From Candidatus Geohabitans tengchongensis (GTDB lineage: Bacteria; Sysuimicrobiota; Sysuimicrobiia; Sysuimicrobiales; Humicultoraceae): a stretch of DNA of 64,000 nt. The notes under the pieces were generated by a model, which was not told the origin of the DNA, did no database searches, and saw only the letters and a list, made by a program, of their open reading frames with translations. Shown piece by piece: positions 1 through 64,000 of this stretch. The stretch covers positions 252,061 to 316,060 of the forward strand of contig JAVKIH010000002.1 in assembly GCA_031459625.1 (NCBI GenBank), in the 5' to 3' direction. The translations under genes and the position numbers were made by a program. Numbering within the stretch: the first letter of the stretch is position 1; the number at the start of each line of letters is the position of its first letter.

Positions 1-67
1 CTGAGATCAGGGGACGAAGGAAAAGTCAGTGCTGATGCGGGTTTCAAAGGATGCGAGGTCTCAGGCA

Positions 68-95
68 AAGGTACCTCGAGGTCGGTTTCTGTCAA
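68..95 (-). promoter_or_regulatory. Putative sigma70-type promoter pointing out of the left window edge
   Basis: Minus strand TTGACA (95-90), 16 nt spacer, TACCTT (73-68), in a lower-GC stretch. Confidence 0.45.
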
Positions 96-151
96 ACATG
101 GGCTAGACGACGGGACACGGGGCGGGCGGCAGGACGCCCGACCTCCGGCCG

Positions 152-2899
152 CTACCGGGTTCCTGCCAGTCGCTCGAGGATCCGCCCCAGCCGCTCGATC
201 TCCTCGCCGTACCCCTGGAAGTCCCCCGCGGCCAGCCGCTGACGCGCGCGCCGGTAGACCTCCAGCGCCTCCCGGGCGAGCCGCTCCCGCTCCGCCGCCG
301 TCCCCGGCCCTGCGGAGCCTGGCGGCCCCGGGGCAGCCGGGCCCCGAACGGGCGGGCCCGGAGCCGGTGGGCCCGTCGCGGCGCCCGGCGGCGCCGGGCG
401 CCCGCCCACGACCGCGGCCAGGGCGGCCTCCAGGGTCTCCGCCATCTGGATGCGCGGCCCCGTGGCCACGATCACCCGCTTCAGCTCGGGGAGCTGGCTG
501 CGCGTCGCCTGCAGGAAGAGGGGTTCGACGTAGAGCAGCCCCTGCTCGATGGGGATGACCAGCAGGTTGCCGCGGATGACCCGCGACCCCTCCTGGTTCC
601 ACAGCGTGATCTGCTGGGAGATGTGCGGGTCCTGGTTGATGCGCGACTCCACCTGCATGGGGCCGAAGACGATCGACTGCTTGGGGAAACGGTAGACCAG
701 GATCTCTCCGTAGTGCGGGGGGTCGTTGCGCGCCGCCATCCACCCCACCAGGTTGTCCCGGTTGGCCGGCGTGAACGGCAGGATGAGGACGAACTCCGGC
801 CGCGCCCGCGGGTCGGGATCGACGCGGATCGTCACGTAGTACGGCTCCACCGGGACCGTCTCGTCGCCGAAGACCTCGTTGGGGATCGCCCAGATGTCCT
901 CCCGGTTGTAGAAGACCCGCGGGTCGCGCATGTGGAAGGTGCTGTAGACGCGCGCCTGGACCTCGAAGAGGTCGACGGGGTAGCGGAAGTGGGCGGCGAT
1001 GGCGGGCGGGACGGCGCCGGCCGGCTTGAAGAGCTCGGGGAAGACGCCGGCGAAGGCCTGCGCCACCGGGTCCGTGGGGTCGACCAGGTAGAAGTCCACC
1101 GTGCCGTGGTAGGCGTCCACCACCACCTTCACCGAGTTGCGGATGTAGTTGATCCCCCCGAGCGGCGTGCTGTAAGGGTAGCGGCTCGAGGTGGTGTAGG
1201 CGTCCACGATCCAGTAGAGGCGGCCGTCGGCCAGCACCAGGTACGGGTCGCGGTCGTAGCGCAGGAAGGGGGCGATGCGCTCCAGCCGCGTGCGGACGGT
1301 ACGGGCGAAGAGGATGCGGCTCTGGGGGCCGATGTCGCCGGAGAGGGCCAGCTTCAGGTCGGCGAAGCGGTAGGCGAAGGCCAGCCGGCGCAGCCAGGAG
1401 AGACGGATGCCGCCCCGCCCGCCGTAGGTGGTGTAGACGTTCTCGTCCCCGCGCGGGTAGTCGAACTCTTGCACCCGGGTGTTCACGATGACGTAGCGGT
1501 CGGTGCGCTCGCCGAAGTAGAGGCGCGGCTCGCGCACCGCCAGCTCCGGCAGGCCCCGCGGCGGGATGTCCCGCAGCCAGAACTCCGGCATCCCCTCCTC
1601 GGAGATGCGGTTCACCGGGCTCATCACCAGGCCGAAGCCGTGGGTGAAGACCAGGTGTTCGTTCACCCAGGAGCGGGCCGGGGCGGTGAGGCGCTCGATG
1701 TCCAGCTCCCGCGCGGAGAGCATCACCTGCCGTTGGGCTCCCTCCACCCGGTAGCGGTCGATGTCCACGTCGAGGAAGGTGTAGTACTGCCGCAGTGACT
1801 GGAGCTGCCGGTAGGCCTGCAGCAGCGGCCGGTAGTCCCACAGGCGCACGTTCTCCACCGTGTCGTGGTGACGCTGCAGGTCCGCGGCGGTGACGGCCCC
1901 GCCGGGGAAGTCCACCTCGCGCACGCGGGTGAGGCCGAAGCCCGCCAGCGTCCCCTGGATGCCGCGGCGGATGTAGGGGGCCTCCAGGGTCAGCTCGCTC
2001 GGCTTGACCCGGAAGGTCTGCACGAACCCGGGCAGCACCCGCAGCCCCACGAACCAGGCCGCCAGGGTGAGCAGCAGCACCCCGGCGGCGAAGCGCAGGG
2101 TGCGCAGGCGCACGTTGGCCAGCAGCAGGAGCCCGGCCACCAGGAAGAGGACCGCCAGCACCCGCAGGGCCGGCAGGACCACGTGGACGTCGGTGTAGCC
2201 CGCCCCCGCCACGATCCCGCCCGGGGCGTAGACGAGGGCGAAGCTGTCGAGCCAGAAGCCCCAGCCGCGGACCAGCAGGAGCAGGCCGAGTAGCAGCGAG
2301 AGGTGGACGCGGACGCGCGGCGGGGGCGGCCAGGCGCCTCGCACCGCCGCCGGCGCGAGCTGCAGCAGGTAGCCCGCCCCCACCGCGATGAGTGTCACCA
2401 CGAGCCAGGCGAAGAGGAACTGGGCGACCCACTGGTAGACGGGGAGGCGGAAGACGAAGAACCCGGCGTCGATGCCGAAGAGCGGGTCGGGCACGCCGAA
2501 GGGCCGGGCGTGCACGAACTGCTGGAACATCGGCCACCGCTCCGAGGCCCCCAGCCCTGCCACGAAGGCCAGTGCCGCCAGCCCCAGCGTGACCCAGCGC
2601 GGCAACAGGGTGGGCGCGCGGCGGCGGCGGAAGCCGCGGGGCGTCCGCACCATATCGACGACCTCGCCGGCCGGCGGGCGCCGTAGCAGCGGCAGGGCGT
2701 TCAGGGAGAGCAGCAGGAAGAGCACGCCACCCACCACGAGGGTGACACCGATGCGGGAGAGGAGCGGCACCCAGAAGACGCGGCGGTAGCCCACCTCGCC
2801 GAACCACAGCCAGTCGGTGTACCAGCGCGCCAGGGTGGGGGCGAGGATGAAGAGGACGACGACCAGCGCGACCAGCAGCACCCGCCACAGCCAGGTCAT
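152..2899 (-). CDS. UPF0182 family membrane protein
   Basis: 915 aa; N-terminal multi-TM region starting YTDWLWF; motifs DPLFGIDAGFFVFRLP, VRLWD, WVNEHLVFTHG, NYIRNSVK, GNLLVIP. Confidence 0.93.
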   Translation of the reverse strand: MTWLWRVLLVALVVVLFILAPTLARWYTDWLWFGEVGYRRVFWVPLLSRIGVTLVVGGVLFLLLSLNALPLLRRPPAGEVVDMVRTPRGFRRRRAPTLLPRWVTLGLAALAFVAGLGASERWPMFQQFVHARPFGVPDPLFGIDAGFFVFRLPVYQWVAQFLFAWLVVTLIAVGAGYLLQLAPAAVRGAWPPPPRVRVHLSLLLGLLLLVRGWGFWLDSFALVYAPGGIVAGAGYTDVHVVLPALRVLAVLFLVAGLLLLANVRLRTLRFAAGVLLLTLAAWFVGLRVLPGFVQTFRVKPSELTLEAPYIRRGIQGTLAGFGLTRVREVDFPGGAVTAADLQRHHDTVENVRLWDYRPLLQAYRQLQSLRQYYTFLDVDIDRYRVEGAQRQVMLSARELDIERLTAPARSWVNEHLVFTHGFGLVMSPVNRISEEGMPEFWLRDIPPRGLPELAVREPRLYFGERTDRYVIVNTRVQEFDYPRGDENVYTTYGGRGGIRLSWLRRLAFAYRFADLKLALSGDIGPQSRILFARTVRTRLERIAPFLRYDRDPYLVLADGRLYWIVDAYTTSSRYPYSTPLGGINYIRNSVKVVVDAYHGTVDFYLVDPTDPVAQAFAGVFPELFKPAGAVPPAIAAHFRYPVDLFEVQARVYSTFHMRDPRVFYNREDIWAIPNEVFGDETVPVEPYYVTIRVDPDPRARPEFVLILPFTPANRDNLVGWMAARNDPPHYGEILVYRFPKQSIVFGPMQVESRINQDPHISQQITLWNQEGSRVIRGNLLVIPIEQGLLYVEPLFLQATRSQLPELKRVIVATGPRIQMAETLEAALAAVVGGRPAPPGAATGPPAPGPPVRGPAAPGPPGSAGPGTAAERERLAREALEVYRRARQRLAAGDFQGYGEEIERLGRILERLAGTR

Positions 2900-2980
2900 G
2901 GTGGACTCCTCTTCGCGCCACGGCTCCCCGCCCCCTGGGTGGGGACCATGCGGGACCGCCCGTAGGCTACAATATGCGTG

Positions 2981-3301
2981 ATGGCCATGGTGACGCTCGA
3001 CCGCGACCAGGTCGTGGAGGTCCTCAAGACCGTCTACGACCCGGAGATCCCCGTGAACATCTGGGACCTGGGACTGGTCTACGACCTGACGGTGACCGAC
3101 GCGGCCGTGGCCATCAAGATGACCCTCACCGCGCTGGGCTGCCCCATCGGCCCGGCCATCGCCGCCGAGATCGAGGAGAAGGTCAAGGCCCTCGGCGCCC
3201 AGACCGTGACGGTGGACTTCGTCTGGTCCCCGCCCTGGACGCCCGACCGGCTCACCCAGGAGGGCCGGGAGATGCTCCAGGCGATGGGGTACCCGGTGTA
3301 G
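2981..3301 (+). CDS. DUF59/SufT-like metal-sulfur cluster assembly factor
   Basis: DPEIPVNIWDLGLVY...MTLTALGCP...PPWTPD signature; ATG 2981 lies 7 nt after TACAAT (GTG 2978 is an alternative start). Confidence 0.88.
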   Translation: MAMVTLDRDQVVEVLKTVYDPEIPVNIWDLGLVYDLTVTDAAVAIKMTLTALGCPIGPAIAAEIEEKVKALGAQTVTVDFVWSPPWTPDRLTQEGREMLQAMGYPV

Positions 3302-5030
3302 TCGCGCGCCGCATCGGCGCGCGACCTCGCCTGACCCACTCCATGCCCCTCCCCACCGCGTACCCCACGAGCCCGATCACGGGCGTCACCGGCGCCAGCA
3401 CCCCGACCGGCACCATCGCCACCAGGCTCAGGTAGAACCGGAACCCGTGCCCCAGGTCCGGGAGGTACCAGGGGAAGCGGAAGCCCCACAGCACCCAGAA
3501 GTGCAGGGCGTGGAGCAGGACGACCCAGGCGACGAGGTAGGCGGCGGTGAGCCCCGCCACCGCTCCCGTGGCCGCCCCGCGCCGCCGGGCGGCCCACCCG
3601 GCCACGAAGGCGGCGGCGGCCAGCGCCAGGGCCGCCTCGCGGGCACGCTCGTCGAAGAACGGCCGCAACAGGTCCTCCCGGTTGATGACGCTCAGCGAGA
3701 AGGTGTACCCGCGGCCGACGTACAGCCCCAGCGCCACGACGAAGAAGACGGCGGCTCCGGCCGCCGCCGGCAGCAGGTCTCGTCGCGGGCGGTAGGCCAG
3801 CAGCCCCGCCAGCGGCACGAGCCCCAGGACGAGGGCTCCCGGCAGGCGTGACCGGCGCTCGCGCCCAAGCCCCCGCTCGCGCCACTCCGACATCTGCCGG
3901 GCCAGGTCGTCGGCGGCGGCCATGAGCGCCTCCTCGGGGGTGGCCGTCCCCAGCGGCGTGGTGAAGACGGGCGCGTGCCGGCGCAGCGCCACCTGCGCGT
4001 AGACCCCGAAGATGGCCGCCTGCTGCTGCCCCCACCGCCGGTCCAGCCCCTCCGGCATCGCCGTGAAGGCCTCGATGAGCGGGCGGCCCACGCTGTGGCT
4101 GGGGATGGGCAGGCCCAGCAGGGCGGCCAGCGTGGGGGCGAGGTCTGCGTGGCGCGCCTCGAACCCTTCCCCCGCCGCCACCCCGGGGCCGGCCAGCAGG
4201 AGCGGCACCGCCCGGACGACCTCCTCGGCGCCGCCGTGCCCCCCGCGGTCCAGGTGGCCGTGGTCCGCGGTCAGCAGCACGGCCGTGGTGGCGAGGTCCA
4301 CTCGAGCGAGCAGCCGCCCCAGCTCCTCGTCCAGCACGCGCACCGTGTCGGCGTAGGGCTGGCTGCGCACGCCGTAGCCATGCGCCATCAGGTCCGGGGC
4401 CGGGAAGTGGAGGAGGATGAGGGCGGCCGTGCCCTCGCGCAGGAAGCGCTCGCCGGCGCGGGCCACCGCGATGGTGGTCTGGTGGATGGCGGCCAGGTCG
4501 GTCAGGGGTGGGTCGGGGACCGCCACGACCTCGTCCAGGTCACCGCCGAAGAGCTGGCGCCACCCGGGGTGCCCGGCGGCGGCCGTGCGGTGCCCGGCGC
4601 GCCGGGCGGCGGCGAAGAGCGAATCCACGCGCACGGGGCCGCGGTGCCAGTTCGTCGTCACCCCGCTGATCTCCGGTGGGGCACCGGTGGCGATGGCCGT
4701 CCACCCGGGGTACGAGAGCGTCGGCGGCGTGGCCCAGGCCCTCCCCAGCGCGGCGCGGGTCTGGAACCGCTCGCGCACGGCCATGCCGGCGAAGGTGTCG
4801 ACACGCAGGCCGTCCGCGACGATGAGGAGCGCCCGCCGCGCCGGGCCGGGGCCGCCCGGCGCGGGCGGGAGCGGAGCAGCGAACGGCGTGCGGTACTCGA
4901 CGACCGCATTCCAGGTCCGCACGGCCAGGGCCCGCGCGCCGAGCCCGGCCAGCACCAGCATGAGCGCAAGGAGGAGGACGGCGAGCGGGCGGCCCACCCG
5001 CAGGCGCATCGGGCTCATCCCCGGAACCAT
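3252..5030 (-). CDS. Alkaline-phosphatase-superfamily (phosphodiesterase/phosphotransferase) membrane protein
   Basis: N-terminal TM; IVADGLR, PTLSYP, DLMAH, TADHGH..GGHGG; five or more C-terminal TM helices. Confidence 0.8.
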   Translation of the reverse strand: MVPGMSPMRLRVGRPLAVLLLALMLVLAGLGARALAVRTWNAVVEYRTPFAAPLPPAPGGPGPARRALLIVADGLRVDTFAGMAVRERFQTRAALGRAWATPPTLSYPGWTAIATGAPPEISGVTTNWHRGPVRVDSLFAAARRAGHRTAAAGHPGWRQLFGGDLDEVVAVPDPPLTDLAAIHQTTIAVARAGERFLREGTAALILLHFPAPDLMAHGYGVRSQPYADTVRVLDEELGRLLARVDLATTAVLLTADHGHLDRGGHGGAEEVVRAVPLLLAGPGVAAGEGFEARHADLAPTLAALLGLPIPSHSVGRPLIEAFTAMPEGLDRRWGQQQAAIFGVYAQVALRRHAPVFTTPLGTATPEEALMAAADDLARQMSEWRERGLGRERRSRLPGALVLGLVPLAGLLAYRPRRDLLPAAAGAAVFFVVALGLYVGRGYTFSLSVINREDLLRPFFDERAREAALALAAAAFVAGWAARRRGAATGAVAGLTAAYLVAWVVLLHALHFWVLWGFRFPWYLPDLGHGFRFYLSLVAMVPVGVLAPVTPVIGLVGYAVGRGMEWVRRGRAPMRRATTPGTPSPGASPGPPG

Positions 5031-5113
5031 TCGGGCCGTCGGGTCGTTCCCCTTGCCGGCGGTCGGTCCGAGCGGCAGGGAGCGGCAACCTCGCCGGCGG
5101 ATAGAATGACGGC

Positions 5114-5620
5114 GTGACCCGCAAACACCGCGCCCGCGCCCGTCCCCGCCAGCCGGCCGGCCGGCGGCGGGGCTACCTCCCCTGGCTTGTCGCCGCGGTG
5201 GTGGCGGCCGCCTTCATCCTCATGGTGGCGGCCCTGGCCCGCCAGCCGCGCCTGCCTCGCGTGGGGGATCACTGGCACGCCCGCTTCACCCTGGAAGTGT
5301 GCGGGACGGTGCAACCGCCGTTCCCGCCCTCTCCGGGCGACGTCCACACGCACGGCGACGGGGTGATCCACATTCACCCGAGCACGCGCGAGACCAGCGG
5401 TCGGGCGGCGTCGCTTGGCGCGTTCTTCCGCAGCGTCGGCATGCGCCTCACCCCTTCCACGCTCTCCTTGCCCGACGGGCGGACCTTGCGGGACGGGGAG
5501 CGCTGCCCCGACGGGCGGCAGGCGCACCTGCGCGTCCTGGTGAACGGCCGGGAGGTCCGCGACCCCCTCGCCTACGTGCCGCAGGACCGCGACCAGGTCC
5601 GCGTCGTCTATGGGCCGTGA
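5114..5620 (+). CDS. Membrane-anchored hypothetical protein with His-rich motifs
   Basis: One N-terminal TM, then DHWHA and VHTHGDGVIHIHP; TAGAAT 6 nt upstream of GTG. Confidence 0.75.
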   Translation: MTRKHRARARPRQPAGRRRGYLPWLVAAVVAAAFILMVAALARQPRLPRVGDHWHARFTLEVCGTVQPPFPPSPGDVHTHGDGVIHIHPSTRETSGRAASLGAFFRSVGMRLTPSTLSLPDGRTLRDGERCPDGRQAHLRVLVNGREVRDPLAYVPQDRDQVRVVYGP

Positions 5621-5690
5621 GGGCCCCGCGCCGCGGGGAGCCTGCCTCACTGCGCGTGTACTGCCTCATCCACTGAGGTCATACAGCGCG

Positions 5691-5720
5691 TTGACGGGCG
5701 CAGAGCGGCTTCGCTAGCTA
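5691..5720 (+). promoter_or_regulatory. Putative promoter for the small RNA/sORF unit
   Basis: TTGACG (5691-5696), about 18 nt spacer, weak -10-like TAGCTA (5715-5720). Confidence 0.35.
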
Positions 5721-5779
5721 GGCTGTGGCAGTCGCCCTGGGTTGCCAGATGGCTCAGGGGAAAGGAGGTGAGGCCGCGG

Positions 5780-5824
5780 ATGGATCCCGTGACCCCGGCC
5801 CACCTGAGGAGGACAGCGGGGTAG
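5780..5824 (+). CDS. Putative 14-aa small peptide MDPVTPAHLRRTAG
   Basis: Perfect SD AAAGGAGGTGA (5761-5771) 8 nt before ATG; TAG at 5822-5824. Confidence 0.45.
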   Translation: MDPVTPAHLRRTAG

Positions 5825-5848
5825 GTCCCCCTCGGGGTGTGCACGCCC

Positions 5849-5884
5849 AGCGTCCTGGCTCGTGGGCCGGGGCGCTTTTCTGTT
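5849..5884 (+). terminator. Intrinsic terminator
   Basis: Stem AGCGTCCTGGCT / GGCCGGGGCGCT (12 bp with G-U pairs) followed by TTTCTGTT. Confidence 0.7.
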
Positions 5885-6010
5885 GGGCGGTGGTTCGCGC
5901 GGCCCGTCTGGACGAACCCGTCTTAACGAAGAGGAAACAGGGCAGGTCAGGTCGTAGAGAAAGCGGCGTTCGTCGTCGAGCCGTCGCCGCGTTCGACCCG
6001 AGCAACCGTC

Positions 6011-7405
6011 GTGGCGCTCATCCTGGCGTTCCTGGCCATCCTCTTCCTCCTCCCGGCGGGCCCGGCCGGCGGGCAGCCCCGTGGAGACGACCCCGCCCGC
6101 CTGCTGGACATCGGCTGGACTCTTCAGGAGAGCGCAGTGAAGATCGTGGTCCACCTGGACCGGCCGGTCCGCTTCCGCACGGTGAATGCCGCTGACCGGC
6201 TTCTGGTCGACCTCTGGCCGGTGGAGGCGGACCGCCCCCGGGTCGTCCCGGTGCGCACGGGGGTGGTGGGGGACGTCTGGCAGGAGACGCTGGACAGCCG
6301 CATCGTGCGGATGAGCATCGGGCTGCGGCGGGCCGCCCGCTACAAGTTCTTCACCCGGGCCGAGCCCTACAAGCTGGCCGTCATCCTGGTCCCCGTCTGG
6401 CAGGCCACCACGCCACTCCCGGCCAGCGTGGCCTACCGGAAACTGCGGGTGGAGACGGGGCGCGGCTCGACGGCCGTCCACGCGGTCACGGTCGACCTGG
6501 GCGACCCGCGCATCGAGCTCCGTCCCGTCCTCGCCTCCGGGGTCATCCCCGGGCACGAGCCGACCGGCGCCGCCGCCACCCGCCACGACGCCATCGCCGC
6601 CATCAACGGCGGGTTCTTCACCGTCCCCACCGGCCAGCCGCTCGGGATGGTCGTCATCGACGGCAAGCTCCTCTCCACGCCGCTGCCGCGCCGCTCGGTC
6701 TTCGCCATCACCACCCAGGGGCGCCCGGTGATCCAGCCCTTCGAGTTCCGCGGGCGCCTGGAGACCGACACGGGGCGGCGCGCGCCCATCTCGGCGGTGA
6801 ACCGGCCGCCGCGCTCCGGCGGGGTGGCCGTCTACACCCCCGAGTACGGGCCGCTCACGCCGGCGCACCGGCTGAGCGCCGTCGTGCGCGACGGTTACGT
6901 CGTGGGCTTCGCCTCCGGCCGCGTCCCCATCCCCGCCGACGGCTACGTCCTCTCCACCGCCGCCTGGGAGACGCACTACCTCACCGAGACCCTGCAGCGC
7001 CAGCAGCGCCTCCGCCTCGACCTGGCGGTGACGCCCGGGAGCATCGTCCACGCCCTCGGCGGGGGGCCGCGCCTGGTGAAGGACGGGGAGGTCTTCGTGC
7101 CCTACGAGTGGGAGTGGTTCCCCCGCAGCCTCGTCATGCGCCGCACCTCCCGGTCGGCGGTCGGCATCACGGCGGCGGGAAAGGTGGTCCTGGTCACGGT
7201 GGAAGGGCGCAACCGCGAGAACAGCGGCATGAACCTCTACGAGCTGGCCCGGTTCATGCGGGCGCTCGGCGCCGTGCAGGCCATGAACCTCGACGGGGGT
7301 GGCTCGTCGACGCTCGTCGTCGGCGGCCAGGTCGTGAACCGGGCGGAGCGGGAGCAGCGCGGCGTCGCCTCGATGCTGGTGGTCGTGCGCCGCCCCGGCG
7401 ACTGA
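6011..7405 (+). CDS. Phosphodiester glycosidase (NAGPA/DUF2233) family secreted protein with N-terminal AMIN-like domain
   Basis: Signal peptide; AAINGGFF, GGGPRLV, RSAVG, AMNLDGGGSS motifs. Confidence 0.88.
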   Translation: MALILAFLAILFLLPAGPAGGQPRGDDPARLLDIGWTLQESAVKIVVHLDRPVRFRTVNAADRLLVDLWPVEADRPRVVPVRTGVVGDVWQETLDSRIVRMSIGLRRAARYKFFTRAEPYKLAVILVPVWQATTPLPASVAYRKLRVETGRGSTAVHAVTVDLGDPRIELRPVLASGVIPGHEPTGAAATRHDAIAAINGGFFTVPTGQPLGMVVIDGKLLSTPLPRRSVFAITTQGRPVIQPFEFRGRLETDTGRRAPISAVNRPPRSGGVAVYTPEYGPLTPAHRLSAVVRDGYVVGFASGRVPIPADGYVLSTAAWETHYLTETLQRQQRLRLDLAVTPGSIVHALGGGPRLVKDGEVFVPYEWEWFPRSLVMRRTSRSAVGITAAGKVVLVTVEGRNRENSGMNLYELARFMRALGAVQAMNLDGGGSSTLVVGGQVVNRAEREQRGVASMLVVVRRPGD

Positions 7406-7453
7406 CCCCCCGCCCTGGCGGCTGACCCCCCGCCCCGGCGGCTGAACCCCCGC
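7391..7453 (+). repeat. 20-bp tandem repeat, 3 copies
   Basis: CGCCCCGGCGACTGACCCCC / CGCCCTGGCGGCTGACCCCC / CGCCCCGGCGGCTGAACCCC, spanning the gene stop codon. Confidence 0.85.
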
Positions 7454-7618
7454 GCGGGCCCGCCCCTCCCGCGCCGACCCTGCCCGACGCCTCCGGACCC
7501 CGCGTCCCCCCCACCGGCCTCCGCCCGTAGCATCCCCCGGAGGGCACCCTGCGCCCGCGACCTCGCCTGTGGTAAGACCGTTACACAGCCGCATGACGAT
7601 GCTGGAGGGACCGGAGCG

Positions 7619-8422
7619 ATGCCCCTGCTGCCTCCCCTGACGCGCGTGGAGGCCGTCGAGGCGATGGAGCGGCCCCAGCCGCTGGCGGCAATGGCCGCCT
7701 GCCTCGCCGACCTGGCCCGCCTCAACCGGCTGCTGGGGATGCGCCGCCTGGTGGTGCGCCTCCTCGGGCCGTTCCTGGCCCCCGGTGTGACGACGCTCAC
7801 CCTGGCCGACGTGGCCACCGGGGGCGCCGACCTCCCCCGCGCCTTCGTCGCCTGGGGACGGGCGCGCGGGGTCGCCGTGCGCGTCCTTGCCCTCGACCGG
7901 CACCCTCTGATCGCTACCCTGGCGCAGGAGGCCACAGCCTCCTTCCCCGAGATCGCCGTGGTCGTCGGGGACGCACGGGCGCTCCCGCTGCCCGACGGCG
8001 CGGTGGACGTGGCCATCTGCACGAGTACCCTCCACCACTTCTCCCCGGATGCGGCGGTGGCGGTCCTGCGGGAACTCGACCGGGTGGGGCGGCGCGGCTT
8101 CATCGTCACCGACCTGGTCCGCGCGTGGGGCGCGTATGCCGGGGCCCGGGTCCTGGCCGCCACGGTTCAGCGGAGTCCCATCACCCGGGCGGACGGCCCG
8201 CTCTCGGTGCGGCGCGCCTACACGGTGCCCGAGGTGGAGGCCCTCTGTGCCCGTGCCGGTCTGCGGGAGGTCACCCTCAGACGCCACCCGCTCTTCCGCC
8301 TCTCGCTCGTGTGCCGTCGCCCCGACCCTGACGGCCGGCATCCGCGGCACGGCCGCGTCCGGGCGGCCACACCCCGTGACCGCTGCCGCTACACCGCCGA
8401 TGAGCCCCGTCCAGCGCCCTGA
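7619..8422 (+). CDS. Class I SAM-dependent methyltransferase
   Basis: DLARLNRLLG, ADVATGGAD (motif I), GDARALP, LHHF, DGPLSVRRAYT. Confidence 0.85.
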   Translation: MPLLPPLTRVEAVEAMERPQPLAAMAACLADLARLNRLLGMRRLVVRLLGPFLAPGVTTLTLADVATGGADLPRAFVAWGRARGVAVRVLALDRHPLIATLAQEATASFPEIAVVVGDARALPLPDGAVDVAICTSTLHHFSPDAAVAVLRELDRVGRRGFIVTDLVRAWGAYAGARVLAATVQRSPITRADGPLSVRRAYTVPEVEALCARAGLREVTLRRHPLFRLSLVCRRPDPDGRHPRHGRVRAATPRDRCRYTADEPRPAP

Positions 8423-9653
8423 TGGCGTGGCCGGCCGCCGGGTCGAGGTCGTGGTGGTGGGCGGCGGACCGGCGGGGAGCGCCACCGCCCTCCTCCTGGC
8501 GCGCGCAGGCCGCGACGTCCTGCTCCTCGACGCCCGCCCCTTCCCGCGGCCCAAGCCGTGCGGCGACTACCTGAACCCGGTGGGCGCTCAGGCCCTGGCG
8601 CACCTGGGGCTGGACGGTGCCCTCGCCGACGTGTCCCGGCCGCTGCGCGGGATGGTGATCGTCTCCCCGGGAGGGCGGGAGGTCGCAGCGCCCTTCCAGG
8701 CCGGGCAGGGCCTCTCCGTGCCGCGGGACGCCCTCGATGCCGCGCTCCTCCAGGCCGCCTCCCGCGCCGGCGTCGAGGTGCGCACCGGCGTGCCGGTGAT
8801 CGGCATCGATGGACACGGCGGGGCGCGGGCCGGTGTCCCCCGGCGAGGGACGTGGTGGGTCGAGACCCCGCGCGGACGCGTGGAGGCGCGCGTGCTCGTC
8901 GGCGCCGACGGGTGCCGGTCCCGCGTGGCGGCGGCCGCCGGCCTGGGGGGACCCGGACCGCGGCGGGGCCGCTTCGCCCTGGCCCTGCGCGTGCGGGGCC
9001 TGCGCACCCGGCCCGGCTACGCGGAGATGCACCTGGCGCACGATGCCTACTGTGGCGTCTCCGCGTTCCCCGACGGGTGGGCCAACGTCACCCCCGTGCT
9101 CGCGCCCCGCGGCCTTGATCGCAGGGTGCGCCACGACCCTGCGGCCCTCGACGCCGTGCTGGCGCGATTCCCCCGCCTCCACGCACGCCTGCGCCAGCCG
9201 GGCGTGGAGGTGGCTCCGGGGTGGCGTGCGGTGGGACCGCTGGGGTTCTGGCGCCGCCGGCCGGCCGGGCCGGGCGTCGTGCTGGTCGGCGATGCCGCCG
9301 CCTTCGTCGACCCCTTGACCGGGCAGGGGGTCACGCTCGCCCTCGCCGGCGCAGTGCGCGCCGCCCGGGTCATCGATGCCGCCCTGGCCGACGGCCTCGA
9401 GGGCCACCCTCAGGCCTTCGCCCCGTACGTCCGCTGGCACCGGCGGCGCTACGCCCTCCTCTCCGTCTTCCTGGGCGCCGTCGACGCCGTGGCGCTTCGC
9501 CCTGCGCTCATCGAGCCGGTCGTGGCGGCCTGGGCGCGCTGGCCGGCGCTGGCGTCGGCCTTCCTGGGGCTGATCGGCGGGAGGGCGGCGGGGCCTGCGA
9601 CGGTGCACGATACCGGGATCGGCTGGCTGGCCGCATGCAGACGGAGAGCGTGA
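8400..9653 (+). CDS. FAD-dependent oxidoreductase (geranylgeranyl reductase/aromatic hydroxylase-like)
   Basis: VVGGGPAG, FPRPKPCG, GADG, LVGDAAAFVDPLTGQG; ATG 8400 overlaps the upstream gene. Confidence 0.85.
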   Translation: MSPVQRPDGVAGRRVEVVVVGGGPAGSATALLLARAGRDVLLLDARPFPRPKPCGDYLNPVGAQALAHLGLDGALADVSRPLRGMVIVSPGGREVAAPFQAGQGLSVPRDALDAALLQAASRAGVEVRTGVPVIGIDGHGGARAGVPRRGTWWVETPRGRVEARVLVGADGCRSRVAAAAGLGGPGPRRGRFALALRVRGLRTRPGYAEMHLAHDAYCGVSAFPDGWANVTPVLAPRGLDRRVRHDPAALDAVLARFPRLHARLRQPGVEVAPGWRAVGPLGFWRRRPAGPGVVLVGDAAAFVDPLTGQGVTLALAGAVRAARVIDAALADGLEGHPQAFAPYVRWHRRRYALLSVFLGAVDAVALRPALIEPVVAAWARWPALASAFLGLIGGRAAGPATVHDTGIGWLAACRRRA

Positions 9654-10105
9654 TCGACATCGCCGCGCCCTGGGAGCGGGTGTTCGCCCTGGCCGCCGAC
9701 GTGGAGCGGTGGCCGGAGCGCCTCCCGCACTACCGGTGGGTCCGGGTCCTGGGGCGCGATGGCCCGCGCACGGCCGTGGAGATGGCGGCGCGGCGCGGGC
9801 GCATCCCCGTGCGCTGGCGGGCGGTCCAGGAGGTACGGCCGGCGGAGCGGCGGATCCTCTTCACCCACACCGCCGGGCCGACCCGCGGCATGCGGGTGGA
9901 GTGGTCCTTCACGCCCACGGCCGGCGGGGTGCGCGTACGCGTGCGCCACGACCTGCGCTGGCCCCCGCCGCTGCACTGGGTGGCGCGGTGGGTGGTCGGC
10001 CGCGTCTTCATCACCCACGTGGCCGGCCGGACGCTGCGGCGCGTCAAGGCCCTGGCGGAGCTGACCGAAGCCCCGGGGCAGCCCGCGGGGGAGGGCGAGG
10101 GGTGA
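9635..10105 (+). CDS. SRPBCC/START-fold polyketide cyclase/aromatase-like protein
   Basis: IAAPWERVFALAADVERWPERLPHY, GMRVEWSF; 156 aa. Confidence 0.82.
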   Translation: MQTESVIDIAAPWERVFALAADVERWPERLPHYRWVRVLGRDGPRTAVEMAARRGRIPVRWRAVQEVRPAERRILFTHTAGPTRGMRVEWSFTPTAGGVRVRVRHDLRWPPPLHWVARWVVGRVFITHVAGRTLRRVKALAELTEAPGQPAGEGEG

Positions 10106-11346
10106 CCCGTCGACGCGTCGTCATCACCGGCATCGGGGCGGTGACCCCGGTGGGCCACGGACGGGAGGGGCTGCTGGCGGCCATGCGCGAGGGGCGGTCG
10201 GGGATCGGCCCCATCACCCGTTTCGACGCCAGCGGCTTCGCCTCGCGTATCGCCGGCGAGGTGCGCGACTTCGACCCGCTGGCCTGGATGGACGCCCGCC
10301 GCGCCCGGCGACTGGACCGCTTCGCCCAGTTCGCCGTCGCCGCGGCCCGCCAGGCCGTGGAGGACGCCAACCTGCGGTGGGAGGCGGTGGACCGCGACCG
10401 CGCCGGCGTCTTCATCGGCGCGGCGCTGGGCGGGGCGGCCTTCGCGGAGGAGCAGCACGTCGCCTTCCTGCGCGAGGGGATCCGGCGGGTCAGGCCCACC
10501 CTGGCCCTGGCCGTCTTCAGCGGGTCGGCCTCCTGCAACGTGGCCATCGAGTTCGGGCTGACCGGCCCCACCAGCGCCAACTCCGACTCCTGCACCTCGG
10601 CGGCCATCGCCATCGGCGAGGCCTTCCGGGCCATCCGGGCCGGCGAGGCGGACCTCATCCTGGCCGGCGGGGTGGAGTGCCCGCTCACACCGCTCATCTT
10701 CGGTTCGTTCGACCTGCTGCGCGCCATGTCCACGCGCAACGATGCGCCCGCCGCGGCCTGCCGCCCCTTCGACGCCGGGCGGGACGGGTTCGTCATGGCG
10801 GAGGGTGCAGCGCTGCTGGTGCTGGAGGAGTACGGCCACGCCGTGCGCCGCGACGCCCCGCTCTACGCCGAGGTGCTGGGGTACGGGACCACCAACGACG
10901 CCTACCACATGACCGCCCCGCTGCCCTCGGGGGCGCAGGCGGCGCGGGCGATGCGGCTGGCCATGGCCGACGCCGGGATCGTCCCCGAGCAGGTGGGCTA
11001 CGTGAACGCGCACGCCTCCGGCACGCCGCTCAACGACCCGGTGGAGACGGCGGCGATCAAGCAGGCGCTGGGTCCGTGGGCCTACCGGGTGCCGGTGAGC
11101 GGGACCAAGCCGATGCACGGCCACGCGCTGGGCGCCACTGGCGCCATCGAGGCGGCGCTGTGCGCGCTGGCCATCCGGGAGGCCTACCTGCCGCCCACCC
11201 TCAACCTGGACGTCCCCGACCCCGCCTGCGACCTCGACTACATCCCGCACGTCGGCCGCCCGGCGCGCGTGGACTACGTGCTGAGCAACTCCTTCGGGTT
11301 CGGGGGGATCAACGCCACGCTGGCCTTCGGGCGCCTGGACGGTTAG
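10102..11346 (+). CDS. fabF: Beta-ketoacyl-ACP synthase II-like ketosynthase
   Basis: RRVVITGIG, catalytic SCTS, NAHASGT, KPMHGHALGA, SNSFGFGG; GTG overlaps upstream TGA. Confidence 0.88.
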   Translation: MTRRRVVITGIGAVTPVGHGREGLLAAMREGRSGIGPITRFDASGFASRIAGEVRDFDPLAWMDARRARRLDRFAQFAVAAARQAVEDANLRWEAVDRDRAGVFIGAALGGAAFAEEQHVAFLREGIRRVRPTLALAVFSGSASCNVAIEFGLTGPTSANSDSCTSAAIAIGEAFRAIRAGEADLILAGGVECPLTPLIFGSFDLLRAMSTRNDAPAAACRPFDAGRDGFVMAEGAALLVLEEYGHAVRRDAPLYAEVLGYGTTNDAYHMTAPLPSGAQAARAMRLAMADAGIVPEQVGYVNAHASGTPLNDPVETAAIKQALGPWAYRVPVSGTKPMHGHALGATGAIEAALCALAIREAYLPPTLNLDVPDPACDLDYIPHVGRPARVDYVLSNSFGFGGINATLAFGRLDG

Positions 11347-11759
11347 AGCCGCTCGCGGACCGCCGCGGCGGCCTCCTCCAGCTCCTGGCGGGTGGGGCGG
11401 GTCCGCGGCCAGGTGAAGCGCACCGCATCGCCGGCGAAGCGGGGCAGGACGTGGAGGTGGACGTGGAAGACCTCCTGCCCGGCCACCGCCCCGTCCGCCA
11501 GGAAGAGGTTGATCCCCTCGCAGCGCAGCCGGGAGCGGCGCAGCGCGCCGGCCAGCCGCTGGGCCGCCGCGAACATGGCCCCGCCGCTGGCCTCCGGCAG
11601 GTCTCCCAGCCCGGCCGCGTGGGTGCGGGGGACGACCAGCAGGTGGCCGGGGTTCACCGGGGCGATGTCCATGAAGGCCACGACGGCGTCGTCCTGGTAG
11701 ACCAGCGCCGCCGGCAGCTCCCCGCGGATGATCCGGCAGAAGATGCACTCAGCCGCCAT
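11343..11759 (-). CDS. HIT family hydrolase
   Basis: CIFCRII, PGHLLVVP, AGQEVFHVHLHVLPR. Confidence 0.92.
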   Translation of the reverse strand: MAAECIFCRIIRGELPAALVYQDDAVVAFMDIAPVNPGHLLVVPRTHAAGLGDLPEASGGAMFAAAQRLAGALRRSRLRCEGINLFLADGAVAGQEVFHVHLHVLPRFAGDAVRFTWPRTRPTRQELEEAAAAVRERL

Positions 11760-11773
11760 GCTCCACCTCCGCG

Positions 11774-13069
11774 CTACAGGGCGCGCACCGCGGGGGCCAG
11801 CAGGGCCATGAGCAGCACCACGACGACGATGACCAGCCCCCACAGCGCAAAGGTCCAGGGCAGCGTAATCGCCTCCGCTACCGCCCCGGCCGGCAGCGTC
11901 CCGAAAGCCATCATGCCGAAGGCCACCATGCTGAAGATCCCCATGGCCCGCCCGCGCGCGCCGGGCGGCACCGTGCGCTGGATCAGCGTGTTGGCCGTGG
12001 CCAGCGCCGCCGACTGGCTCACCCCCACCCCCACCAGCAGGGCGACGGAGAGGGGGAACGAGTGGGAGAGGCCGAAGAGCGCCACCAGCAGGCCCATCGC
12101 CCCGGCCGCGCCCAGCATCAGGCTCCCCGCCGGCAGGCGGCCCACGCTCCACCCGATGAGGACGGCGGCCAGCACCGTGCCCAGCCCCGGCGCGGCCTGC
12201 AGGATCCCCAGCCCGCGCGGCCCCACCTGCAGCACCTCGCGCGCCACCGTGGGCATGAGCCGGATATAGGGGCGGCCAAAGAAGCTCACCACGGCGACGA
12301 GCGCCAGCACGGTGAGCACCGTCCGCTGCCGCCACAGCAGCGCCAGCCCCTCCCGGATGTCCTCCCCGATGGGGACGCGCGTGGCGTCCGCGGCGGGCGG
12401 CACCCGCATGGCCAGCAGCGCCCACAGCACGGCCAGGTAGGAGGCGGCGTTGAGGGCGAAGGCGCCGTGGGTGCCCACCAGGCTGATGACCAGCCCGCCC
12501 AGCGCGGGCCCGAAGATGCCGGCGCCGTTGAAGGCCACGGAGTTCAGGCTGACCGCCTGGAGGAGGTCCGCCTCGCCGACGAGCGCCGGGGTCATGGACT
12601 GGCGCGCCGGCATGTCGAAGGCGTGGACGAAGGAGTTGAACGCCCCGATGACCAGCAGGTGCCAGACGCGGATGAGGTCGAGGTAGGTGAGGACCGCCAG
12701 CAGCGTCGCCGAGGCCATCGCCACCAGGTTGGTCAGGAGCAGCACCCGCCGCCGGTCGCCCCGGTCGGCCACGACGCCGCCCACGAAGGCGAAGAGGACG
12801 CGGGGGATCCCCTGGGCCAGCCCCAGGTAGCCCAGGTAGATCGGCGAGAGGGTGAGCTGGTCCACCAGGTAGCCGATGGCGGTGAACTGCATCCACGTCC
12901 CGGTGTTGGAGACGACCAGCCCGGTCCAGAGCAGCCGGTAGTTGCGGTGGCGCAGCGGGGCGAGCGTGCGGCCCGGCAGCCGGTCGACGGTGCGGGGGGC
13001 GGCCTCGGCCGGGACGAGGACGCCGTCGTCGGCCACGACGCCGGTCGTGGAGGAACGCCCGGCCCTCAC
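11774..13069 (-). CDS. MFS transporter (MFS_3/DHA3-like)
   Basis: LRHRNYRLLWTG, GGVVADRGDRRR, about 12 TM; exact start uncertain. Confidence 0.88.
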   Translation of the reverse strand: MRAGRSSTTGVVADDGVLVPAEAAPRTVDRLPGRTLAPLRHRNYRLLWTGLVVSNTGTWMQFTAIGYLVDQLTLSPIYLGYLGLAQGIPRVLFAFVGGVVADRGDRRRVLLLTNLVAMASATLLAVLTYLDLIRVWHLLVIGAFNSFVHAFDMPARQSMTPALVGEADLLQAVSLNSVAFNGAGIFGPALGGLVISLVGTHGAFALNAASYLAVLWALLAMRVPPAADATRVPIGEDIREGLALLWRQRTVLTVLALVAVVSFFGRPYIRLMPTVAREVLQVGPRGLGILQAAPGLGTVLAAVLIGWSVGRLPAGSLMLGAAGAMGLLVALFGLSHSFPLSVALLVGVGVSQSAALATANTLIQRTVPPGARGRAMGIFSMVAFGMMAFGTLPAGAVAEAITLPWTFALWGLVIVVVVLLMALLAPAVRAL

Positions 13070-13659
13070 TCCCAGGGCGAGGCGTACCGCTCCTCCCGCC
13101 AGGGGTCGGCGCGGTTGTGGTAGCCGTTACGCTCCCAGAAGCCCCTGCGGTCGGTGGCCAGGACCTCGAGGGCGCGCACCCACTTCGCGCTCTTCCAGAA
13201 GTAGAGGCGGGGGACGACCAGCCGCAGCGGCCACCCGTGCTCCGGCGTCAGGTCGGCCCCGTTGGCGCGCCAGGCGAAGAGGGCGTCGTCACCCAGCAGG
13301 ACCTCCAGCGGCAGGTTGGTCTCGTAGCCCTGCTCGGCGTGCACCATGACGAAGCGGGCCTCCGCCAGCGGCCGGGCCCGCTCCAGCACCACGCGGGCCG
13401 GGACCCCCTCGAAGACCATGTCGAGCTTGCTCCAGGCCGTCACACAGTGGACGTCGCAGGTGAGCGTGGTGCGGGGGAGGGCGCGGAAGGCCTCGTAGGT
13501 GAACTCCAGCGGCTCGGCGACCAGGCCGTAGACGCGGAAGCGCCAGGTGGCCGCATCGAAGCGGGGGACGCTGCCGTAGTGCAGGACCGGCCACTTCTCC
13601 GTCACGTACTGCCCGGGCGGGACGCGCCGGCGCGCCGCCTCGGTGGACCGCGTGGTCAC
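13066..13659 (-). CDS. Sulfite oxidase-like molybdopterin oxidoreductase
   Basis: PPGQY, DVHCVTAWS, HGWPLRLVVPRLYFWKSAKW, GFWERNGYH. Confidence 0.9.
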   Translation of the reverse strand: MTTRSTEAARRRVPPGQYVTEKWPVLHYGSVPRFDAATWRFRVYGLVAEPLEFTYEAFRALPRTTLTCDVHCVTAWSKLDMVFEGVPARVVLERARPLAEARFVMVHAEQGYETNLPLEVLLGDDALFAWRANGADLTPEHGWPLRLVVPRLYFWKSAKWVRALEVLATDRRGFWERNGYHNRADPWREERYASPWE

Positions 13660-14228
13660 GGCACCGTCCTCCTCACGTTGAAGGCGTTCATGGCCGCCTC
13701 GATGCCCGCCGCGACGAACCGCTCGGCGGCGTCGGCCGCCCGCTCCAGCGTCTCCTCCACCACCGGTCGCTCCTCCGCGCTGAACCGCTCCAGGACGTAG
13801 TCAGCGGGATCGACTCCGGCGGGCGGCCGCCCGATGCCGATGCGCAGCCGGGGGAAGCCCTCGCTGGCGAGCGCCTCGATGATCGAGCGCAATCCGTTGT
13901 GCCCGCCGTGCCCGCCGTGCGGCCGCAGCCGCAGCTGCCCCAGCGGCAGGTCGAGGTCGTCCACCACCACCAGCAGGTCGGCCGGCGCCACGTGGTGGCG
14001 GCGGCACAGGTCGGCGGCAACGGTCCCGCTCAGGTTCACAAAGGTGTCGGGCCGGGCCAGCAGCGCCCGCTGCCCCTGCACGCGGATCGCCGCGGTGTGC
14101 GCCCACCCCTCTTCGCGCAGGGCGACCCCGTGGCGCCGGGCCAGGCGCTCCACCACGGCCGCCCCCACGTTGTGCCGCGTGCCCTGGTAGCGCCGCCCCG
14201 GGTTCCCCAGCCCGAGCACGAGCTTCAC
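13656..14228 (-). CDS. pth: Peptidyl-tRNA hydrolase
   Basis: GLGNPG..Y..TRHNVG, GGHNGLRSI, RLRIGIGRP. Confidence 0.96.
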   Translation of the reverse strand: MKLVLGLGNPGRRYQGTRHNVGAAVVERLARRHGVALREEGWAHTAAIRVQGQRALLARPDTFVNLSGTVAADLCRRHHVAPADLLVVVDDLDLPLGQLRLRPHGGHGGHNGLRSIIEALASEGFPRLRIGIGRPPAGVDPADYVLERFSAEERPVVEETLERAADAAERFVAAGIEAAMNAFNVRRTVP

Positions 14229-14240
14229 GGCCCGGGCCGG

Positions 14241-14894
14241 TCAGCTCCCCTGGCCCTCCTCCCTGGCCGGGCCCGGGGCGGCCGGAGCCGCCGGGGCCTC
14301 GGCCGGCGCCGCAGCGGGAGGCGCCTCCTCCACCCGCGGCGGCAGCACGGTGGCCACGACCTCGTCCGCGGGGGTGCGGAGGGTGACCCCCTCCGGCATC
14401 GTCAGGTCCCCGGCGTGCAGCACCTGCCCGACCGCCAGCTCGCTGACGTCCACGGTGAGCTGCTCGGGGACCGCGGTGGGCAGCGCCTCCACCAGGACCT
14501 CGCGCAGGTGCTGCTCCAGCACGCCGCCCTCCACCACGCCGCGCGGCGTGCCCACCAGGACCAGCGGCACGTGGGCCTCCAGCGTCTCCTCCAGGGAGAT
14601 GGCCTGGAAGTCCACATGGATGATCGCGTGGGTGAAGGTGTCGCGCTGCAGGTCCTTGACGACCACGACCCGCGTCTCCTCGCTGCCGTTGCGGCGCAGG
14701 GCCAGGTCGATCAGGACGTTCATCCCATGCCCGTGCAGCGCGTCGCGCAGCGCCCGCGCCTCCACGGCCACGGGCGTGGCCTCCACCCCGCGCCCGTAGA
14801 GCACGCCCGGCACCCACCCCCGCCGCCGCACGCGGCGCGCCGCCGTCTTGCCGACCCCGTCCCGCACCTGCGCCTGCAGGCCGACGCGTTCCAT
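14241..14894 (-). CDS. rplY: 50S ribosomal protein L25/CTC
   Basis: GKTAARRVRR, PGVLYG, IHVDF, C-terminal TL5 domain. Confidence 0.95.
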   Translation of the reverse strand: MERVGLQAQVRDGVGKTAARRVRRRGWVPGVLYGRGVEATPVAVEARALRDALHGHGMNVLIDLALRRNGSEETRVVVVKDLQRDTFTHAIIHVDFQAISLEETLEAHVPLVLVGTPRGVVEGGVLEQHLREVLVEALPTAVPEQLTVDVSELAVGQVLHAGDLTMPEGVTLRTPADEVVATVLPPRVEEAPPAAAPAEAPAAPAAPGPAREEGQGS

Positions 14895-14954
14895 GACCGT
14901 CCCTCCACCTCGCCGCCGGACGATGACGCCGGCCCGTGGGCCGGCCGCGCGTCA

Positions 14955-15353
14955 TTATACCCGATCCTCCAGGGCCGCGCGCAGGGCGGCGATGCGCCGA
15001 CGCAACTCGTCCCGCAGCTCGCGCATGTGGTCCAGGTCCCCCGGCCGCGGGTCGGGCAGGGGCCAGTGCAGGGACCGCGCCCCCGGAACCACCGGGCAGG
15101 CCTCTTCCACACAGAGGCCCACGACCAGCGCCACGTCGGGACCCAGCGCCTCGCTCAGCGCCTTGGGACGCTGCGCGGAGATGTCCACCCCCACCTCCCG
15201 CATGACGGCGACGGCCTCGGGCCGCAGGGCAGGTTTCGGCTCCGTGCCCGCGGAGCGCGCCCGCCACCCCGGCGGCGGATCGGCGTTGAAGAGCGCCTCC
15301 GCCATCTGGGAGCGGGCCGTGTTGCCCACTCAGACGAACAGGACGGTCTTCAT
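14955..15353 (-). CDS. arsC: Arsenate reductase (ArsC, LMW-PTP fold), probable selenoprotein with Sec at residue 8
   Basis: ATG 15353 gives MKTVLFV-[TGA 15332-15330]-VGNTARSQMAEALF, then SAGT, MREVGVDIS, CVEEACP, HWPLPDP; the TGA occupies the C of the CX5R motif. Confidence 0.82.
15291..15329 (-). promoter_or_regulatory. Candidate bacterial SECIS element
   Basis: 3' of UGA, CGCUCC (+16..21) can pair with GGA(G)GCG (+30..36) around a G-containing loop CAGAUGGC; folded by eye. Confidence 0.5.
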
Positions 15354-15429
15354 GGCGTTGAGCATAGTGGGCGAGAGGAAGGCTCTCAACCCTGTGGAAC
15401 CTTGGGGAGAGGTCCGGAAGGAGGGCGCC

Positions 15430-16044
15430 ATGGTCGGACTCTTGCCGCGCGAGGAGGTCTTCTTCGCCCTGTTCGCGCAGGCCGCTGAGAACATCCTGCA
15501 GGCGGCGCGCCTGCTCAAGGCCATGCTGGAGCGCTACGAGCGGGTCCCCGAACAGGCGGCGGCCATCAAGGCGACGGAGGAGCGGGGCGACGAGATCATC
15601 CACCAGATCACGGATCGCCTCAACCGCACCTTCATCACCCCGCTGGACCGCGAGGACATCCACGCGCTGGCCCGCCAGCTGGACAACGTCATCGACTGGA
15701 TCGAGGCGGTGGCCGCCCGCCTGGTGGACTACCGCGTGACCCAGCCCACACCGGCGGCGGTGGAGCTGGCGCACATCATCGTGCACATGGCCGAGGCCAT
15801 GGTCGAGGCCGTGCGGAACCTGCGCCGGCTCGACCGCGTCGAGGGGCAGCTCGAGGAGATCCACCGCCTGGAGAACCTGGCCGACCACGTCTACCGCGAG
15901 GCCATCGCCCGCCTCTTCGCCGAGAACGGCCAGCCCCTCGAGGTCATCAAGTGGAAGGACATCTACGAGACCCTCGAGCGCGCCACCGACCAGGCCGAGG
16001 ACGTGGCCGACGTGCTGGCGGGTATCCGGGCCAAGCGGACGTAG
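15430..16044 (+). CDS. DUF47 family phosphate transport regulator (Pit accessory)
   Basis: LLPREEVFF, EERGD, TFITPLDREDI, LENLAD, IKWKDIYETLE. Confidence 0.92.
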   Translation: MVGLLPREEVFFALFAQAAENILQAARLLKAMLERYERVPEQAAAIKATEERGDEIIHQITDRLNRTFITPLDREDIHALARQLDNVIDWIEAVAARLVDYRVTQPTPAAVELAHIIVHMAEAMVEAVRNLRRLDRVEGQLEEIHRLENLADHVYREAIARLFAENGQPLEVIKWKDIYETLERATDQAEDVADVLAGIRAKRT

Positions 16045-16060
16045 CGCGGGCCGTCCGCCC

Positions 16061-17056
16061 GTGGAGCTCCACCTGCCGCTCGGCCTCATCCCCGTCCTGC
16101 TGCTGGTGCTGGCCGCGGAGTTCGTGAACGGGTGGACCGATGCGCCCAACGCCATCGCCACCGTGGTCTCCACCCGCGTCCTCTCCCCCGGGGTCGCGGT
16201 GATCATGGCCGCCGTGCTCAACTTCGTCGGGGCGCTCAGCGGGACCGCCGTGGCCATCACCATCGGCCGGGGGTTCGTGGACGCCCGCGTCGTGGACACG
16301 GTCACCGTGGCCGCGGCCATGGTGGCCATCGTGCTGTGGAGCACGCTGGCCTGGCTGCGCGGCCTGCCCACCAGCGAGAGCCACGCGCTGGTGGCGGCGC
16401 TCACCGGGGCCGGGTTCGCCACCGGCGGCACGGCGGCGCTGGAGGCCAGCGGGTGGGTGAAGACGGTGCAGGGCCTGGGCATCTCCACCTTCCTGGGCTT
16501 CGCCGGCGGCTTCCTCCTCATGCTGGCCATCGCCTGGGGGTTCCGGCGGGTGCCGCTCGGCACGGTGCGCCGCCTCTTCGGCCGTCTCCAGATCCTCTCC
16601 GCCGCCTTCATGGCCTTCAGCCACGGCACCGGCGACGGGCAGAAGTTCATGGGGGTCTTCACCCTGGCCCTGGTGCTGGGCGGGGTGCTGCCGGAGTTCC
16701 ACATCCCGCTATGGGTGATCGCCGTCATCGCCGTCACCATGGGGCTGGGCACCGCGGTGGGCGGGTGGCGGATCGTCCACACCATGGGGCTGCGGCTGAC
16801 GAAGCTGGAGCCCTACCAGGGGTTCGCGGCCGAGACCGCCGCGGCGACGCTGATCACCCTGGCCGCCCACGTGGGGATCCCCGTCAGCACCACCCACACC
16901 ATCAACACGGCGATCATGGGCGTGGGGGCCACCCGCCGGCTCTCGGCGGTGCGGTGGGGGGTGGGGGCGGAGATCGTCACCGCCTGGGTCCTGACCTTCC
17001 CGGCCTGCGCGCTCATCGGCGCGCTGGTGACCTACCTGCTGCGCTGGATCCTGTAG
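16061..17056 (+). CDS. pit: Inorganic phosphate transporter (PiT family)
   Basis: NGWTDAPNAIATVVST, GLPTSESHAL, SHGTGDGQK, GIPVSTTH. Confidence 0.93.
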   Translation: MELHLPLGLIPVLLLVLAAEFVNGWTDAPNAIATVVSTRVLSPGVAVIMAAVLNFVGALSGTAVAITIGRGFVDARVVDTVTVAAAMVAIVLWSTLAWLRGLPTSESHALVAALTGAGFATGGTAALEASGWVKTVQGLGISTFLGFAGGFLLMLAIAWGFRRVPLGTVRRLFGRLQILSAAFMAFSHGTGDGQKFMGVFTLALVLGGVLPEFHIPLWVIAVIAVTMGLGTAVGGWRIVHTMGLRLTKLEPYQGFAAETAAATLITLAAHVGIPVSTTHTINTAIMGVGATRRLSAVRWGVGAEIVTAWVLTFPACALIGALVTYLLRWIL

Positions 17057-17107
17057 GGAGGCCCGGGCGGACGTGCACCCCCGCCCCGGGCGTGCCCATG
17101 GGGCGCG

Positions 17108-17590
17108 TCAGCCCAGCGGCGTGACCTCCTCCCCGGCGTAGCGCACCAGGTCGACGCGGGCGCGGGTGAGGACCTCCAGGGCCAGCGGGTCCGGGTAGTG
17201 CCCCTCGAAGACGATCCGCGCGATCCCCGCGTTGAGCAGGATCTTGGCGCAGGTGAGGCAGGGCAGGGTGGTGGAGTAGACCGTCGCCCCGGCGATGGCG
17301 ATGCCGTGGTAGGCGGCCTGGATCACGCTGTTCATCTCGGCGTGTAGGCAGAGGCAGGTGTCGTGGGCGCTGCCGGACGGCGCGTCCCCGGCGCACCGCG
17401 CACACCCGCCCTCGCCGCAGTTGGGCAGCCCCCGCGGGGTATCGTTGTAGCCCGTGGAGAGGACCATGTTGTCCTTCACGATGACCGCGCCCACGCGGCG
17501 CCGCAGGCAGGTGGAGCGCGTGGCGGCCAGGTGCGCCATGCGCATGAAGTAGGCGTCCCAGCTGGGCCGGGGCGACGGCGGCGCCGCCAC
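17108..17590 (-). CDS. dCMP deaminase family protein (ComEB-like)
   Basis: RPSWDAYFM, RSTCLRRRVGA, HAEMN, PCLTC. Confidence 0.92.
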   Translation of the reverse strand: MAAPPSPRPSWDAYFMRMAHLAATRSTCLRRRVGAVIVKDNMVLSTGYNDTPRGLPNCGEGGCARCAGDAPSGSAHDTCLCLHAEMNSVIQAAYHGIAIAGATVYSTTLPCLTCAKILLNAGIARIVFEGHYPDPLALEVLTRARVDLVRYAGEEVTPLG

Positions 17591-17596
17591 GGGACG

Positions 17597-18226
17597 CTAC
17601 CTCGTCCCGTAGAGCCGGTCGCCGGCGTCGCCGAGCCCCGGCACGATGTAGCCGTGGTCGTTCAGGTAGTCGTCCACGGCGGCGGTGAAGATCTCCACGT
17701 CGGGGTGGGCGTCGTGGACCCGCCGGATCCCCTCGGGCGCCGAGATGATGGCCATGACCTGGATGGACCGGCACCCCGCCGCCTTGAGGATGTCCACGCA
17801 GGCCACCGTGGAGCCGCCGGTGGCCAGCATCGGGTCGAGGACGAGCGCGGTGCGCTCGGCGATGTCCTGGGGCAGCTTGGCGTAGTAGCGGTGCGGCTGG
17901 AGGGTGGCCGGGTCGCGGAAGATGCCGACGTGCCCGACGTGCGCCGTGGGGATGAGCCGGCTGATCCCCGCCTCCATGGCCAGGCCCGCCCGCAGGATCG
18001 GCACCAGCGCCAGCTCCTGGCCGGCGATGGTGTAGCCCTTGGCCACGGCCAGCGGCGTCTCCACCTCGAGCTGGCGGACCGGGTGGGTGCGCGTGGCCTC
18101 GTAGGCCATGAGCATGGCCAGCTCCTCCACCAGCTCGCGGAACTCCTTGTGGCCCGTCCGCCGGTCCCGCAGGATCGTCACCTTGTGCAGGATCAGCGGG
18201 TGGTCGAAGACGTGGACCTTGCGCAC
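17597..18226 (-). CDS. upp: Uracil phosphoribosyltransferase
   Basis: [28 protein letters not shown]. Confidence 0.97.
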
Positions 18227-18229
18227 GAG

Positions 18230-18676
18230 TCAGCCCCCCTCCCGCTCGGCCGCGTGCAGCTTCTCCAGGCGGCGGACGTGGCGGCCGCCCTCGTAGGGCG
18301 TCTCCAGCCAGGTGCGCACCACGTCGGTGGCCACCTCCGGGCCGACGATGCGCGCCCCCAGCGCCAGCACGTTGGCGTCGTTGTGCTGGCGGCTCAGCCG
18401 CGCCGTGGTGACGTCGTGGCACAGCGCCGCCCGGATCCCCCGCACCTTGTTCGCCGCCATGGCCTCGCCGTTCCCAGAGCCGCCCACGACGATGGCCCGG
18501 TCCGCCTCCCCGCTGGCCACCGCGCGCGCCGCCGGCAGGACCACGTCGGGGTAGTCCACCGGCTCGTCGTCGAAGGTGCCGAAGTCGATGACCTCGTGCC
18601 CCCAGGCCTCGACCAGGCGCCGCACCTGGGTCTTGAGGGCGAGTCCGGCGTGGTCGCTGGCCAGGGCGATCCTCAT
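18230..18676 (-). CDS. rpiB: Ribose-5-phosphate isomerase B
   Basis: MRIALASDHAG, DYPD, GGSGNGE, HNDANVL, GGRH. Confidence 0.95.
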   Translation of the reverse strand: MRIALASDHAGLALKTQVRRLVEAWGHEVIDFGTFDDEPVDYPDVVLPAARAVASGEADRAIVVGGSGNGEAMAANKVRGIRAALCHDVTTARLSRQHNDANVLALGARIVGPEVATDVVRTWLETPYEGGRHVRRLEKLHAAEREGG

Positions 18677-19365
18677 GGCCACCCCAGCGCCTCCTCCACC
18701 GCCCGGCGCGGGATCGCCCCCTCCCGCAGCACCCGGGGCGGGTCTTCGGTGAGGTCGACGATGGTCGACTCTCGGCCCCGCGGGGTGGGGCCGCCGTCCA
18801 GCAGCATGTCGATGCGGTCCCCCAGGCTGAAGACGACGTGCTCGGCGCGCGTCGGGGTGGGGTCGCCGTGGAGGTTGGCACTGGTCCCCACGATGGGGAC
18901 GCCCGCCAGGCGGACCAGGTTGCGCGGGATGGGGTGGTCCGGGACGCGCAGGGCCACCGTCTCCCCGCCACCGGCCACGAGGGCCGGGACGCGGCGGCCG
19001 CGCGGCAGCACCAGCGTGAGCGCCCCGGGCCAGAAGCGGGCCGCCAGCCGCTCGGCGAGGGGCGGCCGGCTGGCCGCCAGCGTCCACGCCTGCGCCACCT
19101 CCGCCACCAGCACCGGCAGCGGCTCGTCCAGCGGCCGGCGCTTCACCTCGAAGACGCGCCGCACCGCCGCCGCGTTGGAGATGTCGCACCCCAGCCCGTA
19201 GGCGGTATCGGTGGGGTAGGCCAGCAGCCCGCCCTCCTGGATGAGGCGCACGGCCCGGCGCGGCGGGTCCGGCGTGCCCCGCACGTTGATGATCACGAGG
19301 GGGCGGGGGACGTGCCGGACCGCCGGGCGGAAGGACAGCGCGTATAACGACTCCGCGGTGCTCAT
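18673..19365 (-). CDS. tsaC: L-threonylcarbamoyladenylate synthase (YrdC/Sua5 domain)
   Basis: PTDTAYGL, KRRP, WPGALT, TSAN, STIVD; ATGA overlap with prmC. Confidence 0.92.
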   Translation of the reverse strand: MSTAESLYALSFRPAVRHVPRPLVIINVRGTPDPPRRAVRLIQEGGLLAYPTDTAYGLGCDISNAAAVRRVFEVKRRPLDEPLPVLVAEVAQAWTLAASRPPLAERLAARFWPGALTLVLPRGRRVPALVAGGGETVALRVPDHPIPRNLVRLAGVPIVGTSANLHGDPTPTRAEHVVFSLGDRIDMLLDGGPTPRGRESTIVDLTEDPPRVLREGAIPRRAVEEALGWP

Positions 19366-20240
19366 GGGTTGTTGGCGCGGCGGGCGATCACCACCCGTTC
19401 GATGCCGAGCAGATCGCGCACCGTGCGGATCTCCTGGTAGCCGCCGGTCTGGGCGAAGAGTTCGATGACGGCGGGGGCCTGGCCTGCCGCCACCTCCACG
19501 GCGAGCCACCCACCGGGCCGCAGCACGTGCGGCGCCTCCTCGGCCAGCCGACGGTGGAAGGTGGTTCCGCCCCCGGGGTCGACGACGGCCAGACGGGGCT
19601 CGTAGTCGGCGATTTCCCGGGGCAGATGCCGCGCCAGGTCTGGATCGACGTAAGGGGGGTTGCTGGCCACGGCGTCGAACCGGGCGCGCTCGGCCGGGCC
19701 GATCGCCCCGAGCAGGTCGACCCGGGCGAAGGCGACCCGGTCGGCCAGGCCCAGGCGCCGCGCGTTGGCCGCCGCCACCTCCAGCGCCGCCGCGGAGACG
19801 TCCGTGGCCAGCACCCGGGCGCGCGGCAGGAAGTGGGCCAGGGCCAGCGCGATGGCGCCGCTGCCGGTGCCCACATCCAGCACACGGGGAGCGGGGTGGT
19901 CGGCCAGCACGTGCAGCAGCGCCTCCACCAGCACCTCGGTCTCCGGACGGGGGATGAGGACGCGCTCGTCGACCGCGAGCTCCAGCCCCATGAACTCCCG
20001 CCGGCCGGTCAGGTAGGGGACGGGACGGCCCTGGGCGCGCGCCTCCAGCAGCGCCCGGTAGCGCTCCCACTGCGCCGCCTCCACCGGCGCCTCCCAGGCG
20101 CGGTACAGGTCGGTGCGGGAAACCTGCAGGGCGTGGCGTAGCAGGACCTCGGCCTCCAGCCCGGCCGCCTCCACCCCGACGGCCAGGAGGTGCTCGCGGC
20201 CCATCGCCCAGGCCTCCCGGACGGAGCGGGGCGGTGGCAC
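19362..20240 (-). CDS. prmC: Release factor glutamine methyltransferase
   Basis: VLIPRPETE, DVGTGSGAIA, SNPPY; follows prfA. Confidence 0.96.
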   Translation of the reverse strand: MPPPRSVREAWAMGREHLLAVGVEAAGLEAEVLLRHALQVSRTDLYRAWEAPVEAAQWERYRALLEARAQGRPVPYLTGRREFMGLELAVDERVLIPRPETEVLVEALLHVLADHPAPRVLDVGTGSGAIALALAHFLPRARVLATDVSAAALEVAAANARRLGLADRVAFARVDLLGAIGPAERARFDAVASNPPYVDPDLARHLPREIADYEPRLAVVDPGGGTTFHRRLAEEAPHVLRPGGWLAVEVAAGQAPAVIELFAQTGGYQEIRTVRDLLGIERVVIARRANNP

Positions 20241-20247
20241 TGCCCGG

Positions 20248-21324
20248 TCAGGAGGCCAGGGCGGCGGCGCGGTCGGCGGCGGCCAGGGCGTCGATCAGCT
20301 CGTCCAGGTCGCCGTCGAGGACGCTCTCCAGGCGGTGCAGGGAGAGGCCGATGCGGTGGTCGGTGACCCGGTTCTGGGGGAAGTTGTAGGTGCGGATCTT
20401 CTCGCTGCGCTCCCCGGTGCCCACCTGCAGCCGGCGCTGGCGGGCGATGGCCTCGTGCTGCTCCCGCCGGGCGCGCTCCAGGAGGTGGGCGCGCAGGATG
20501 CGCAGCGCCTTCTCCCGATTCTGGAACTGGGAGCGCTCGTCCTGGCAGGCCACGACGATGCCGGTGGGGCGGTGGCGGACGCGCACGGCGGTCTCCACCT
20601 TGTTCACGTTCTGCCCGCCGGCCCCCCCGGCGCGGAAGGTCTCGACCTCTAGGTCCTCGGGTCGGAGCCGGACGTCCACCTCCTCGGCCTCCGGCAGCAC
20701 CGCCACCGTGGCGGTGGAGGTGTGGATGCGCCCCGCCGCCTCGGTCACCGGCACCCGCTGGACCCGGTGAACGCCGCTCTCGAAGCGCAGTCGGCTGTAG
20801 GCCCCGCGCCCCTTCACCGCGAAGACGACCTCCTTGAAGCCGCCGAGTCCCGTGGGGCTGGCCTCCAGGACCTCCACCTGCCAGCCGCGCCGCTCGGCGT
20901 AGCGGCTGTACATGCGGAAGAGGTCGCCGGCGAAGAGGGCCGCCTCCTCTCCGCCGGCCCCGGCGCGGATCTCCACGATGATGTCCCGGTGCGCGTGCGG
21001 GTCGGGGGGCAGGAGGGCCTGGCGCAGGGCGTCTTCCAGCCCGCGGGCCTCGGCCTCGAGCCGCTCCGCCTCGCCGATCGCCAGGGCCCGCAGCTCCGGG
21101 TCGGCCTCCTCGCGGGCCAGGCTCCGCGCCTCGCGGGCCTCCTCCTGGAGGCGGCGCCACCGCCGGTAGAGGGCCACGGTGGCCTCGAGGGACGCATGCT
21201 CCCGGGCCACCTGCTGGTACCGCTCCGGTGCCGCCAGGATCGCCGGGTCGGCCAGCAGCGCGGTGAGCTCCTCGTAGCGCGCCTGCAGCGCCTCCAGCCT
21301 GTTGATGACGGTCTGGTCGAGCAT
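20248..21324 (-). CDS. prfA: Peptide chain release factor 1
   Basis: [14 protein letters not shown] (PxT), [16 protein letters not shown]. Confidence 0.97.
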
Positions 21325-21332
21325 CTTTTCGA

Positions 21333-21914
21333 TTATACGCCGCGACCCGCCCTCCGCGTGCGCAGCCGCACCAGCCGGGTTCCCTCGACGCGCAGGCGGC
21401 CGGGAGCGCACCAGCCGGCGAGGGGGTCATGGGGGTCCCAGTCGAGCAGGAGGGCCACGGGGCCCCGGGCCTGCCCTCGCCAGTCGAGGCGCATGAGGCG
21501 CGCGGCAGCCACCCAGCCGTCCGCGGGCACCCACACCTCCACGGGCACACCGGTCGAGCCGCTTGTGCGACGGCGGCGGGTGCCGCCATCCGGCCCCCGG
21601 GGGCTGAGGGTATCCGGTCGCTCCCGCAGGACCGCTTTCTCCAACAGGGGGAGCGCCGCCAGGTCCTCCACCTGCCTGAGGTCCTCCGGTCGCACGCTGG
21701 CCTGGCGCAGGCGGTCCCGGTAGTACGGGGCCTCCGCTGCCCGCGCCACGAGCGCCCGCAGGCGGAGCAGCTGCGCGTCCCTGATGCGTTCCGGCGGCCA
21801 CCACTGGGAGGCCAGCAGGGAGCAAAGGCGGTGGAAGGTGGAATTTCCCCGGTGCCGTTCCCGCAGTGGCAGCAGAGCCCGGCGGACGAGGGCGGTGTGC
21901 AGGCCCGTGAGCAC
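21333..21914 (-). pseudogene. Truncated phenylacetate-CoA ligase/CapK-like adenylate-forming enzyme fragment
   Basis: SQWWPPERIRDAQLLRLRALV, PYYR, LAALPLLEK, TSGSTG P-loop; ORF ends at about 190 aa, well short of typical family length. Confidence 0.65.
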
Positions 21915-22123
21915 CGAGGAGATCCTACACGCCCGCGCTTGCTGGCGCGACCGGCCGGTGGGGGGAAATCGCCTCCCGCCCCGGACCTGCCTGCACCGAT
22001 GCCCAACCGGCTCTCCTGGGCGGCAGGGCGGAGACGAACCCGTCGTGGCGGAGGCACGCCAGTACACCCGGTGAGGCGGCCAGGACGCCGCCCCACTCCC
22101 GAGGCCCGGGCCCGCGGAGCCCC

Positions 22124-22330
22124 TTACGAGACCTTCAACCCGTACTTCCTGGCGAACTTCTGCACGCGGCCTTCCGCGTCCACCAGCTTGCGCTGTCCGG
22201 TGTAGAGGGGGTGGCAGCGCGAGCAGACGTCGACCCGGATCACCGCCTTCGTCGACCCTGTGACGAACGTCTCACCGCAGGCGCAGGTCACCGTGGCCTG
22301 ATAGTACTGGGGATGGATGCCCTTCTTCAT
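22124..22330 (-). CDS. rpmE: 50S ribosomal protein L31 (Zn-binding type)
   Basis: MKKGIHPQY, CACG, CSRCHPLYTG, GRVQKF. Confidence 0.97.
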   Translation of the reverse strand: MKKGIHPQYYQATVTCACGETFVTGSTKAVIRVDVCSRCHPLYTGQRKLVDAEGRVQKFARKYGLKVS

Positions 22331-22442
22331 GGTCCGACCCTCGCGTGTCCGGAATGCCTCAACCCTGAGGGGCGTCGCCGCGGACGACCCGTGCAGTATA
22401 GCACAGCTCGAGGCGCACCGGCCCGAGGCGCCCACGGGCGCC

Positions 22443-23477
22443 TCAGCGCAGGTAGCCCAGCGGGTTCACCGCCCGCCCGCGCAGCCTGACCTCGAAGTGG
22501 AGGTGGCTGCCGGTGCAGGAGCCCGTGCAGCCCACGCGCGCGATCAGCTGGCCGCGCTCAACCTGCTGTCCCTCGCGCACGAGCAGCGACGAGGCGTGCC
22601 CGTACAGTGTCTGCAGCCCGTTGCCGTGGTCGAGGATCACGGCGCGGCCGTACCCGTAGTACCATCCCGCGAAGACCACACGGCCGGCGCGGGCGGCGTA
22701 GATCGGCGTGCCGTGGGGGGCCGCCAGGTCGATGCCGTCGTGGTGACGGCGGTAGCGCCAGCCGAACCGGGAGGTGAGCACACCGCGCGTGGGCCAGGCC
22801 ATCACCAGGCGCGCCCGCACGAACCGCGGGGCGGCGGCTGCGGCCGCGGCAGTGCGGCCGGGGATGGCCAGCACCTGCCCGGGCCGGAGGCGGTGCGCCG
22901 AGGCCAGCCGGTTGGCTGCGACGAGGGCCTGGACGGTCGTGCCGTGACGTCGGGCGATGGCGAAGAGCGTGTCCCCGCGGCGCACCCGGTAGGTGACGGC
23001 GTCGCCCGCCGGACGCGCTGCAGTTGCTGAACCCGGAGGAAGCACGGTGCCCTGCCCCGCGGCATTGGCAGCCGTGCGGTTCGGCGCGCGCGGGGGCCGG
23101 GCGGCCGCGCGGCGCCCCGACGTCGGCCCGGGCGAGGCGACGGAGGAGCGGGTCGACCGGCGCCGGGTCGACGGCCCGGAGGAGGCGGAGGGAGCGGCGG
23201 GGACCAGCCCCCAGAGGACCCCTGCCGGGATGGGCACGGTGACGAGCGTGGCGATGTCCCCCTCCTGTCTGACGATCACCACGCTCCGCGATCCCTGTGC
23301 CGCGGCGGTGCCTGAGGAGACCGGGAGGGATGGCCCCGCCGACGACGGAGGTGTCCGGGCGGTGCGCTGGACGCCATCGGTGTCCGGGTCGACGAACGGA
23401 GCGGAGGAGGCCCGCGGCACGGGCGGTGCAGCCGCCAGCAGTGCGCCAAGGGCGATCCAGAGGACGCGGTGCCGCAT
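22443..23477 (-). CDS. LysM + M23 peptidase (cell-wall endopeptidase)
   Basis: Signal peptide; LysM YRVRRGDTLFAIARRHGTTV; M23 HDGID, LYGH, HLHFEV. Confidence 0.9.
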   Translation of the reverse strand: MRHRVLWIALGALLAAAPPVPRASSAPFVDPDTDGVQRTARTPPSSAGPSLPVSSGTAAAQGSRSVVIVRQEGDIATLVTVPIPAGVLWGLVPAAPSASSGPSTRRRSTRSSVASPGPTSGRRAAARPPRAPNRTAANAAGQGTVLPPGSATAARPAGDAVTYRVRRGDTLFAIARRHGTTVQALVAANRLASAHRLRPGQVLAIPGRTAAAAAAAPRFVRARLVMAWPTRGVLTSRFGWRYRRHHDGIDLAAPHGTPIYAARAGRVVFAGWYYGYGRAVILDHGNGLQTLYGHASSLLVREGQQVERGQLIARVGCTGSCTGSHLHFEVRLRGRAVNPLGYLR

Positions 23478-23663
23478 CGACGGTGGACGGCGGTAAACGA
23501 ACGATCAACGTGCCTGAAACAGGCAAAGCCCGGCCGCGGAAGGTCGTGCGCACGTGGAAACCCCCGATGTGGGCAGTGCGGGCCGGACTGACCTGCGCCT
23601 CTGGGATGGCGTCATTCGACGCTCCCGAATGGATTCCTCCTCCATTGAGGGATTTTTAGACGT

Positions 23664-23697
23664 GCGCGGCCGACGAACCTCTGTTCGCCGGCCGCGC
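23664..23697. promoter_or_regulatory. Inverted repeat containing a Gram-positive-type LexA-box-like motif
   Basis: GCGCGGCCG-A-CGAAC-CTCT-GTTCG-C-CGGCCGCGC; core CGAAC-N4-GTTCG at 23674-23687. Confidence 0.45.
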
Positions 23698-23759
23698 TGC
23701 CTCGCGCTCGCCCGCGCTCGTCCGCGCGGGCGCTCAGCAGGTCAGGCAGGGCGTGTGGA

Positions 23760-25037
23760 TCAGCTCGCGGAGCCCACCGCGTCCTCCTCCGCGCTCTTGA
23801 TGATGGAGCGCAGGAAGGCCGCGTTGTTGGGCGTGCGGCGCAGGCGGTCGAGGATGAGCTCAGTCATGGCCACCGTGTCGAGCTGCTCCAGGCTCTTGCG
23901 CAGGACCCAGACCTTGCGCAGCTCCTCGTCGGTGAGCAGCAGCTCCTCCCGCCGCGTGCCGGAGGCCTTGATGTCGATGGCCGGGAAGGTGCGCCGCTCC
24001 TGGAGCTTCCGGTTGAGGTGCAGCTCCATGTTGCCGGTGCCCTTGAACTCCTCGTAGATGACGTCGTCCATGCGGCTGCCGGTGTCGATGAGCGCGGTGG
24101 CCACGATGGTCAGGCTCCCGCCCTCCTCGATCTTCCGAGCGGCCCCGAAGAAGCGCTTCGGACGGTGCAGCGCCGCGGGGTCGAGGCCGCCGGAGAGGGT
24201 GCGGCCCGACGGGGGGATGACCAGGTTGTTGGCCCGGCTGAAGCGGGTCAGGCTGTCCAGCAGGATGACGACGTCGCGCCGCCCCTCCACCAGCCGCTTG
24301 GCCCGCTCCAGCACCAGGTCGGCCACCTGGATGTGCTCCTCGGGCGGGCGGTCGAAGGTGGAGGCGATCACCTCCGCCTCCACGGAGCGGCGCATGTCGG
24401 TGACCTCCTCCGGGCGCTCGTCCAGGAGCAGCACCATCAGGTAGATCTCCGGGTGGTTGGTGACGGTGGCCTGCCCGATCTTCTTCAGCAGCGTGGTCTT
24501 CCCGGCCTTGGGCGGGGAGACGATCATGGCGCGCTGCCCCTTGCCGATGGGGGCGAAGAGGTCCACCACCCGCGTGGTCAGGTCGCCGTCCGGCGTCTCC
24601 AGCTTGATGCGCTCGTGGGGGAAGACCGGCGTCAGGCTCTCGAAGGACGGGCGGGTGCGCGCCTGCTCGGGGTCGAGGCCGTTCACCGCCTCCACCCGCA
24701 GCAGGGCGAAGTACTTCTCGTTGTCCTTGGGCGGGCGCACCTGGCCCAGGACCTCGTCCCCCACCCGCAGGCCGAAGCGCTTGATCTGGGAGGGGGAGAC
24801 GTAGATGTCCTCGGGCCCGGGCAGGTACCCGCTGGTGCGCAGGAAGCCGTAGCCCTCGGTCATGATCTCCAGGATCCCCGAGCGGAACATCAGCCCTTCC
24901 CGCTCGGTCTGGGCCTGCAGGATGCGCATGATCAGCTCCTGCTTCCGGTAGCGGCGGAGGTTGGGGATGTTCAGTTCCTTGGCGAGCTCCTGGAGCTCGG
25001 GGAGGGTCTTGCTCTCGAGGTCAGCGATCGCGAGCAT
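23760..25037 (-). CDS. rho: Transcription termination factor Rho
   Basis: [38 protein letters not shown]. Confidence 0.98.
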
Positions 25038-25043
25038 GCATCA

Positions 25044-25715
25044 TCACACCTTGGCCTGTCGTGGTTCGACGGCGGCACGGAGCCGGGCGGCGTCCGCCAG
25101 GAAGCGCTCCTGCCCCACGTCGGTGAGGACGTGCTTGAAGAGCTGTTCCAGCACCTTGAACGGCATCGTGGCGATGGGCGCCCCCGCCAGCGCCGCCTCG
25201 GTGACGTGCAGGGGGTGGCGCAGGCTGCTGGCCAGGACCTCGGTCTCGAAGCCGTAGTGGTCCACGATGGCCACGGCCTGGCGCACCACCTCCATCCCGT
25301 CGTGCCCGATGTCGTCCAGGCGGCCGACGAAGGGGCTGACGTAGGTGGCGCCGGCCTTGCAGGCCAGCAGCGCCTGGTTGGCGGAGAAGACCAGGGTGAC
25401 GTTCACTGGGATGCCCTCGCTGCGCAGCCGCCGGCAGGCCACCAGCCCGTTGGGCGTCATCGGCACCTTGACGACGACGTTGGGCGCCCAGGTGGCGAAC
25501 TCCCGTCCCTGGCGCACCATCTCCTCCACGTCGTTGCTGCTGGTCTCCACGCTGATGGGCCCGCTGACCACCCTGGCGATCTCCTGGATTTGCGTGCGGT
25601 GGTCGCGCCCCTCCTTGGCCACCAGGGTGGGGTTGGTGGTCACCCCGTCGCACAGGCCCCAGGCGGTGGCCTGGCGGATCTCGTCCAGGTTCGCGGTGTC
25701 GAGGAAGAACCGCAT
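25044..25715 (-). CDS. fsa: Transaldolase / fructose-6-phosphate aldolase (FSA/TalC family)
   Basis: FFLDTAN, GVTTNPTL, VVKVP, YVSPFVGRLDD. Confidence 0.93.
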   Translation of the reverse strand: MRFFLDTANLDEIRQATAWGLCDGVTTNPTLVAKEGRDHRTQIQEIARVVSGPISVETSSNDVEEMVRQGREFATWAPNVVVKVPMTPNGLVACRRLRSEGIPVNVTLVFSANQALLACKAGATYVSPFVGRLDDIGHDGMEVVRQAVAIVDHYGFETEVLASSLRHPLHVTEAALAGAPIATMPFKVLEQLFKHVLTDVGQERFLADAARLRAAVEPRQAKV

Positions 25716-25726
25716 CGGCTCCGTCC

Positions 25727-26962
25727 CTACCTCCCTGTCGCCTCGATGTAGACGACGTCGCCCACCTCCGCCGGCTTGAGGAACTGGACCGCATCACCGG
25801 GGCGCAGCTCCGCCAGTGTGGCCGGGCGGTCGTTCCGGTAGACGGCATGGGCCGGGGCCACGCGGAAGGTGCGCACAGCCTTCTTGTCGTCCTCCACGGC
25901 CAGCGTGGCCGGCCGGCCGGGCTGCACCGCCCGCAGGGTGCCCTTGGTCCAGTCGTACTTGTTGAGTAGCACCATCAGGGCGTCCAGGGCCACGGCCGCG
26001 TCGGCGCGGGTGGCCGGCTGGCCCGGGCGGAAGGCCCCGTCCAGGAGCGGCAGCATCTTCCGCTCCAGGACCACGGCCACGCTGCCCCGGGCCCAGTCGG
26101 GCACCGCAGCGCCGTCCGCCGCCGCCACCTGGGCGCGCGCCCGGGCGAAGGCCTCGGCATCCAGGCCGCCCGCCCGCACGGCGAGGGCCGCCAGCTCGGC
26201 CCGGGTGACGGGCTGGCGCGGGCGGAAGGTGTTGTCCGGGTAGCCCACCACCAGGCCCTTCTGGAAGGAGAGCGCCAGCTGGGTGGGCTCCTGCTTCGTC
26301 GTGTGCACGGCCACGATCTCGTACCGCCCCACCGGGACCGGCCGGTCGTTCTGGTCGAGCTGCCGCCAGCGGGTCTGGAAGGTCAGCGACTTGCCCGCCG
26401 CGAGCGGCACCGGCTTGTCCACCGGGAGGAAGGCCCGCCCCAGCGACCAGCGCGCCACCTCGCTGCCGTCCGCCGCCTTCACGATGAAGTCGTGGAACTG
26501 CGAGTTGGCGTACTCGAAGGTGACGTCCGTCTTCCCGGTGTTGTGCACGATGAAGGTCAGCAGCACCGGCTCCTCGGGGCCGTACGCCGCCTTGTCCGTG
26601 GTCAGCGTGTAGACGATCGCCCCCTTCTTCACCTCGACCTTCGTCGCCGAGACCGTCCCCACGCCCACGGAGGCGGCCACGGCCGGCCGGGCGTCCGGGG
26701 GGATCTGGTCGAGGTCCTTGAAGGCGGGGAGCCGGGCGCTCTCCCCCGGGATCCCCAGCAGGCGCACCAGGAAGCGCACCACGTCCAGTCGGGTCAGCGG
26801 CTCCCCGGGGAGGAAGCGGTCGCCCACGCCCGCCACCACCCCCTTGGCGGCCAGGCGCTCGATGGCCCGCTGGGCCGGGTGGCCGGCCAGGTCGCTGAAG
26901 ATGGCCGCGGCCGCCTGGCTGGCCAGGCCCAGCACGATCAGGACGACGACCAGGCTTCGCAT
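25727..26962 (-). CDS. S-layer homology domain protein with inserted BsuPI-like Ig domain
   Basis: Signal peptide; SLH motifs FSDLAGH, GYPDNTFRP..VTRAE, FRPGQPATRAD; central TDKAAY...SQFHDF...RWS...WRQLDQND..VPVGRY; SD GGAGG. Confidence 0.82.
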   Translation of the reverse strand: MRSLVVVLIVLGLASQAAAAIFSDLAGHPAQRAIERLAAKGVVAGVGDRFLPGEPLTRLDVVRFLVRLLGIPGESARLPAFKDLDQIPPDARPAVAASVGVGTVSATKVEVKKGAIVYTLTTDKAAYGPEEPVLLTFIVHNTGKTDVTFEYANSQFHDFIVKAADGSEVARWSLGRAFLPVDKPVPLAAGKSLTFQTRWRQLDQNDRPVPVGRYEIVAVHTTKQEPTQLALSFQKGLVVGYPDNTFRPRQPVTRAELAALAVRAGGLDAEAFARARAQVAAADGAAVPDWARGSVAVVLERKMLPLLDGAFRPGQPATRADAAVALDALMVLLNKYDWTKGTLRAVQPGRPATLAVEDDKKAVRTFRVAPAHAVYRNDRPATLAELRPGDAVQFLKPAEVGDVVYIEATGR

Positions 26963-27345
26963 GCAGTCCTCCCTGTCCGGTCCGGCCTGACGCCCGCTGC
27001 CCGCTCCGCTCTGCCCGGCCGGCCGGGGCGAGCGCAGTCCACGCTGTGCGGCTCAGGTCACACCGTCGTTGCGGTCATGGAGAACGGCCGGCGCATCCTC
27101 GAGATCGGGCTGTCACGTCGGGGGGAGTCGGGTCGGCCGTCCGTCTGAACGTCCCCGACACCGTCGGGGCGACGATCGGTGGGACGACCGCATCAGCGGC
27201 CTCCCGGCTCTGGCCACCTCGCAAGGCGGCGCATCCTGCGGTTGCCCGGGGCATTCGCCCCGGCATCGGGTCTTTCCTGCTCAGTATACCCAACCGGCAC
27301 ACAGCCGGCCAAGAGGGTGATGCCCGCGCCGCGACGTCCGCGGCG

Positions 27346-29043
27346 CTACATGCGCTCCGGGGCGGCCACCCCGATGAGCGCCAGCGTGCGACGCAGGGCG
27401 ATGCGCACCGCCTCCACCAGGACCAGCCGCGCCGCCGTCAGCGCGGGGTCGTCGGAGAGGACCCGGCACTGGGTGTAGAAGCCGTGGAAGGCGGCGGCCA
27501 GGTCCCGGGCGTAGGCCGGCAGGCGCTGCGGCTCCCGGCGCATCCCGGCCTGGTAGACCACCTCCGGCAGCTCGGCCAGCGCGTGGATGAGCGCCGCCTC
27601 GCTGGGGTCGACGAGCTGCCCGAGGTCGGCGTCGTGCACGGCCGCCGCGTCCAGCGTGCCCGCCTGCACCCACCGCCGTCCGTGCGGGTGCCCCTCCGCC
27701 TCCCGCAGGATGCTGCAGATGCGGGCGTAGGCGTACTGGACGTAGTAGACGGGGTTGTCCTGGCTCTGCTGGCGGGCCAGCTGCCAGTCGAAGTCCATCG
27801 GCACCGAGGGGCTGACCATGCAGAAGAAGTAGCGGGCGGCGTCGCGCCCCACGGCGTCGAGGAGGTCCTGCAGCGTCACGTACTCGCCCCGCCGCCGGGA
27901 CATGCGCAGCAGCTCCCCCTCGTTACGCAGCCGGACGTGCTGGTAGAGGAGGAACTCCACCCGCGAGGGGTCCACGCCCAGGGCCTGCAGGCCGCCGCGC
28001 ACCCGGGCCACGTCGCCGGCGTGGTCCACCCCCCAGACGTCGATGAGCAGGTCGAAGCCCCGCTCGAGCTTGTTCAGGTGGTAGGGGATGTCGGCGGCGT
28101 AGTACATCGGCCACCCGGTGCTGCGGATGATCACCCGGTCCTTGTCGTCCCCGAACAGCGTCGAGCGGAACCACACCGCCCCGTCCTGCTCGTAGAGGAA
28201 GCCCCGCTCCCGCAGCGCCGCCAGGACGCGGTCCACCGCCCCCTGCTCGTAGAGGGACCGCTCGCTGAACCAGACGTCGAAGAAGATGCCGAACTGCTCG
28301 AGGGTGCGGCGGATGTCGGCCAGGCACCAGGCCACGGCGAAGTCGCGGAGGGCGGCCACGCGGGTCTCCGGGTCGCGGTGCACCCAGGCCTCTCCGTCGC
28401 GCTCGACCAGCGCTCGGGCGATCTCGCGCACGTACTCCCCCCGGTAGCCGTCCTCGGGGAAGGGGGTGGCGATGCCGAAGTGCGCCAGGTAGTGGTGCTC
28501 CACCGACTGCCCCAGCGTGTGGACCAGCAGGCCGGCGTCGTTCACGTAGTACTCGCGGGTCACCGCGTAGCCCAGCGCCGCCAGGAGGTTGGCCAGCACG
28601 TCGCCGATCACCCCGTTGCGCCCGCTGCCGATGTGCAGGGGGCCGGTGGGGTTGGCGCTGACGTACTCCACGTTCACCCGCCGGCCCGCGCCCACGTCGT
28701 GCGACCCGTAGCGGTCCCCCTGGGCGTGGACGTGGCGGACCAGCGCCTGCAGCCAGGCCGAGGCGATGAAGAAGTTGATGAAGCCCGGGCCGGCCACTTC
28801 GACGCGTTCGACCTGGTCTGGGGAGCAGTCGAGCGCCTCGACGATGGCCCGGGCCACCTCCCGAGGCGGCCGCCCCACGCGGCGCGCCAGCACGAGCGGC
28901 AGGTTGGTGGCGAAGTCGGCGTGGCGCCGTCCCCGCGGCTGCTCCACCTCGACCGGCGGCACCTCGACCGGCGGCAGGCGGCCGGCGGCGATCGCCCGCC
29001 GGACGGCGGCCTCGAGGTGGCGGCGGAGGGCGTCCTTGAACAC
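27346..29043 (-). CDS. argS: Arginine--tRNA ligase
   Basis: GPGFINF, SANPTGPLHIG, MSRRRG, NPVYYVQYAYAR, APERM. Confidence 0.97.
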   Translation of the reverse strand: MFKDALRRHLEAAVRRAIAAGRLPPVEVPPVEVEQPRGRRHADFATNLPLVLARRVGRPPREVARAIVEALDCSPDQVERVEVAGPGFINFFIASAWLQALVRHVHAQGDRYGSHDVGAGRRVNVEYVSANPTGPLHIGSGRNGVIGDVLANLLAALGYAVTREYYVNDAGLLVHTLGQSVEHHYLAHFGIATPFPEDGYRGEYVREIARALVERDGEAWVHRDPETRVAALRDFAVAWCLADIRRTLEQFGIFFDVWFSERSLYEQGAVDRVLAALRERGFLYEQDGAVWFRSTLFGDDKDRVIIRSTGWPMYYAADIPYHLNKLERGFDLLIDVWGVDHAGDVARVRGGLQALGVDPSRVEFLLYQHVRLRNEGELLRMSRRRGEYVTLQDLLDAVGRDAARYFFCMVSPSVPMDFDWQLARQQSQDNPVYYVQYAYARICSILREAEGHPHGRRWVQAGTLDAAAVHDADLGQLVDPSEAALIHALAELPEVVYQAGMRREPQRLPAYARDLAAAFHGFYTQCRVLSDDPALTAARLVLVEAVRIALRRTLALIGVAAPERM

Positions 29044-30686
29044 TATGCCCGCACGATACCATGCCCGGCGGGATAGTGGCCGGGGATCGTCACCGGCAGG
29101 CGTCCCCGCGGCGCCACGCGGCCGGTGAGCACGCGCGCGGCGGCCTCCAGCGTCGCCTGCCACCCGTAGGTGGCCAGGTAGGTCGGCGCCTCGGGGAGGG
29201 CGAGGAGGTCGTAGGGCGTCCCCGCGGCCACCACCAGGGCGGGTCTGCCCGCCGCCAGGGCGCGGTGCGCCACGGCCGTCTGCCAGGGATCGGGGCGGCC
29301 GCGGCTGGTGGTGACGACCACCACCACCTCCCCCGCCGCCACCTCGCCGTCCCAGGGCGCCCCCGCGGGGAGCACGACCTCGGTGACGGTGCGCCCGCAC
29401 GCCTGCAGGGCGGCGCCCAGCGACGGGGAGGGGACGCGCTGGGCCAGGTCGCCGGGATCGCTGCGCGGCGGTGGCGGGAGGAGCGTGAGCACCCGCAGCG
29501 GTGCTGGCGGCAGGGGGACGAGCCCGGCGTCGTCGCGCACCACCGTCACCGCCCGGTCGGCGATGGCGGCCACGGTCTGCTGCCGCGCGGGGTCGGCGAG
29601 CACGGCCTCCACGTCCCCGCCCGATCCGACCGCCCCGGCTCCCGATCCGGCCGCGCCGGCCTCAGACCCGTCCGCGGCGATCCCGCGCCGCGTCGGCGCG
29701 ACCAGGCGGCGCAGCCGCCTGAGCCGCGCATGCGAGGCCTCTAGCCGCTCGCGCGTGAGCACGCCCGCCTCCACCGCGTCGGCCACCGCGCGCAGCACCG
29801 CCTCCTGGACCGCCGGCCCGCCGCAGGCGAGCAGCAGGTCGGCACCGGCCCCAAGCGCCTGCACGGCGGCCGGACCGACCCCCATCCCCTCGGCGATGGG
29901 GGCCATGGCCAGGGAGTCGGTGACGATCACCCCGTCGAATCCCCACCGGCGGCGCAGCAGTCCGTCCAGCACCGCGGGGGAGAGCGTGGCGGGGAGCCGC
30001 CCCGCGTCGGCGGCGAAGGCCACGTGGGCCGTCATGAGGGCCGGGAGGCCCTCGGCGACCAGCGCGCGGAAGGGGACGAACTCCACCGCCTCGAGGCGGT
30101 CCTGCGGGTGGGGGATCACCGGCAGCGCCTCGTGGGAGTCCACGTCGGTGTCGCCGTGCCCCGGGAAGTGCTTGCCCGTCGGCACCACTCCTTCGGCCAG
30201 GAGGCCGCGGGCGAAGGCCCCCGCCAGGCGCGCGACCAGGGCCGGGTCGTCGCCGTAGGCGCGGATGCCGATCACCGGGTTGCGCAGGTTGGTGTTCACG
30301 TCCAGCACCGGGGCAAAGTCCACGTTCACCCCGGCGGCGCGCAGGACGCGACCGGTGAGCCGCCCGGCCGCCAGGGCCAGGTCGGGGTCCCCGGTAGCCC
30401 CCAGGGCCATGGCGCTCGGCAGCCCCACCGGCAGGCGCTCCACCGGGCCCCCTTCCTGGTCGGCGGCGATGAGCAGCGGCGGCAACCCCGCCCGGGCGGC
30501 CAGCGCCTGCAGGGCGGCGCACAGCCGGGCCACCTGAGCGGGGTGCTGCACGTTCTTGCGGAAGAGGATGACCCCGCCGAGCCCGTGGGCGGCCACGAGC
30601 TGACGCAGCCACGGGGTGGGCTCGGGGCCGTCGAAGTCGGCCATGAGGAGCTGGCCCATCAGCGGGCCGGTGGGGAGGACGCGCAA
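29043..30686 (-). CDS. nagZ: Beta-N-acetylhexosaminidase (GH3)
   Basis: GGVILF, DQEGG, KHFPGHGDTDVDSH, TDSLAM. Confidence 0.92.
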   Translation of the reverse strand: MRVLPTGPLMGQLLMADFDGPEPTPWLRQLVAAHGLGGVILFRKNVQHPAQVARLCAALQALAARAGLPPLLIAADQEGGPVERLPVGLPSAMALGATGDPDLALAAGRLTGRVLRAAGVNVDFAPVLDVNTNLRNPVIGIRAYGDDPALVARLAGAFARGLLAEGVVPTGKHFPGHGDTDVDSHEALPVIPHPQDRLEAVEFVPFRALVAEGLPALMTAHVAFAADAGRLPATLSPAVLDGLLRRRWGFDGVIVTDSLAMAPIAEGMGVGPAAVQALGAGADLLLACGGPAVQEAVLRAVADAVEAGVLTRERLEASHARLRRLRRLVAPTRRGIAADGSEAGAAGSGAGAVGSGGDVEAVLADPARQQTVAAIADRAVTVVRDDAGLVPLPPAPLRVLTLLPPPPRSDPGDLAQRVPSPSLGAALQACGRTVTEVVLPAGAPWDGEVAAGEVVVVVTTSRGRPDPWQTAVAHRALAAGRPALVVAAGTPYDLLALPEAPTYLATYGWQATLEAAARVLTGRVAPRGRLPVTIPGHYPAGHGIVRA

Positions 30687-30728
30687 GGGGTCAGCCGTGG
30701 GGCGGACGCGTCGGGCCGACGGCGGGGA

Positions 30729-31967
30729 TCAGGTGCGCAGTTCGGTGAGGGTGACCGTCACCGTCAGGCGGCGGCCATCCCGCACGACCTCCACGCGCAC
30801 GCGGTCGCCCGGCTTGTAGTCGAAGAGGGTGCGGCGCAGCTCGTTGATGTTCTCGATGCGCCGGCCGTTGATGGCCACGATGATGTCGCCGGGCCGGATG
30901 CCGGCGGCGGCGGCCGGGCCGCCCGGCGGGACGTCCGCCACGAGCACCCCGTAGTCCACCGGGAGGTTGTAGGCCCGGGCGATCTGCGGGTCGATCTCCC
31001 CGCCCAGGATGATGCCCAGGGCCGGACGGACCACCCGTCCCTGGGTGATCAACTGGCGCATGATCGCCTGGGCGATGTCCACCGGGATGGCGAAGCCGAT
31101 CCCCTGGGCCTCGCGGACGATGGCGGTGTTGATGCCGATGAGCCGCCCGCTGCTGTCCACGAGCGCCCCGCCGCTGTTGCCGGGGTTGATGGCCGCGTCT
31201 GTCTGGATCAGGCTCTCCACGACGAAGTTCGGGCTGATCTGGATCGACCGGTTGAGGGCGCTGACCACCCCCACCGTCACGCTACTGCCCAGCCCGAAGG
31301 GGTTGCCGATGGCGATGGCCAGCTGCCCCACCTTGATCGTGCGGCTGGTGCCCATCTGGACCACGGGGAGCTGACGCTGGCCGTCCACCTTGATCACGGC
31401 CAGGTCGGTGAAGGGGTCGGCACCCACGACGCGACCGCGCAGCTCCTGCCCGCTCACCAGCGTGACGGTGATCTCCTGGGCCCCCTGGATGACGTGGTGG
31501 TTGGTGAGGATGAGCCCGTCGGACCGCACGATCACCCCGGAGCCTGCCCCTTCCTGCGGGTAGACCCCGAAGAAGGTGGGGACCTGGGCGCGGGTGTTGA
31601 TGTTCACCACGGCCGGCCGCACCATCTCCACCACGCGCACGATGGTGGCCTCCATGTTGGCGCCGCCGGGCGGCGCGGGCGCCGGAGCGGCCATCGGCGG
31701 GACAGGCGGTGCCACGCCGGGTGCGCTGCCACCGGGCGCGACGCCGCCAGGTGCGACACCGCCAGGTGCAGAGCCGCCAGGTGCGGTACCGCCGGGTGCG
31801 GCCTGCCCGGGCGCGGAGGCGCGCCCGCGCGCCTCCACCAGCCCAGGGAAGTAGCGCGGCAGGTACGTGGCGCCGAGCGCTGCTCCGGCGGCGACGGCCA
31901 CGAGCAGCACCAGGACGATGAACGTGAAGCCCGGCGCAGGGCGCCGGGGACGCGTGGTGAGGCTCAT
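30729..31967 (-). CDS. htrA: HtrA/DegP-family serine protease with PDZ domain
   Basis: N-terminal TM; TNHHV, DLAV, QTDAAINPGNSGG; C-terminal PDZ. Confidence 0.93.
   Translation of the reverse strand: MSLTTRPRRPAPGFTFIVLVLLVAVAAGAALGATYLPRYFPGLVEARGRASAPGQAAPGGTAPGGSAPGGVAPGGVAPGGSAPGVAPPVPPMAAPAPAPPGGANMEATIVRVVEMVRPAVVNINTRAQVPTFFGVYPQEGAGSGVIVRSDGLILTNHHVIQGAQEITVTLVSGQELRGRVVGADPFTDLAVIKVDGQRQLPVVQMGTSRTIKVGQLAIAIGNPFGLGSSVTVGVVSALNRSIQISPNFVVESLIQTDAAINPGNSGGALVDSSGRLIGINTAIVREAQGIGFAIPVDIAQAIMRQLITQGRVVRPALGIILGGEIDPQIARAYNLPVDYGVLVADVPPGGPAAAAGIRPGDIIVAINGRRIENINELRRTLFDYKPGDRVRVEVVRDGRRLTVTVTLTELRT
31711..31815 (-). repeat. 15-bp coding tandem repeat (xAPGG)n in the HtrA linker
   Basis: APGQAAPGGTAPGGSAPGGVAPGGVAPGGSAPGVAP. 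Confidence 0.85.
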
Positions 31968-32066
31968 GCGCTCGACCTCCGTTCCCCCATTATATCCCTC
32001 TATCCCCACCCCAGGGCGTCGCCAGCCACACCCGCGCGGTCGGCGATGGTATAATCGCCACGCGCT

Positions 32067-32918
32067 ATGGCTCCCTGGCTGCGTCGGCCAAAGTACGCTT
32101 CCCTCCAGCGCAGGGACATGCCCGCCGGCCTGTGGGCGAAGTGCGCGCGCTGCCGCCAGCTGGTCTACCAGAAGGAGCTCGACCGCCACCTGCAGGTGTG
32201 TCCGCGCTGCGGCTATCACCACCGGCTGGGCGCGCGGGAGCGCATCGCCCTCACCCTCGATGCCGGGAGCTTCACCGAGTTCGACGCGGAGCTGACCTCC
32301 AGGGATCCGCTCCAGTTCCCCGACTACGCGGCGAAGCTGGCGGAGGCCCGGCGGCGGACGGGGCTGGCCGAAGCGGCCGTGGCGGGGGTGGGGGCGGTCG
32401 ACGGGCAGCGCACCGTGGTCGTGGCCCTGGACTTCTTCTTCATGGGCGGCTCCATGGGGTCGGCGGTGGGCGAGAAGGTGGCCCGCGCCGCCGAGCGCGC
32501 CCTGGCCGAGCGGCTGCCCCTCGTCGCCTTCTGCGCCTCGGGCGGGGCCCGCATGCAGGAGGGGGCGCTCTCGCTGATGCAGCTGGCCAAGACGAGCGCG
32601 GCCATCGCCCGGCTGCACGAGGCCGGGCTCCCCTACCTCTCCGTGCTGTGCGACCCCACCACCGGCGGCGTGGCCGCCTCCTTTGCCTTTCAGGGCGACG
32701 TCATCCTGGCCGAGCCCGGAGCGCTCATCGGCTTCGCCGGCCGCCGCGTCATCGAGCAGACCATCCGCCGCAAGCTGCCCGAGACCTTCCAGACCGCCGA
32801 GTTCTGCCTGGAGCACGGGATGATCGACATGATCGTCCCGCGCGCCGAGCTGCGCGGGCGGCTGGGCCTGCTGCTGCGCACCTTCGGCGCCTCGCGTCCC
32901 GTCCCGGTCCCGGTATGA
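32067..32918 (+). CDS. accD: Acetyl-CoA carboxylase carboxyltransferase beta subunit
   Basis: Zn finger CARC...CPRC, GGSMGS, SGGARMQE, PTTGGV. Confidence 0.97.
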   Translation: MAPWLRRPKYASLQRRDMPAGLWAKCARCRQLVYQKELDRHLQVCPRCGYHHRLGARERIALTLDAGSFTEFDAELTSRDPLQFPDYAAKLAEARRRTGLAEAAVAGVGAVDGQRTVVVALDFFFMGGSMGSAVGEKVARAAERALAERLPLVAFCASGGARMQEGALSLMQLAKTSAAIARLHEAGLPYLSVLCDPTTGGVAASFAFQGDVILAEPGALIGFAGRRVIEQTIRRKLPETFQTAEFCLEHGMIDMIVPRAELRGRLGLLLRTFGASRPVPVPV

Positions 32919-33799
32919 CCCTGCCGCTCGACGCCACCAGCCCCGCGCCCGGGGACGCGGCGCACCCGCCGGGCGCCCCGGCGGTCGTGCGCCCCTCCGC
33001 CTGGGAGGTCGTGCAGCTGGCACGCCACGCCCAGCGTCCCAAGGCCCCCGACGTCGTGCGCGCCCTCCTCACCGACCTGGTGGAGGTGCACGGCGACCGC
33101 GCGTACCGCGACGACCCGGCCATGCTGGCGGGGTTCGGCTGGTTCGACGGGCAGCCGGTGGCCGTGGTGGCCCCGCGCAAGGGCCGCGACACCCGCGAGA
33201 ACCTGGCGTTCAACTTCGGGATGCCCAACCCGGAGGGGTACCGCAAGGCCATCCGGGTGATGCGGCTCGCGGAGAAGTTCGGCCTCCCCCTGCTGAGCGT
33301 CGTCGACACCCCGGCCGCCTTCCCCGGCGACGAGGCGGAGATGCGCGGCCAGGCCGAGGCGATCGCCCGGGCCATCCAGACGATGACCCGCCTGCGCGTC
33401 CCCATCGTGGTGGTGATCACCGGGGAAGGCGGCAGCGGCGGGGCGCTGGCCATCGCCGTGGGCGACGTGGTGCTCATGCTGGAGTACGCGACCTACACCG
33501 TCATCCCGCCCGAAGGGTGCGCGGCCATCCTCTGGCGCGACGCCGCCCGCGCCCGGGAGGCGGCGGAGGCGCTGCACCTCACCGCCCCCGACCTGCTCCG
33601 CCTGGGGGTGATCGACGAGATCGTCCCCGAACCCCCCGGCGGCGCGCACCTCGATCCCGATGCTGCCATCGCGTCGGTACGCGCGGCCGTGGCGCGCCAC
33701 CTGCGCGCGCTGCGCGGCATCGACCCGGCGGCCTTGCTGGCCCGCCGCTACGAGAAGTACCGCCGCATGGGGCAGGTGCTGGTCGAGGGCGATGGCTGA
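32915..33799 (+). CDS. accA: Acetyl-CoA carboxylase carboxyltransferase alpha subunit
   Basis: [35 protein letters not shown]. Confidence 0.97.
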
Positions 33800-34373
33800 G
33801 ACGCCCGGTCCCGACCTCGAGGTGGTGCGGGCGCTCATCCGCCTGGCCGAGGAAGCCGACCTGCGCGAGCTGGTCGTGGAGGCGGGCGGCGTGCGCGTGC
33901 GCATCCGGCGGGGTGTCGCGGCCCGGCGGCCGGGAGCGGCGGCCGGGCCCGCGGCGGCCAGGGGGGCGGCCGGGCCCGCGGCGGTCAGGTCCGCGGCGGC
34001 CCGGTCCGCGGCGGCCCCGGAGGAGGTCCCGGCCCCGTACGCCGCCTTCGGTGAGGGGCTGGAGGAGCCGTTCGCACCGGCGGGTCCTGCGGGCGAGGGC
34101 GAGGACCGCCTGGCCGAGACCGACCACCTGCGCCCCATCACCGCGCCCATGGTCGGCACCTTCTACCGCGCGCCGGCACCGGACGCCCCGCCCTTCGTGA
34201 ACGAGGGCGACGTGGTGCAGCCGGGCCAGACGGTCTGCATCATCGAGGCGATGAAGCTCTTTAACGAAATCCAGAGCGAGGTGGCCGGCCGGGTGGCCCG
34301 CATCCTGGTGGAGAACGGCAGCCCGGTGGAGTACGGCCAGCCGCTCATCCTCATCGAACCCGCCTCCGGCTGA
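33792..34373 (+). CDS. accB: Biotin carboxyl carrier protein
   Basis: [17 protein letters not shown] biotinylation motif; Ala-rich repetitive linker. Confidence 0.96.
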
Positions 34374-34376
34374 ACC

Positions 34377-35725
<1,349 letters not shown>

Positions 35726-35729
<4 letters not shown>

Positions 35730-37660
35730 CCGCGGGTGGCGCGCCTGGCTGGCCCGGTCCAGCCAGGGCCGCGCGATCCCCCGGACGGCGGATGGGCCGG
35801 TGCCCGATCCCGCAAGTACAGGTCGAACCACTCGAGCATGTCCAGCAGCATGTGCCGCACGTTGGCCGGAGAGAGCACGTAGTAGGTCTCATTCGGGTAG
35901 ACCTTGTACTGGAACGTCTTGTACGCGCGTTCCAGCGCCCGGGCGAACTCCAGGCCCGCGTCGCTCCACGGCCACTTGCCCTCGCCATGGAGGACGAAGC
36001 ACGGGGTCGTGGCCCGCGCCACCTGGTAGATCGGCGAGCAGCGGTAGTAGACCTCCTCGTTGCCTTCCAGCGGGCCGCCAAACTCGTACTCCAGCAGCTT
36101 GACGTGGCGCAGCTCGAGGTCGTGATAATGGCGGACCCAGTTGGCATAGCCGGAACAGACCACGGCCGCCTGGAACTCCTCCGGCGCGAAGCAGACCGCC
36201 GACATCGTCAGGCAGCCGCCGTAGCTGGTTCCGGTGATCCCCGTGTGGTGGGGATCCACCTCCGGCAGCGTGGCCAGGAAGCGCTTGCCGGCAATGGCAT
36301 CACGGAGATCGCCGCCGCCCCAGTCTCTGTTGTTCAGGTCTTCGAAGGCGCGCCCGTACCCGGAGCTGCCCCGGACGTTGGGGAGGAGCACCGTGTACCC
36401 GTGCATGGCAAAGAACTGGACCGACGGCTGGAAGGTGTCCAGGAACTGGGACGTGGGCCCGCCGTGGAGCCAGAGCAGGCCCGGGCTGCGCTCCCCCGGC
36501 ATCAGGCCGCGGCCCCGGTACAGATACGCCGTAATCGTCAGGCCGTCGTCGGCGGCGTAGTGAACCTTCTCCGGGCGCACCAGGGCGGAAGCGGCCCACG
36601 GGGGCAGGGACGCCGTCAGGGCGCGCGTCCGGCCGGTTTCCACGTCGACCACCCAGAGGTCCTGAGGCGCGGTGGTCGTCTGGAACAGGTAGCAGATCTG
36701 GCGCCCGTCGGGGGACCACTGCGGGAAGGCACAGACCCCGTCCTCGGGGTCCACGAGCACCCGCGGCTCGCCGCCGGAGACCGGCGCGACCCGCAGCTGG
36801 AGCGTCCCGTCGTGGTTCTCGACGTAGGCGACGAACCGCCCATCCGGCGACCAGGCGGCCTCCCCCTGGTCCGCCGCCGCCGGCGCCACCGCCCGCAGGT
36901 CGCCGCCGTCGATCGGGACGATGTAGAAGTTGAACCAGCCTGACCGCTGCGACCGGATCAGCAGGTGCCTCCCGTCCGGCGAGGGCAGCGGCGTGCCGAA
37001 CGTCCGACCGTAGTGGTAGTCGAACATGTCGGTGTCGCGCACCACCACCCGCGCGTTGCCGCCGTCGAGGTCGATGAGGATGACGTCGTGGTCGGTCCAG
37101 GCCTCGTTGAGGCGGACGAACACGATGTGCTGGCCGTCGGGCAGGAAGGCCGGGTACACCTCGTACCGGGGATCGGAGGTGAGTCGGACGGCCTCGCCCG
37201 AGGGGACGGCCACCCGGTAGATGTCGTACTGGCCGTACCGGTTCCCCGAGAGCACGAGGCTGCGGCCGTCGGGGGCCCACCGGAACGCCTCGATGGCGCC
37301 GCCCAGGCGCGTCAATCGCTGATCCGGCCCGCGGAGACTCCAGAGCCAGATTTCCGGCGTGCCGCTCTTGGCCGAGATGTAGGCGACGTACTCGCCCGTC
37401 GGCGACCACTGCGGCATCCGCGCACCCAGGAACGGGATCTCGCCCATCCCGGTTGTCAACCGTACCGGGGCGCCGCCGGACGGTGAGACGCTCCACAGTT
37501 CGGGTTCGCCCGCCATCGCCGAGACGAAGAGGATGGCCGACCCGTCCGGCGCCCACTGCGGAGGTTCGGGCAACGCGGCCGGGCGGATGGCCAGGAGCTG
37601 ATCGAGGCTCAACGTCGGCAGGACATCCGTCACGCGGGGAACACCAGTCCTCTGATGCAT
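35726..37660 (-). CDS. S9 family peptidase with TolB/WD40-like propeller
   Basis: Repeated WSPDG motifs; HGGP, RGSSGYG, GTSYGG nucleophile elbow. Confidence 0.88.
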
Positions 37661-37706
37661 CGCAACCTCCTCCCCTCCTCCGGCCCGGGCAGGCTCGGAG
37701 CCGCCG

Positions 37707-39026
37707 TCACCGCCCGGCCGCCTCCGGCAGGCCTACCGGAGCCCCCACCGTCCCACGCACGAAGCCCAGCAGGAGGAGTACCTCCACCCCCTGGGCGAGG
37801 ACCATCGCCCATGCCGCCACCAGGATGCCCGGCCCCCCTGCCAGCGCTCCCAGGGTGAGCACGATCCCCAGGACGACCAGGTGGGCGGCCATGGCCTGCT
37901 GGACCCGACCGGTGCGATGGGCGGCGATCAGGGCACCCCGGTAGAGGTTGCGCAGCCCGAGCAGCCACGGCAGCGCCACCATCGTGCGCAGACCCGCTAC
38001 GGTGGCGTCGCGCAGCGGAGGGGACAGGCTGATGATCCGGCCCACGTAGAGGTCCACCAGGGGGGTGAAGGCCACCAGCGCCAGGACGGCGGTACACCCG
38101 AGCCCGGTCCACAGCACGAAGCGGGTGACCACCGCGGGGCCTCCGGCGCGCTCCTGGACGGCGACCACCATCTCCTGAAACGCCATCACGCCCGCCGCGA
38201 CGAGGTGCATGAACCCGTTGGCCACGGGCCAGGCCGCCAGGGAGACACCCGGCAGCGCGGCACGGGCGATCCCCGCGGTGACCATGGGGCGGGCGATCAC
38301 GCGCATGAGGTCGGTGGCCGCCAGCGGCAGGCAAAAGCGCACGATCGCTGCACTGGTCAGCCCACCGGAGGGCCCCGGGGGCAGCTGACGCACCCGGGGC
38401 AGAGCCCACAGGGTGATGATCACCGCCTCGACCACTACGCTCGCCGACAGGGCGATGGCACCCATCGTCGCCCCGGGCAGCCTCGCCGCCACGCCCAGGA
38501 GGACGGTCCCGGTGAGGGCGGCCAGCCGGCTCAGCGTGCCGTAGCCGATCAGACGGGGCGCGTTGGCCAGCAGCAGCGGGCCCTGGTAGAACCGGCGCCA
38601 GGCGATTGCCGGCACCCAGGGGAGCAACCACCGCAGGGCCGGCTTGGCCTCCGCCAGCACCGCGGGCGGGACCCCGATGAGGCCGGCGAGGACGACGTCG
38701 GACAGCCGGGTGAACGCCACGACAGTGAACAGCGCCGTGAGCGCGCCGGCCCAGATGAGCATGAACCGGCGCAAGAGGCGGTAGGCGGCCTGCGTCCGCG
38801 TCAGGGCCACCGAGGCCGAGAAGAGCATGATGATCGGGCTCTCGATCAGGACAGCCAGGTCGAGGGTGACGCCGAAAGCCGCCAGGTGCACGTCCGGGTG
38901 GCCCAGCCGGCTGATGCCGGCCGCCACCACCGGCTGCGCGACAGCCATCATGAGCCAGGACAGCGCCAGGGGGAGCCAGTACGCCACCAGGCGCGCCGTC
39001 GGCCACGAGGGTGCCGCGTCTGCCAT
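37707..39026 (-). CDS. MOP/MATE-superfamily membrane protein (ANKH-like)
   Basis: Two similar halves (PLALSWLMM..QPVVAAGISRL..LAAF / PLAATDLM..RPMVTAGIARA..LAAW); about 12 TM. Confidence 0.72.
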   Translation of the reverse strand: MADAAPSWPTARLVAYWLPLALSWLMMAVAQPVVAAGISRLGHPDVHLAAFGVTLDLAVLIESPIIMLFSASVALTRTQAAYRLLRRFMLIWAGALTALFTVVAFTRLSDVVLAGLIGVPPAVLAEAKPALRWLLPWVPAIAWRRFYQGPLLLANAPRLIGYGTLSRLAALTGTVLLGVAARLPGATMGAIALSASVVVEAVIITLWALPRVRQLPPGPSGGLTSAAIVRFCLPLAATDLMRVIARPMVTAGIARAALPGVSLAAWPVANGFMHLVAAGVMAFQEMVVAVQERAGGPAVVTRFVLWTGLGCTAVLALVAFTPLVDLYVGRIISLSPPLRDATVAGLRTMVALPWLLGLRNLYRGALIAAHRTGRVQQAMAAHLVVLGIVLTLGALAGGPGILVAAWAMVLAQGVEVLLLLGFVRGTVGAPVGLPEAAGR

Positions 39027-39952
39027 CAGTCGTAGCGGATGCGTGGGTCGAGGTAGCCGTAGAGCAGGTCGACGGCCAGGTTGACCACGACGTAGACCGT
39101 GGCGATGAAGAGCACCCCGCCCTGGACGACGGGGAAGTCCCGGCTCTGGATGCCCTGGAGCAGCAGCAGCCCCAGGCCCCGGCGAGCGAACACCGACTCG
39201 ACGATCACCGTCCCGGCCAGGAGCCCGCCGAACTGGAGCCCGACGATGGTCACCACGGGGATGAGGGCATTCCGCAGCGCGTGGTGCGTAATCACGCTCC
39301 ACGGCCTCAACCCCTTCGCCCGGGCGGTGCGCACGTAATCCTCCTGGAACACCTCCACCAGGCTGCTGCGGACCATGCGGGCAATGATCGCGGCCGCGCC
39401 AAACCCCAGCGTCCCCGCCGGGAGGACCAGGCCCGCAAGGCCGGGCAGGCTCGTGACGGGCAGCACGCCCAACCAGATGGCGAAGACGTAGATGAGCAGG
39501 AAGCCCAGCCAGAAGGACGGCATCGACACCCCCAGCAGCGCCACGACCATCGTGAGGTTGTCCAGCAGCCGGCCGCGGTGGAGGGCGGCCAGGACCCCCA
39601 GGGTCGTTCCGAGCAGGATGGCGCACCCCATCGCCGCGACGGCGAGCTGGAGGGTCAGCGGGAACCGTTCCAGGATGAGATCGGTCACCGGGTGGTTGCC
39701 CCAGATCGACCGGCCGAGGTCGCCTCGCAGCAGGCGGAGGAGAAACCGGCCATACTGCACCGGCAGGGGCTCCTTGAGGCCCAACCGCTCCCGAACCGCC
39801 TCCACCTGCTCCGCCGTCGCCCCGCCGCTCTCCACGAACATCGCCAGCACGGGGTCCCCCGGGACGAAGTGCAGCATCGAGAAGGTGAACAGGGTGACCC
39901 CCAGCAGGACCGGGACGGCCGTCAGCGCACGCCGGAGGACGTACGTGGCCAT
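39026..39952 (-). CDS. Peptide/nickel ABC transporter permease (DppB/OppB-like)
   Basis: PGDP, GDLGRS, DYVRTARAKGL, HALRNALIP. Confidence 0.93.
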   Translation of the reverse strand: MATYVLRRALTAVPVLLGVTLFTFSMLHFVPGDPVLAMFVESGGATAEQVEAVRERLGLKEPLPVQYGRFLLRLLRGDLGRSIWGNHPVTDLILERFPLTLQLAVAAMGCAILLGTTLGVLAALHRGRLLDNLTMVVALLGVSMPSFWLGFLLIYVFAIWLGVLPVTSLPGLAGLVLPAGTLGFGAAAIIARMVRSSLVEVFQEDYVRTARAKGLRPWSVITHHALRNALIPVVTIVGLQFGGLLAGTVIVESVFARRGLGLLLLQGIQSRDFPVVQGGVLFIATVYVVVNLAVDLLYGYLDPRIRYD

Positions 39953-39982
39953 GCGCGCCTCAGGCGCGGGGGCAGCCGGCGC

Positions 39983-41614
39983 CTACCGCAGCCGCGTGGG
40001 GTAGAAGTACGGAAATGCCACCTCGTTGAACGTCAAGTTCTCCACGGTGGTCCGCACGCCGAAGACGTAGTCCTCCTCCCACCCCATCACGCCGACGGCA
40101 TTCACCAGGATGATGCGCATGGCCCCGATGAGGTTGCGCCACCGGGTCTCGGGATCGGCCGAGGCCAGGGCCGTGTCGAGCAGGCGGTCGAGCTCGGGGG
40201 AGGTGAAGCCGTACCAGTTGTAGACGGAACCGCTCCGGAAGAACGACGCCAGGATGCCGGCGCTCTCGTAGCCGGAGTCGCTGATGATGGTGGCGTCGAA
40301 GTCCCCCTTGCTGACGCTGCCGATCCAGAAGTTGAAGTCGCCGATGCGGAAGCGCAGCTCGATCCCGGCCTGGCGCAGCATCGCCTGCAGCGGCTCCGAC
40401 TCGCGCACCGTGACGCCTTCGGGGATGACGTGTTCCAGCACCAGACGCTCCGTCCCCCGCACCCGGATCCCGTCGGGGCCGGGCCGCCACCCGGCCTCCT
40501 CGAGCAGCTGCTTGGCGCGGTCAAGATTGTACTCATAGTCCACCGGCTGGAGCTGGCTCCGGTACAGGTTCCGGAAGGCCTGGGGGACCATGTTGATGGG
40601 GAGCGGCCCGAGCCCCGGACGCCCGGTGCCTCCCCACGTGGGCAGCCGCATGAGCAGGGGTCGGTTGATCGCGTGGTTGATGGCCCGTCGCACCCGCAGG
40701 TCCGCAGTCGGGCCCCGTCGGGTGTTCAGCAGCAGCATGCGCGCCGTCCCCGCCTTCGGCACCAGCACGATGCGCACGCCCGGTTTGCCCCGCAGCACGG
40801 CGATGTCCGGCGGGGTGACCTGCGCGCTGGTCGCCTGGCCGGTCTCCACGGCCGCCGCCCGGGTACCGGCCTCGGGGACCTGGCGGTAGATGACCCGTTC
40901 CACGAATGCCGGGCCGGTGTGGCCGAACACCCGCGCCCCCCAGCGGTAGTCCGGGTTCCGCTCCAGCACGGCGTCACCCCCGCGCGCCCAGCTCACGAGC
41001 CGGAACGGCCCGGTGCCGACCAGCTCCCGTGCCCCGTAGTCGTCGCCCAGCCGGCGCAGGGCCGCCGGGGAGTCAATCCCCAACCCCCCGTCGCTGAGGT
41101 ACGTGAGGAACCCCCCGTGGGGCTCCCGGAAGATGACGCGCACCGTGAACTCATCCACCACCTCGGTGCGAATGTACCGGGGCCCGCCCATGGCCAGGTA
41201 GCGGAACCCGCGCCGCGGTCGGTCGGGCGACATGGTCCACTCGAAGTTGAACCGGACCGCCTCCGCGTTGAACGGCGTCCCGTCGTGGAACCGGACCCCG
41301 CGGCGAAGGCGGAAGGTGTAGATCCGCCCGCCGGCGGTGATCTCCCACGACTCCGCCAGCCAGGGATGGATCGTCCCGTCGGCGGGGTTCACCGCGACGA
41401 GGTTGTCCAGCACGTGGCGAGCCACCATGCGGCAGGGCGTGTTGTTGGACAGGTGCTGGTTCAGGGTGTCGGCACAGACGGTGGCCTGCGCGTGGATCAG
41501 GGTCCCGCGGGCATCCTGGGCCCGGCCCGCCACCCGCAGCCCCCCCACCAGGAGGACCGCCACCACCCCGGCCAGCGCCCACCGGCGCCCCAGGCGCCTG
41601 TGATCTGCCATCAC
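39983..41614 (-). CDS. ABC transporter substrate-binding protein, family 5
   Basis: PWLAESWE, FRLRRGVRFHDGTPFNAEAV, GTGPF, VRRAINHAINR. Confidence 0.93.
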   Translation of the reverse strand: MMADHRRLGRRWALAGVVAVLLVGGLRVAGRAQDARGTLIHAQATVCADTLNQHLSNNTPCRMVARHVLDNLVAVNPADGTIHPWLAESWEITAGGRIYTFRLRRGVRFHDGTPFNAEAVRFNFEWTMSPDRPRRGFRYLAMGGPRYIRTEVVDEFTVRVIFREPHGGFLTYLSDGGLGIDSPAALRRLGDDYGARELVGTGPFRLVSWARGGDAVLERNPDYRWGARVFGHTGPAFVERVIYRQVPEAGTRAAAVETGQATSAQVTPPDIAVLRGKPGVRIVLVPKAGTARMLLLNTRRGPTADLRVRRAINHAINRPLLMRLPTWGGTGRPGLGPLPINMVPQAFRNLYRSQLQPVDYEYNLDRAKQLLEEAGWRPGPDGIRVRGTERLVLEHVIPEGVTVRESEPLQAMLRQAGIELRFRIGDFNFWIGSVSKGDFDATIISDSGYESAGILASFFRSGSVYNWYGFTSPELDRLLDTALASADPETRWRNLIGAMRIILVNAVGVMGWEEDYVFGVRTTVENLTFNEVAFPYFYPTRLR

Positions 41615-41642
41615 CTTCCACCTCCTCCGTCCGCTCCGGCGT

Positions 41643-42536
41643 TCAGCTCCGCGGCACCTTTGGGTCGAGCGCGTCCCGCAACCCGTCCCCGAGCAGGTTC
41701 ATCCCGAGCACCGTGACCATGATGGCCAGTCCGGGAAAGGTGGTGATCCACCAGGCCTGGCGCAGGTAGGCCCGCCCGAACGACAGCATCGCGCCCCACT
41801 CCGGCGTCGGGGGCTGAGCGCCCAGCCCGAGAAAGGACAGGCCCGACGCGGCCAGGATCGCGGAGGCCAGGCCCAGGGTGGCCAGGACGATGACGGACGG
41901 CAGGACGTTGGGCAGTATGTACCGCCAGATGATCCGGCCGGGCGTGCAGCCGATCGCCCGGGCGCCCGTCACATAGTCCATGGCGCGGATCGCCAGGGTC
42001 TGGCCCCGTGTCACGCGGGTGAAGGACGGCGTCGCGGCAATGCCTACCGCCAGCATGACGTTGTACAGCCCGGGCCCCAGCACGGCCACGATGGCCAGCG
42101 CGAGCAGGATGCCCGGAAACGCCAGCATGAGGTCCATGATCCGGAGGATGACGTCGTCCAGCCATCCCCCGTAGAAGCCGCTGACCAGGCCGAGGGTCAC
42201 CCCCGCCGTCCCGCCAATACCGACGGAGATGAGACCGACGCTGAGCGAGAGGCGGGAACCGTAGATCACCCGGCTGAGGACGTCCCGTCCCACCTCATCG
42301 GTCCCGAAGGGATGCTCCCGGGAGGGCGGCTGGAGGGGCTGGAGGAGGTCCTGGAACGTCGGGTCGTAGGGGGCGAGCCATGGAGCCCCCAGCGCCACAC
42401 CCCCGGCAACGGCCAGCAGCGTCAGCCCGGCCATCGCCCCGCGGTTGCGGGCCAGCTGTGCCCGAACGATGGAGCCATAGGTGCGAGACCGTTCGGCTGC
42501 CGGCAGCTGGGGCAACGCGGTCACTCGGGTGCTCAT
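41643..42536 (-). CDS. Peptide/nickel ABC transporter permease (DppC/OppC-like)
   Basis: HPFGTDEVGRD, LSFLGLG..PPTPEWG, GDGLRDALDP. Confidence 0.94.
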   Translation of the reverse strand: MSTRVTALPQLPAAERSRTYGSIVRAQLARNRGAMAGLTLLAVAGGVALGAPWLAPYDPTFQDLLQPLQPPSREHPFGTDEVGRDVLSRVIYGSRLSLSVGLISVGIGGTAGVTLGLVSGFYGGWLDDVILRIMDLMLAFPGILLALAIVAVLGPGLYNVMLAVGIAATPSFTRVTRGQTLAIRAMDYVTGARAIGCTPGRIIWRYILPNVLPSVIVLATLGLASAILAASGLSFLGLGAQPPTPEWGAMLSFGRAYLRQAWWITTFPGLAIMVTVLGMNLLGDGLRDALDPKVPRS

Positions 42537-42561
42537 ACGACGGCCTCGTCCAGGCGCTCGT

Positions 42562-43701
42562 TCACTCGATCACCGCCAGGGCGCGCGGCGCCTGCGTCAG
42601 GGGCACGGCGCTGTCGGGTGTGACCACCACAACGTCTTCCACCCGGCAGGCGTAGCCGTTGGGCACGCGGCTCGACGGCTCCACCGTGAACGTCATAGCC
42701 TCCCGCAGCACCGTGCGGTCCCCGGTCTCCAGGTAGGGCGGCTCGTGCACGGTCACGCCGATGCCGTGGCCCAGCCGGTGCGTGAAGTAGTCGCCGTACC
42801 CGGCTTCGCGGAGCACGTCCCGCGCGGTGCGGTCGGCATCCTCGGCCGTGATGTCCCCGGCCCGCATGGCGGCCATCGCCGCGCGCTGGGCCTCCAGGAC
42901 CGCGTCGAACATGGCGGCGACCTCCTGGGGCGGACTCCCCAGGAAGGCCGTCCGGCCGAAGTCCGAGCAGTACTCCTCGTACACGCAGCCGAAGTCGAAC
43001 GTGATGGCGTCCCCGGGGGCGAGGCGGCGCTGGCCGTGCCGGGTCGTGGGGAGGCGGTCACTGTTGGGCCGGGTGAACCGCACGCCGGTGACGAAGGCCG
43101 GGTAGTCGGCGCCGTGCTGGGCGAACTGGTAGTCGATCTCGTGGGCCACGTCGAGCTCGCGCACGCCTTCGCGGAGGACCTTCAGGATCGCCATGTACAC
43201 GGCATCGGCCACCGCCGCCGCCCGCCGCATCACCTCCAGCTCGTCGGCCGTCTTGATCATCCGGAGGGGGGCGATGAGCCGACTCGCCGGCACCAGCTGA
43301 AGGCCAGCGGCGCGCAGGGCCTCGACCGTCGGCACCCAGGCCCGGTCGTCGACGGCGACGCGCCGCGCCCCGGGAGCGACCCGGTGGAGGACATCCCCCA
43401 TGACGGAGGCGGGATCCTCCCCCTCGAGGACGACCCGGACGTCGGAAATCCAGGGTTTGCCCCGGGCCTGGTGCAGGAAGAACTCGGAACCCATGCGCGG
43501 CACCACCAGCACGAGGCGTTCGAGTCCGACGTAGGCGCCCTCGATCCAGTCGGCGTAGGCGTTGGTGTCGGTGGCGTGGGGCTGCTGCCGCCGGACGCCA
43601 GTGAGGTAGGCGAGATTCGCCCCGGGGCGCAAGTACAGGGCGTCGACGGGCTCGCCTGCCATGGCCTGCCGGACTGCCTGAAGGCGTGGCCGGATCTCCA
43701 C
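42562..43701 (-). CDS. M24 family Xaa-Pro peptidase
   Basis: RMIKT, DFG...YCSD, HRLGHGIG, HEPP, TVEP, RVED. Confidence 0.92.
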   Translation of the reverse strand: MEIRPRLQAVRQAMAGEPVDALYLRPGANLAYLTGVRRQQPHATDTNAYADWIEGAYVGLERLVLVVPRMGSEFFLHQARGKPWISDVRVVLEGEDPASVMGDVLHRVAPGARRVAVDDRAWVPTVEALRAAGLQLVPASRLIAPLRMIKTADELEVMRRAAAVADAVYMAILKVLREGVRELDVAHEIDYQFAQHGADYPAFVTGVRFTRPNSDRLPTTRHGQRRLAPGDAITFDFGCVYEEYCSDFGRTAFLGSPPQEVAAMFDAVLEAQRAAMAAMRAGDITAEDADRTARDVLREAGYGDYFTHRLGHGIGVTVHEPPYLETGDRTVLREAMTFTVEPSSRVPNGYACRVEDVVVVTPDSAVPLTQAPRALAVIE

Positions 43702-43780
43702 TCTCCCGCTCCCCGTCGGCTGACCGTGCGCCGCGGTGCGGCGCCTTGAGCATACGACCAGGAGTCTACTGGGCCGCGTC

Positions 43781-43819
43781 GTATAATGACTAATACTATC
43801 TCCTGATAGCCGGTATCAC
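43781..43819. promoter_or_regulatory. Divergent promoter region with LysR-type operator-like dyads
   Basis: AT-rich; TATAAT at 43782; overlapping dyads CTATC-N4-GATAG and TGATA-N5-TATCA. Confidence 0.55.
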
Positions 43820-43827
43820 TTTACCTG

Positions 43828-44895
43828 ATGGCCGTTACCGCCGGTGGGCCGTTCAACCTGCAGCGCCTCTGGACGTTTCGCCGGGTGGCGCAGGAGGGGA
43901 GCATGACGCGAGCGGCCGCCGCCCTGTTCCTCTCCCAGCCGGCCGTGTCGGCCCAGATCAAGGCCCTGGAACGGGAGGTCGGGCATCGCCTGTTCCGACG
44001 CGGCGGACGAGGAGTGGAACTGACACCCGCCGGTCGAGAACTGATCACACACGTCGAGCGGGGCCTGGCTGCCATTGAGCGCGGTCTCGCCGCGGTGCGG
44101 GGACGGCCGACGACTGAGACCCTGGCCGTGGGCACGGTGGTCTCGGTCAGCCTCGACATGCTCCCGGCCCTCCTCGACCGGTTCCACGCACGCCACCCTG
44201 AGGTGCGCGTGACGATGCGCACCGGCCATTCCCGCGATGTCGCCCGGATGGTGCTCGACGGATCCGTTCATGTAGGGTTCGTGGTCGCTCGACCGGACCA
44301 CCAGAACCTCTCCAGCCGGTTGATCCTGGAGGATCCGGTCATCCTGGTCGGCCCGCCGACACACCACCTGGCTGGTCAGCGGATCCCGCTGGCCGCACTG
44401 CGTTGCGAACTCGTGCTCCTGGCGCGGTGGGGCGAAGGGTTCGAGCATCTCCAGGAGGCGTTGCGGGCGCGGCTGGGCGAGGAGTTCTCGCCCGCGGTCC
44501 AGGTGGACCCCGCCGAGGCGGCCAAACGCATGGTCCTCCAGGGCGTCGGGCTGACGTTTCTCGGGGAGAGCATGGCCTGCCACGAGCTCCGGACCGGTCA
44601 GCTGGCGCGCATCGAGGTGGCGGACCTGCCCCCCCTGTACCGACGGGTGTACGTCATCTGGCGAGGGGAGGCCCGGGAGGCGTCCGCCAGGGACAGGTTC
44701 CTCGCAACGCTGTGGGGTGAAGCAGGGACGGTGCCGACTACCCTCCCGGCAAGGGTGGCGGCAACCGTCGGAAGGCGACGGCCGCCGCACCCACCAGCCC
44801 GGCCTCCTCGCCCAGCGCTGCCGGCACCAGGCGCACCGCCTCCAGCGGCCGGGCGAACGCCCGCTCCCGAGCGGCCCGCCAGAGCGGGGCCATGA
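43828..44895 (+). CDS. LysR family transcriptional regulator
   Basis: GSMTRAAAALFLSQPAVSAQIKALEREVG..LF.R; 3' end overlaps the ROK gene by 158 nt. Confidence 0.92.
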   Translation: MAVTAGGPFNLQRLWTFRRVAQEGSMTRAAAALFLSQPAVSAQIKALEREVGHRLFRRGGRGVELTPAGRELITHVERGLAAIERGLAAVRGRPTTETLAVGTVVSVSLDMLPALLDRFHARHPEVRVTMRTGHSRDVARMVLDGSVHVGFVVARPDHQNLSSRLILEDPVILVGPPTHHLAGQRIPLAALRCELVLLARWGEGFEHLQEALRARLGEEFSPAVQVDPAEAAKRMVLQGVGLTFLGESMACHELRTGQLARIEVADLPPLYRRVYVIWRGEAREASARDRFLATLWGEAGTVPTTLPARVAATVGRRRPPHPPARPPRPALPAPGAPPPAAGRTPAPERPARAGP

Positions 44896-45712
44896 TCAGG
44901 TCCCCGGCCTGCATCACCCCGCCCCCCAGGATGATGAGCGGCGGGTTGAGCAGGTTCACCAGCGAGGCCACGGCGGCACCGAGCGCGGTCCCGGCCCGCT
45001 CGTAGATCGCCCGGGCCACGGGGTCGCCGGCGCGGGCGGCCTCGGCCACCGTGCGGGCGGAGAGCTCCTCGGGAGGGAGCTCTCGTAGCGAGGTGGCCTC
45101 GCCCCGGGCCAGGGCTTCCCGTGCCGCGCGGGCGATTGCCCGTCCCGAGGCCAGCCCCTCCAGGTGACCCGGCTGCCCGCAGAAGCACGGGGGACCATCG
45201 AGGGCCACGGTCATGTGCCCGACCTCGCCGGCCGTCCCGCTCACCCCGCTGTAGAGCTCCCCGCCCAGGATCAGTCCGCCGCCCACCCCGGTGCTCACGG
45301 TGATGTAGACCAGGTCCGTCACACCCCGGCCCGCCCCCACCCAGGCCTCTCCCAGGGCCGCGGCGTTGGCGTCGTTCTCCACGGCCGCGGGCAGGCCCAG
45401 GCGCTCCTCGAGCAGCGCCCGCAGCGGCACGTCGCGCCACCCCACCAGGTTGGGCGGCTCGAAGACGACCCCGCTGCGCGGGTCGAGGGGGCCGGGCGCC
45501 CCGGCGGCGACACCCACCAGCGCCTCCCGGGTGACGGCCGCCTCCGCCAGGACGTGGGCGGCCGCCCCGGCCACCGCGGCCACCACCGCGTCCGGTCCGC
45601 CGGTGGGGGTGGGGAGTGTGCGGTGGGCCAGGACGCGCCCGTCGCCACCGACCACCCCGACCCGGGTCCGGGTGCCCCCGATGTCCACCGCCAGCGCCGC
45701 CCGGGCTGCCAT
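44738..45712 (-). CDS. ROK family sugar kinase (glucokinase-like)
   Basis: VDIGGT, ENDANAAALGE, STGVGGG, GEVGH, CFCG..GHLE. Confidence 0.92.
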   Translation of the reverse strand: MAARAALAVDIGGTRTRVGVVGGDGRVLAHRTLPTPTGGPDAVVAAVAGAAAHVLAEAAVTREALVGVAAGAPGPLDPRSGVVFEPPNLVGWRDVPLRALLEERLGLPAAVENDANAAALGEAWVGAGRGVTDLVYITVSTGVGGGLILGGELYSGVSGTAGEVGHMTVALDGPPCFCGQPGHLEGLASGRAIARAAREALARGEATSLRELPPEELSARTVAEAARAGDPVARAIYERAGTALGAAVASLVNLLNPPLIILGGGVMQAGDLIMAPLWRAARERAFARPLEAVRLVPAALGEEAGLVGAAAVAFRRLPPPLPGG

Positions 45713-45827
45713 GGCCGCTCCTCACCCTGTCGCGCCCCACCCTGCCGGACGCCCGTCGCGGACGCGCCGACAGGAGGCTCGCGGCGTCCTGTGCAATTGT
45801 ACCGGCAGAGTTCCCGGGAGGTGGGCC

Positions 45828-46727
45828 ATGCCGTTCGTGGGGACGAGCGCCATCCTGCTCATCGCCGTCGTCCTCGTCGGCTTCCTGATCCTGTACAACG
45901 CCATCAAGATCGTCCGCGAGTACCAGCGCCTGGTGGTCTTCCGCCTGGGCCGCTCCATCGGCAGCAAGGGCCCGGGCATCGTCTTCCTCATCCCCCTGGT
46001 GGACCGCGCCGTCTGGGTGGACCTGCGCGAGTTCTTCCTGGAGATCCCCAGCCAGACGACCATCACCAAGGACAACGCCCCCATCAACATCGACTTCCTG
46101 ATCTACTTCAAGGTGCTGAACCCCGAGATGTCGGTGATCCAGGTGCAGGACTTTGCGGGGGCGGCGCGGGGGATCGCCACCACCACCCTGCGCGCCGTCA
46201 TCGGCGACATCATGCTCGACGACGTGCTGGCCCGGCGCGAGCAGATCAACCAGGTGCTGCGGGCCAAGCTGGACGAGGTCACCGAGCGCTGGGGCGTGAA
46301 GGTCACCACGGTGGAGATCCGCGAGATCCTGCCGCCGCGCGAGGTCCAGGAGGCGATGACCCGGCAGATGTCGGCGGAGCGCAGCCGGCGCGCGCTGGTC
46401 ACGGAGGCGGACGGCAAGCGCGAGGCGGCCATCAAGGTAGCGGAAGGGGAGAAGCAGGCGGCGATCCTCAAGGCGGAGGGCGACCGCCAGGCGGCCATCC
46501 TGCGCGCCGAGGGGTTTGCGCTGGCGCTGGACAAGATCTTCGCCGTGGCCCAGAACGTCGACAGCAAGACGATGGCCCTGCAGTACCTGGAGGCCCTCAA
46601 GGCGCTCGGCGCCAGCCCGGCCACGAAGTTCATCTTCCCCCTGGAATTCTCCCGGCTGCTGGGGCCGCTCGGGGACATGGCGGGGCAGGCCTTCGGGCGC
46701 CCGCCCGGCGAGGAGCGGTCGTCGTAG
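45828..46727 (+). CDS. SPFH/Band 7 (stomatin-like) protein
   Basis: N-terminal TM; VVFRLG, ITKDN, TTLRAVIG, WGVKV, AEG repeats. Confidence 0.93.
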   Translation: MPFVGTSAILLIAVVLVGFLILYNAIKIVREYQRLVVFRLGRSIGSKGPGIVFLIPLVDRAVWVDLREFFLEIPSQTTITKDNAPINIDFLIYFKVLNPEMSVIQVQDFAGAARGIATTTLRAVIGDIMLDDVLARREQINQVLRAKLDEVTERWGVKVTTVEIREILPPREVQEAMTRQMSAERSRRALVTEADGKREAAIKVAEGEKQAAILKAEGDRQAAILRAEGFALALDKIFAVAQNVDSKTMALQYLEALKALGASPATKFIFPLEFSRLLGPLGDMAGQAFGRPPGEERSS

Positions 46728-46805
46728 CGGCCCGGCGACGCGGCCGACGGTCGGCCTGACCTGACGGCGGAGCCCCCGTCGGCAGGCGGCGACGCGGGGC
46801 TGCGC

Positions 46806-48017
46806 TCAGCCCTCCGCGCCCGCGTCGGGTTCGGGGACCTGCCGGAGGGTGCGCACCGGTGAGCCGAGGACCCAGAGGAAAGGCGTCAGCGAGCCCAGCA
46901 CTCCCACGAGCACCGCGGCGCGCAGCCCCAACCCCTCGCCGAGCGCGCCCCCGACCAGGCTGCCGAGCGGAATGGTCCCCCAGACCAGGAAGCGCATCGT
47001 GGCGTTCAGCCGTCCCTGCAGGCGCTGCGGGACGATGGCCTGGCGCAGCGAGACCTGGTTGACGTTGTAGATCAGGCCGCCGGCGCTGCCCACGAAGCCT
47101 CCCGCCACCAGCAACGGCGCGGCGGTGGCCGGGGTCGCCACCAGGAGCGGCAGGAAGTACGCGCCGAACAGCGCGGCGCTCCCCACGATCGTCGGGCCGA
47201 CGCCGAAGCGCCGCGCCAGCCGTCCCGCCAGCGTCGCCCCCACGAGGCCGCCGGTATTCCCCACACCGAAGATCAGGCCGAGCGTGGCGGGAGAGAGCCC
47301 CAGCACACCCGTGGCGTAGAGGATGAAGAGCGCTCCCACCGCCGAGGAGAAGAAGTTCGAGGTCCCGGTGGTGGCCGCGATGGCCCGCAGCAAGCGGTGG
47401 CCGACCACCACCGCCAGCCCCTCGCGGATCTCCGTCAGCACCGGGCGCCGGTTCGCCGGATCCGGAGGGTCCTCAGGCCGACGGATGCGCGCCAGGAGCC
47501 CTCCGGACACGAGGTAGGAGAGGGCGTCGAGGACGAGGGCGAAGGGCGCGGTGAGGACCTCGATCACCACGCCGGCGATCCCGGGGCTGGCGATCTGGGC
47601 CAGCGAGCGGGTGGCCTCGAGCTTGCTGTTGCCCTCGACGAGCTGGCGGCGGTCCACCAGGGACGGGAGATACGCCTGGTAGGCGACGTCGAAGAAGACC
47701 GTGCACACCCCCACGAGGAAGCCCACGACGTAGAGCTGGCCCATCCCCAGGGCGCCGGCGACCGCCGCCGCGGGGATGGTGAGGAGCAGTGCCGCCCGGG
47801 CCACGTCGCCGGCGACGAGCACGGGGCGCCGGCGCACCCGGTCGACCCAGACGCCGGCGACGAGGCCGACCAGGAGGAATGGGGCGAACTCCGCCGCCCC
47901 CAGGATCCCCATCTGCGCGGGGGTGGCCTGCAGGGTGGTGGCGGCGATGAGCGGCAGGGCGAGCTGGGTGAAGCCGCTGCCGAAGACGGAGATGGTCTGC
48001 GCCACCCACAGGCGCAT
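46806..48017 (-). CDS. MFS transporter (true start may be upstream, CTG at 48074)
   Basis: GVWVDRVRRRPVL, FFDVAYQAYLP, about 12 TM; in-frame LWRHGDF precedes the ATG. Confidence 0.88.
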   Translation of the reverse strand: MRLWVAQTISVFGSGFTQLALPLIAATTLQATPAQMGILGAAEFAPFLLVGLVAGVWVDRVRRRPVLVAGDVARAALLLTIPAAAVAGALGMGQLYVVGFLVGVCTVFFDVAYQAYLPSLVDRRQLVEGNSKLEATRSLAQIASPGIAGVVIEVLTAPFALVLDALSYLVSGGLLARIRRPEDPPDPANRRPVLTEIREGLAVVVGHRLLRAIAATTGTSNFFSSAVGALFILYATGVLGLSPATLGLIFGVGNTGGLVGATLAGRLARRFGVGPTIVGSAALFGAYFLPLLVATPATAAPLLVAGGFVGSAGGLIYNVNQVSLRQAIVPQRLQGRLNATMRFLVWGTIPLGSLVGGALGEGLGLRAAVLVGVLGSLTPFLWVLGSPVRTLRQVPEPDAGAEG

Positions 48018-48079
48018 GAAGTCCCCGTGGCGCCACAGCGTGGGGGCAGGGGGGAGCGCCTGGCTGTCTTCCAGCGCTC

Positions 48080-48448
48080 CTACTCCACGGTGATCTCGAC
48101 GTGGGTGCCGTCTGGCGCGGTCACGTCGACGAGCTTGCCGGCCACGTCGCCGTTGCGGATGGCGGCGACGAGGCGGGCCAGGTCGAGGGGTTCGCCGCCG
48201 GCCCGGAGCTGCACGCCCCGGGGGAGGACGCGCAGGACCAGGTCGGCCAGGGCGGTGGGCACGGCCAGGTTGACCCGCTCGCCGGCGGCACCGCGCACCA
48301 TGACGCGGATCAGGCGCGCGCGGCCGCCCGGGCCCTCGCGCGGCGTCTCCAGCGCGTCCAGGAGCTGCTCGGCCTCCTCGGGTGAGAGCTTCCCCTCCCG
48401 GACCATCTCCAGGATGCGCCGACGCTCCTCCACGACGGACCGCGCCAC
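48080..48448 (-). CDS. SHOCT-like domain protein
   Basis: EERRRILEMVREGKLSPEEAEQLLDAL; C-terminal VNLAVP...LVDV..DG..VEI. Confidence 0.82.
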   Translation of the reverse strand: MARSVVEERRRILEMVREGKLSPEEAEQLLDALETPREGPGGRARLIRVMVRGAAGERVNLAVPTALADLVLRVLPRGVQLRAGGEPLDLARLVAAIRNGDVAGKLVDVTAPDGTHVEITVE

Positions 48449-49729
48449 CTACAGCGCCTCCCCCGTCCGCCGGCGTCGCAGGCGCAGGTCACCCGAGGTG
48501 ATGCGGAAGCGCAGGCGCCCCTGTCCGCTGCCCAGCCGTCCCTCCACCCGCCCGCGGGAACGGCGGAGCTCCTCGAGCGGCAGGTCGACGGCCAGATCCC
48601 CGGAGCGCACCTCTGCCTCCACGGCGCCTGCGGCCTCGCCCAGCGCCGCCTCCACGTCGCCGTGCACCACCTCCACGCTCACCTCCCCGGGCTCACGCAG
48701 GCGCGCCAGGTCCAGGGCCACGTCGCCCGAGACGACCTGCAGGTGCACCCGCTGCGCCTCGTCGGCCGAGACCTCCAGGTCGCCGTGGCGCACGGAGGCG
48801 TCCAGGTCGCCACGGAGGCGGCGGACGGCCACGTCGCCGCTCGTGGCCTCCAGGACGACCGCTCCCGCCGCTTCGGTCACCTCCACGTCGCCGCGCAGCA
48901 CCTGGAGCGCGGCGTCGCCGGCCAGCCGCCGCACCGAGAGGGTGCCGCTCACCACCGAGACCCGCAGCCGACCGCGCACGTCCTCCACCGTGAGGTCGCC
49001 CTGCTTCACGCGGAGCTCGCAGGCGGCCGCCCCCCGCACCTGCACGTCGCCGCTGCCCACCACCGCCTCCACGGGGGCCCCGGCGGGAACTTCCACCACG
49101 AGGTCGGCGCGAACCCGCCCGTAGCGTCCCTGCAGCCCGGGGGTGTGCACCTCGACGACCGCGTCCTGGCCTCGCGGCGCGACCTCCAGGCGGATCCGGT
49201 CGAGGAGGTCCGACGCGGCCTCACCGGGCGCCCACACCTGCACCTGCGCGTGCACCTGCACCTCCCGGCCCGCGGTCTCCCGCACGGTGAGGTCGCCGCG
49301 CGGGAGGGCGACGCGCACCGTGCCGCCGTCGCCCAGCGGCGCGGTCAGGTCCACGTCCCTGCGGGCCCTCGAGAAGCTGGAGAGGTCACGCACCAGGTCG
49401 GGGGCGCCGATGCCCTCCCGGCGCAGCTCCTCGCGCAGCGCGCGCAGCGCTTCCCGGGTGGCGCGCGCGACAGTCAGGCCGGGACGGGCCCGGCGGAGCG
49501 CCTCACGGACCGTCTCCCCGATGCGCTCTCCCAGGTCGGCACCGACCGGCCACGCCGTGTGGCGTGCGGACGCCTCTCCCTCCCCACGTCCCGCGCCACC
49601 CGGGCCGGCCTCCTCGTCCGGGCGCGGCATCTCGGCCTCGCCCAGGGCCTCCAGAAGCGCGTCCGCCTCCTCGACCGAGAGCCGTCCTTCCCTCAGCATC
49701 CGCAGGACCCTGAGCCGCTCGTCGCTCAC
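48449..49729 (-). CDS. SHOCT-like + DUF4097 (Toastrack) beta-repeat protein, YvlB/LiaX-like
   Basis: ERLRVLRMLREGRLSVEEADALLEAL; many SGD/HGD beta-strand repeats. Confidence 0.87.
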   Translation of the reverse strand: MSDERLRVLRMLREGRLSVEEADALLEALGEAEMPRPDEEAGPGGAGRGEGEASARHTAWPVGADLGERIGETVREALRRARPGLTVARATREALRALREELRREGIGAPDLVRDLSSFSRARRDVDLTAPLGDGGTVRVALPRGDLTVRETAGREVQVHAQVQVWAPGEAASDLLDRIRLEVAPRGQDAVVEVHTPGLQGRYGRVRADLVVEVPAGAPVEAVVGSGDVQVRGAAACELRVKQGDLTVEDVRGRLRVSVVSGTLSVRRLAGDAALQVLRGDVEVTEAAGAVVLEATSGDVAVRRLRGDLDASVRHGDLEVSADEAQRVHLQVVSGDVALDLARLREPGEVSVEVVHGDVEAALGEAAGAVEAEVRSGDLAVDLPLEELRRSRGRVEGRLGSGQGRLRFRITSGDLRLRRRRTGEAL

Positions 49730-50001
49730 CGCGCGCCTCCCAGGCGGCCGTCGGCGCCGCTCAGACCGCCGTTCACACCTTCCAGGCCGCCGTTCACGCC
49801 TCTCAGGCTCCCGGTGGAGACCTCCAGGCCGCCGAGGCGCTCCCCGAGGCGCTCCAGCGACCGCCCCACCCGGACGAGGAGGTGGGCGGCCGGGTGGGGG
49901 CGTGGCCCACGCGCCGCCGACGCGCGGCGCTCCGCCTCGGCCTCGCGTCGCAGCTCGGCGAGCCGCTCGTGCGCCAACCAGGAGAAGAGTGGCTCGTGCA
50001 T
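49726..50001 (-). CDS. Small hypothetical protein
   Basis: SD GGAGG before ATG; ERLAELRREAE...VGRSLERLGERL; stop overlaps next start. Confidence 0.65.
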   Translation of the reverse strand: MHEPLFSWLAHERLAELRREAEAERRASAARGPRPHPAAHLLVRVGRSLERLGERLGGLEVSTGSLRGVNGGLEGVNGGLSGADGRLGGAR

Positions 50002-50014
50002 CGTGTCCTCCCGG

Positions 50015-50395
50015 CTACCGCCGGCCCCGCAGGAGCCGCACCGCCTCGTCGACGGTGATCTGGCCGGCCTGGAGCTGGTCGAGCACCTCGCGCCGCCGCT
50101 CGGCCGATTCCTCGGCCCGCGCCGCCTCGACGGCATAACCCATCGCCTGGAGGATGGCGTCCAGCCGCGCCCGCACGGTCGGGTAGGAGACCCCGAGCTC
50201 CCGCTCCATCTCCTTGAGGTTGCCGCGCACCTTCAGGAAGGTCTCGACGAAACGCACCTGCTCGGGGTCGAGCCTGGCCAGGCCCCCGAGCGTGAACCGG
50301 CCCTCGATGGTGGTGGCGCAATGGCGGCACTGGAGCCGGACGGCCTCCAGCTGGTCGCCACACACAGGGCACTTTCCTATGAGGGGATGCGTCAT
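50015..50395 (-). CDS. DUF2089 family protein (Zn ribbon + HTH + SHOCT-like), probable regulator
   Basis: CPVCG...CRHC, RGNLKEMERELGVSYPTVRARLD, GQITVDEA. Confidence 0.9.
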   Translation of the reverse strand: MTHPLIGKCPVCGDQLEAVRLQCRHCATTIEGRFTLGGLARLDPEQVRFVETFLKVRGNLKEMERELGVSYPTVRARLDAILQAMGYAVEAARAEESAERRREVLDQLQAGQITVDEAVRLLRGRR

Positions 50396-50553
50396 CGCCT
50401 CTGGGTCCTGCTGCTGAATCGTGTTTGCATTTTGGAGGCTGGGGTCAAGAAAGTCAAGGTACAACTTCGAGAATACTCCTCACGCAGCATAGACTAAGCA
50501 AAATATCGAACATATGAACGAATTATTTGTAGGCTGATCTATCGAACGAAATA

Positions 50554-50587
50554 CGAACAGAACTCGGTCCGGACCGAGTTCTGTTCG
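50554..50587. repeat. Perfect 34-bp palindrome
   Basis: CGAACAGAACTCGGTCC|GGACCGAGTTCTGTTCG, no spacer. Confidence 0.95.
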
Positions 50588-50652
50588 GTATCCTGTTCGG
50601 TATTCCGAGGAATCCGAGCTTCTGGGGAGGCCCCAGAGGTGTGGACGTCAGC

Positions 50653-51753
50653 TCACAGGATGGCCATGGTCGTCTGCGGGTTGAAGAGGTGCATCTTGCG
50701 CATGTTGAAGACGATCTCCGCCGGGCGGCCCATCTGCGCCTGGCTGTGCGCGTCCACCCGCGCGATCACCTGCTGGTCGCCCACCGTCACGTAGAGGATG
50801 ATGTCCGACCCCAGCGGTTCGTGGACGTCCACCATCCCCCGCACCGTCCACTCGGGCGGCGCGTCAGGCTGCAGCGCCCGGTCGCCGATGTCCTCGGGCC
50901 GGATGCCGAAGACCACCTCCTGTCCCAGCCACTCCCGCACGTGCGGCGTCAGGTCGGCCGGGACTGGCAGGCGCAGCCCGTTCGCCGCCACCTCCACGCG
51001 CCCGTTGCGGTCCTCCAGCCGCGCCCGCAGGAAGTTCATCGAGGGGCTGCCGATGAAACCGGCCACGAAGAGGTTGGCCGGGCGCTCGTAGAGGTTGAGC
51101 GGGGTGTCCACCTGCTGCACCACCCCCTCGTTCAGCACCACGATCCGGTCGCCCATGGTCATGGCCTCCACCTGGTCGTGGGTGACGTAGACGGTCGTCG
51201 TCTGCAACCGGGCGTGCAGCTTCTTGATTTCCGCGCGCGTGTGTACGCGCAGCTTGGCGTCCAGGTTGCTGAGCGGCTCGTCCATGAGGAAGACCTGCGG
51301 GTCGCGCACGATGGCCCGCCCCAGGGCGACGCGCTGGCGCTGGCCGCCGGAGAGCTGCTTGGGCTTCCGGTGGAGCAGGCCCTCGATCCCCAGCAGCGCC
51401 GCCGCCTCGCGCACCCGGCGGTCGATCTCCGCCTTCGGGTACTTGCGCAGGCGCAGCCCGAAGGCCATGTTGTCGTAGACCGACATGTGCGGGTAGAGCG
51501 CGTAGTTCTGGAAGACCATGGCGATGTCGCGGTCCTTGGGCGGGACGTCGTTCACCAGGCGGTTGCCGATGTAGATGTTGCCCTCGGTGAGCTCCTCCAG
51601 GCCGGCGATCAGGCGCAGACAGGTCGTCTTGCCGCACCCGGACGGCCCGACGAGCACCGTGAACTCCTTGTCCGGGATCTCCAGCGTGACGCGGTTGACG
51701 GCCGTGACGTTGCCGAACCGCTTGACCACGTTCTCGAGCCGCACCTCTGCCAC
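50653..51753 (-). CDS. malK: Sugar ABC transporter ATP-binding protein (MalK/MsmX/UgpC family)
   Basis: GPSGCGKTT, FQNYALYPHM, LSGGQRQR, DEPLSNLD, TOBE domain. Confidence 0.93.
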   Translation of the reverse strand: MAEVRLENVVKRFGNVTAVNRVTLEIPDKEFTVLVGPSGCGKTTCLRLIAGLEELTEGNIYIGNRLVNDVPPKDRDIAMVFQNYALYPHMSVYDNMAFGLRLRKYPKAEIDRRVREAAALLGIEGLLHRKPKQLSGGQRQRVALGRAIVRDPQVFLMDEPLSNLDAKLRVHTRAEIKKLHARLQTTTVYVTHDQVEAMTMGDRIVVLNEGVVQQVDTPLNLYERPANLFVAGFIGSPSMNFLRARLEDRNGRVEVAANGLRLPVPADLTPHVREWLGQEVVFGIRPEDIGDRALQPDAPPEWTVRGMVDVHEPLGSDIILYVTVGDQQVIARVDAHSQAQMGRPAEIVFNMRKMHLFNPQTTMAIL

Positions 51754-51787
51754 CGATCCTCACCTGCCTCCGTGCCTGCCCGGGATC

Positions 51788-52852
51788 CTAGTGAGGAGTT
51801 CCACTCAACCGCCGCTTTACCTCGTCGATAACGGGGACCGGCATGGGGTCGACCCCCCGGAGCAGGGCCAGGTAGACGCTGGTGAAGTCTCCCAGGAGGA
51901 CCAGGGAGAGGAGGCGGCTCAGCCGCCCGTCGCCCCGGGCCACCACCTCCTCGACCGCCGCCGCGCCGGCAAACGCCACCTCCCGGGTCGCCCCGATCCG
52001 CTGGCGCCGCTCGTCGGGCTCGTCGGGTTCGCGAAGGAGGACTACCACCGTCCGTCCCGCCGCCGCCCCGTCCGTCCAGCCCACCGTCTCGTTGTGGCTC
52101 GCCTCCGGGAACGCTCCCCAGTGGGCCAGGGTCTTCGCGTTCTCGTTGAACTGGCACTTCCACCGATAGGCCACCGCGCCGAGAGCCGACGAGGCCCCGT
52201 ACACCGCCGGCGTGCGCTCCCCCAGGGTGGCGGCCAGCCGCTTGGCCGGGTTGCGCGCCAGCGGCACCTCCGGCCCCAGCTCCGCCGCCAGGTCCCGGAG
52301 CACCGCGGCGGCCTCGCGCCACTCCCCGCTCAACTCCCCCAGGTGGGTCAGCCGCCGCAGGGCGCTCACCATCGGCAGGAAGAGGTAAGGCAGCGCCGCG
52401 CGCGGCGGCAGGCCGGCGGGGACGCGCACCAGCGGGTCGCCGTGACGCTCCGCCTCGGCGGCCAGCGTGCCCCCGGAGGTGATGACGATGGCGGGCGCCC
52501 GAGCCGCCTTGGCCGCGCGGTAGGCGGCCAGCGTCTCCGCCGTCTCGCCGGAGTAGGAGCAGGCGAAGAGCAGGGTCTGCGGCCCCACCGCGGCCGGTAG
52601 CACGCTGTCCTTCACGACCACGACGGGCACGGGAAAGGTGGGCGCCAGCAGGGCGGCCAGCAGGTCCCCGCCCACGCCCGAACCGCCCATCCCCAGCACG
52701 GCCACGGCAGTGGACTCCAGCGCGGCCGGCAGGCGGAGCCGCATCCCCAACAGCCACGCCTCCTCCCCCATGGCCGGGAAGCGGGCCACGAGCCCCACCA
52801 TGCCGCCGGGGTCGCGCCACCGGTAGGTCGCGGGGTCGTCCAGCGGGTGCAT
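51788..52852 (-). CDS. Bifunctional phosphoglucose/phosphomannose isomerase (SIS)
   Basis: GMGGSG, SYSGETAET, PRAA, RWKCQFNENAK, PEASHNE. Confidence 0.92.
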   Translation of the reverse strand: MHPLDDPATYRWRDPGGMVGLVARFPAMGEEAWLLGMRLRLPAALESTAVAVLGMGGSGVGGDLLAALLAPTFPVPVVVVKDSVLPAAVGPQTLLFACSYSGETAETLAAYRAAKAARAPAIVITSGGTLAAEAERHGDPLVRVPAGLPPRAALPYLFLPMVSALRRLTHLGELSGEWREAAAVLRDLAAELGPEVPLARNPAKRLAATLGERTPAVYGASSALGAVAYRWKCQFNENAKTLAHWGAFPEASHNETVGWTDGAAAGRTVVVLLREPDEPDERRQRIGATREVAFAGAAAVEEVVARGDGRLSRLLSLVLLGDFTSVYLALLRGVDPMPVPVIDEVKRRLSGTPH

Positions 52853-52874
52853 GCCACCAGGTATTATAGGGACA

Positions 52875-53171
52875 ATGCCGAGCCACACCGAGGTGCGCCG
52901 CCTCCTGGACCTGCGCCGTCGTCTGCGCACGGCCCTGCCCCACCTCTCCCCGCGGCGGCGTGCCGCCCTCCTGCACGAGATCGCCGAGACCCGCCGCCGG
53001 CTCGTCCCCGGCGTCCACGACCCCTTCCCCGAGCTGACGCCGGGCGAGGTGCAGCGGGAGCTGCGCTGGATGATCAACACCCTCTCGCTGACCGAGGCCG
53101 AGCTGGCGGTCCAGGCCCTGGAGCGGCTGCAGCGCCTCCCCGTCGGCCGGGTGGCGCGCGCGGCGCCGTGA
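52875..53171 (+). CDS. Small helical hypothetical protein
   Basis: 98 aa, GC-typical codon usage, TATTAT 7 nt upstream, 10 nt before the epimerase. Confidence 0.65.
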   Translation: MPSHTEVRRLLDLRRRLRTALPHLSPRRRAALLHEIAETRRRLVPGVHDPFPELTPGEVQRELRWMINTLSLTEAELAVQALERLQRLPVGRVARAAP

Positions 53172-53181
53172 CGGGCCCGGC

Positions 53182-54120
53182 GTGAAGGTCCTCGTCACCG
53201 GGGGAGCCGGCTTCATCGGTTCGCACGTCGTCGCGGCCTACCGGGCCGCCGGGCACGACGTGGCGGTGGTGGACACGCTGGTGACCGGCCGCGCCGAGCA
53301 CCTCCCCGACGGGGTCCGGCTCTACCGCGTCGACATCACCGACCCGGGCCTCGACGAGGTCTTCGCGCGAGAACGGCCGGAGGTGGTCAACCACCACGCC
53401 GCCCGGGCCTCCGTCACCGCGTCGGTGCGCGACCCGGCCGCGGACGCCCGGGTGAACGTGCTGGGGACCATCAACGTCCTGGAGCAGGCCCGCCGCGCCG
53501 GGGTGCGCCGTTTCCTCTTCGCCTCCACCGGCGGAGCGCTGTACGGCGAGCCGGAGGCCATCCCGGTGGGGCTCGACCACCCCGTCCGCCCCCTCAGCCC
53601 CTACGGCGCCGCCAAGGCCGCCGCCGAGACCTACGTGGCGCTGTACGAACGGCTCTTCGGCTTGCCGGCGGTGATCCTGCGCTACGCCAACGTCTACGGC
53701 CCGCACCAGGACCCGCATGGGGAAGCCGGGGTGGTGGCCATCTTCGCCGAAGCGATGCTGGCCGGCCGCGCCCCCACCATCCACGGCGACGGGACGCAGA
53801 CCCGCGACTTCGTCTACGTCGAAGATGTGGCCCGCCTCAACGTGCTCGTCACGGAGCGGGCGCTCGCAGGAGTCTTCCACGTGGCCACCGGGGTCGAGGT
53901 GAGGGTGAACGAGATCCACGAGCGCCTCGCCGCCCTCACCGGCTACGCCGGGGCGCCGCAGCACGGCCCGCCGCGGCCGGGCGAGGTCTACCGCATCGCC
54001 CTCGACCCGTCCGAGACGGTCCGGCGCCTGGGGTGGCGCGCCGCGGTCTCGCTGGAGGAGGGGTTGCGGCGCACGGTGGAGTGGTTCCGGGCGCGGGCTG
54101 CACCCGGCCATGCCCGGTGA
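53182..54120 (+). CDS. NAD-dependent epimerase/dehydratase (UDP-glucose 4-epimerase-like)
   Basis: TGGAGFIG, STGGALYG, YGAAK, RYANVYGP, TRDFVYV. Confidence 0.92.
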   Translation: MKVLVTGGAGFIGSHVVAAYRAAGHDVAVVDTLVTGRAEHLPDGVRLYRVDITDPGLDEVFARERPEVVNHHAARASVTASVRDPAADARVNVLGTINVLEQARRAGVRRFLFASTGGALYGEPEAIPVGLDHPVRPLSPYGAAKAAAETYVALYERLFGLPAVILRYANVYGPHQDPHGEAGVVAIFAEAMLAGRAPTIHGDGTQTRDFVYVEDVARLNVLVTERALAGVFHVATGVEVRVNEIHERLAALTGYAGAPQHGPPRPGEVYRIALDPSETVRRLGWRAAVSLEEGLRRTVEWFRARAAPGHAR

Positions 54121-56278
54121 GACCGCCGACCTCGTCCGCCTCGCGGTCCACTGCGGCGTCCTGCCCGCCTACGTCGACGCGTCCGGGCGTCGCCGCGTCG
54201 TCCCCCGCGAGACCCTCCTCCAGGTCCTGCGGATCCTGGGCGCTCCGCTCACGCGCGCGGCGGAGGCCTCCGAGGCGCTGCGCGCGGTCGGCAGCCAGGC
54301 GGCCGCGCGCCTGTGCGAACCCGTGCTCGTCGCCTGGGCAGGGCGGCTGCGGGTGACGGTGGCTGGCGATGGGGGCGGCAGGGCGGGCGGTGGGGGCGCG
54401 CGCGGTGGGGAGTGGCACCTCGAGCTCGAAGACGGTGGGCGGCTCGAGGGACGCGTGGAGGGAGGCCGGCCGCTGCTCCTGGAACACCTGCCCACCGGCT
54501 ACCACCACCTCCGCCTGCAGGTCGGGCGGCGCCGGGGAGCGGCGCTCGTCATCGCCGCCCCCCGGCGCGTGTGGACCTTTCCACCGCAGACGCGCCTGTG
54601 GGGCGTCTTCGTCCCGCTGTACGCCCTGTGGTCCGCCCGCGAACCGGTGGCGCACGTCGGAGGGCTGGGGGCGGTCCTCGAGTGGGTGAACGGCCTCGGC
54701 GGAGGTGTCGTGGCCACCCTCCCGCTGCTGGCCGCCTTCCTCGACGAGCCCTTCGAGCCGAGCCCCTATGCACCGGTCAGCCGGCTCTGCTGGAACGAGC
54801 TGTACGTCGACGTCGCCCGCGCGCCGGAGCTGGCCGGGTGCGCCGAGGCGCAAGAGCACCTGCGCCGGCGGCGTCCTGCGACGGGGCGCCTCGTCGACCT
54901 CCCGGCGGAAATGGCGGCGCAGCGTGCGGTCCTGCAGGCACTGGCCCGGTGCGCCTTCGCCGACCCGAGCCGCCGCGAGATGCTGGAGGCGTGGGCGCGG
55001 GGCCACCCCGTCCTGGCCGATTACGCCCGCTTCCGCGCCGCCCTGGAGCGGCAGCGACGTCCCTGGCGGGAGTGGCCGGCGCCGCTGCGCGACGGCACCG
55101 TGCGGCCGGGCGACCACGACGAGGCCGCCTACCACACCTACCTCTACGCGCAGTGGCTGGCCGAGACCCAGATCGCCGCCCTGGCCCGCCGCGCCCGAGA
55201 GCGCGGCCCCGGCCTCTACCTCGACCTGCCGCTGGGCGTCCACCCGGACGGGTACGACGTCTGGCGGGAACGCGAGGTCTTCGCCGTGGGGGTCTCGGGC
55301 GGCGCGCCCCCGGATCCCTTCTTCACGCGCGGTCAGGTCTGGGGCTTCCCGCCGCTGCATCCGGTGCGGCTGCGCGCCCAAGGCTACCGGTACCTGGTGG
55401 CCGTGCTGCGCCACCACCTGCGCCATGCCGGGCTGCTGCGCATCGACCACGTCATGGCCCTGCACCGCCTCTTCTGGGTGCCCGAAGGGATGGAGGCGCG
55501 CGACGGAGCCTACGTGCGCTACCCGGCCGAGGAGTTGTACGCGCTGCTCTCGGTGGAGTCGCACCGCCACCGCGTCGCCATTGCGGGTGAGGACCTGGGG
55601 ACGGTCCCGGGCTACATCCGGAGGGCGATGCGGCGCCACGGCCTGTACGGGATGTACGTGGCGCAGTACGAGGCCCGGCCTGCAACGCCGCCTCTGCCGC
55701 CCGTCCCGCCGCACGCCCTGGCCGGCGTGAACACCCACGACATGCCGACCTTTGCGGCGTTCTGGGCCGGACGGGACATCGCCGACCGGCAGGCCCTCGG
55801 GCTGCTCGACGCCGAGGGGGTGCGGCGGGAGCGCGAGCGGCGGGAGGCGCTGCGCCGGCACCTGGTGGCCTTCCTCCGCCGCGGCGGCTGGCTCGGGGCG
55901 GCGCCGGCGCGTCAGGCCTGGAAGGCAGGCGGGGGCACGGTGGACAGGGCCCGGACGGTGCTCCACGGAGTGCTGCGGTGGCTGGCCGCCTCCCCGGCGC
56001 ACCTCCTCCTGGTCACGCTGGAGGACCTGTGGCTGGAGCGGGACCCGCAGAACGTCCCGGGGACGGGCCCGGAGCGCCCCAACTGGCGGCGCCGGCTGCG
56101 CTATCCGGCGGAGCGGTTCACGCGGCTGCCGTCGGTCGTGGCGATCCTGCAGGAGATCGACCGGATGCGCCGTGCCGCGCGCGACGTGGACGCCCGCCCG
56201 GTCATTCGCCGATGGACGGCGGCGGCCCCAGCGGAGGCGGGGTCACCTCGCCGGGCCGGTAGGGGAGAGTCCCCTTGA
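54110..56278 (+). CDS. malQ: 4-alpha-glucanotransferase (GH77)
   Basis: SPYAPVSR, YLDLPLG, GAPPD, LRIDHVM, GEDLG, THD, NVPGT...NWR. Confidence 0.94.
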   Translation: MPGETADLVRLAVHCGVLPAYVDASGRRRVVPRETLLQVLRILGAPLTRAAEASEALRAVGSQAAARLCEPVLVAWAGRLRVTVAGDGGGRAGGGGARGGEWHLELEDGGRLEGRVEGGRPLLLEHLPTGYHHLRLQVGRRRGAALVIAAPRRVWTFPPQTRLWGVFVPLYALWSAREPVAHVGGLGAVLEWVNGLGGGVVATLPLLAAFLDEPFEPSPYAPVSRLCWNELYVDVARAPELAGCAEAQEHLRRRRPATGRLVDLPAEMAAQRAVLQALARCAFADPSRREMLEAWARGHPVLADYARFRAALERQRRPWREWPAPLRDGTVRPGDHDEAAYHTYLYAQWLAETQIAALARRARERGPGLYLDLPLGVHPDGYDVWREREVFAVGVSGGAPPDPFFTRGQVWGFPPLHPVRLRAQGYRYLVAVLRHHLRHAGLLRIDHVMALHRLFWVPEGMEARDGAYVRYPAEELYALLSVESHRHRVAIAGEDLGTVPGYIRRAMRRHGLYGMYVAQYEARPATPPLPPVPPHALAGVNTHDMPTFAAFWAGRDIADRQALGLLDAEGVRRERERREALRRHLVAFLRRGGWLGAAPARQAWKAGGGTVDRARTVLHGVLRWLAASPAHLLLVTLEDLWLERDPQNVPGTGPERPNWRRRLRYPAERFTRLPSVVAILQEIDRMRRAARDVDARPVIRRWTAAAPAEAGSPRRAGRGESP

Positions 56279-56783
56279 AGACGGCGATGGCCTGGATCAG
56301 CGCCGTCTGATTGTCGCCGTACACGACGCGGAAGGCGATACCGAGCCCCGTGTAGCGCAGCCACTCGCCGCGGACGTCCCCGGCAGGGCTGGCGAGGACC
56401 TGGTCGGGACGGCCGTAGGCGCGCCAGACCAGCAGCGGGGTGATACCGACGGTGACGAGCTCGGGCGTCTTGTAGGCGCCGCCGCAGTTCGTCTCCAGTC
56501 GGTCGGCCACCCGGGCGGCGAAGAAGACGCGCACGACGCAGCCCAGCCGCAGGGGGACCGCGGCCACCTGCGCCATGGTCATCCCCAGCCGATAGGGACC
56601 GATGCGCTGACCGGGGATGATCCAGGAATCCCCGGCGGGTCCTCCCGAAGTACTCGTCCCGGGCGCGCTCCCTGGAGCCGGCGCTGCGCCCGCAGCTGCA
56701 GGCGCCACTGCAGGCATCATGAGGAAGCTCGCCGCCAGCACGGCGACGAGCCGGGCTGCGCGGCCGCGCCTCCACACCGGCAT
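56202..56783 (-). CDS. Secreted hypothetical protein
   Basis: Signal peptide; IIPGQRIGPYRLGMT...AYGRPD...LRYTGLGIAF. Confidence 0.65.
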   Translation of the reverse strand: MPVWRRGRAARLVAVLAASFLMMPAVAPAAAGAAPAPGSAPGTSTSGGPAGDSWIIPGQRIGPYRLGMTMAQVAAVPLRLGCVVRVFFAARVADRLETNCGGAYKTPELVTVGITPLLVWRAYGRPDQVLASPAGDVRGEWLRYTGLGIAFRVVYGDNQTALIQAIAVFKGTLPYRPGEVTPPPLGPPPSIGE

Positions 56784-56799
56784 CCCGGAGGAATCCACG

Positions 56800-58080
56800 G
56801 TGCACCCGTTCTCCGCCCAGTCGTCCTCCCCTGCCGTCCAGCGGCCCGCCGGTCGGGCGCCCTGGGGGTGGCTCGCCCTCCTCTGCGCGGCCGAGCTGGG
56901 GACGATGGTCACCTTCGCCAGCTACACCGCAGCCCAGCCGCTGCTGCAGCAGGCCTGGGGGCTGAACGCCGCCCAGGCGGGAGCGATCTTTGCCGCGCAG
57001 CAGGCCGGGTACACGGTCGCGGTGGTGGCGCTCAGCTCGCTCACCGACGTGGCGGGGGTCCGACGCGTCTACCTGGCCTCGGCTGCCTGGAACGCCGTGG
57101 CCGCGGCGCTCTTCAGTCTGGGGGCTTCGGGGTTCCCCTCGGCGCTGTTCCTGCGCGCGCTGGTCGGCGTCGGGCTGGCCGGCACCTACATGCCCGGCAT
57201 GCGTCTGGTGGCGGAGACCTTCCCCCCACACCGCCGCGCCACGGCGCTCGGCCTCTACGTCGCCTGCTTCGGCGCGGGGACGGGTCTGTCGCTCTTCGTC
57301 TCCGGCGTGCTGCTGCCGCTCGGGGTGCGCCGGATGCTCCTCCTCACCGCCCTGGGTCCCGCCCTCGCGCTGCTGCTGGCCTGGGGGGCGGTGCGCGACC
57401 CGGTGCGGGGGGTCTCGCCGCGGCGCCCGCCCTTCCGCGCGGCGCTGCGCAACGCGGCGGCGCTGCGCTACATCGGAGCGTATGCCGCCCACAACTGGGA
57501 GCTGTTCGGGATGCGCGCCTGGATCCCCGTCTACCTGGCGGCGCTGTGGACAGCGCAGGGCCTTCCGCTGCCCGATGCCTCCCGACTGGCCACATCGGTA
57601 GGCAGCGCGGTGCTGCTGGCGGGTGCCATCAGCAACGCCGCGGGCGGCTGGGTGGGCGACCGGCTGGGCCGGCAGGCCACCGTCGTCCTGATCCTCTCCG
57701 CCTCGGCGGCCTGCTCGGCGGTGATCGGCTGGTTGCTGCCGCTCGGTCCGCGCGTCGTCCTGCCCGTGGCCGTCGTCTACGGGCTGCTGGTCACGGCCGA
57801 GTCTTCGACGCTCTCCAGCGCGGTGGCGGAGCACGCCCCGGTGGGGGCGCTCGGCACCACCATGGCGGTGCAGTCCTCGCTGGGGTTCATCGCCACGATC
57901 CTCGGGCCGGCGCTCTTCGGCCTCCTGCTCGACCGCACAGGGTGGGGGTGGGCCTTCCTCTCGCTGGCTGTCCCCCCGCTCCTGGGCGCGGCGCTGGTCG
58001 GCGCGGCCCGCCCATCCCGAGGACCGGCCGCCGCAGCTCGGCCCGGCCCAGGCCGACCCGACGCGGCGCGATCGCACTAG
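56800..58080 (+). CDS. MFS transporter
   Basis: About 12 TM; GLAGTYMPG, HNWELF; SD GGAGG before GTG 56800. Confidence 0.88.
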   Translation: MHPFSAQSSSPAVQRPAGRAPWGWLALLCAAELGTMVTFASYTAAQPLLQQAWGLNAAQAGAIFAAQQAGYTVAVVALSSLTDVAGVRRVYLASAAWNAVAAALFSLGASGFPSALFLRALVGVGLAGTYMPGMRLVAETFPPHRRATALGLYVACFGAGTGLSLFVSGVLLPLGVRRMLLLTALGPALALLLAWGAVRDPVRGVSPRRPPFRAALRNAAALRYIGAYAAHNWELFGMRAWIPVYLAALWTAQGLPLPDASRLATSVGSAVLLAGAISNAAGGWVGDRLGRQATVVLILSASAACSAVIGWLLPLGPRVVLPVAVVYGLLVTAESSTLSSAVAEHAPVGALGTTMAVQSSLGFIATILGPALFGLLLDRTGWGWAFLSLAVPPLLGAALVGAARPSRGPAAAARPGPGRPDAARSH

Positions 58081-58216
58081 TTTAGTTAGCTCAGAGGCCG
58101 CTGCATGAGAACCCATCGAACGAGGCCATGTTGAGGAGCACGTCGTCCACGACAGCAGCGAGGTAGGTTACTGATAGATTCGCTATCGGTCCGCGGCAGG
58201 CGCTCCTGACCATTCG

Positions 58217-58507
58217 CTACGATTGAAGTCTCCGCACAACCCTCCGGAATTCCCGTCGCCATTCAGCAAGCGACCGGCGGGATCCGGCCATCTCACTGAG
58301 GAGGTCGTCGAGGAACCACTGTCGCGTAACTCGATGGCGTGGAAAGTCAATCCCCACAGCCTTGATTGAATAGTAATCAGAATAGTCTAGGAAGACGTAG
58401 CCGAGTAGTTGCCATAGATGTTCCTGCTTCACTGGTCGTTGCATCCTGGTGCGAAGTGTGGTAACGAGCTGTGGGCAGAGGACATGCTCCCTTTTCGTAA
58501 GTGACAT
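58217..58507 (-). CDS. Low-GC hypothetical ORF in a foreign-looking segment
   Basis: 96 aa; A/T-rich codons unlike neighbours; no recognised motif. Confidence 0.35.
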   Translation of the reverse strand: MSLTKREHVLCPQLVTTLRTRMQRPVKQEHLWQLLGYVFLDYSDYYSIKAVGIDFPRHRVTRQWFLDDLLSEMAGSRRSLAEWRREFRRVVRRLQS

Positions 58508-58544
58508 GACCGGTCTCGACTCGTAAATCAGACAGCCCCGGGGC

Positions 58545-58690
58545 TCATTCTTGTCTATCTACCCGCTCTCGGTTCAGCACCGTGGGATGTCCCAGTACTT
58601 CCAGCCGTCGACGTTGAGCCACCGGTACCGCCACCCGCCCCAGGTGCCCCAGGAGCCGTACACGCCGGCGTCTGCCGCCCGGAGCGTCTG
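58545..58690 (-). pseudogene. Frameshifted remnant of a small aromatic-rich protein
   Basis: Minus frame GVYGSWGTWGGWRYRWLNVDGWKYWDIP, continuing in another frame as TVLNRERVDRQE*. Confidence 0.4.
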
Positions 58691-58702
58691 GGGAGGAAGC
58701 GC

Positions 58703-61132
58703 TCACCCTGCCCGGATCTTCAGGGTCTCGCCGAGCGCGCGGAAGGCGGCGGTCCACCGCTCGGCCTCCTCGGGGGGCAGGTGCTCGCTAATCCGCGGGG
58801 CGACGCTCTGCAGCAGCTCGTAGTAGCGGTTCTGGGTCTGCCAGAGGTTGATGAAGCAGGGGAGGCGGACGAAGAGGGCCGCGGTGTCGGCGACCCGGGC
58901 GAGCGCCTCCAGGTCGGCCGGGGAGTGGCGCAGGGCGTCCACAAGCGCCTCCAGCGTGCGCTGCGCGGCGAAGCCCAGCTCCCCGGCGTGCTCGGCGCTC
59001 CCGTCCAGCGACACCCCCCACGCCTGGGCCTCCCGCACCAGCGTCTCGATGCGCCCCAGGTCCGGCGGCACCTGGGCGAGGGCACGGGCCAGGTCGCGCC
59101 GCAGGACGAAGTGCAGGGCGGTGCGCAGCGCATCGGGCAGCGGGGTGTGGAGGTCGCGCAGGAAGGCCATGAGTGGGGCGTGCTGCTCGTAGATGCGCCG
59201 GTAGTGGCCTTCGGCGTCCTCCAGCGTGGCGTCGAGGACCTGCTCCAGCACCTTCCGCCGCTCGTCCTTGAAGAGGTGGCGCAGCCCGTAGGTGCCTTTC
59301 GGGAAGGCCTGGTCGATCTGCCGGATGACCTCCGGCAGGTCGCCGCGGGCGAAGGCGGCGCGCAGGGCGGTGAAGGCCTCCGCCGTGGCCTCCTCCGGGG
59401 CGGAGCCGACCCCGCCGTGCACGTTGTGGTCGCCCAGGTGCAGCACCGCGTAGGCCAGGGTCTGCGCCTCCCAGGTGATCTCCGAGATCACGCGCACGCG
59501 CCCCACCGCCAGGCGGGCGCGGCCCGCCGTCTCCACCTGCCGGTCCTCCTGCTCCACGGTGAAGGCGGCGATGCGGGCGCGGGGCGGGTACTCCTGGAAG
59601 AGCGCGCTCACGGCGAAGTGGGCCACCACCTGGGGCAGGTCCACCTGCGCCGGGGCGACGAAGCGGCGGTAGACCTCGCGGCCGTCCCCCAGTTCGGGGA
59701 GGTTGCTGCGGGCCGCGGCCAGCCGCTCCAGGAAGGGCTCCTCCAGGTGCAGGTCGAGCACGTCGGCGGCGAGCTGCAGGGCCCGGGCGGCATACTGCAG
59801 CACCTGAGTCGTCTCGATCCCCGACAGCTCGTCGAAGAACCAGCCGCAGCTCGTGTACATCAGCATGGCGTGGCGCTGCAGCTCGAGGAGCTTGAGGGCC
59901 CGCACCTGCGCGGCGTGGTCGAGGGGGGCGCGGGCGTGGCGGGCGAAAAAGGCCTCCACGCTGCGCGGCGAGCGGTCCAGGATCACGCTGATGTAGTCGT
60001 CGCGCGCGGCCCAGGGGTCGCGCAGGAGCGCCCCGGCCGCCTCGGCGTAGTGCGGGGCCAGCGCGTCGCGCAGCCAGTCGAGCGCGTCCCGCAGCGGGCG
60101 CCGCCACGCCTGGGTCCACCCCGGGTGCATCCCCGTGTTGCAGCCGCAGTCGCTGCGCCACCGTTCCACCCCGTGGGCGCAGCTCCAGGAAGTGTGCTCC
60201 ACGATCTCCACCTGGTGCTCGGGCGGGTGGGTGGCCAGGTAGGCGGCGTAGTTGGTCAGGCGCGCCCACCCCTGCTCCCGGATGAGGTGGAGGGCGTAAG
60301 CCAGGGCCATGTCGCCGAAGCGGTGGTGGTGGCCGTAGGTCTCGCCGTCGGTGGCGATGTGGGCCAGCTGGCCCCCCGGGCGAGTGTCGTTGAAGATGCT
60401 CAGCAGGCGCTGCGCGAAGGCCTCGCCGCTGCTGAGCAGCCGCTCGAAGGCCACCGCCCGCGAGACCGGCCCGTCGTAGAAGAAGAGGACGATGCGCCCG
60501 CCCCCCGGCAGGCGGCACTCGTAGGGCCGCGTGGGGTCGATGCGCCCGCCGCTCACGTCGCGCCAGGGCCGCCCGAGGCGGCGGACGCGCCGCGCCTGGT
60601 GCGGGGCCAGGATGGTGAAGCGGATGCCCTCGGCGGCCATGAGCTCGAGGCTCTCCAGGTCGACGGCCGTCTCGGGGAGCCACATCCCCTCGGGCCGCCG
60701 GCCGAAGCGGTGCTCGAAGTCGCGGATGCCCCAGCGGATCTGCGTGGCCTTGTCCCGCCGGGTGGCGAGCGGAAGGATCATGTGGTTGTACGCCTGGGCC
60801 AGGGCCGAGCCGTGGCCATCGAAGCGCTCGGCGCTCACGCGGTCCGCCTCCAGGATGGCGGCGTAGACCTCGGGCGCCGCCGTCTCCATCCAGGCCAGCA
60901 GGGTAGGACCGATGTTGAAGGAGATGCTGGCGTAGTTGTTCACGATGGCGCGGATGTACCCCTGGCCGTCGAGGATGCGGGAGGCGGCGTTGGGGGCGTA
61001 GCACTCCGCGGTGATGCGCTCGTTCCAGTCGTGGTAGGGCGCGGCGGAGTCCTGCAGCTCGATGGTCTCGAGCCAGGCGTTCTCCCGCGGCGGCTGGTAG
61101 AAGTGGCCGTGCACGCAGAGGAACCGCTCCAT
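58703..61132 (-). CDS. GH57 family / DUF3536 domain glycoside hydrolase
   Basis: HGHFYQPPREN, GMWLPETAVD, ATDGETYGHH, SWSCAHG, MYTSCGWFF. Confidence 0.93.
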   Translation of the reverse strand: MERFLCVHGHFYQPPRENAWLETIELQDSAAPYHDWNERITAECYAPNAASRILDGQGYIRAIVNNYASISFNIGPTLLAWMETAAPEVYAAILEADRVSAERFDGHGSALAQAYNHMILPLATRRDKATQIRWGIRDFEHRFGRRPEGMWLPETAVDLESLELMAAEGIRFTILAPHQARRVRRLGRPWRDVSGGRIDPTRPYECRLPGGGRIVLFFYDGPVSRAVAFERLLSSGEAFAQRLLSIFNDTRPGGQLAHIATDGETYGHHHRFGDMALAYALHLIREQGWARLTNYAAYLATHPPEHQVEIVEHTSWSCAHGVERWRSDCGCNTGMHPGWTQAWRRPLRDALDWLRDALAPHYAEAAGALLRDPWAARDDYISVILDRSPRSVEAFFARHARAPLDHAAQVRALKLLELQRHAMLMYTSCGWFFDELSGIETTQVLQYAARALQLAADVLDLHLEEPFLERLAAARSNLPELGDGREVYRRFVAPAQVDLPQVVAHFAVSALFQEYPPRARIAAFTVEQEDRQVETAGRARLAVGRVRVISEITWEAQTLAYAVLHLGDHNVHGGVGSAPEEATAEAFTALRAAFARGDLPEVIRQIDQAFPKGTYGLRHLFKDERRKVLEQVLDATLEDAEGHYRRIYEQHAPLMAFLRDLHTPLPDALRTALHFVLRRDLARALAQVPPDLGRIETLVREAQAWGVSLDGSAEHAGELGFAAQRTLEALVDALRHSPADLEALARVADTAALFVRLPCFINLWQTQNRYYELLQSVAPRISEHLPPEEAERWTAAFRALGETLKIRAG

Positions 61133-61176
61133 GCTCTACTCCTGCACCGCCTCCCCGCGTGAGGGGCCGGCTCGCC

Positions 61177-63147
61177 TCATCGGCCCGCCTGGGGCGGGTG
61201 CACCAGGAAGAGCACCCCCAGCGGCGGCAGGGTGAGGCTCAGCGACTGCGGGTGGCCGTGCGCGGGGACCGGCTCGGTCTCCACGCCGCCCAGGTTGCCC
61301 ACGTTGCTCCCCCCATAGAGGGCGGCGTCGCTGTTGAGGGCTTCCCGCCACCGCCCCGCCCGGGGCACCCCCACCCGGTAGCCGTGGCGCGGGACCGGGG
61401 TGAAGTTGCAGACCACGGCCGCCACCGTCTCCCCGCGGCGGTCGAAGCGCAGGAAGCTCAGCACGCTCTGGTCGGCGTCCGAGGCGTCGATCCAGCGGAA
61501 CCCCTCGGGGTCGCCGTCGAGCTCGTGCAGGGCCGGCAGGGCCCGGTAGAGCGCGTTGAGGTCGGCCACCCAGCGGGCCACGCCGGCGTGGCGCGGCAAC
61601 CCCAGGAGGTGCCAGTCCAGGCTCGTAGTGTGGTCCCACTCGCGCCGCTGGCCGAACTCCCCGCCCATGAAGAGCAGCTTCTTGCCGGGCTGCCCGTACA
61701 TGTAGCCGAAGAGCAGCCGCAGGTTGGCGAACTGCTGCCACTCGTCGCCGGGCATGCGCTCCAGCAGCGAGCGCTTCCCGTGCACCACTTCGTCATGGGA
61801 GAGCGGCAGGACGAAGTTCTCGTTGAAGGCGTAGAGCATGCGGAAGGTGAGCTCGGTATGGTGGTACTTCCGGTGGATGGGGTCCCGGGCCATGTACTGG
61901 AGGGTGTCGTGCATCCACCCCATGTCCCACTTCAACCCGAACCCCAGCCCGCCCAGGTAGGTGGGGCGCGAGACCATCGGCCAGGCGGTCGACTCCTCGG
62001 CGGTGGTCTGGACGTCGGGGAAGGCCTGGTAGACCTCCTCGTTGAGCCGGCGCAGGAAGTCGATGGCCTCCAGGTTCTCCCGTCCCCCGAAGACGTTGGG
62101 CACCCACTCCCCCGGCCGCCGCGAGTAGTCCAGGTAGAGCATCGAGGCCACCGCGTCCACGCGCAGCCCGTCGGCGTGGTAGCGGTCGAGCCAGAAGAGC
62201 GCGCTGCTGATCAAGAAGCTGCGCACCTCGTTGCGGCCGTAGTTGAAGATGGCGGAGTGCCAGTCGGGGTGGAAGCCCTTCCGCGGGTCGGCGTGCTCGT
62301 ACAGATGCGTGCCGTCGAAGTAGGCCAGCCCGTGGGCGTCGGTGGGGAAGTGGGAGGGCACCCAGTCGAGGATGACGCCGATCTCGTGGCGGTGGAGCGC
62401 GTCCACCAGGGCCATGAAGTCCTGCGGGGTGCCGTAGCGGCTCGTCGGGGCGAAGTACCCGGTGGTCTGGTAGCCCCAGGAGCCGTAGAACGGGTGCTCC
62501 ATCACCGGCAGGACCTCGACGTGGGTGAAGCCCAGCCGCCGCACGTGCTCCGCCAGATGCGCCCCCAGCTCGCGGTAGGTGAGCCACCGCCCGCCTTCCT
62601 CGGGGACGCGGCGCCAGGAGCCCAGGTGGACCTCGTAGATGGCCACGGGGGCCCCGAGCGCGTTGCGCCGCCGGCGCTCCCCCATCCACGCCCCGTCCCC
62701 CCAGGGGTAGTCGAGGTCCCAGACGATGGAGGCGGTGCGTGGCGGGATCTCGTGGTAGGTGCCAAAAGGGTCGGCCTTGTCGACGCGGTAGCCGCGGTAG
62801 CGGGAGACGATGTGGTACTTGTAGCGCTGTCCGCGCCCCACCCCTGGCACGAACCCCTCCCAGATGCCGGAGCGCTCGCGCGGCCGCAGGGGGTGCCGGG
62901 CGGGGTCCCACCGGTTGAAGTCGCCGATCACGCTCACCTGCTCCGCGTTGGGCGCCCACACGGCGAAGTAGGTCCCCTCCTCGCCGTCGACGCGCATGCG
63001 GTGGGCCCCGAGCTTCTCGTAGAGGCGGAAGTGGCTCCCTTCGTTGAAGAGGAAGAGGTCGTCGGCGCTGAGCCGCGTCACGTCGTAGCGCACCGGTGCG
63101 GCGGCGGCCTCCGCCGCGCCGCGGCCCGGGGTGCTCTCCTGGCTCAC
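61177..63147 (-). CDS. glgB: 1,4-alpha-glucan branching enzyme (GH13)
   Basis: [47 protein letters not shown]. Confidence 0.97.
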
Positions 63148-63163
63148 GCGCGGCGCCCTCCCT

Positions 63164-64000
63164 TCACGCGTCGCCCTCCTGGCTCACACGACGCTCCCCC
63201 CACACCCCGCCCTCCAGCATGTCGAGGATCCCGCGGGCCGGGATGCCGGCCCACCCGGGGCGGTGGTCGAGTTCGTAGCCCAGCTCGTAGATGGCCTTCT
63301 CCACCATCAACACCTCCAGCAGCGCCTCCCGGGCGCCTTTCGGCGGCAGGATCGGCGGGAGGTCCGCGGGCGCCCTCTCCGCCACCGTCAGGTATCCGTC
63401 GAGGAAGGCCCTGGCGCTCTCTGCGGCCCAGCTCCTCGCCCGAGCCGGCACCTCCTCGGGGAGCACGACCCCGCCCTCCGCTCCGCTCCCGGCGGGGCCT
63501 CCGCGCCCGGCCTCGCGCAGGGCGACCTCGGCGGCATAGTGGAAGGAGCGGACCATCCCCGCCACGTCCCGCAGCGGGAGGTCCTTGCGGCGCCGCTCCG
63601 CCAGCGGCCGCGCCGGCTCGCCCTCGAAGTCGATGAGGACGAAGTCGGCCGGCACCTCCGGGGTCACCAGGACCTGCCCGAGGTGGTAGTCGCCGTGGAC
63701 GCGCGTGCGCACCCCGCCGGCCGGGAGCGGGCGGCGCAGCCGCTCCCGTACGGCGTCGGCGCGCGCCAGCAGCGCCCGCACCGGCACCTGCGCCGACGGC
63801 GGCAGCTCCCCCAGGTGCCGGCGGGCCTGGGCCAGGACCCGGTCGGCCAGGGCTGCGACGCGCCCGAGCAGCGCGCGGGCCTCGGCGTCGGTGAAAGGCT
63901 CCGGGCTGAAGGCCGGGTCGGTCCCGCCGGCCAGCGTGAGGTGCAGCTCCGCGGTCCGGCGCCCCAGCCGCGCCGCCTCGTCCGGCCAGGCCCGATCCGC
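63164..64000 (-). CDS. Maltokinase / TreS C-terminal phosphotransferase domain (5' partial)
   Basis: [43 protein letters not shown]; frame runs off the window edge. Confidence 0.88.

Follow-up and report, generated by a model that had tools for sequence, protein, structure and literature searches.

The arsenate reductases of COG1393 have a glutaredoxin/thioredoxin-like fold. Two of these families, TIGR00014 and NF041106 (COG1393 according to PMC9312934 and PMC1088965), are the selenocysteine (Sec)-containing arsenate reductases that appear in Table 1 of a 2026 inventory of 119 selenoprotein families (PMC13188914), and they carry Sec at the catalytic Cys in UxxS and UxxC motifs, respectively. 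The ArsC of S. aureus is described as working by a three-thiol relay and is contrasted with the LMW-PTPs (PMC9807832, PMC8949286); in the account of PMC9807832, the distal Cys pair is what separates arsenate reductases from LMW-PTPs. The published model of the bacterial SECIS has terms for stem, loop, early G, energy, and distance (PMC13188914), and the loops are placed 16 to 37 nt from the UGA (PMC13188914, PMC10778597). According to the BSepDB text, a canonical SECIS is found in 87.4% of entries and the rest are left unexplained (PMC13326102). Table 1 of the 119-family inventory has no PF01451 entry (PMC13188914), neither ArsC, PF01451, nor phosphatase turned up in the BSepDB text or in one supplement (PMC13326102), and a term search of deep-Sep returned no LMW-PTP-fold/ArsC selenoprotein. 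A search of openly accessible literature found no LMW-PTP-fold selenoprotein, and one of listings, abstracts, and PMC10778597 found no looped-out bacterial SECIS.

The window analyzed here is a stretch of 64,000 nt from the genome of Candidatus Geohabitans tengchongensis (G000; 2.76 Mb, 94% complete). It contains a gene that we call Sec-ArsC, and at a probability of roughly 0.6 we read it as an intact, phylum-wide Sec gene, likely for a thioredoxin-type arsenate reductase of LMW-PTP fold, whose predicted SECIS hairpin at +74..+91 after the UGA would be folded back to the codon by a long-range helix. The coding sequence (14955..15353, minus strand) runs from ATG 15353 to TAA 14955 as a single frame with one internal TGA at codon 8 (15332-15330). 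Read with TGA as U, it gives a protein of 132 amino acids that begins MKTVLFV-U-VGNTARSQMAE, belongs to PF01451, and contains U-VGNTA-R-S, C81-VEEA-C86, and W97-PLP-D101-P. A sequence-only reading of the window had already joined open reading frames 15330-15524 and 14955-15329, into which the gene is split, across a TGA at the Cys of a CX5R motif, and had noted CVEEAC, WPLPDP, the normal length, and a -10-like TATGCT upstream; all of this holds. The TATGCT (15361..15366, minus strand) lies 7 nt 5' of the ATG, and there is no Shine-Dalgarno sequence ahead of ATG 15353, so the mRNA is likely leaderless. Similar TAGCAT/TATCCT elements lie 6 nt 5' of the ATG in three relatives (L034, L047, and L136). 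At the other end of the gene, the arsC stop codon is overlapped by a perfect TATAAT (14959-14954, minus strand); this element stands 60 nt 5' of rplY and is likely to serve as promoter for rplY-pth. In close relatives, the protein continues for another 13 to 26 residues at the C terminus.

The in-frame TGA is kept in all the close homologues found in the phylum. Homologue searches at order and phylum level covered the same 94 genomes and yielded 43 close matches (59-99% identity) in 40 of them, across three families. Each match has exactly one TGA, read at codon 8 in 43/43 and never replaced by TAA or TAG, and the frame is conserved on both sides; two pairs among the 43 show no difference within the compared stretch. 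The TGA is also present in another two copies that are short or frameshifted, and one more match lacks the N terminus. These close homologues are labelled "Armatimonadota bacterium" at NCBI, and a phylum with a single order next to Armatimonadota would fit Sysuimicrobiota/CSP1-3 (PMC11604079). Remoter matches, down to E 1e-25 and at most 55% identical, are free of stops and have TGC or TGT in the three that were fetched, and a scan of the genome contigs with Cys at position 8 found only distant Cys homologues, which served as controls. Synonymous sites outside the RNA helices described below are saturated across the family. A pseudogene, an assembly error, or a recent nonsense mutation, for which sporadic TGAs at this codon in unrelated ArsC genes could be cited, is thus already refuted for the family as a whole by a TGA kept down to 59% identity in intact frames, and we give it a negligible chance at this locus. 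All 101 sampled words were present in four sequencing runs from one study, one of them an RNA run and three possibly the source of this DNA; this does not amount to independent support.

The sporadic TGAs come from a metagenome search whose pattern required TGA and which is therefore silent on the TGA/TGC ratio. Of the 84 loci that it matched, 65 belong to the clade; in the 19 others, the frame closes within 107 codons in 14 cases and is full length in 5 (4 distinct). The full-length out-of-clade frames (L156, L210, L195, L202, and L203) are single ArsC-like cases that fall among Cys families and, by eye, lack the helices P1 and P2 described below; we treat them as sporadic, and they may be Sec forms of separate origin or else new nonsense mutations. 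A tree of 66 proteins, built with position 8 masked, included 29 of the 80 distinct Sec genes analyzed below. It places the Sec genes on a single branch (98/97), within which the two Cys forms are nested, with a sister group that lacks resolution. This topology fits a single gain of Sec followed by two apparent reversions to Cys.

The Sec machinery needed to read this codon is present. In the source genome, selA adjoins selB, the tRNA-Sec gene lies 1.5 kb beyond, and all score above cut-off, as does selD, which has an in-frame TGA of its own; with selA, selB, selC, and selD all found, the objection that the machinery might be missing fails. Among the 40 carrier genomes, selA or selB was found in 36; each of the remaining four (73-93% complete) has a TGA-containing selD, and two have tRNA-Sec. 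Reassignment of TGA was considered and rejected: TGA ends 551 of 796 long open reading frames in the source genome, which is the standard code with TGA as the main stop, and the only tRNA with a UCA anticodon among 52 called is tRNA-Sec. The same two facts speak against the UGA being read otherwise, as Cys or Trp. A related proposal is that translation starts after the UGA, at GTG 15329 or at the ATG of MAE, to give a product without the nucleophile. Such products are indeed what is called in public databases: among the 120 best-matching public proteins, the P-loop Cys is missing from 118, most of which start at MAE, and the other two, which are in-clade, have a Cys there (P0012 and P0060). 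However, over the seven codons that precede the TGA, a start codon and the V-L/I/V-F-V pattern are kept, with conservation of the 80/80 type, and these codons are thus translated. We consider readings without Sec very improbable and regard the 118 proteins as the truncation that the sequence-only reading had expected of annotation pipelines, which leaves Sec-ArsC proteins in the databases without their catalytic residue. The UGA aligns to a Cys, UGA and frame are conserved, and selA, selB, selC, and selD are present, the features by which bacterial selenoproteins are recognized; judged from sequence comparison, Sec is very likely inserted at codon 8.

The RNA downstream of the UGA was analyzed in 103 in-clade genes, from which short and duplicate rows were dropped to leave 80 distinct genes, gap-free over +1..+100. 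The conserved structure has two parts. A long-range helix, P1, joins a 5' arm at +13..+22 after the UGA (15308..15317, minus strand) to a 3' arm at +62..+71 (15259..15268, minus strand), identified by pairing in the family alignment: +13..+19 pair with +65..+71, followed by +21/+63 and +22/+62. Hairpin P2 (+74..+91; 15239..15256, minus strand), likely the SelB-binding SECIS hairpin, pairs +74..+79 with +86..+91; in the source gene it has 6 bp, the loop CGGGCA (C-G-G-G-N-A at 15250-15245), and an energy of -9.3 kcal/mol. Codon choice in the helices is strict, with codons counted from the UGA: Ala5 is GCC in 71/76 and Arg6 is CGC in 79/80 for P1, and for P2 Ser26 is TCC in 80/80, Ala27 is GCG in 79/80, and Thr29 is ACG in 79/80, with Gly28 between them free. 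On a tree made with the helix columns masked, 0 to 5 changes account for five synonymous P1/P2 columns, against 9 to 28 for the remaining 24 conserved ones. Together, P1 and P2 have 95.8% of cells paired, 53 of them changed on both sides, against 32-47% paired in slid controls. The P1 pair +15/+69 is kept in 78/80 genes with seven C-G to G-C flips, and the P2 pair +75/+90 is kept in 80/80 with six pair types, where a synonymous change goes along with a Glu/Asp exchange. Few independent events lie behind these covariations, 3 shared changes for the first pair and 4 for the second, and some unrelated pairs reach equal scores. Two middle pairs of P1 are lost in 9/80 genes. Mean pairing probability over the family is 0.54 for P1 and 0.59 for P2; in the source gene it is 0.65 for P1 and, for P2, 0.26 at 37 C, rising to 0.44 at 60 C. 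RNAalifold with default scoring on +1..+100 recovers most of P2 and misses P1, RIBOSUM scoring gives both, and +1..+60 gives no structure.

Comparison with Cys genes sets these helices apart. The P1/P2 motif occurs in 0/56 Cys homologues and in 0/9 same-phylum Cys paralogues (three loci are in both sets). A G-loop hairpin of -7.5 kcal/mol or lower is found in 73/80 Sec genes with its start at +80, and in 5/56 Cys genes at scattered positions; in the canonical window, +17..+38, the figures are 7/80 and 5/56. Within the P2 loop, G82 and G83 are fixed and N84 is free, a pattern shared with the G[G/U]N loops in arsM, the AhpD-like gene, selD, and others in the source genome, although the fixation of G82-G83 is also explained by the Gly codon. 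P2 shares with the canonical bacterial SECIS (bSECISearch, E. coli fdhF type) a stem of 4-16 bp, a loop of 3-9 nt with a G in its first two positions, an MFE of at most -7.5 kcal/mol, and a place inside the coding region. It differs in distance, the loop beginning 80 nt and not 16-37 nt past the UGA, with a second conserved helix bridging the gap, and its 6-bp stem compares with 8-9 bp in the canonical hairpins of the source genome. Of the other TGA genes of that genome, 6/7 have hairpins, mostly of 8 to 9 bp, whose loops lie at +18..+34 and carry a G in first or second place, and the DUF3179-like gene has no near hairpin by the G-loop rule. At +18..+34 the Sec-ArsC gene has nothing comparable, the best candidate reaching -4.0 kcal/mol.

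The sequence-only reading had placed a hairpin with a G-containing loop 16-36 nt after the UGA. A hairpin can form at +11..+36 (15294..15319, minus strand; -10.5 kcal/mol, z 0.23) when folded alone, but in its loop, CCCAGAU, neither of the two leading positions is a G, and this hairpin is not the structure that is conserved; a conserved RNA structure does exist, at +74..+91 with a long-range helix. Sec insertion by way of this near hairpin, with P1 and P2 kept for ribosome pausing, mRNA stability, or a regulator site, would agree with the published loop distance of 16-37 nt (PMC13188914, PMC10778597), and across the family the near hairpin is 80.9% paired with a covariation score of 0.089, as high as which only 1 of 500 shuffles came. 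Its central pairs are often broken, though, canonical near hairpins are no commoner than in Cys genes, and P2 is missing from Cys genes; we rejected it as the SECIS and think this route unlikely. We are fairly confident, from conservation and covariation, that P1 and P2 together constitute the SECIS in a looped-out form, and we infer that SelB binds P2 from its fit to the published SECIS model in all but distance (PMC13188914).

Such a SECIS could work as follows. With the UGA in the A site, P1 would start where the mRNA exits the ribosome, and its closure would loop out about 40 nt. P2 would then stand within 2 nt of P1, giving the G-G-N loop an effective path of some 21 to 22 nt from the UGA, like that of the +18..+34 loops in other selenoprotein genes of the source genome. 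The element lies in the next conserved motif, S-A-G-T, likely because the P-loop codons (N-x-A-R-S-Q-M-A-E) leave no room nearby. An engineered distant SECIS is reportedly functional in E. coli.

The protein itself has several, though not all, of the features of a thioredoxin-coupled arsenate reductase. It is the sole PF01451 match in the source genome, and an AlphaFold2 model (mean pLDDT 94) predicts four strands with flanking helices in the expected strand-helix order. The likely Sec (TGA 15330..15332, minus strand) aligns to Cys10 of S. aureus ArsC as the P-loop nucleophile. The P-loop U-V-G-N-T-A-R-S (15309..15332, minus strand; Arg14 at 15314-15312) follows the C(U)-x5-R-S pattern in sequence and predicted model, and two distal cysteines form the putative resolving pair C81-x4-C86 (15096..15113, minus strand), whose spacing of 4 is kept in 80/80 genes and equals that of A. 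fulgidus ArsC 1Y1L; Asn11, Arg14, Ser15, and C-x4-C are invariant in 80/80. An LMW phosphatase would be expected to have an invariant acid Asp and no distal Cys relay, and neither is the case here, since the acid-loop Asp101 (15051..15053, minus strand) is D in 41, N in 34, and other or not read in 5 of the 80 genes. Among solved structures, searches by sequence rank ArsC first (E 1e-17 to 1e-11), with the YwlE phosphatases behind (1e-6). Curated ArsC models score well short of their cut-offs (TIGR02691, 78.7 against 174.3 bits; PRK13530, 76.9 against 215), and the protein falls below every NCBIfam ArsC cut-off.

With the ArsC of S. aureus pI258 (1LJL/1JF8), B. subtilis (1JL3), and C. glutamicum (3T38), the protein shares the fold, the X5-R-S P-loop with its Asn, the distal Cys pair, the W-x-x-x-D-P loop, and the length. 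Unlike those enzymes, it has a Sec nucleophile, CX4C in place of CX6C, an acid Asp that is replaced in about half of the family, scores below the NCBIfam cut-offs, and phosphate genes around it in place of an ars operon. A. fulgidus ArsC 1Y1L, the best solved match for an Asn-type member, shares the HNTARS P-loop, C-x4-C, and the acid-loop Asn, but is only distantly similar (E 5.7e-17). We had considered that Sec might make the acid Asp dispensable; 1Y1L, which we take to be a Cys enzyme (its nucleophile residue is absent from the alignment shown), also has Asn, so that Asn is not special to Sec forms and the idea is weakened. The LMW phosphatases (YwlE 4KK3; PF01451) share fold and P-loop, but the YwlE match is weak (E 1e-6, N-terminal half only), and the YwlE type needs the Asp and has no distal Cys pair. 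The Sec forms of TIGR00014 and NF041106 share Sec at the catalytic Cys of an "arsenate reductase" but are an unrelated family; Sec-ArsC matches neither model at E 0.001, and its motif is U-x5-R. The earlier description of Sec-containing ArsC-like proteins as merely rare therefore needs correction, as the published Sec arsenate reductases have another fold and the LMW-PTP-fold form is absent from Table 1 of the inventory (PMC13188914). Sec-ArsC very likely represents a family of selenoenzymes that the catalogues checked do not list.

Its proposed catalysis would be a Sec version of the three-thiol relay. By analogy with the ArsC of S. aureus and B. subtilis, the Sec8 selenolate would attack arsenate held by Arg14, Cys81 would release arsenite with formation of a Sec8-Cys81 selenenylsulfide, Cys86 would take the bond over, and a thioredoxin-like protein would re-reduce Cys81-Cys86. 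Of the earlier proposal of a Sec-dependent, thioredoxin-type arsenate reductase, the Sec part is supported by the TGA in 43/43 close homologues, the Sec machinery, and the conserved RNA; that arsenate is the physiological substrate is probable on sequence features.

The genomic context bears on the substrate. Divergent from Sec-ArsC, which lies upstream of rplY-pth, is a gene at 15430..16044 (plus strand), likely for a phosphate-transport regulator that we take to be DUF47/PhoU-like, partly on the family of like-placed genes in relatives, followed by a PiT-family inorganic phosphate transporter (16061..17056, plus strand; NF033774 PitA E 8.7e-23, below cut-off). Within about 1.5 kb, phoU, pstB, pstS, DUF47, or PiT is found at 25/43 copies, an inorganic pyrophosphatase, which often overlaps the Sec-ArsC gene, at 14/43, and either at 29/43; the copies are related and not independent, and short contigs narrow the view. 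Molybdate transport genes stand beside 9/43 copies and an ArsP/ArsE-like pair beside 1/43, so an ars-operon context with an arsenite exporter is seen at 1/43 loci, and the source genome (94% complete) gave no match to Acr3, ArsB, or ArsP. Acr3 scores above cut-off in 7/40 carrier genomes and, where coordinates are comparable (G021 and G069), lies beside a separate stop-free ArsC match; ArsM-like genes are present in 38/40 carriers. No Pho box was seen by eye upstream of Sec-ArsC. This context, the lack of an arsenite exporter match in the source genome, and the phosphatase activity often found in thioredoxin-type ArsC (according to PMC8949286) speak for a real selenoprotein with another physiological substrate, either a phosphatase or an enzyme that reduces some other oxyanion (e.g., thioarsenate) in phosphate metabolism. 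Yet CX4C is invariant in 80/80 and the Asp that a phosphatase requires is present in only 41/80, Sec usually replaces a redox Cys as stated in PMC13188914, and links between pst/phoU and arsenic genes are on record in PMC3834237. We regard another substrate as doubtful but worth keeping in view.

Arsenate reduction remains our preferred activity. The enzyme would then be a housekeeping guard that reduces arsenate entering through phosphate transporters, the arsenite passing to ArsM with no efflux pump; such a guard on phosphate uptake is likely and fits the context, which leaves equal room for another substrate. We lean slightly toward a broader reading, in which Sec-ArsC represents both a second bacterial SECIS architecture, about 80 nt away with its spacer looped out by a coding-sequence helix that frees the codons after the UGA, and the first CX5R phosphate-loop selenoenzyme, a phosphate-uptake-linked arsenate reductase, and in which looping out could explain part of the 12.6% of BSepDB entries without a canonical SECIS. 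If so, a new fold, with the CX5R phosphate-binding loop of ArsC and the LMW phosphatases, would join the selenoproteome, and Sec and Cys could be compared directly in one of the best-studied thiol-relay enzymes. The 16-37 nt rule would be broken by a concrete structure, one that can be tested with three point mutations. The looped-out SECIS would also offer a searchable model for those BSepDB entries and a design principle for inserting Sec without altering the residues right after it.

Two neighborhoods drew attention in their own right. In genome G006 (L133:2645-3496, minus strand, with a like gene in L134), a gene that joins a DUF47/PhoU-like domain and a winged helix of the OmpR/PhoB type in one fusion lies upstream of phoU, Sec-ArsC, and pyrophosphatase. 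Within the window, genes for a methyltransferase, a flavin-dependent oxidoreductase, an SRPBCC-like cyclase, and a FabF-like ketosynthase stand in a row at 7619-11346 (plus strand) and by eye resemble a small cluster for type II polyketide synthesis or lipid modification.

Other TGA genes of the source genome were found by a coding-potential scan and motif reading. Likely selenoprotein genes encode an ArsM-like protein (G000:C20:5511, plus strand), a TIGR02187 protein disulfide oxidoreductase (G000:C34:9464, plus strand), an AhpD-like peroxidase (G000:C17:21069, minus strand), a Uxx-star-like glutaredoxin (G000:C1:333700, minus strand), SelD (G000:C1:5930, plus strand), and a protein without an NCBIfam match that we presume to be DUF3179-like (G000:C1:343470, plus strand). 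The molybdopterin oxidoreductases of this genome have no TGA in any match, which leaves no Sec formate dehydrogenase for comparison. A class I SAM methyltransferase gene with F-S-W-S-L-TGA-Cys (L281:527-1285, equal to G000:C10:13426-14184, minus strand; relatives L283-L301) scores below the cut-off of every NCBIfam model and has relatives in 24/94 genomes. Eighteen of the 20 loci read have a tandem TGA-TGA, likely adjacent Sec-Sec, and two have TGA-TGY. All 20 carry a near-invariant canonical hairpin, GGGCAUG-GUN-(C/G)AUGCCC, after the TGA, and MduS, listed with CxxU, is a possible comparison for this TGA-Cys methyltransferase.
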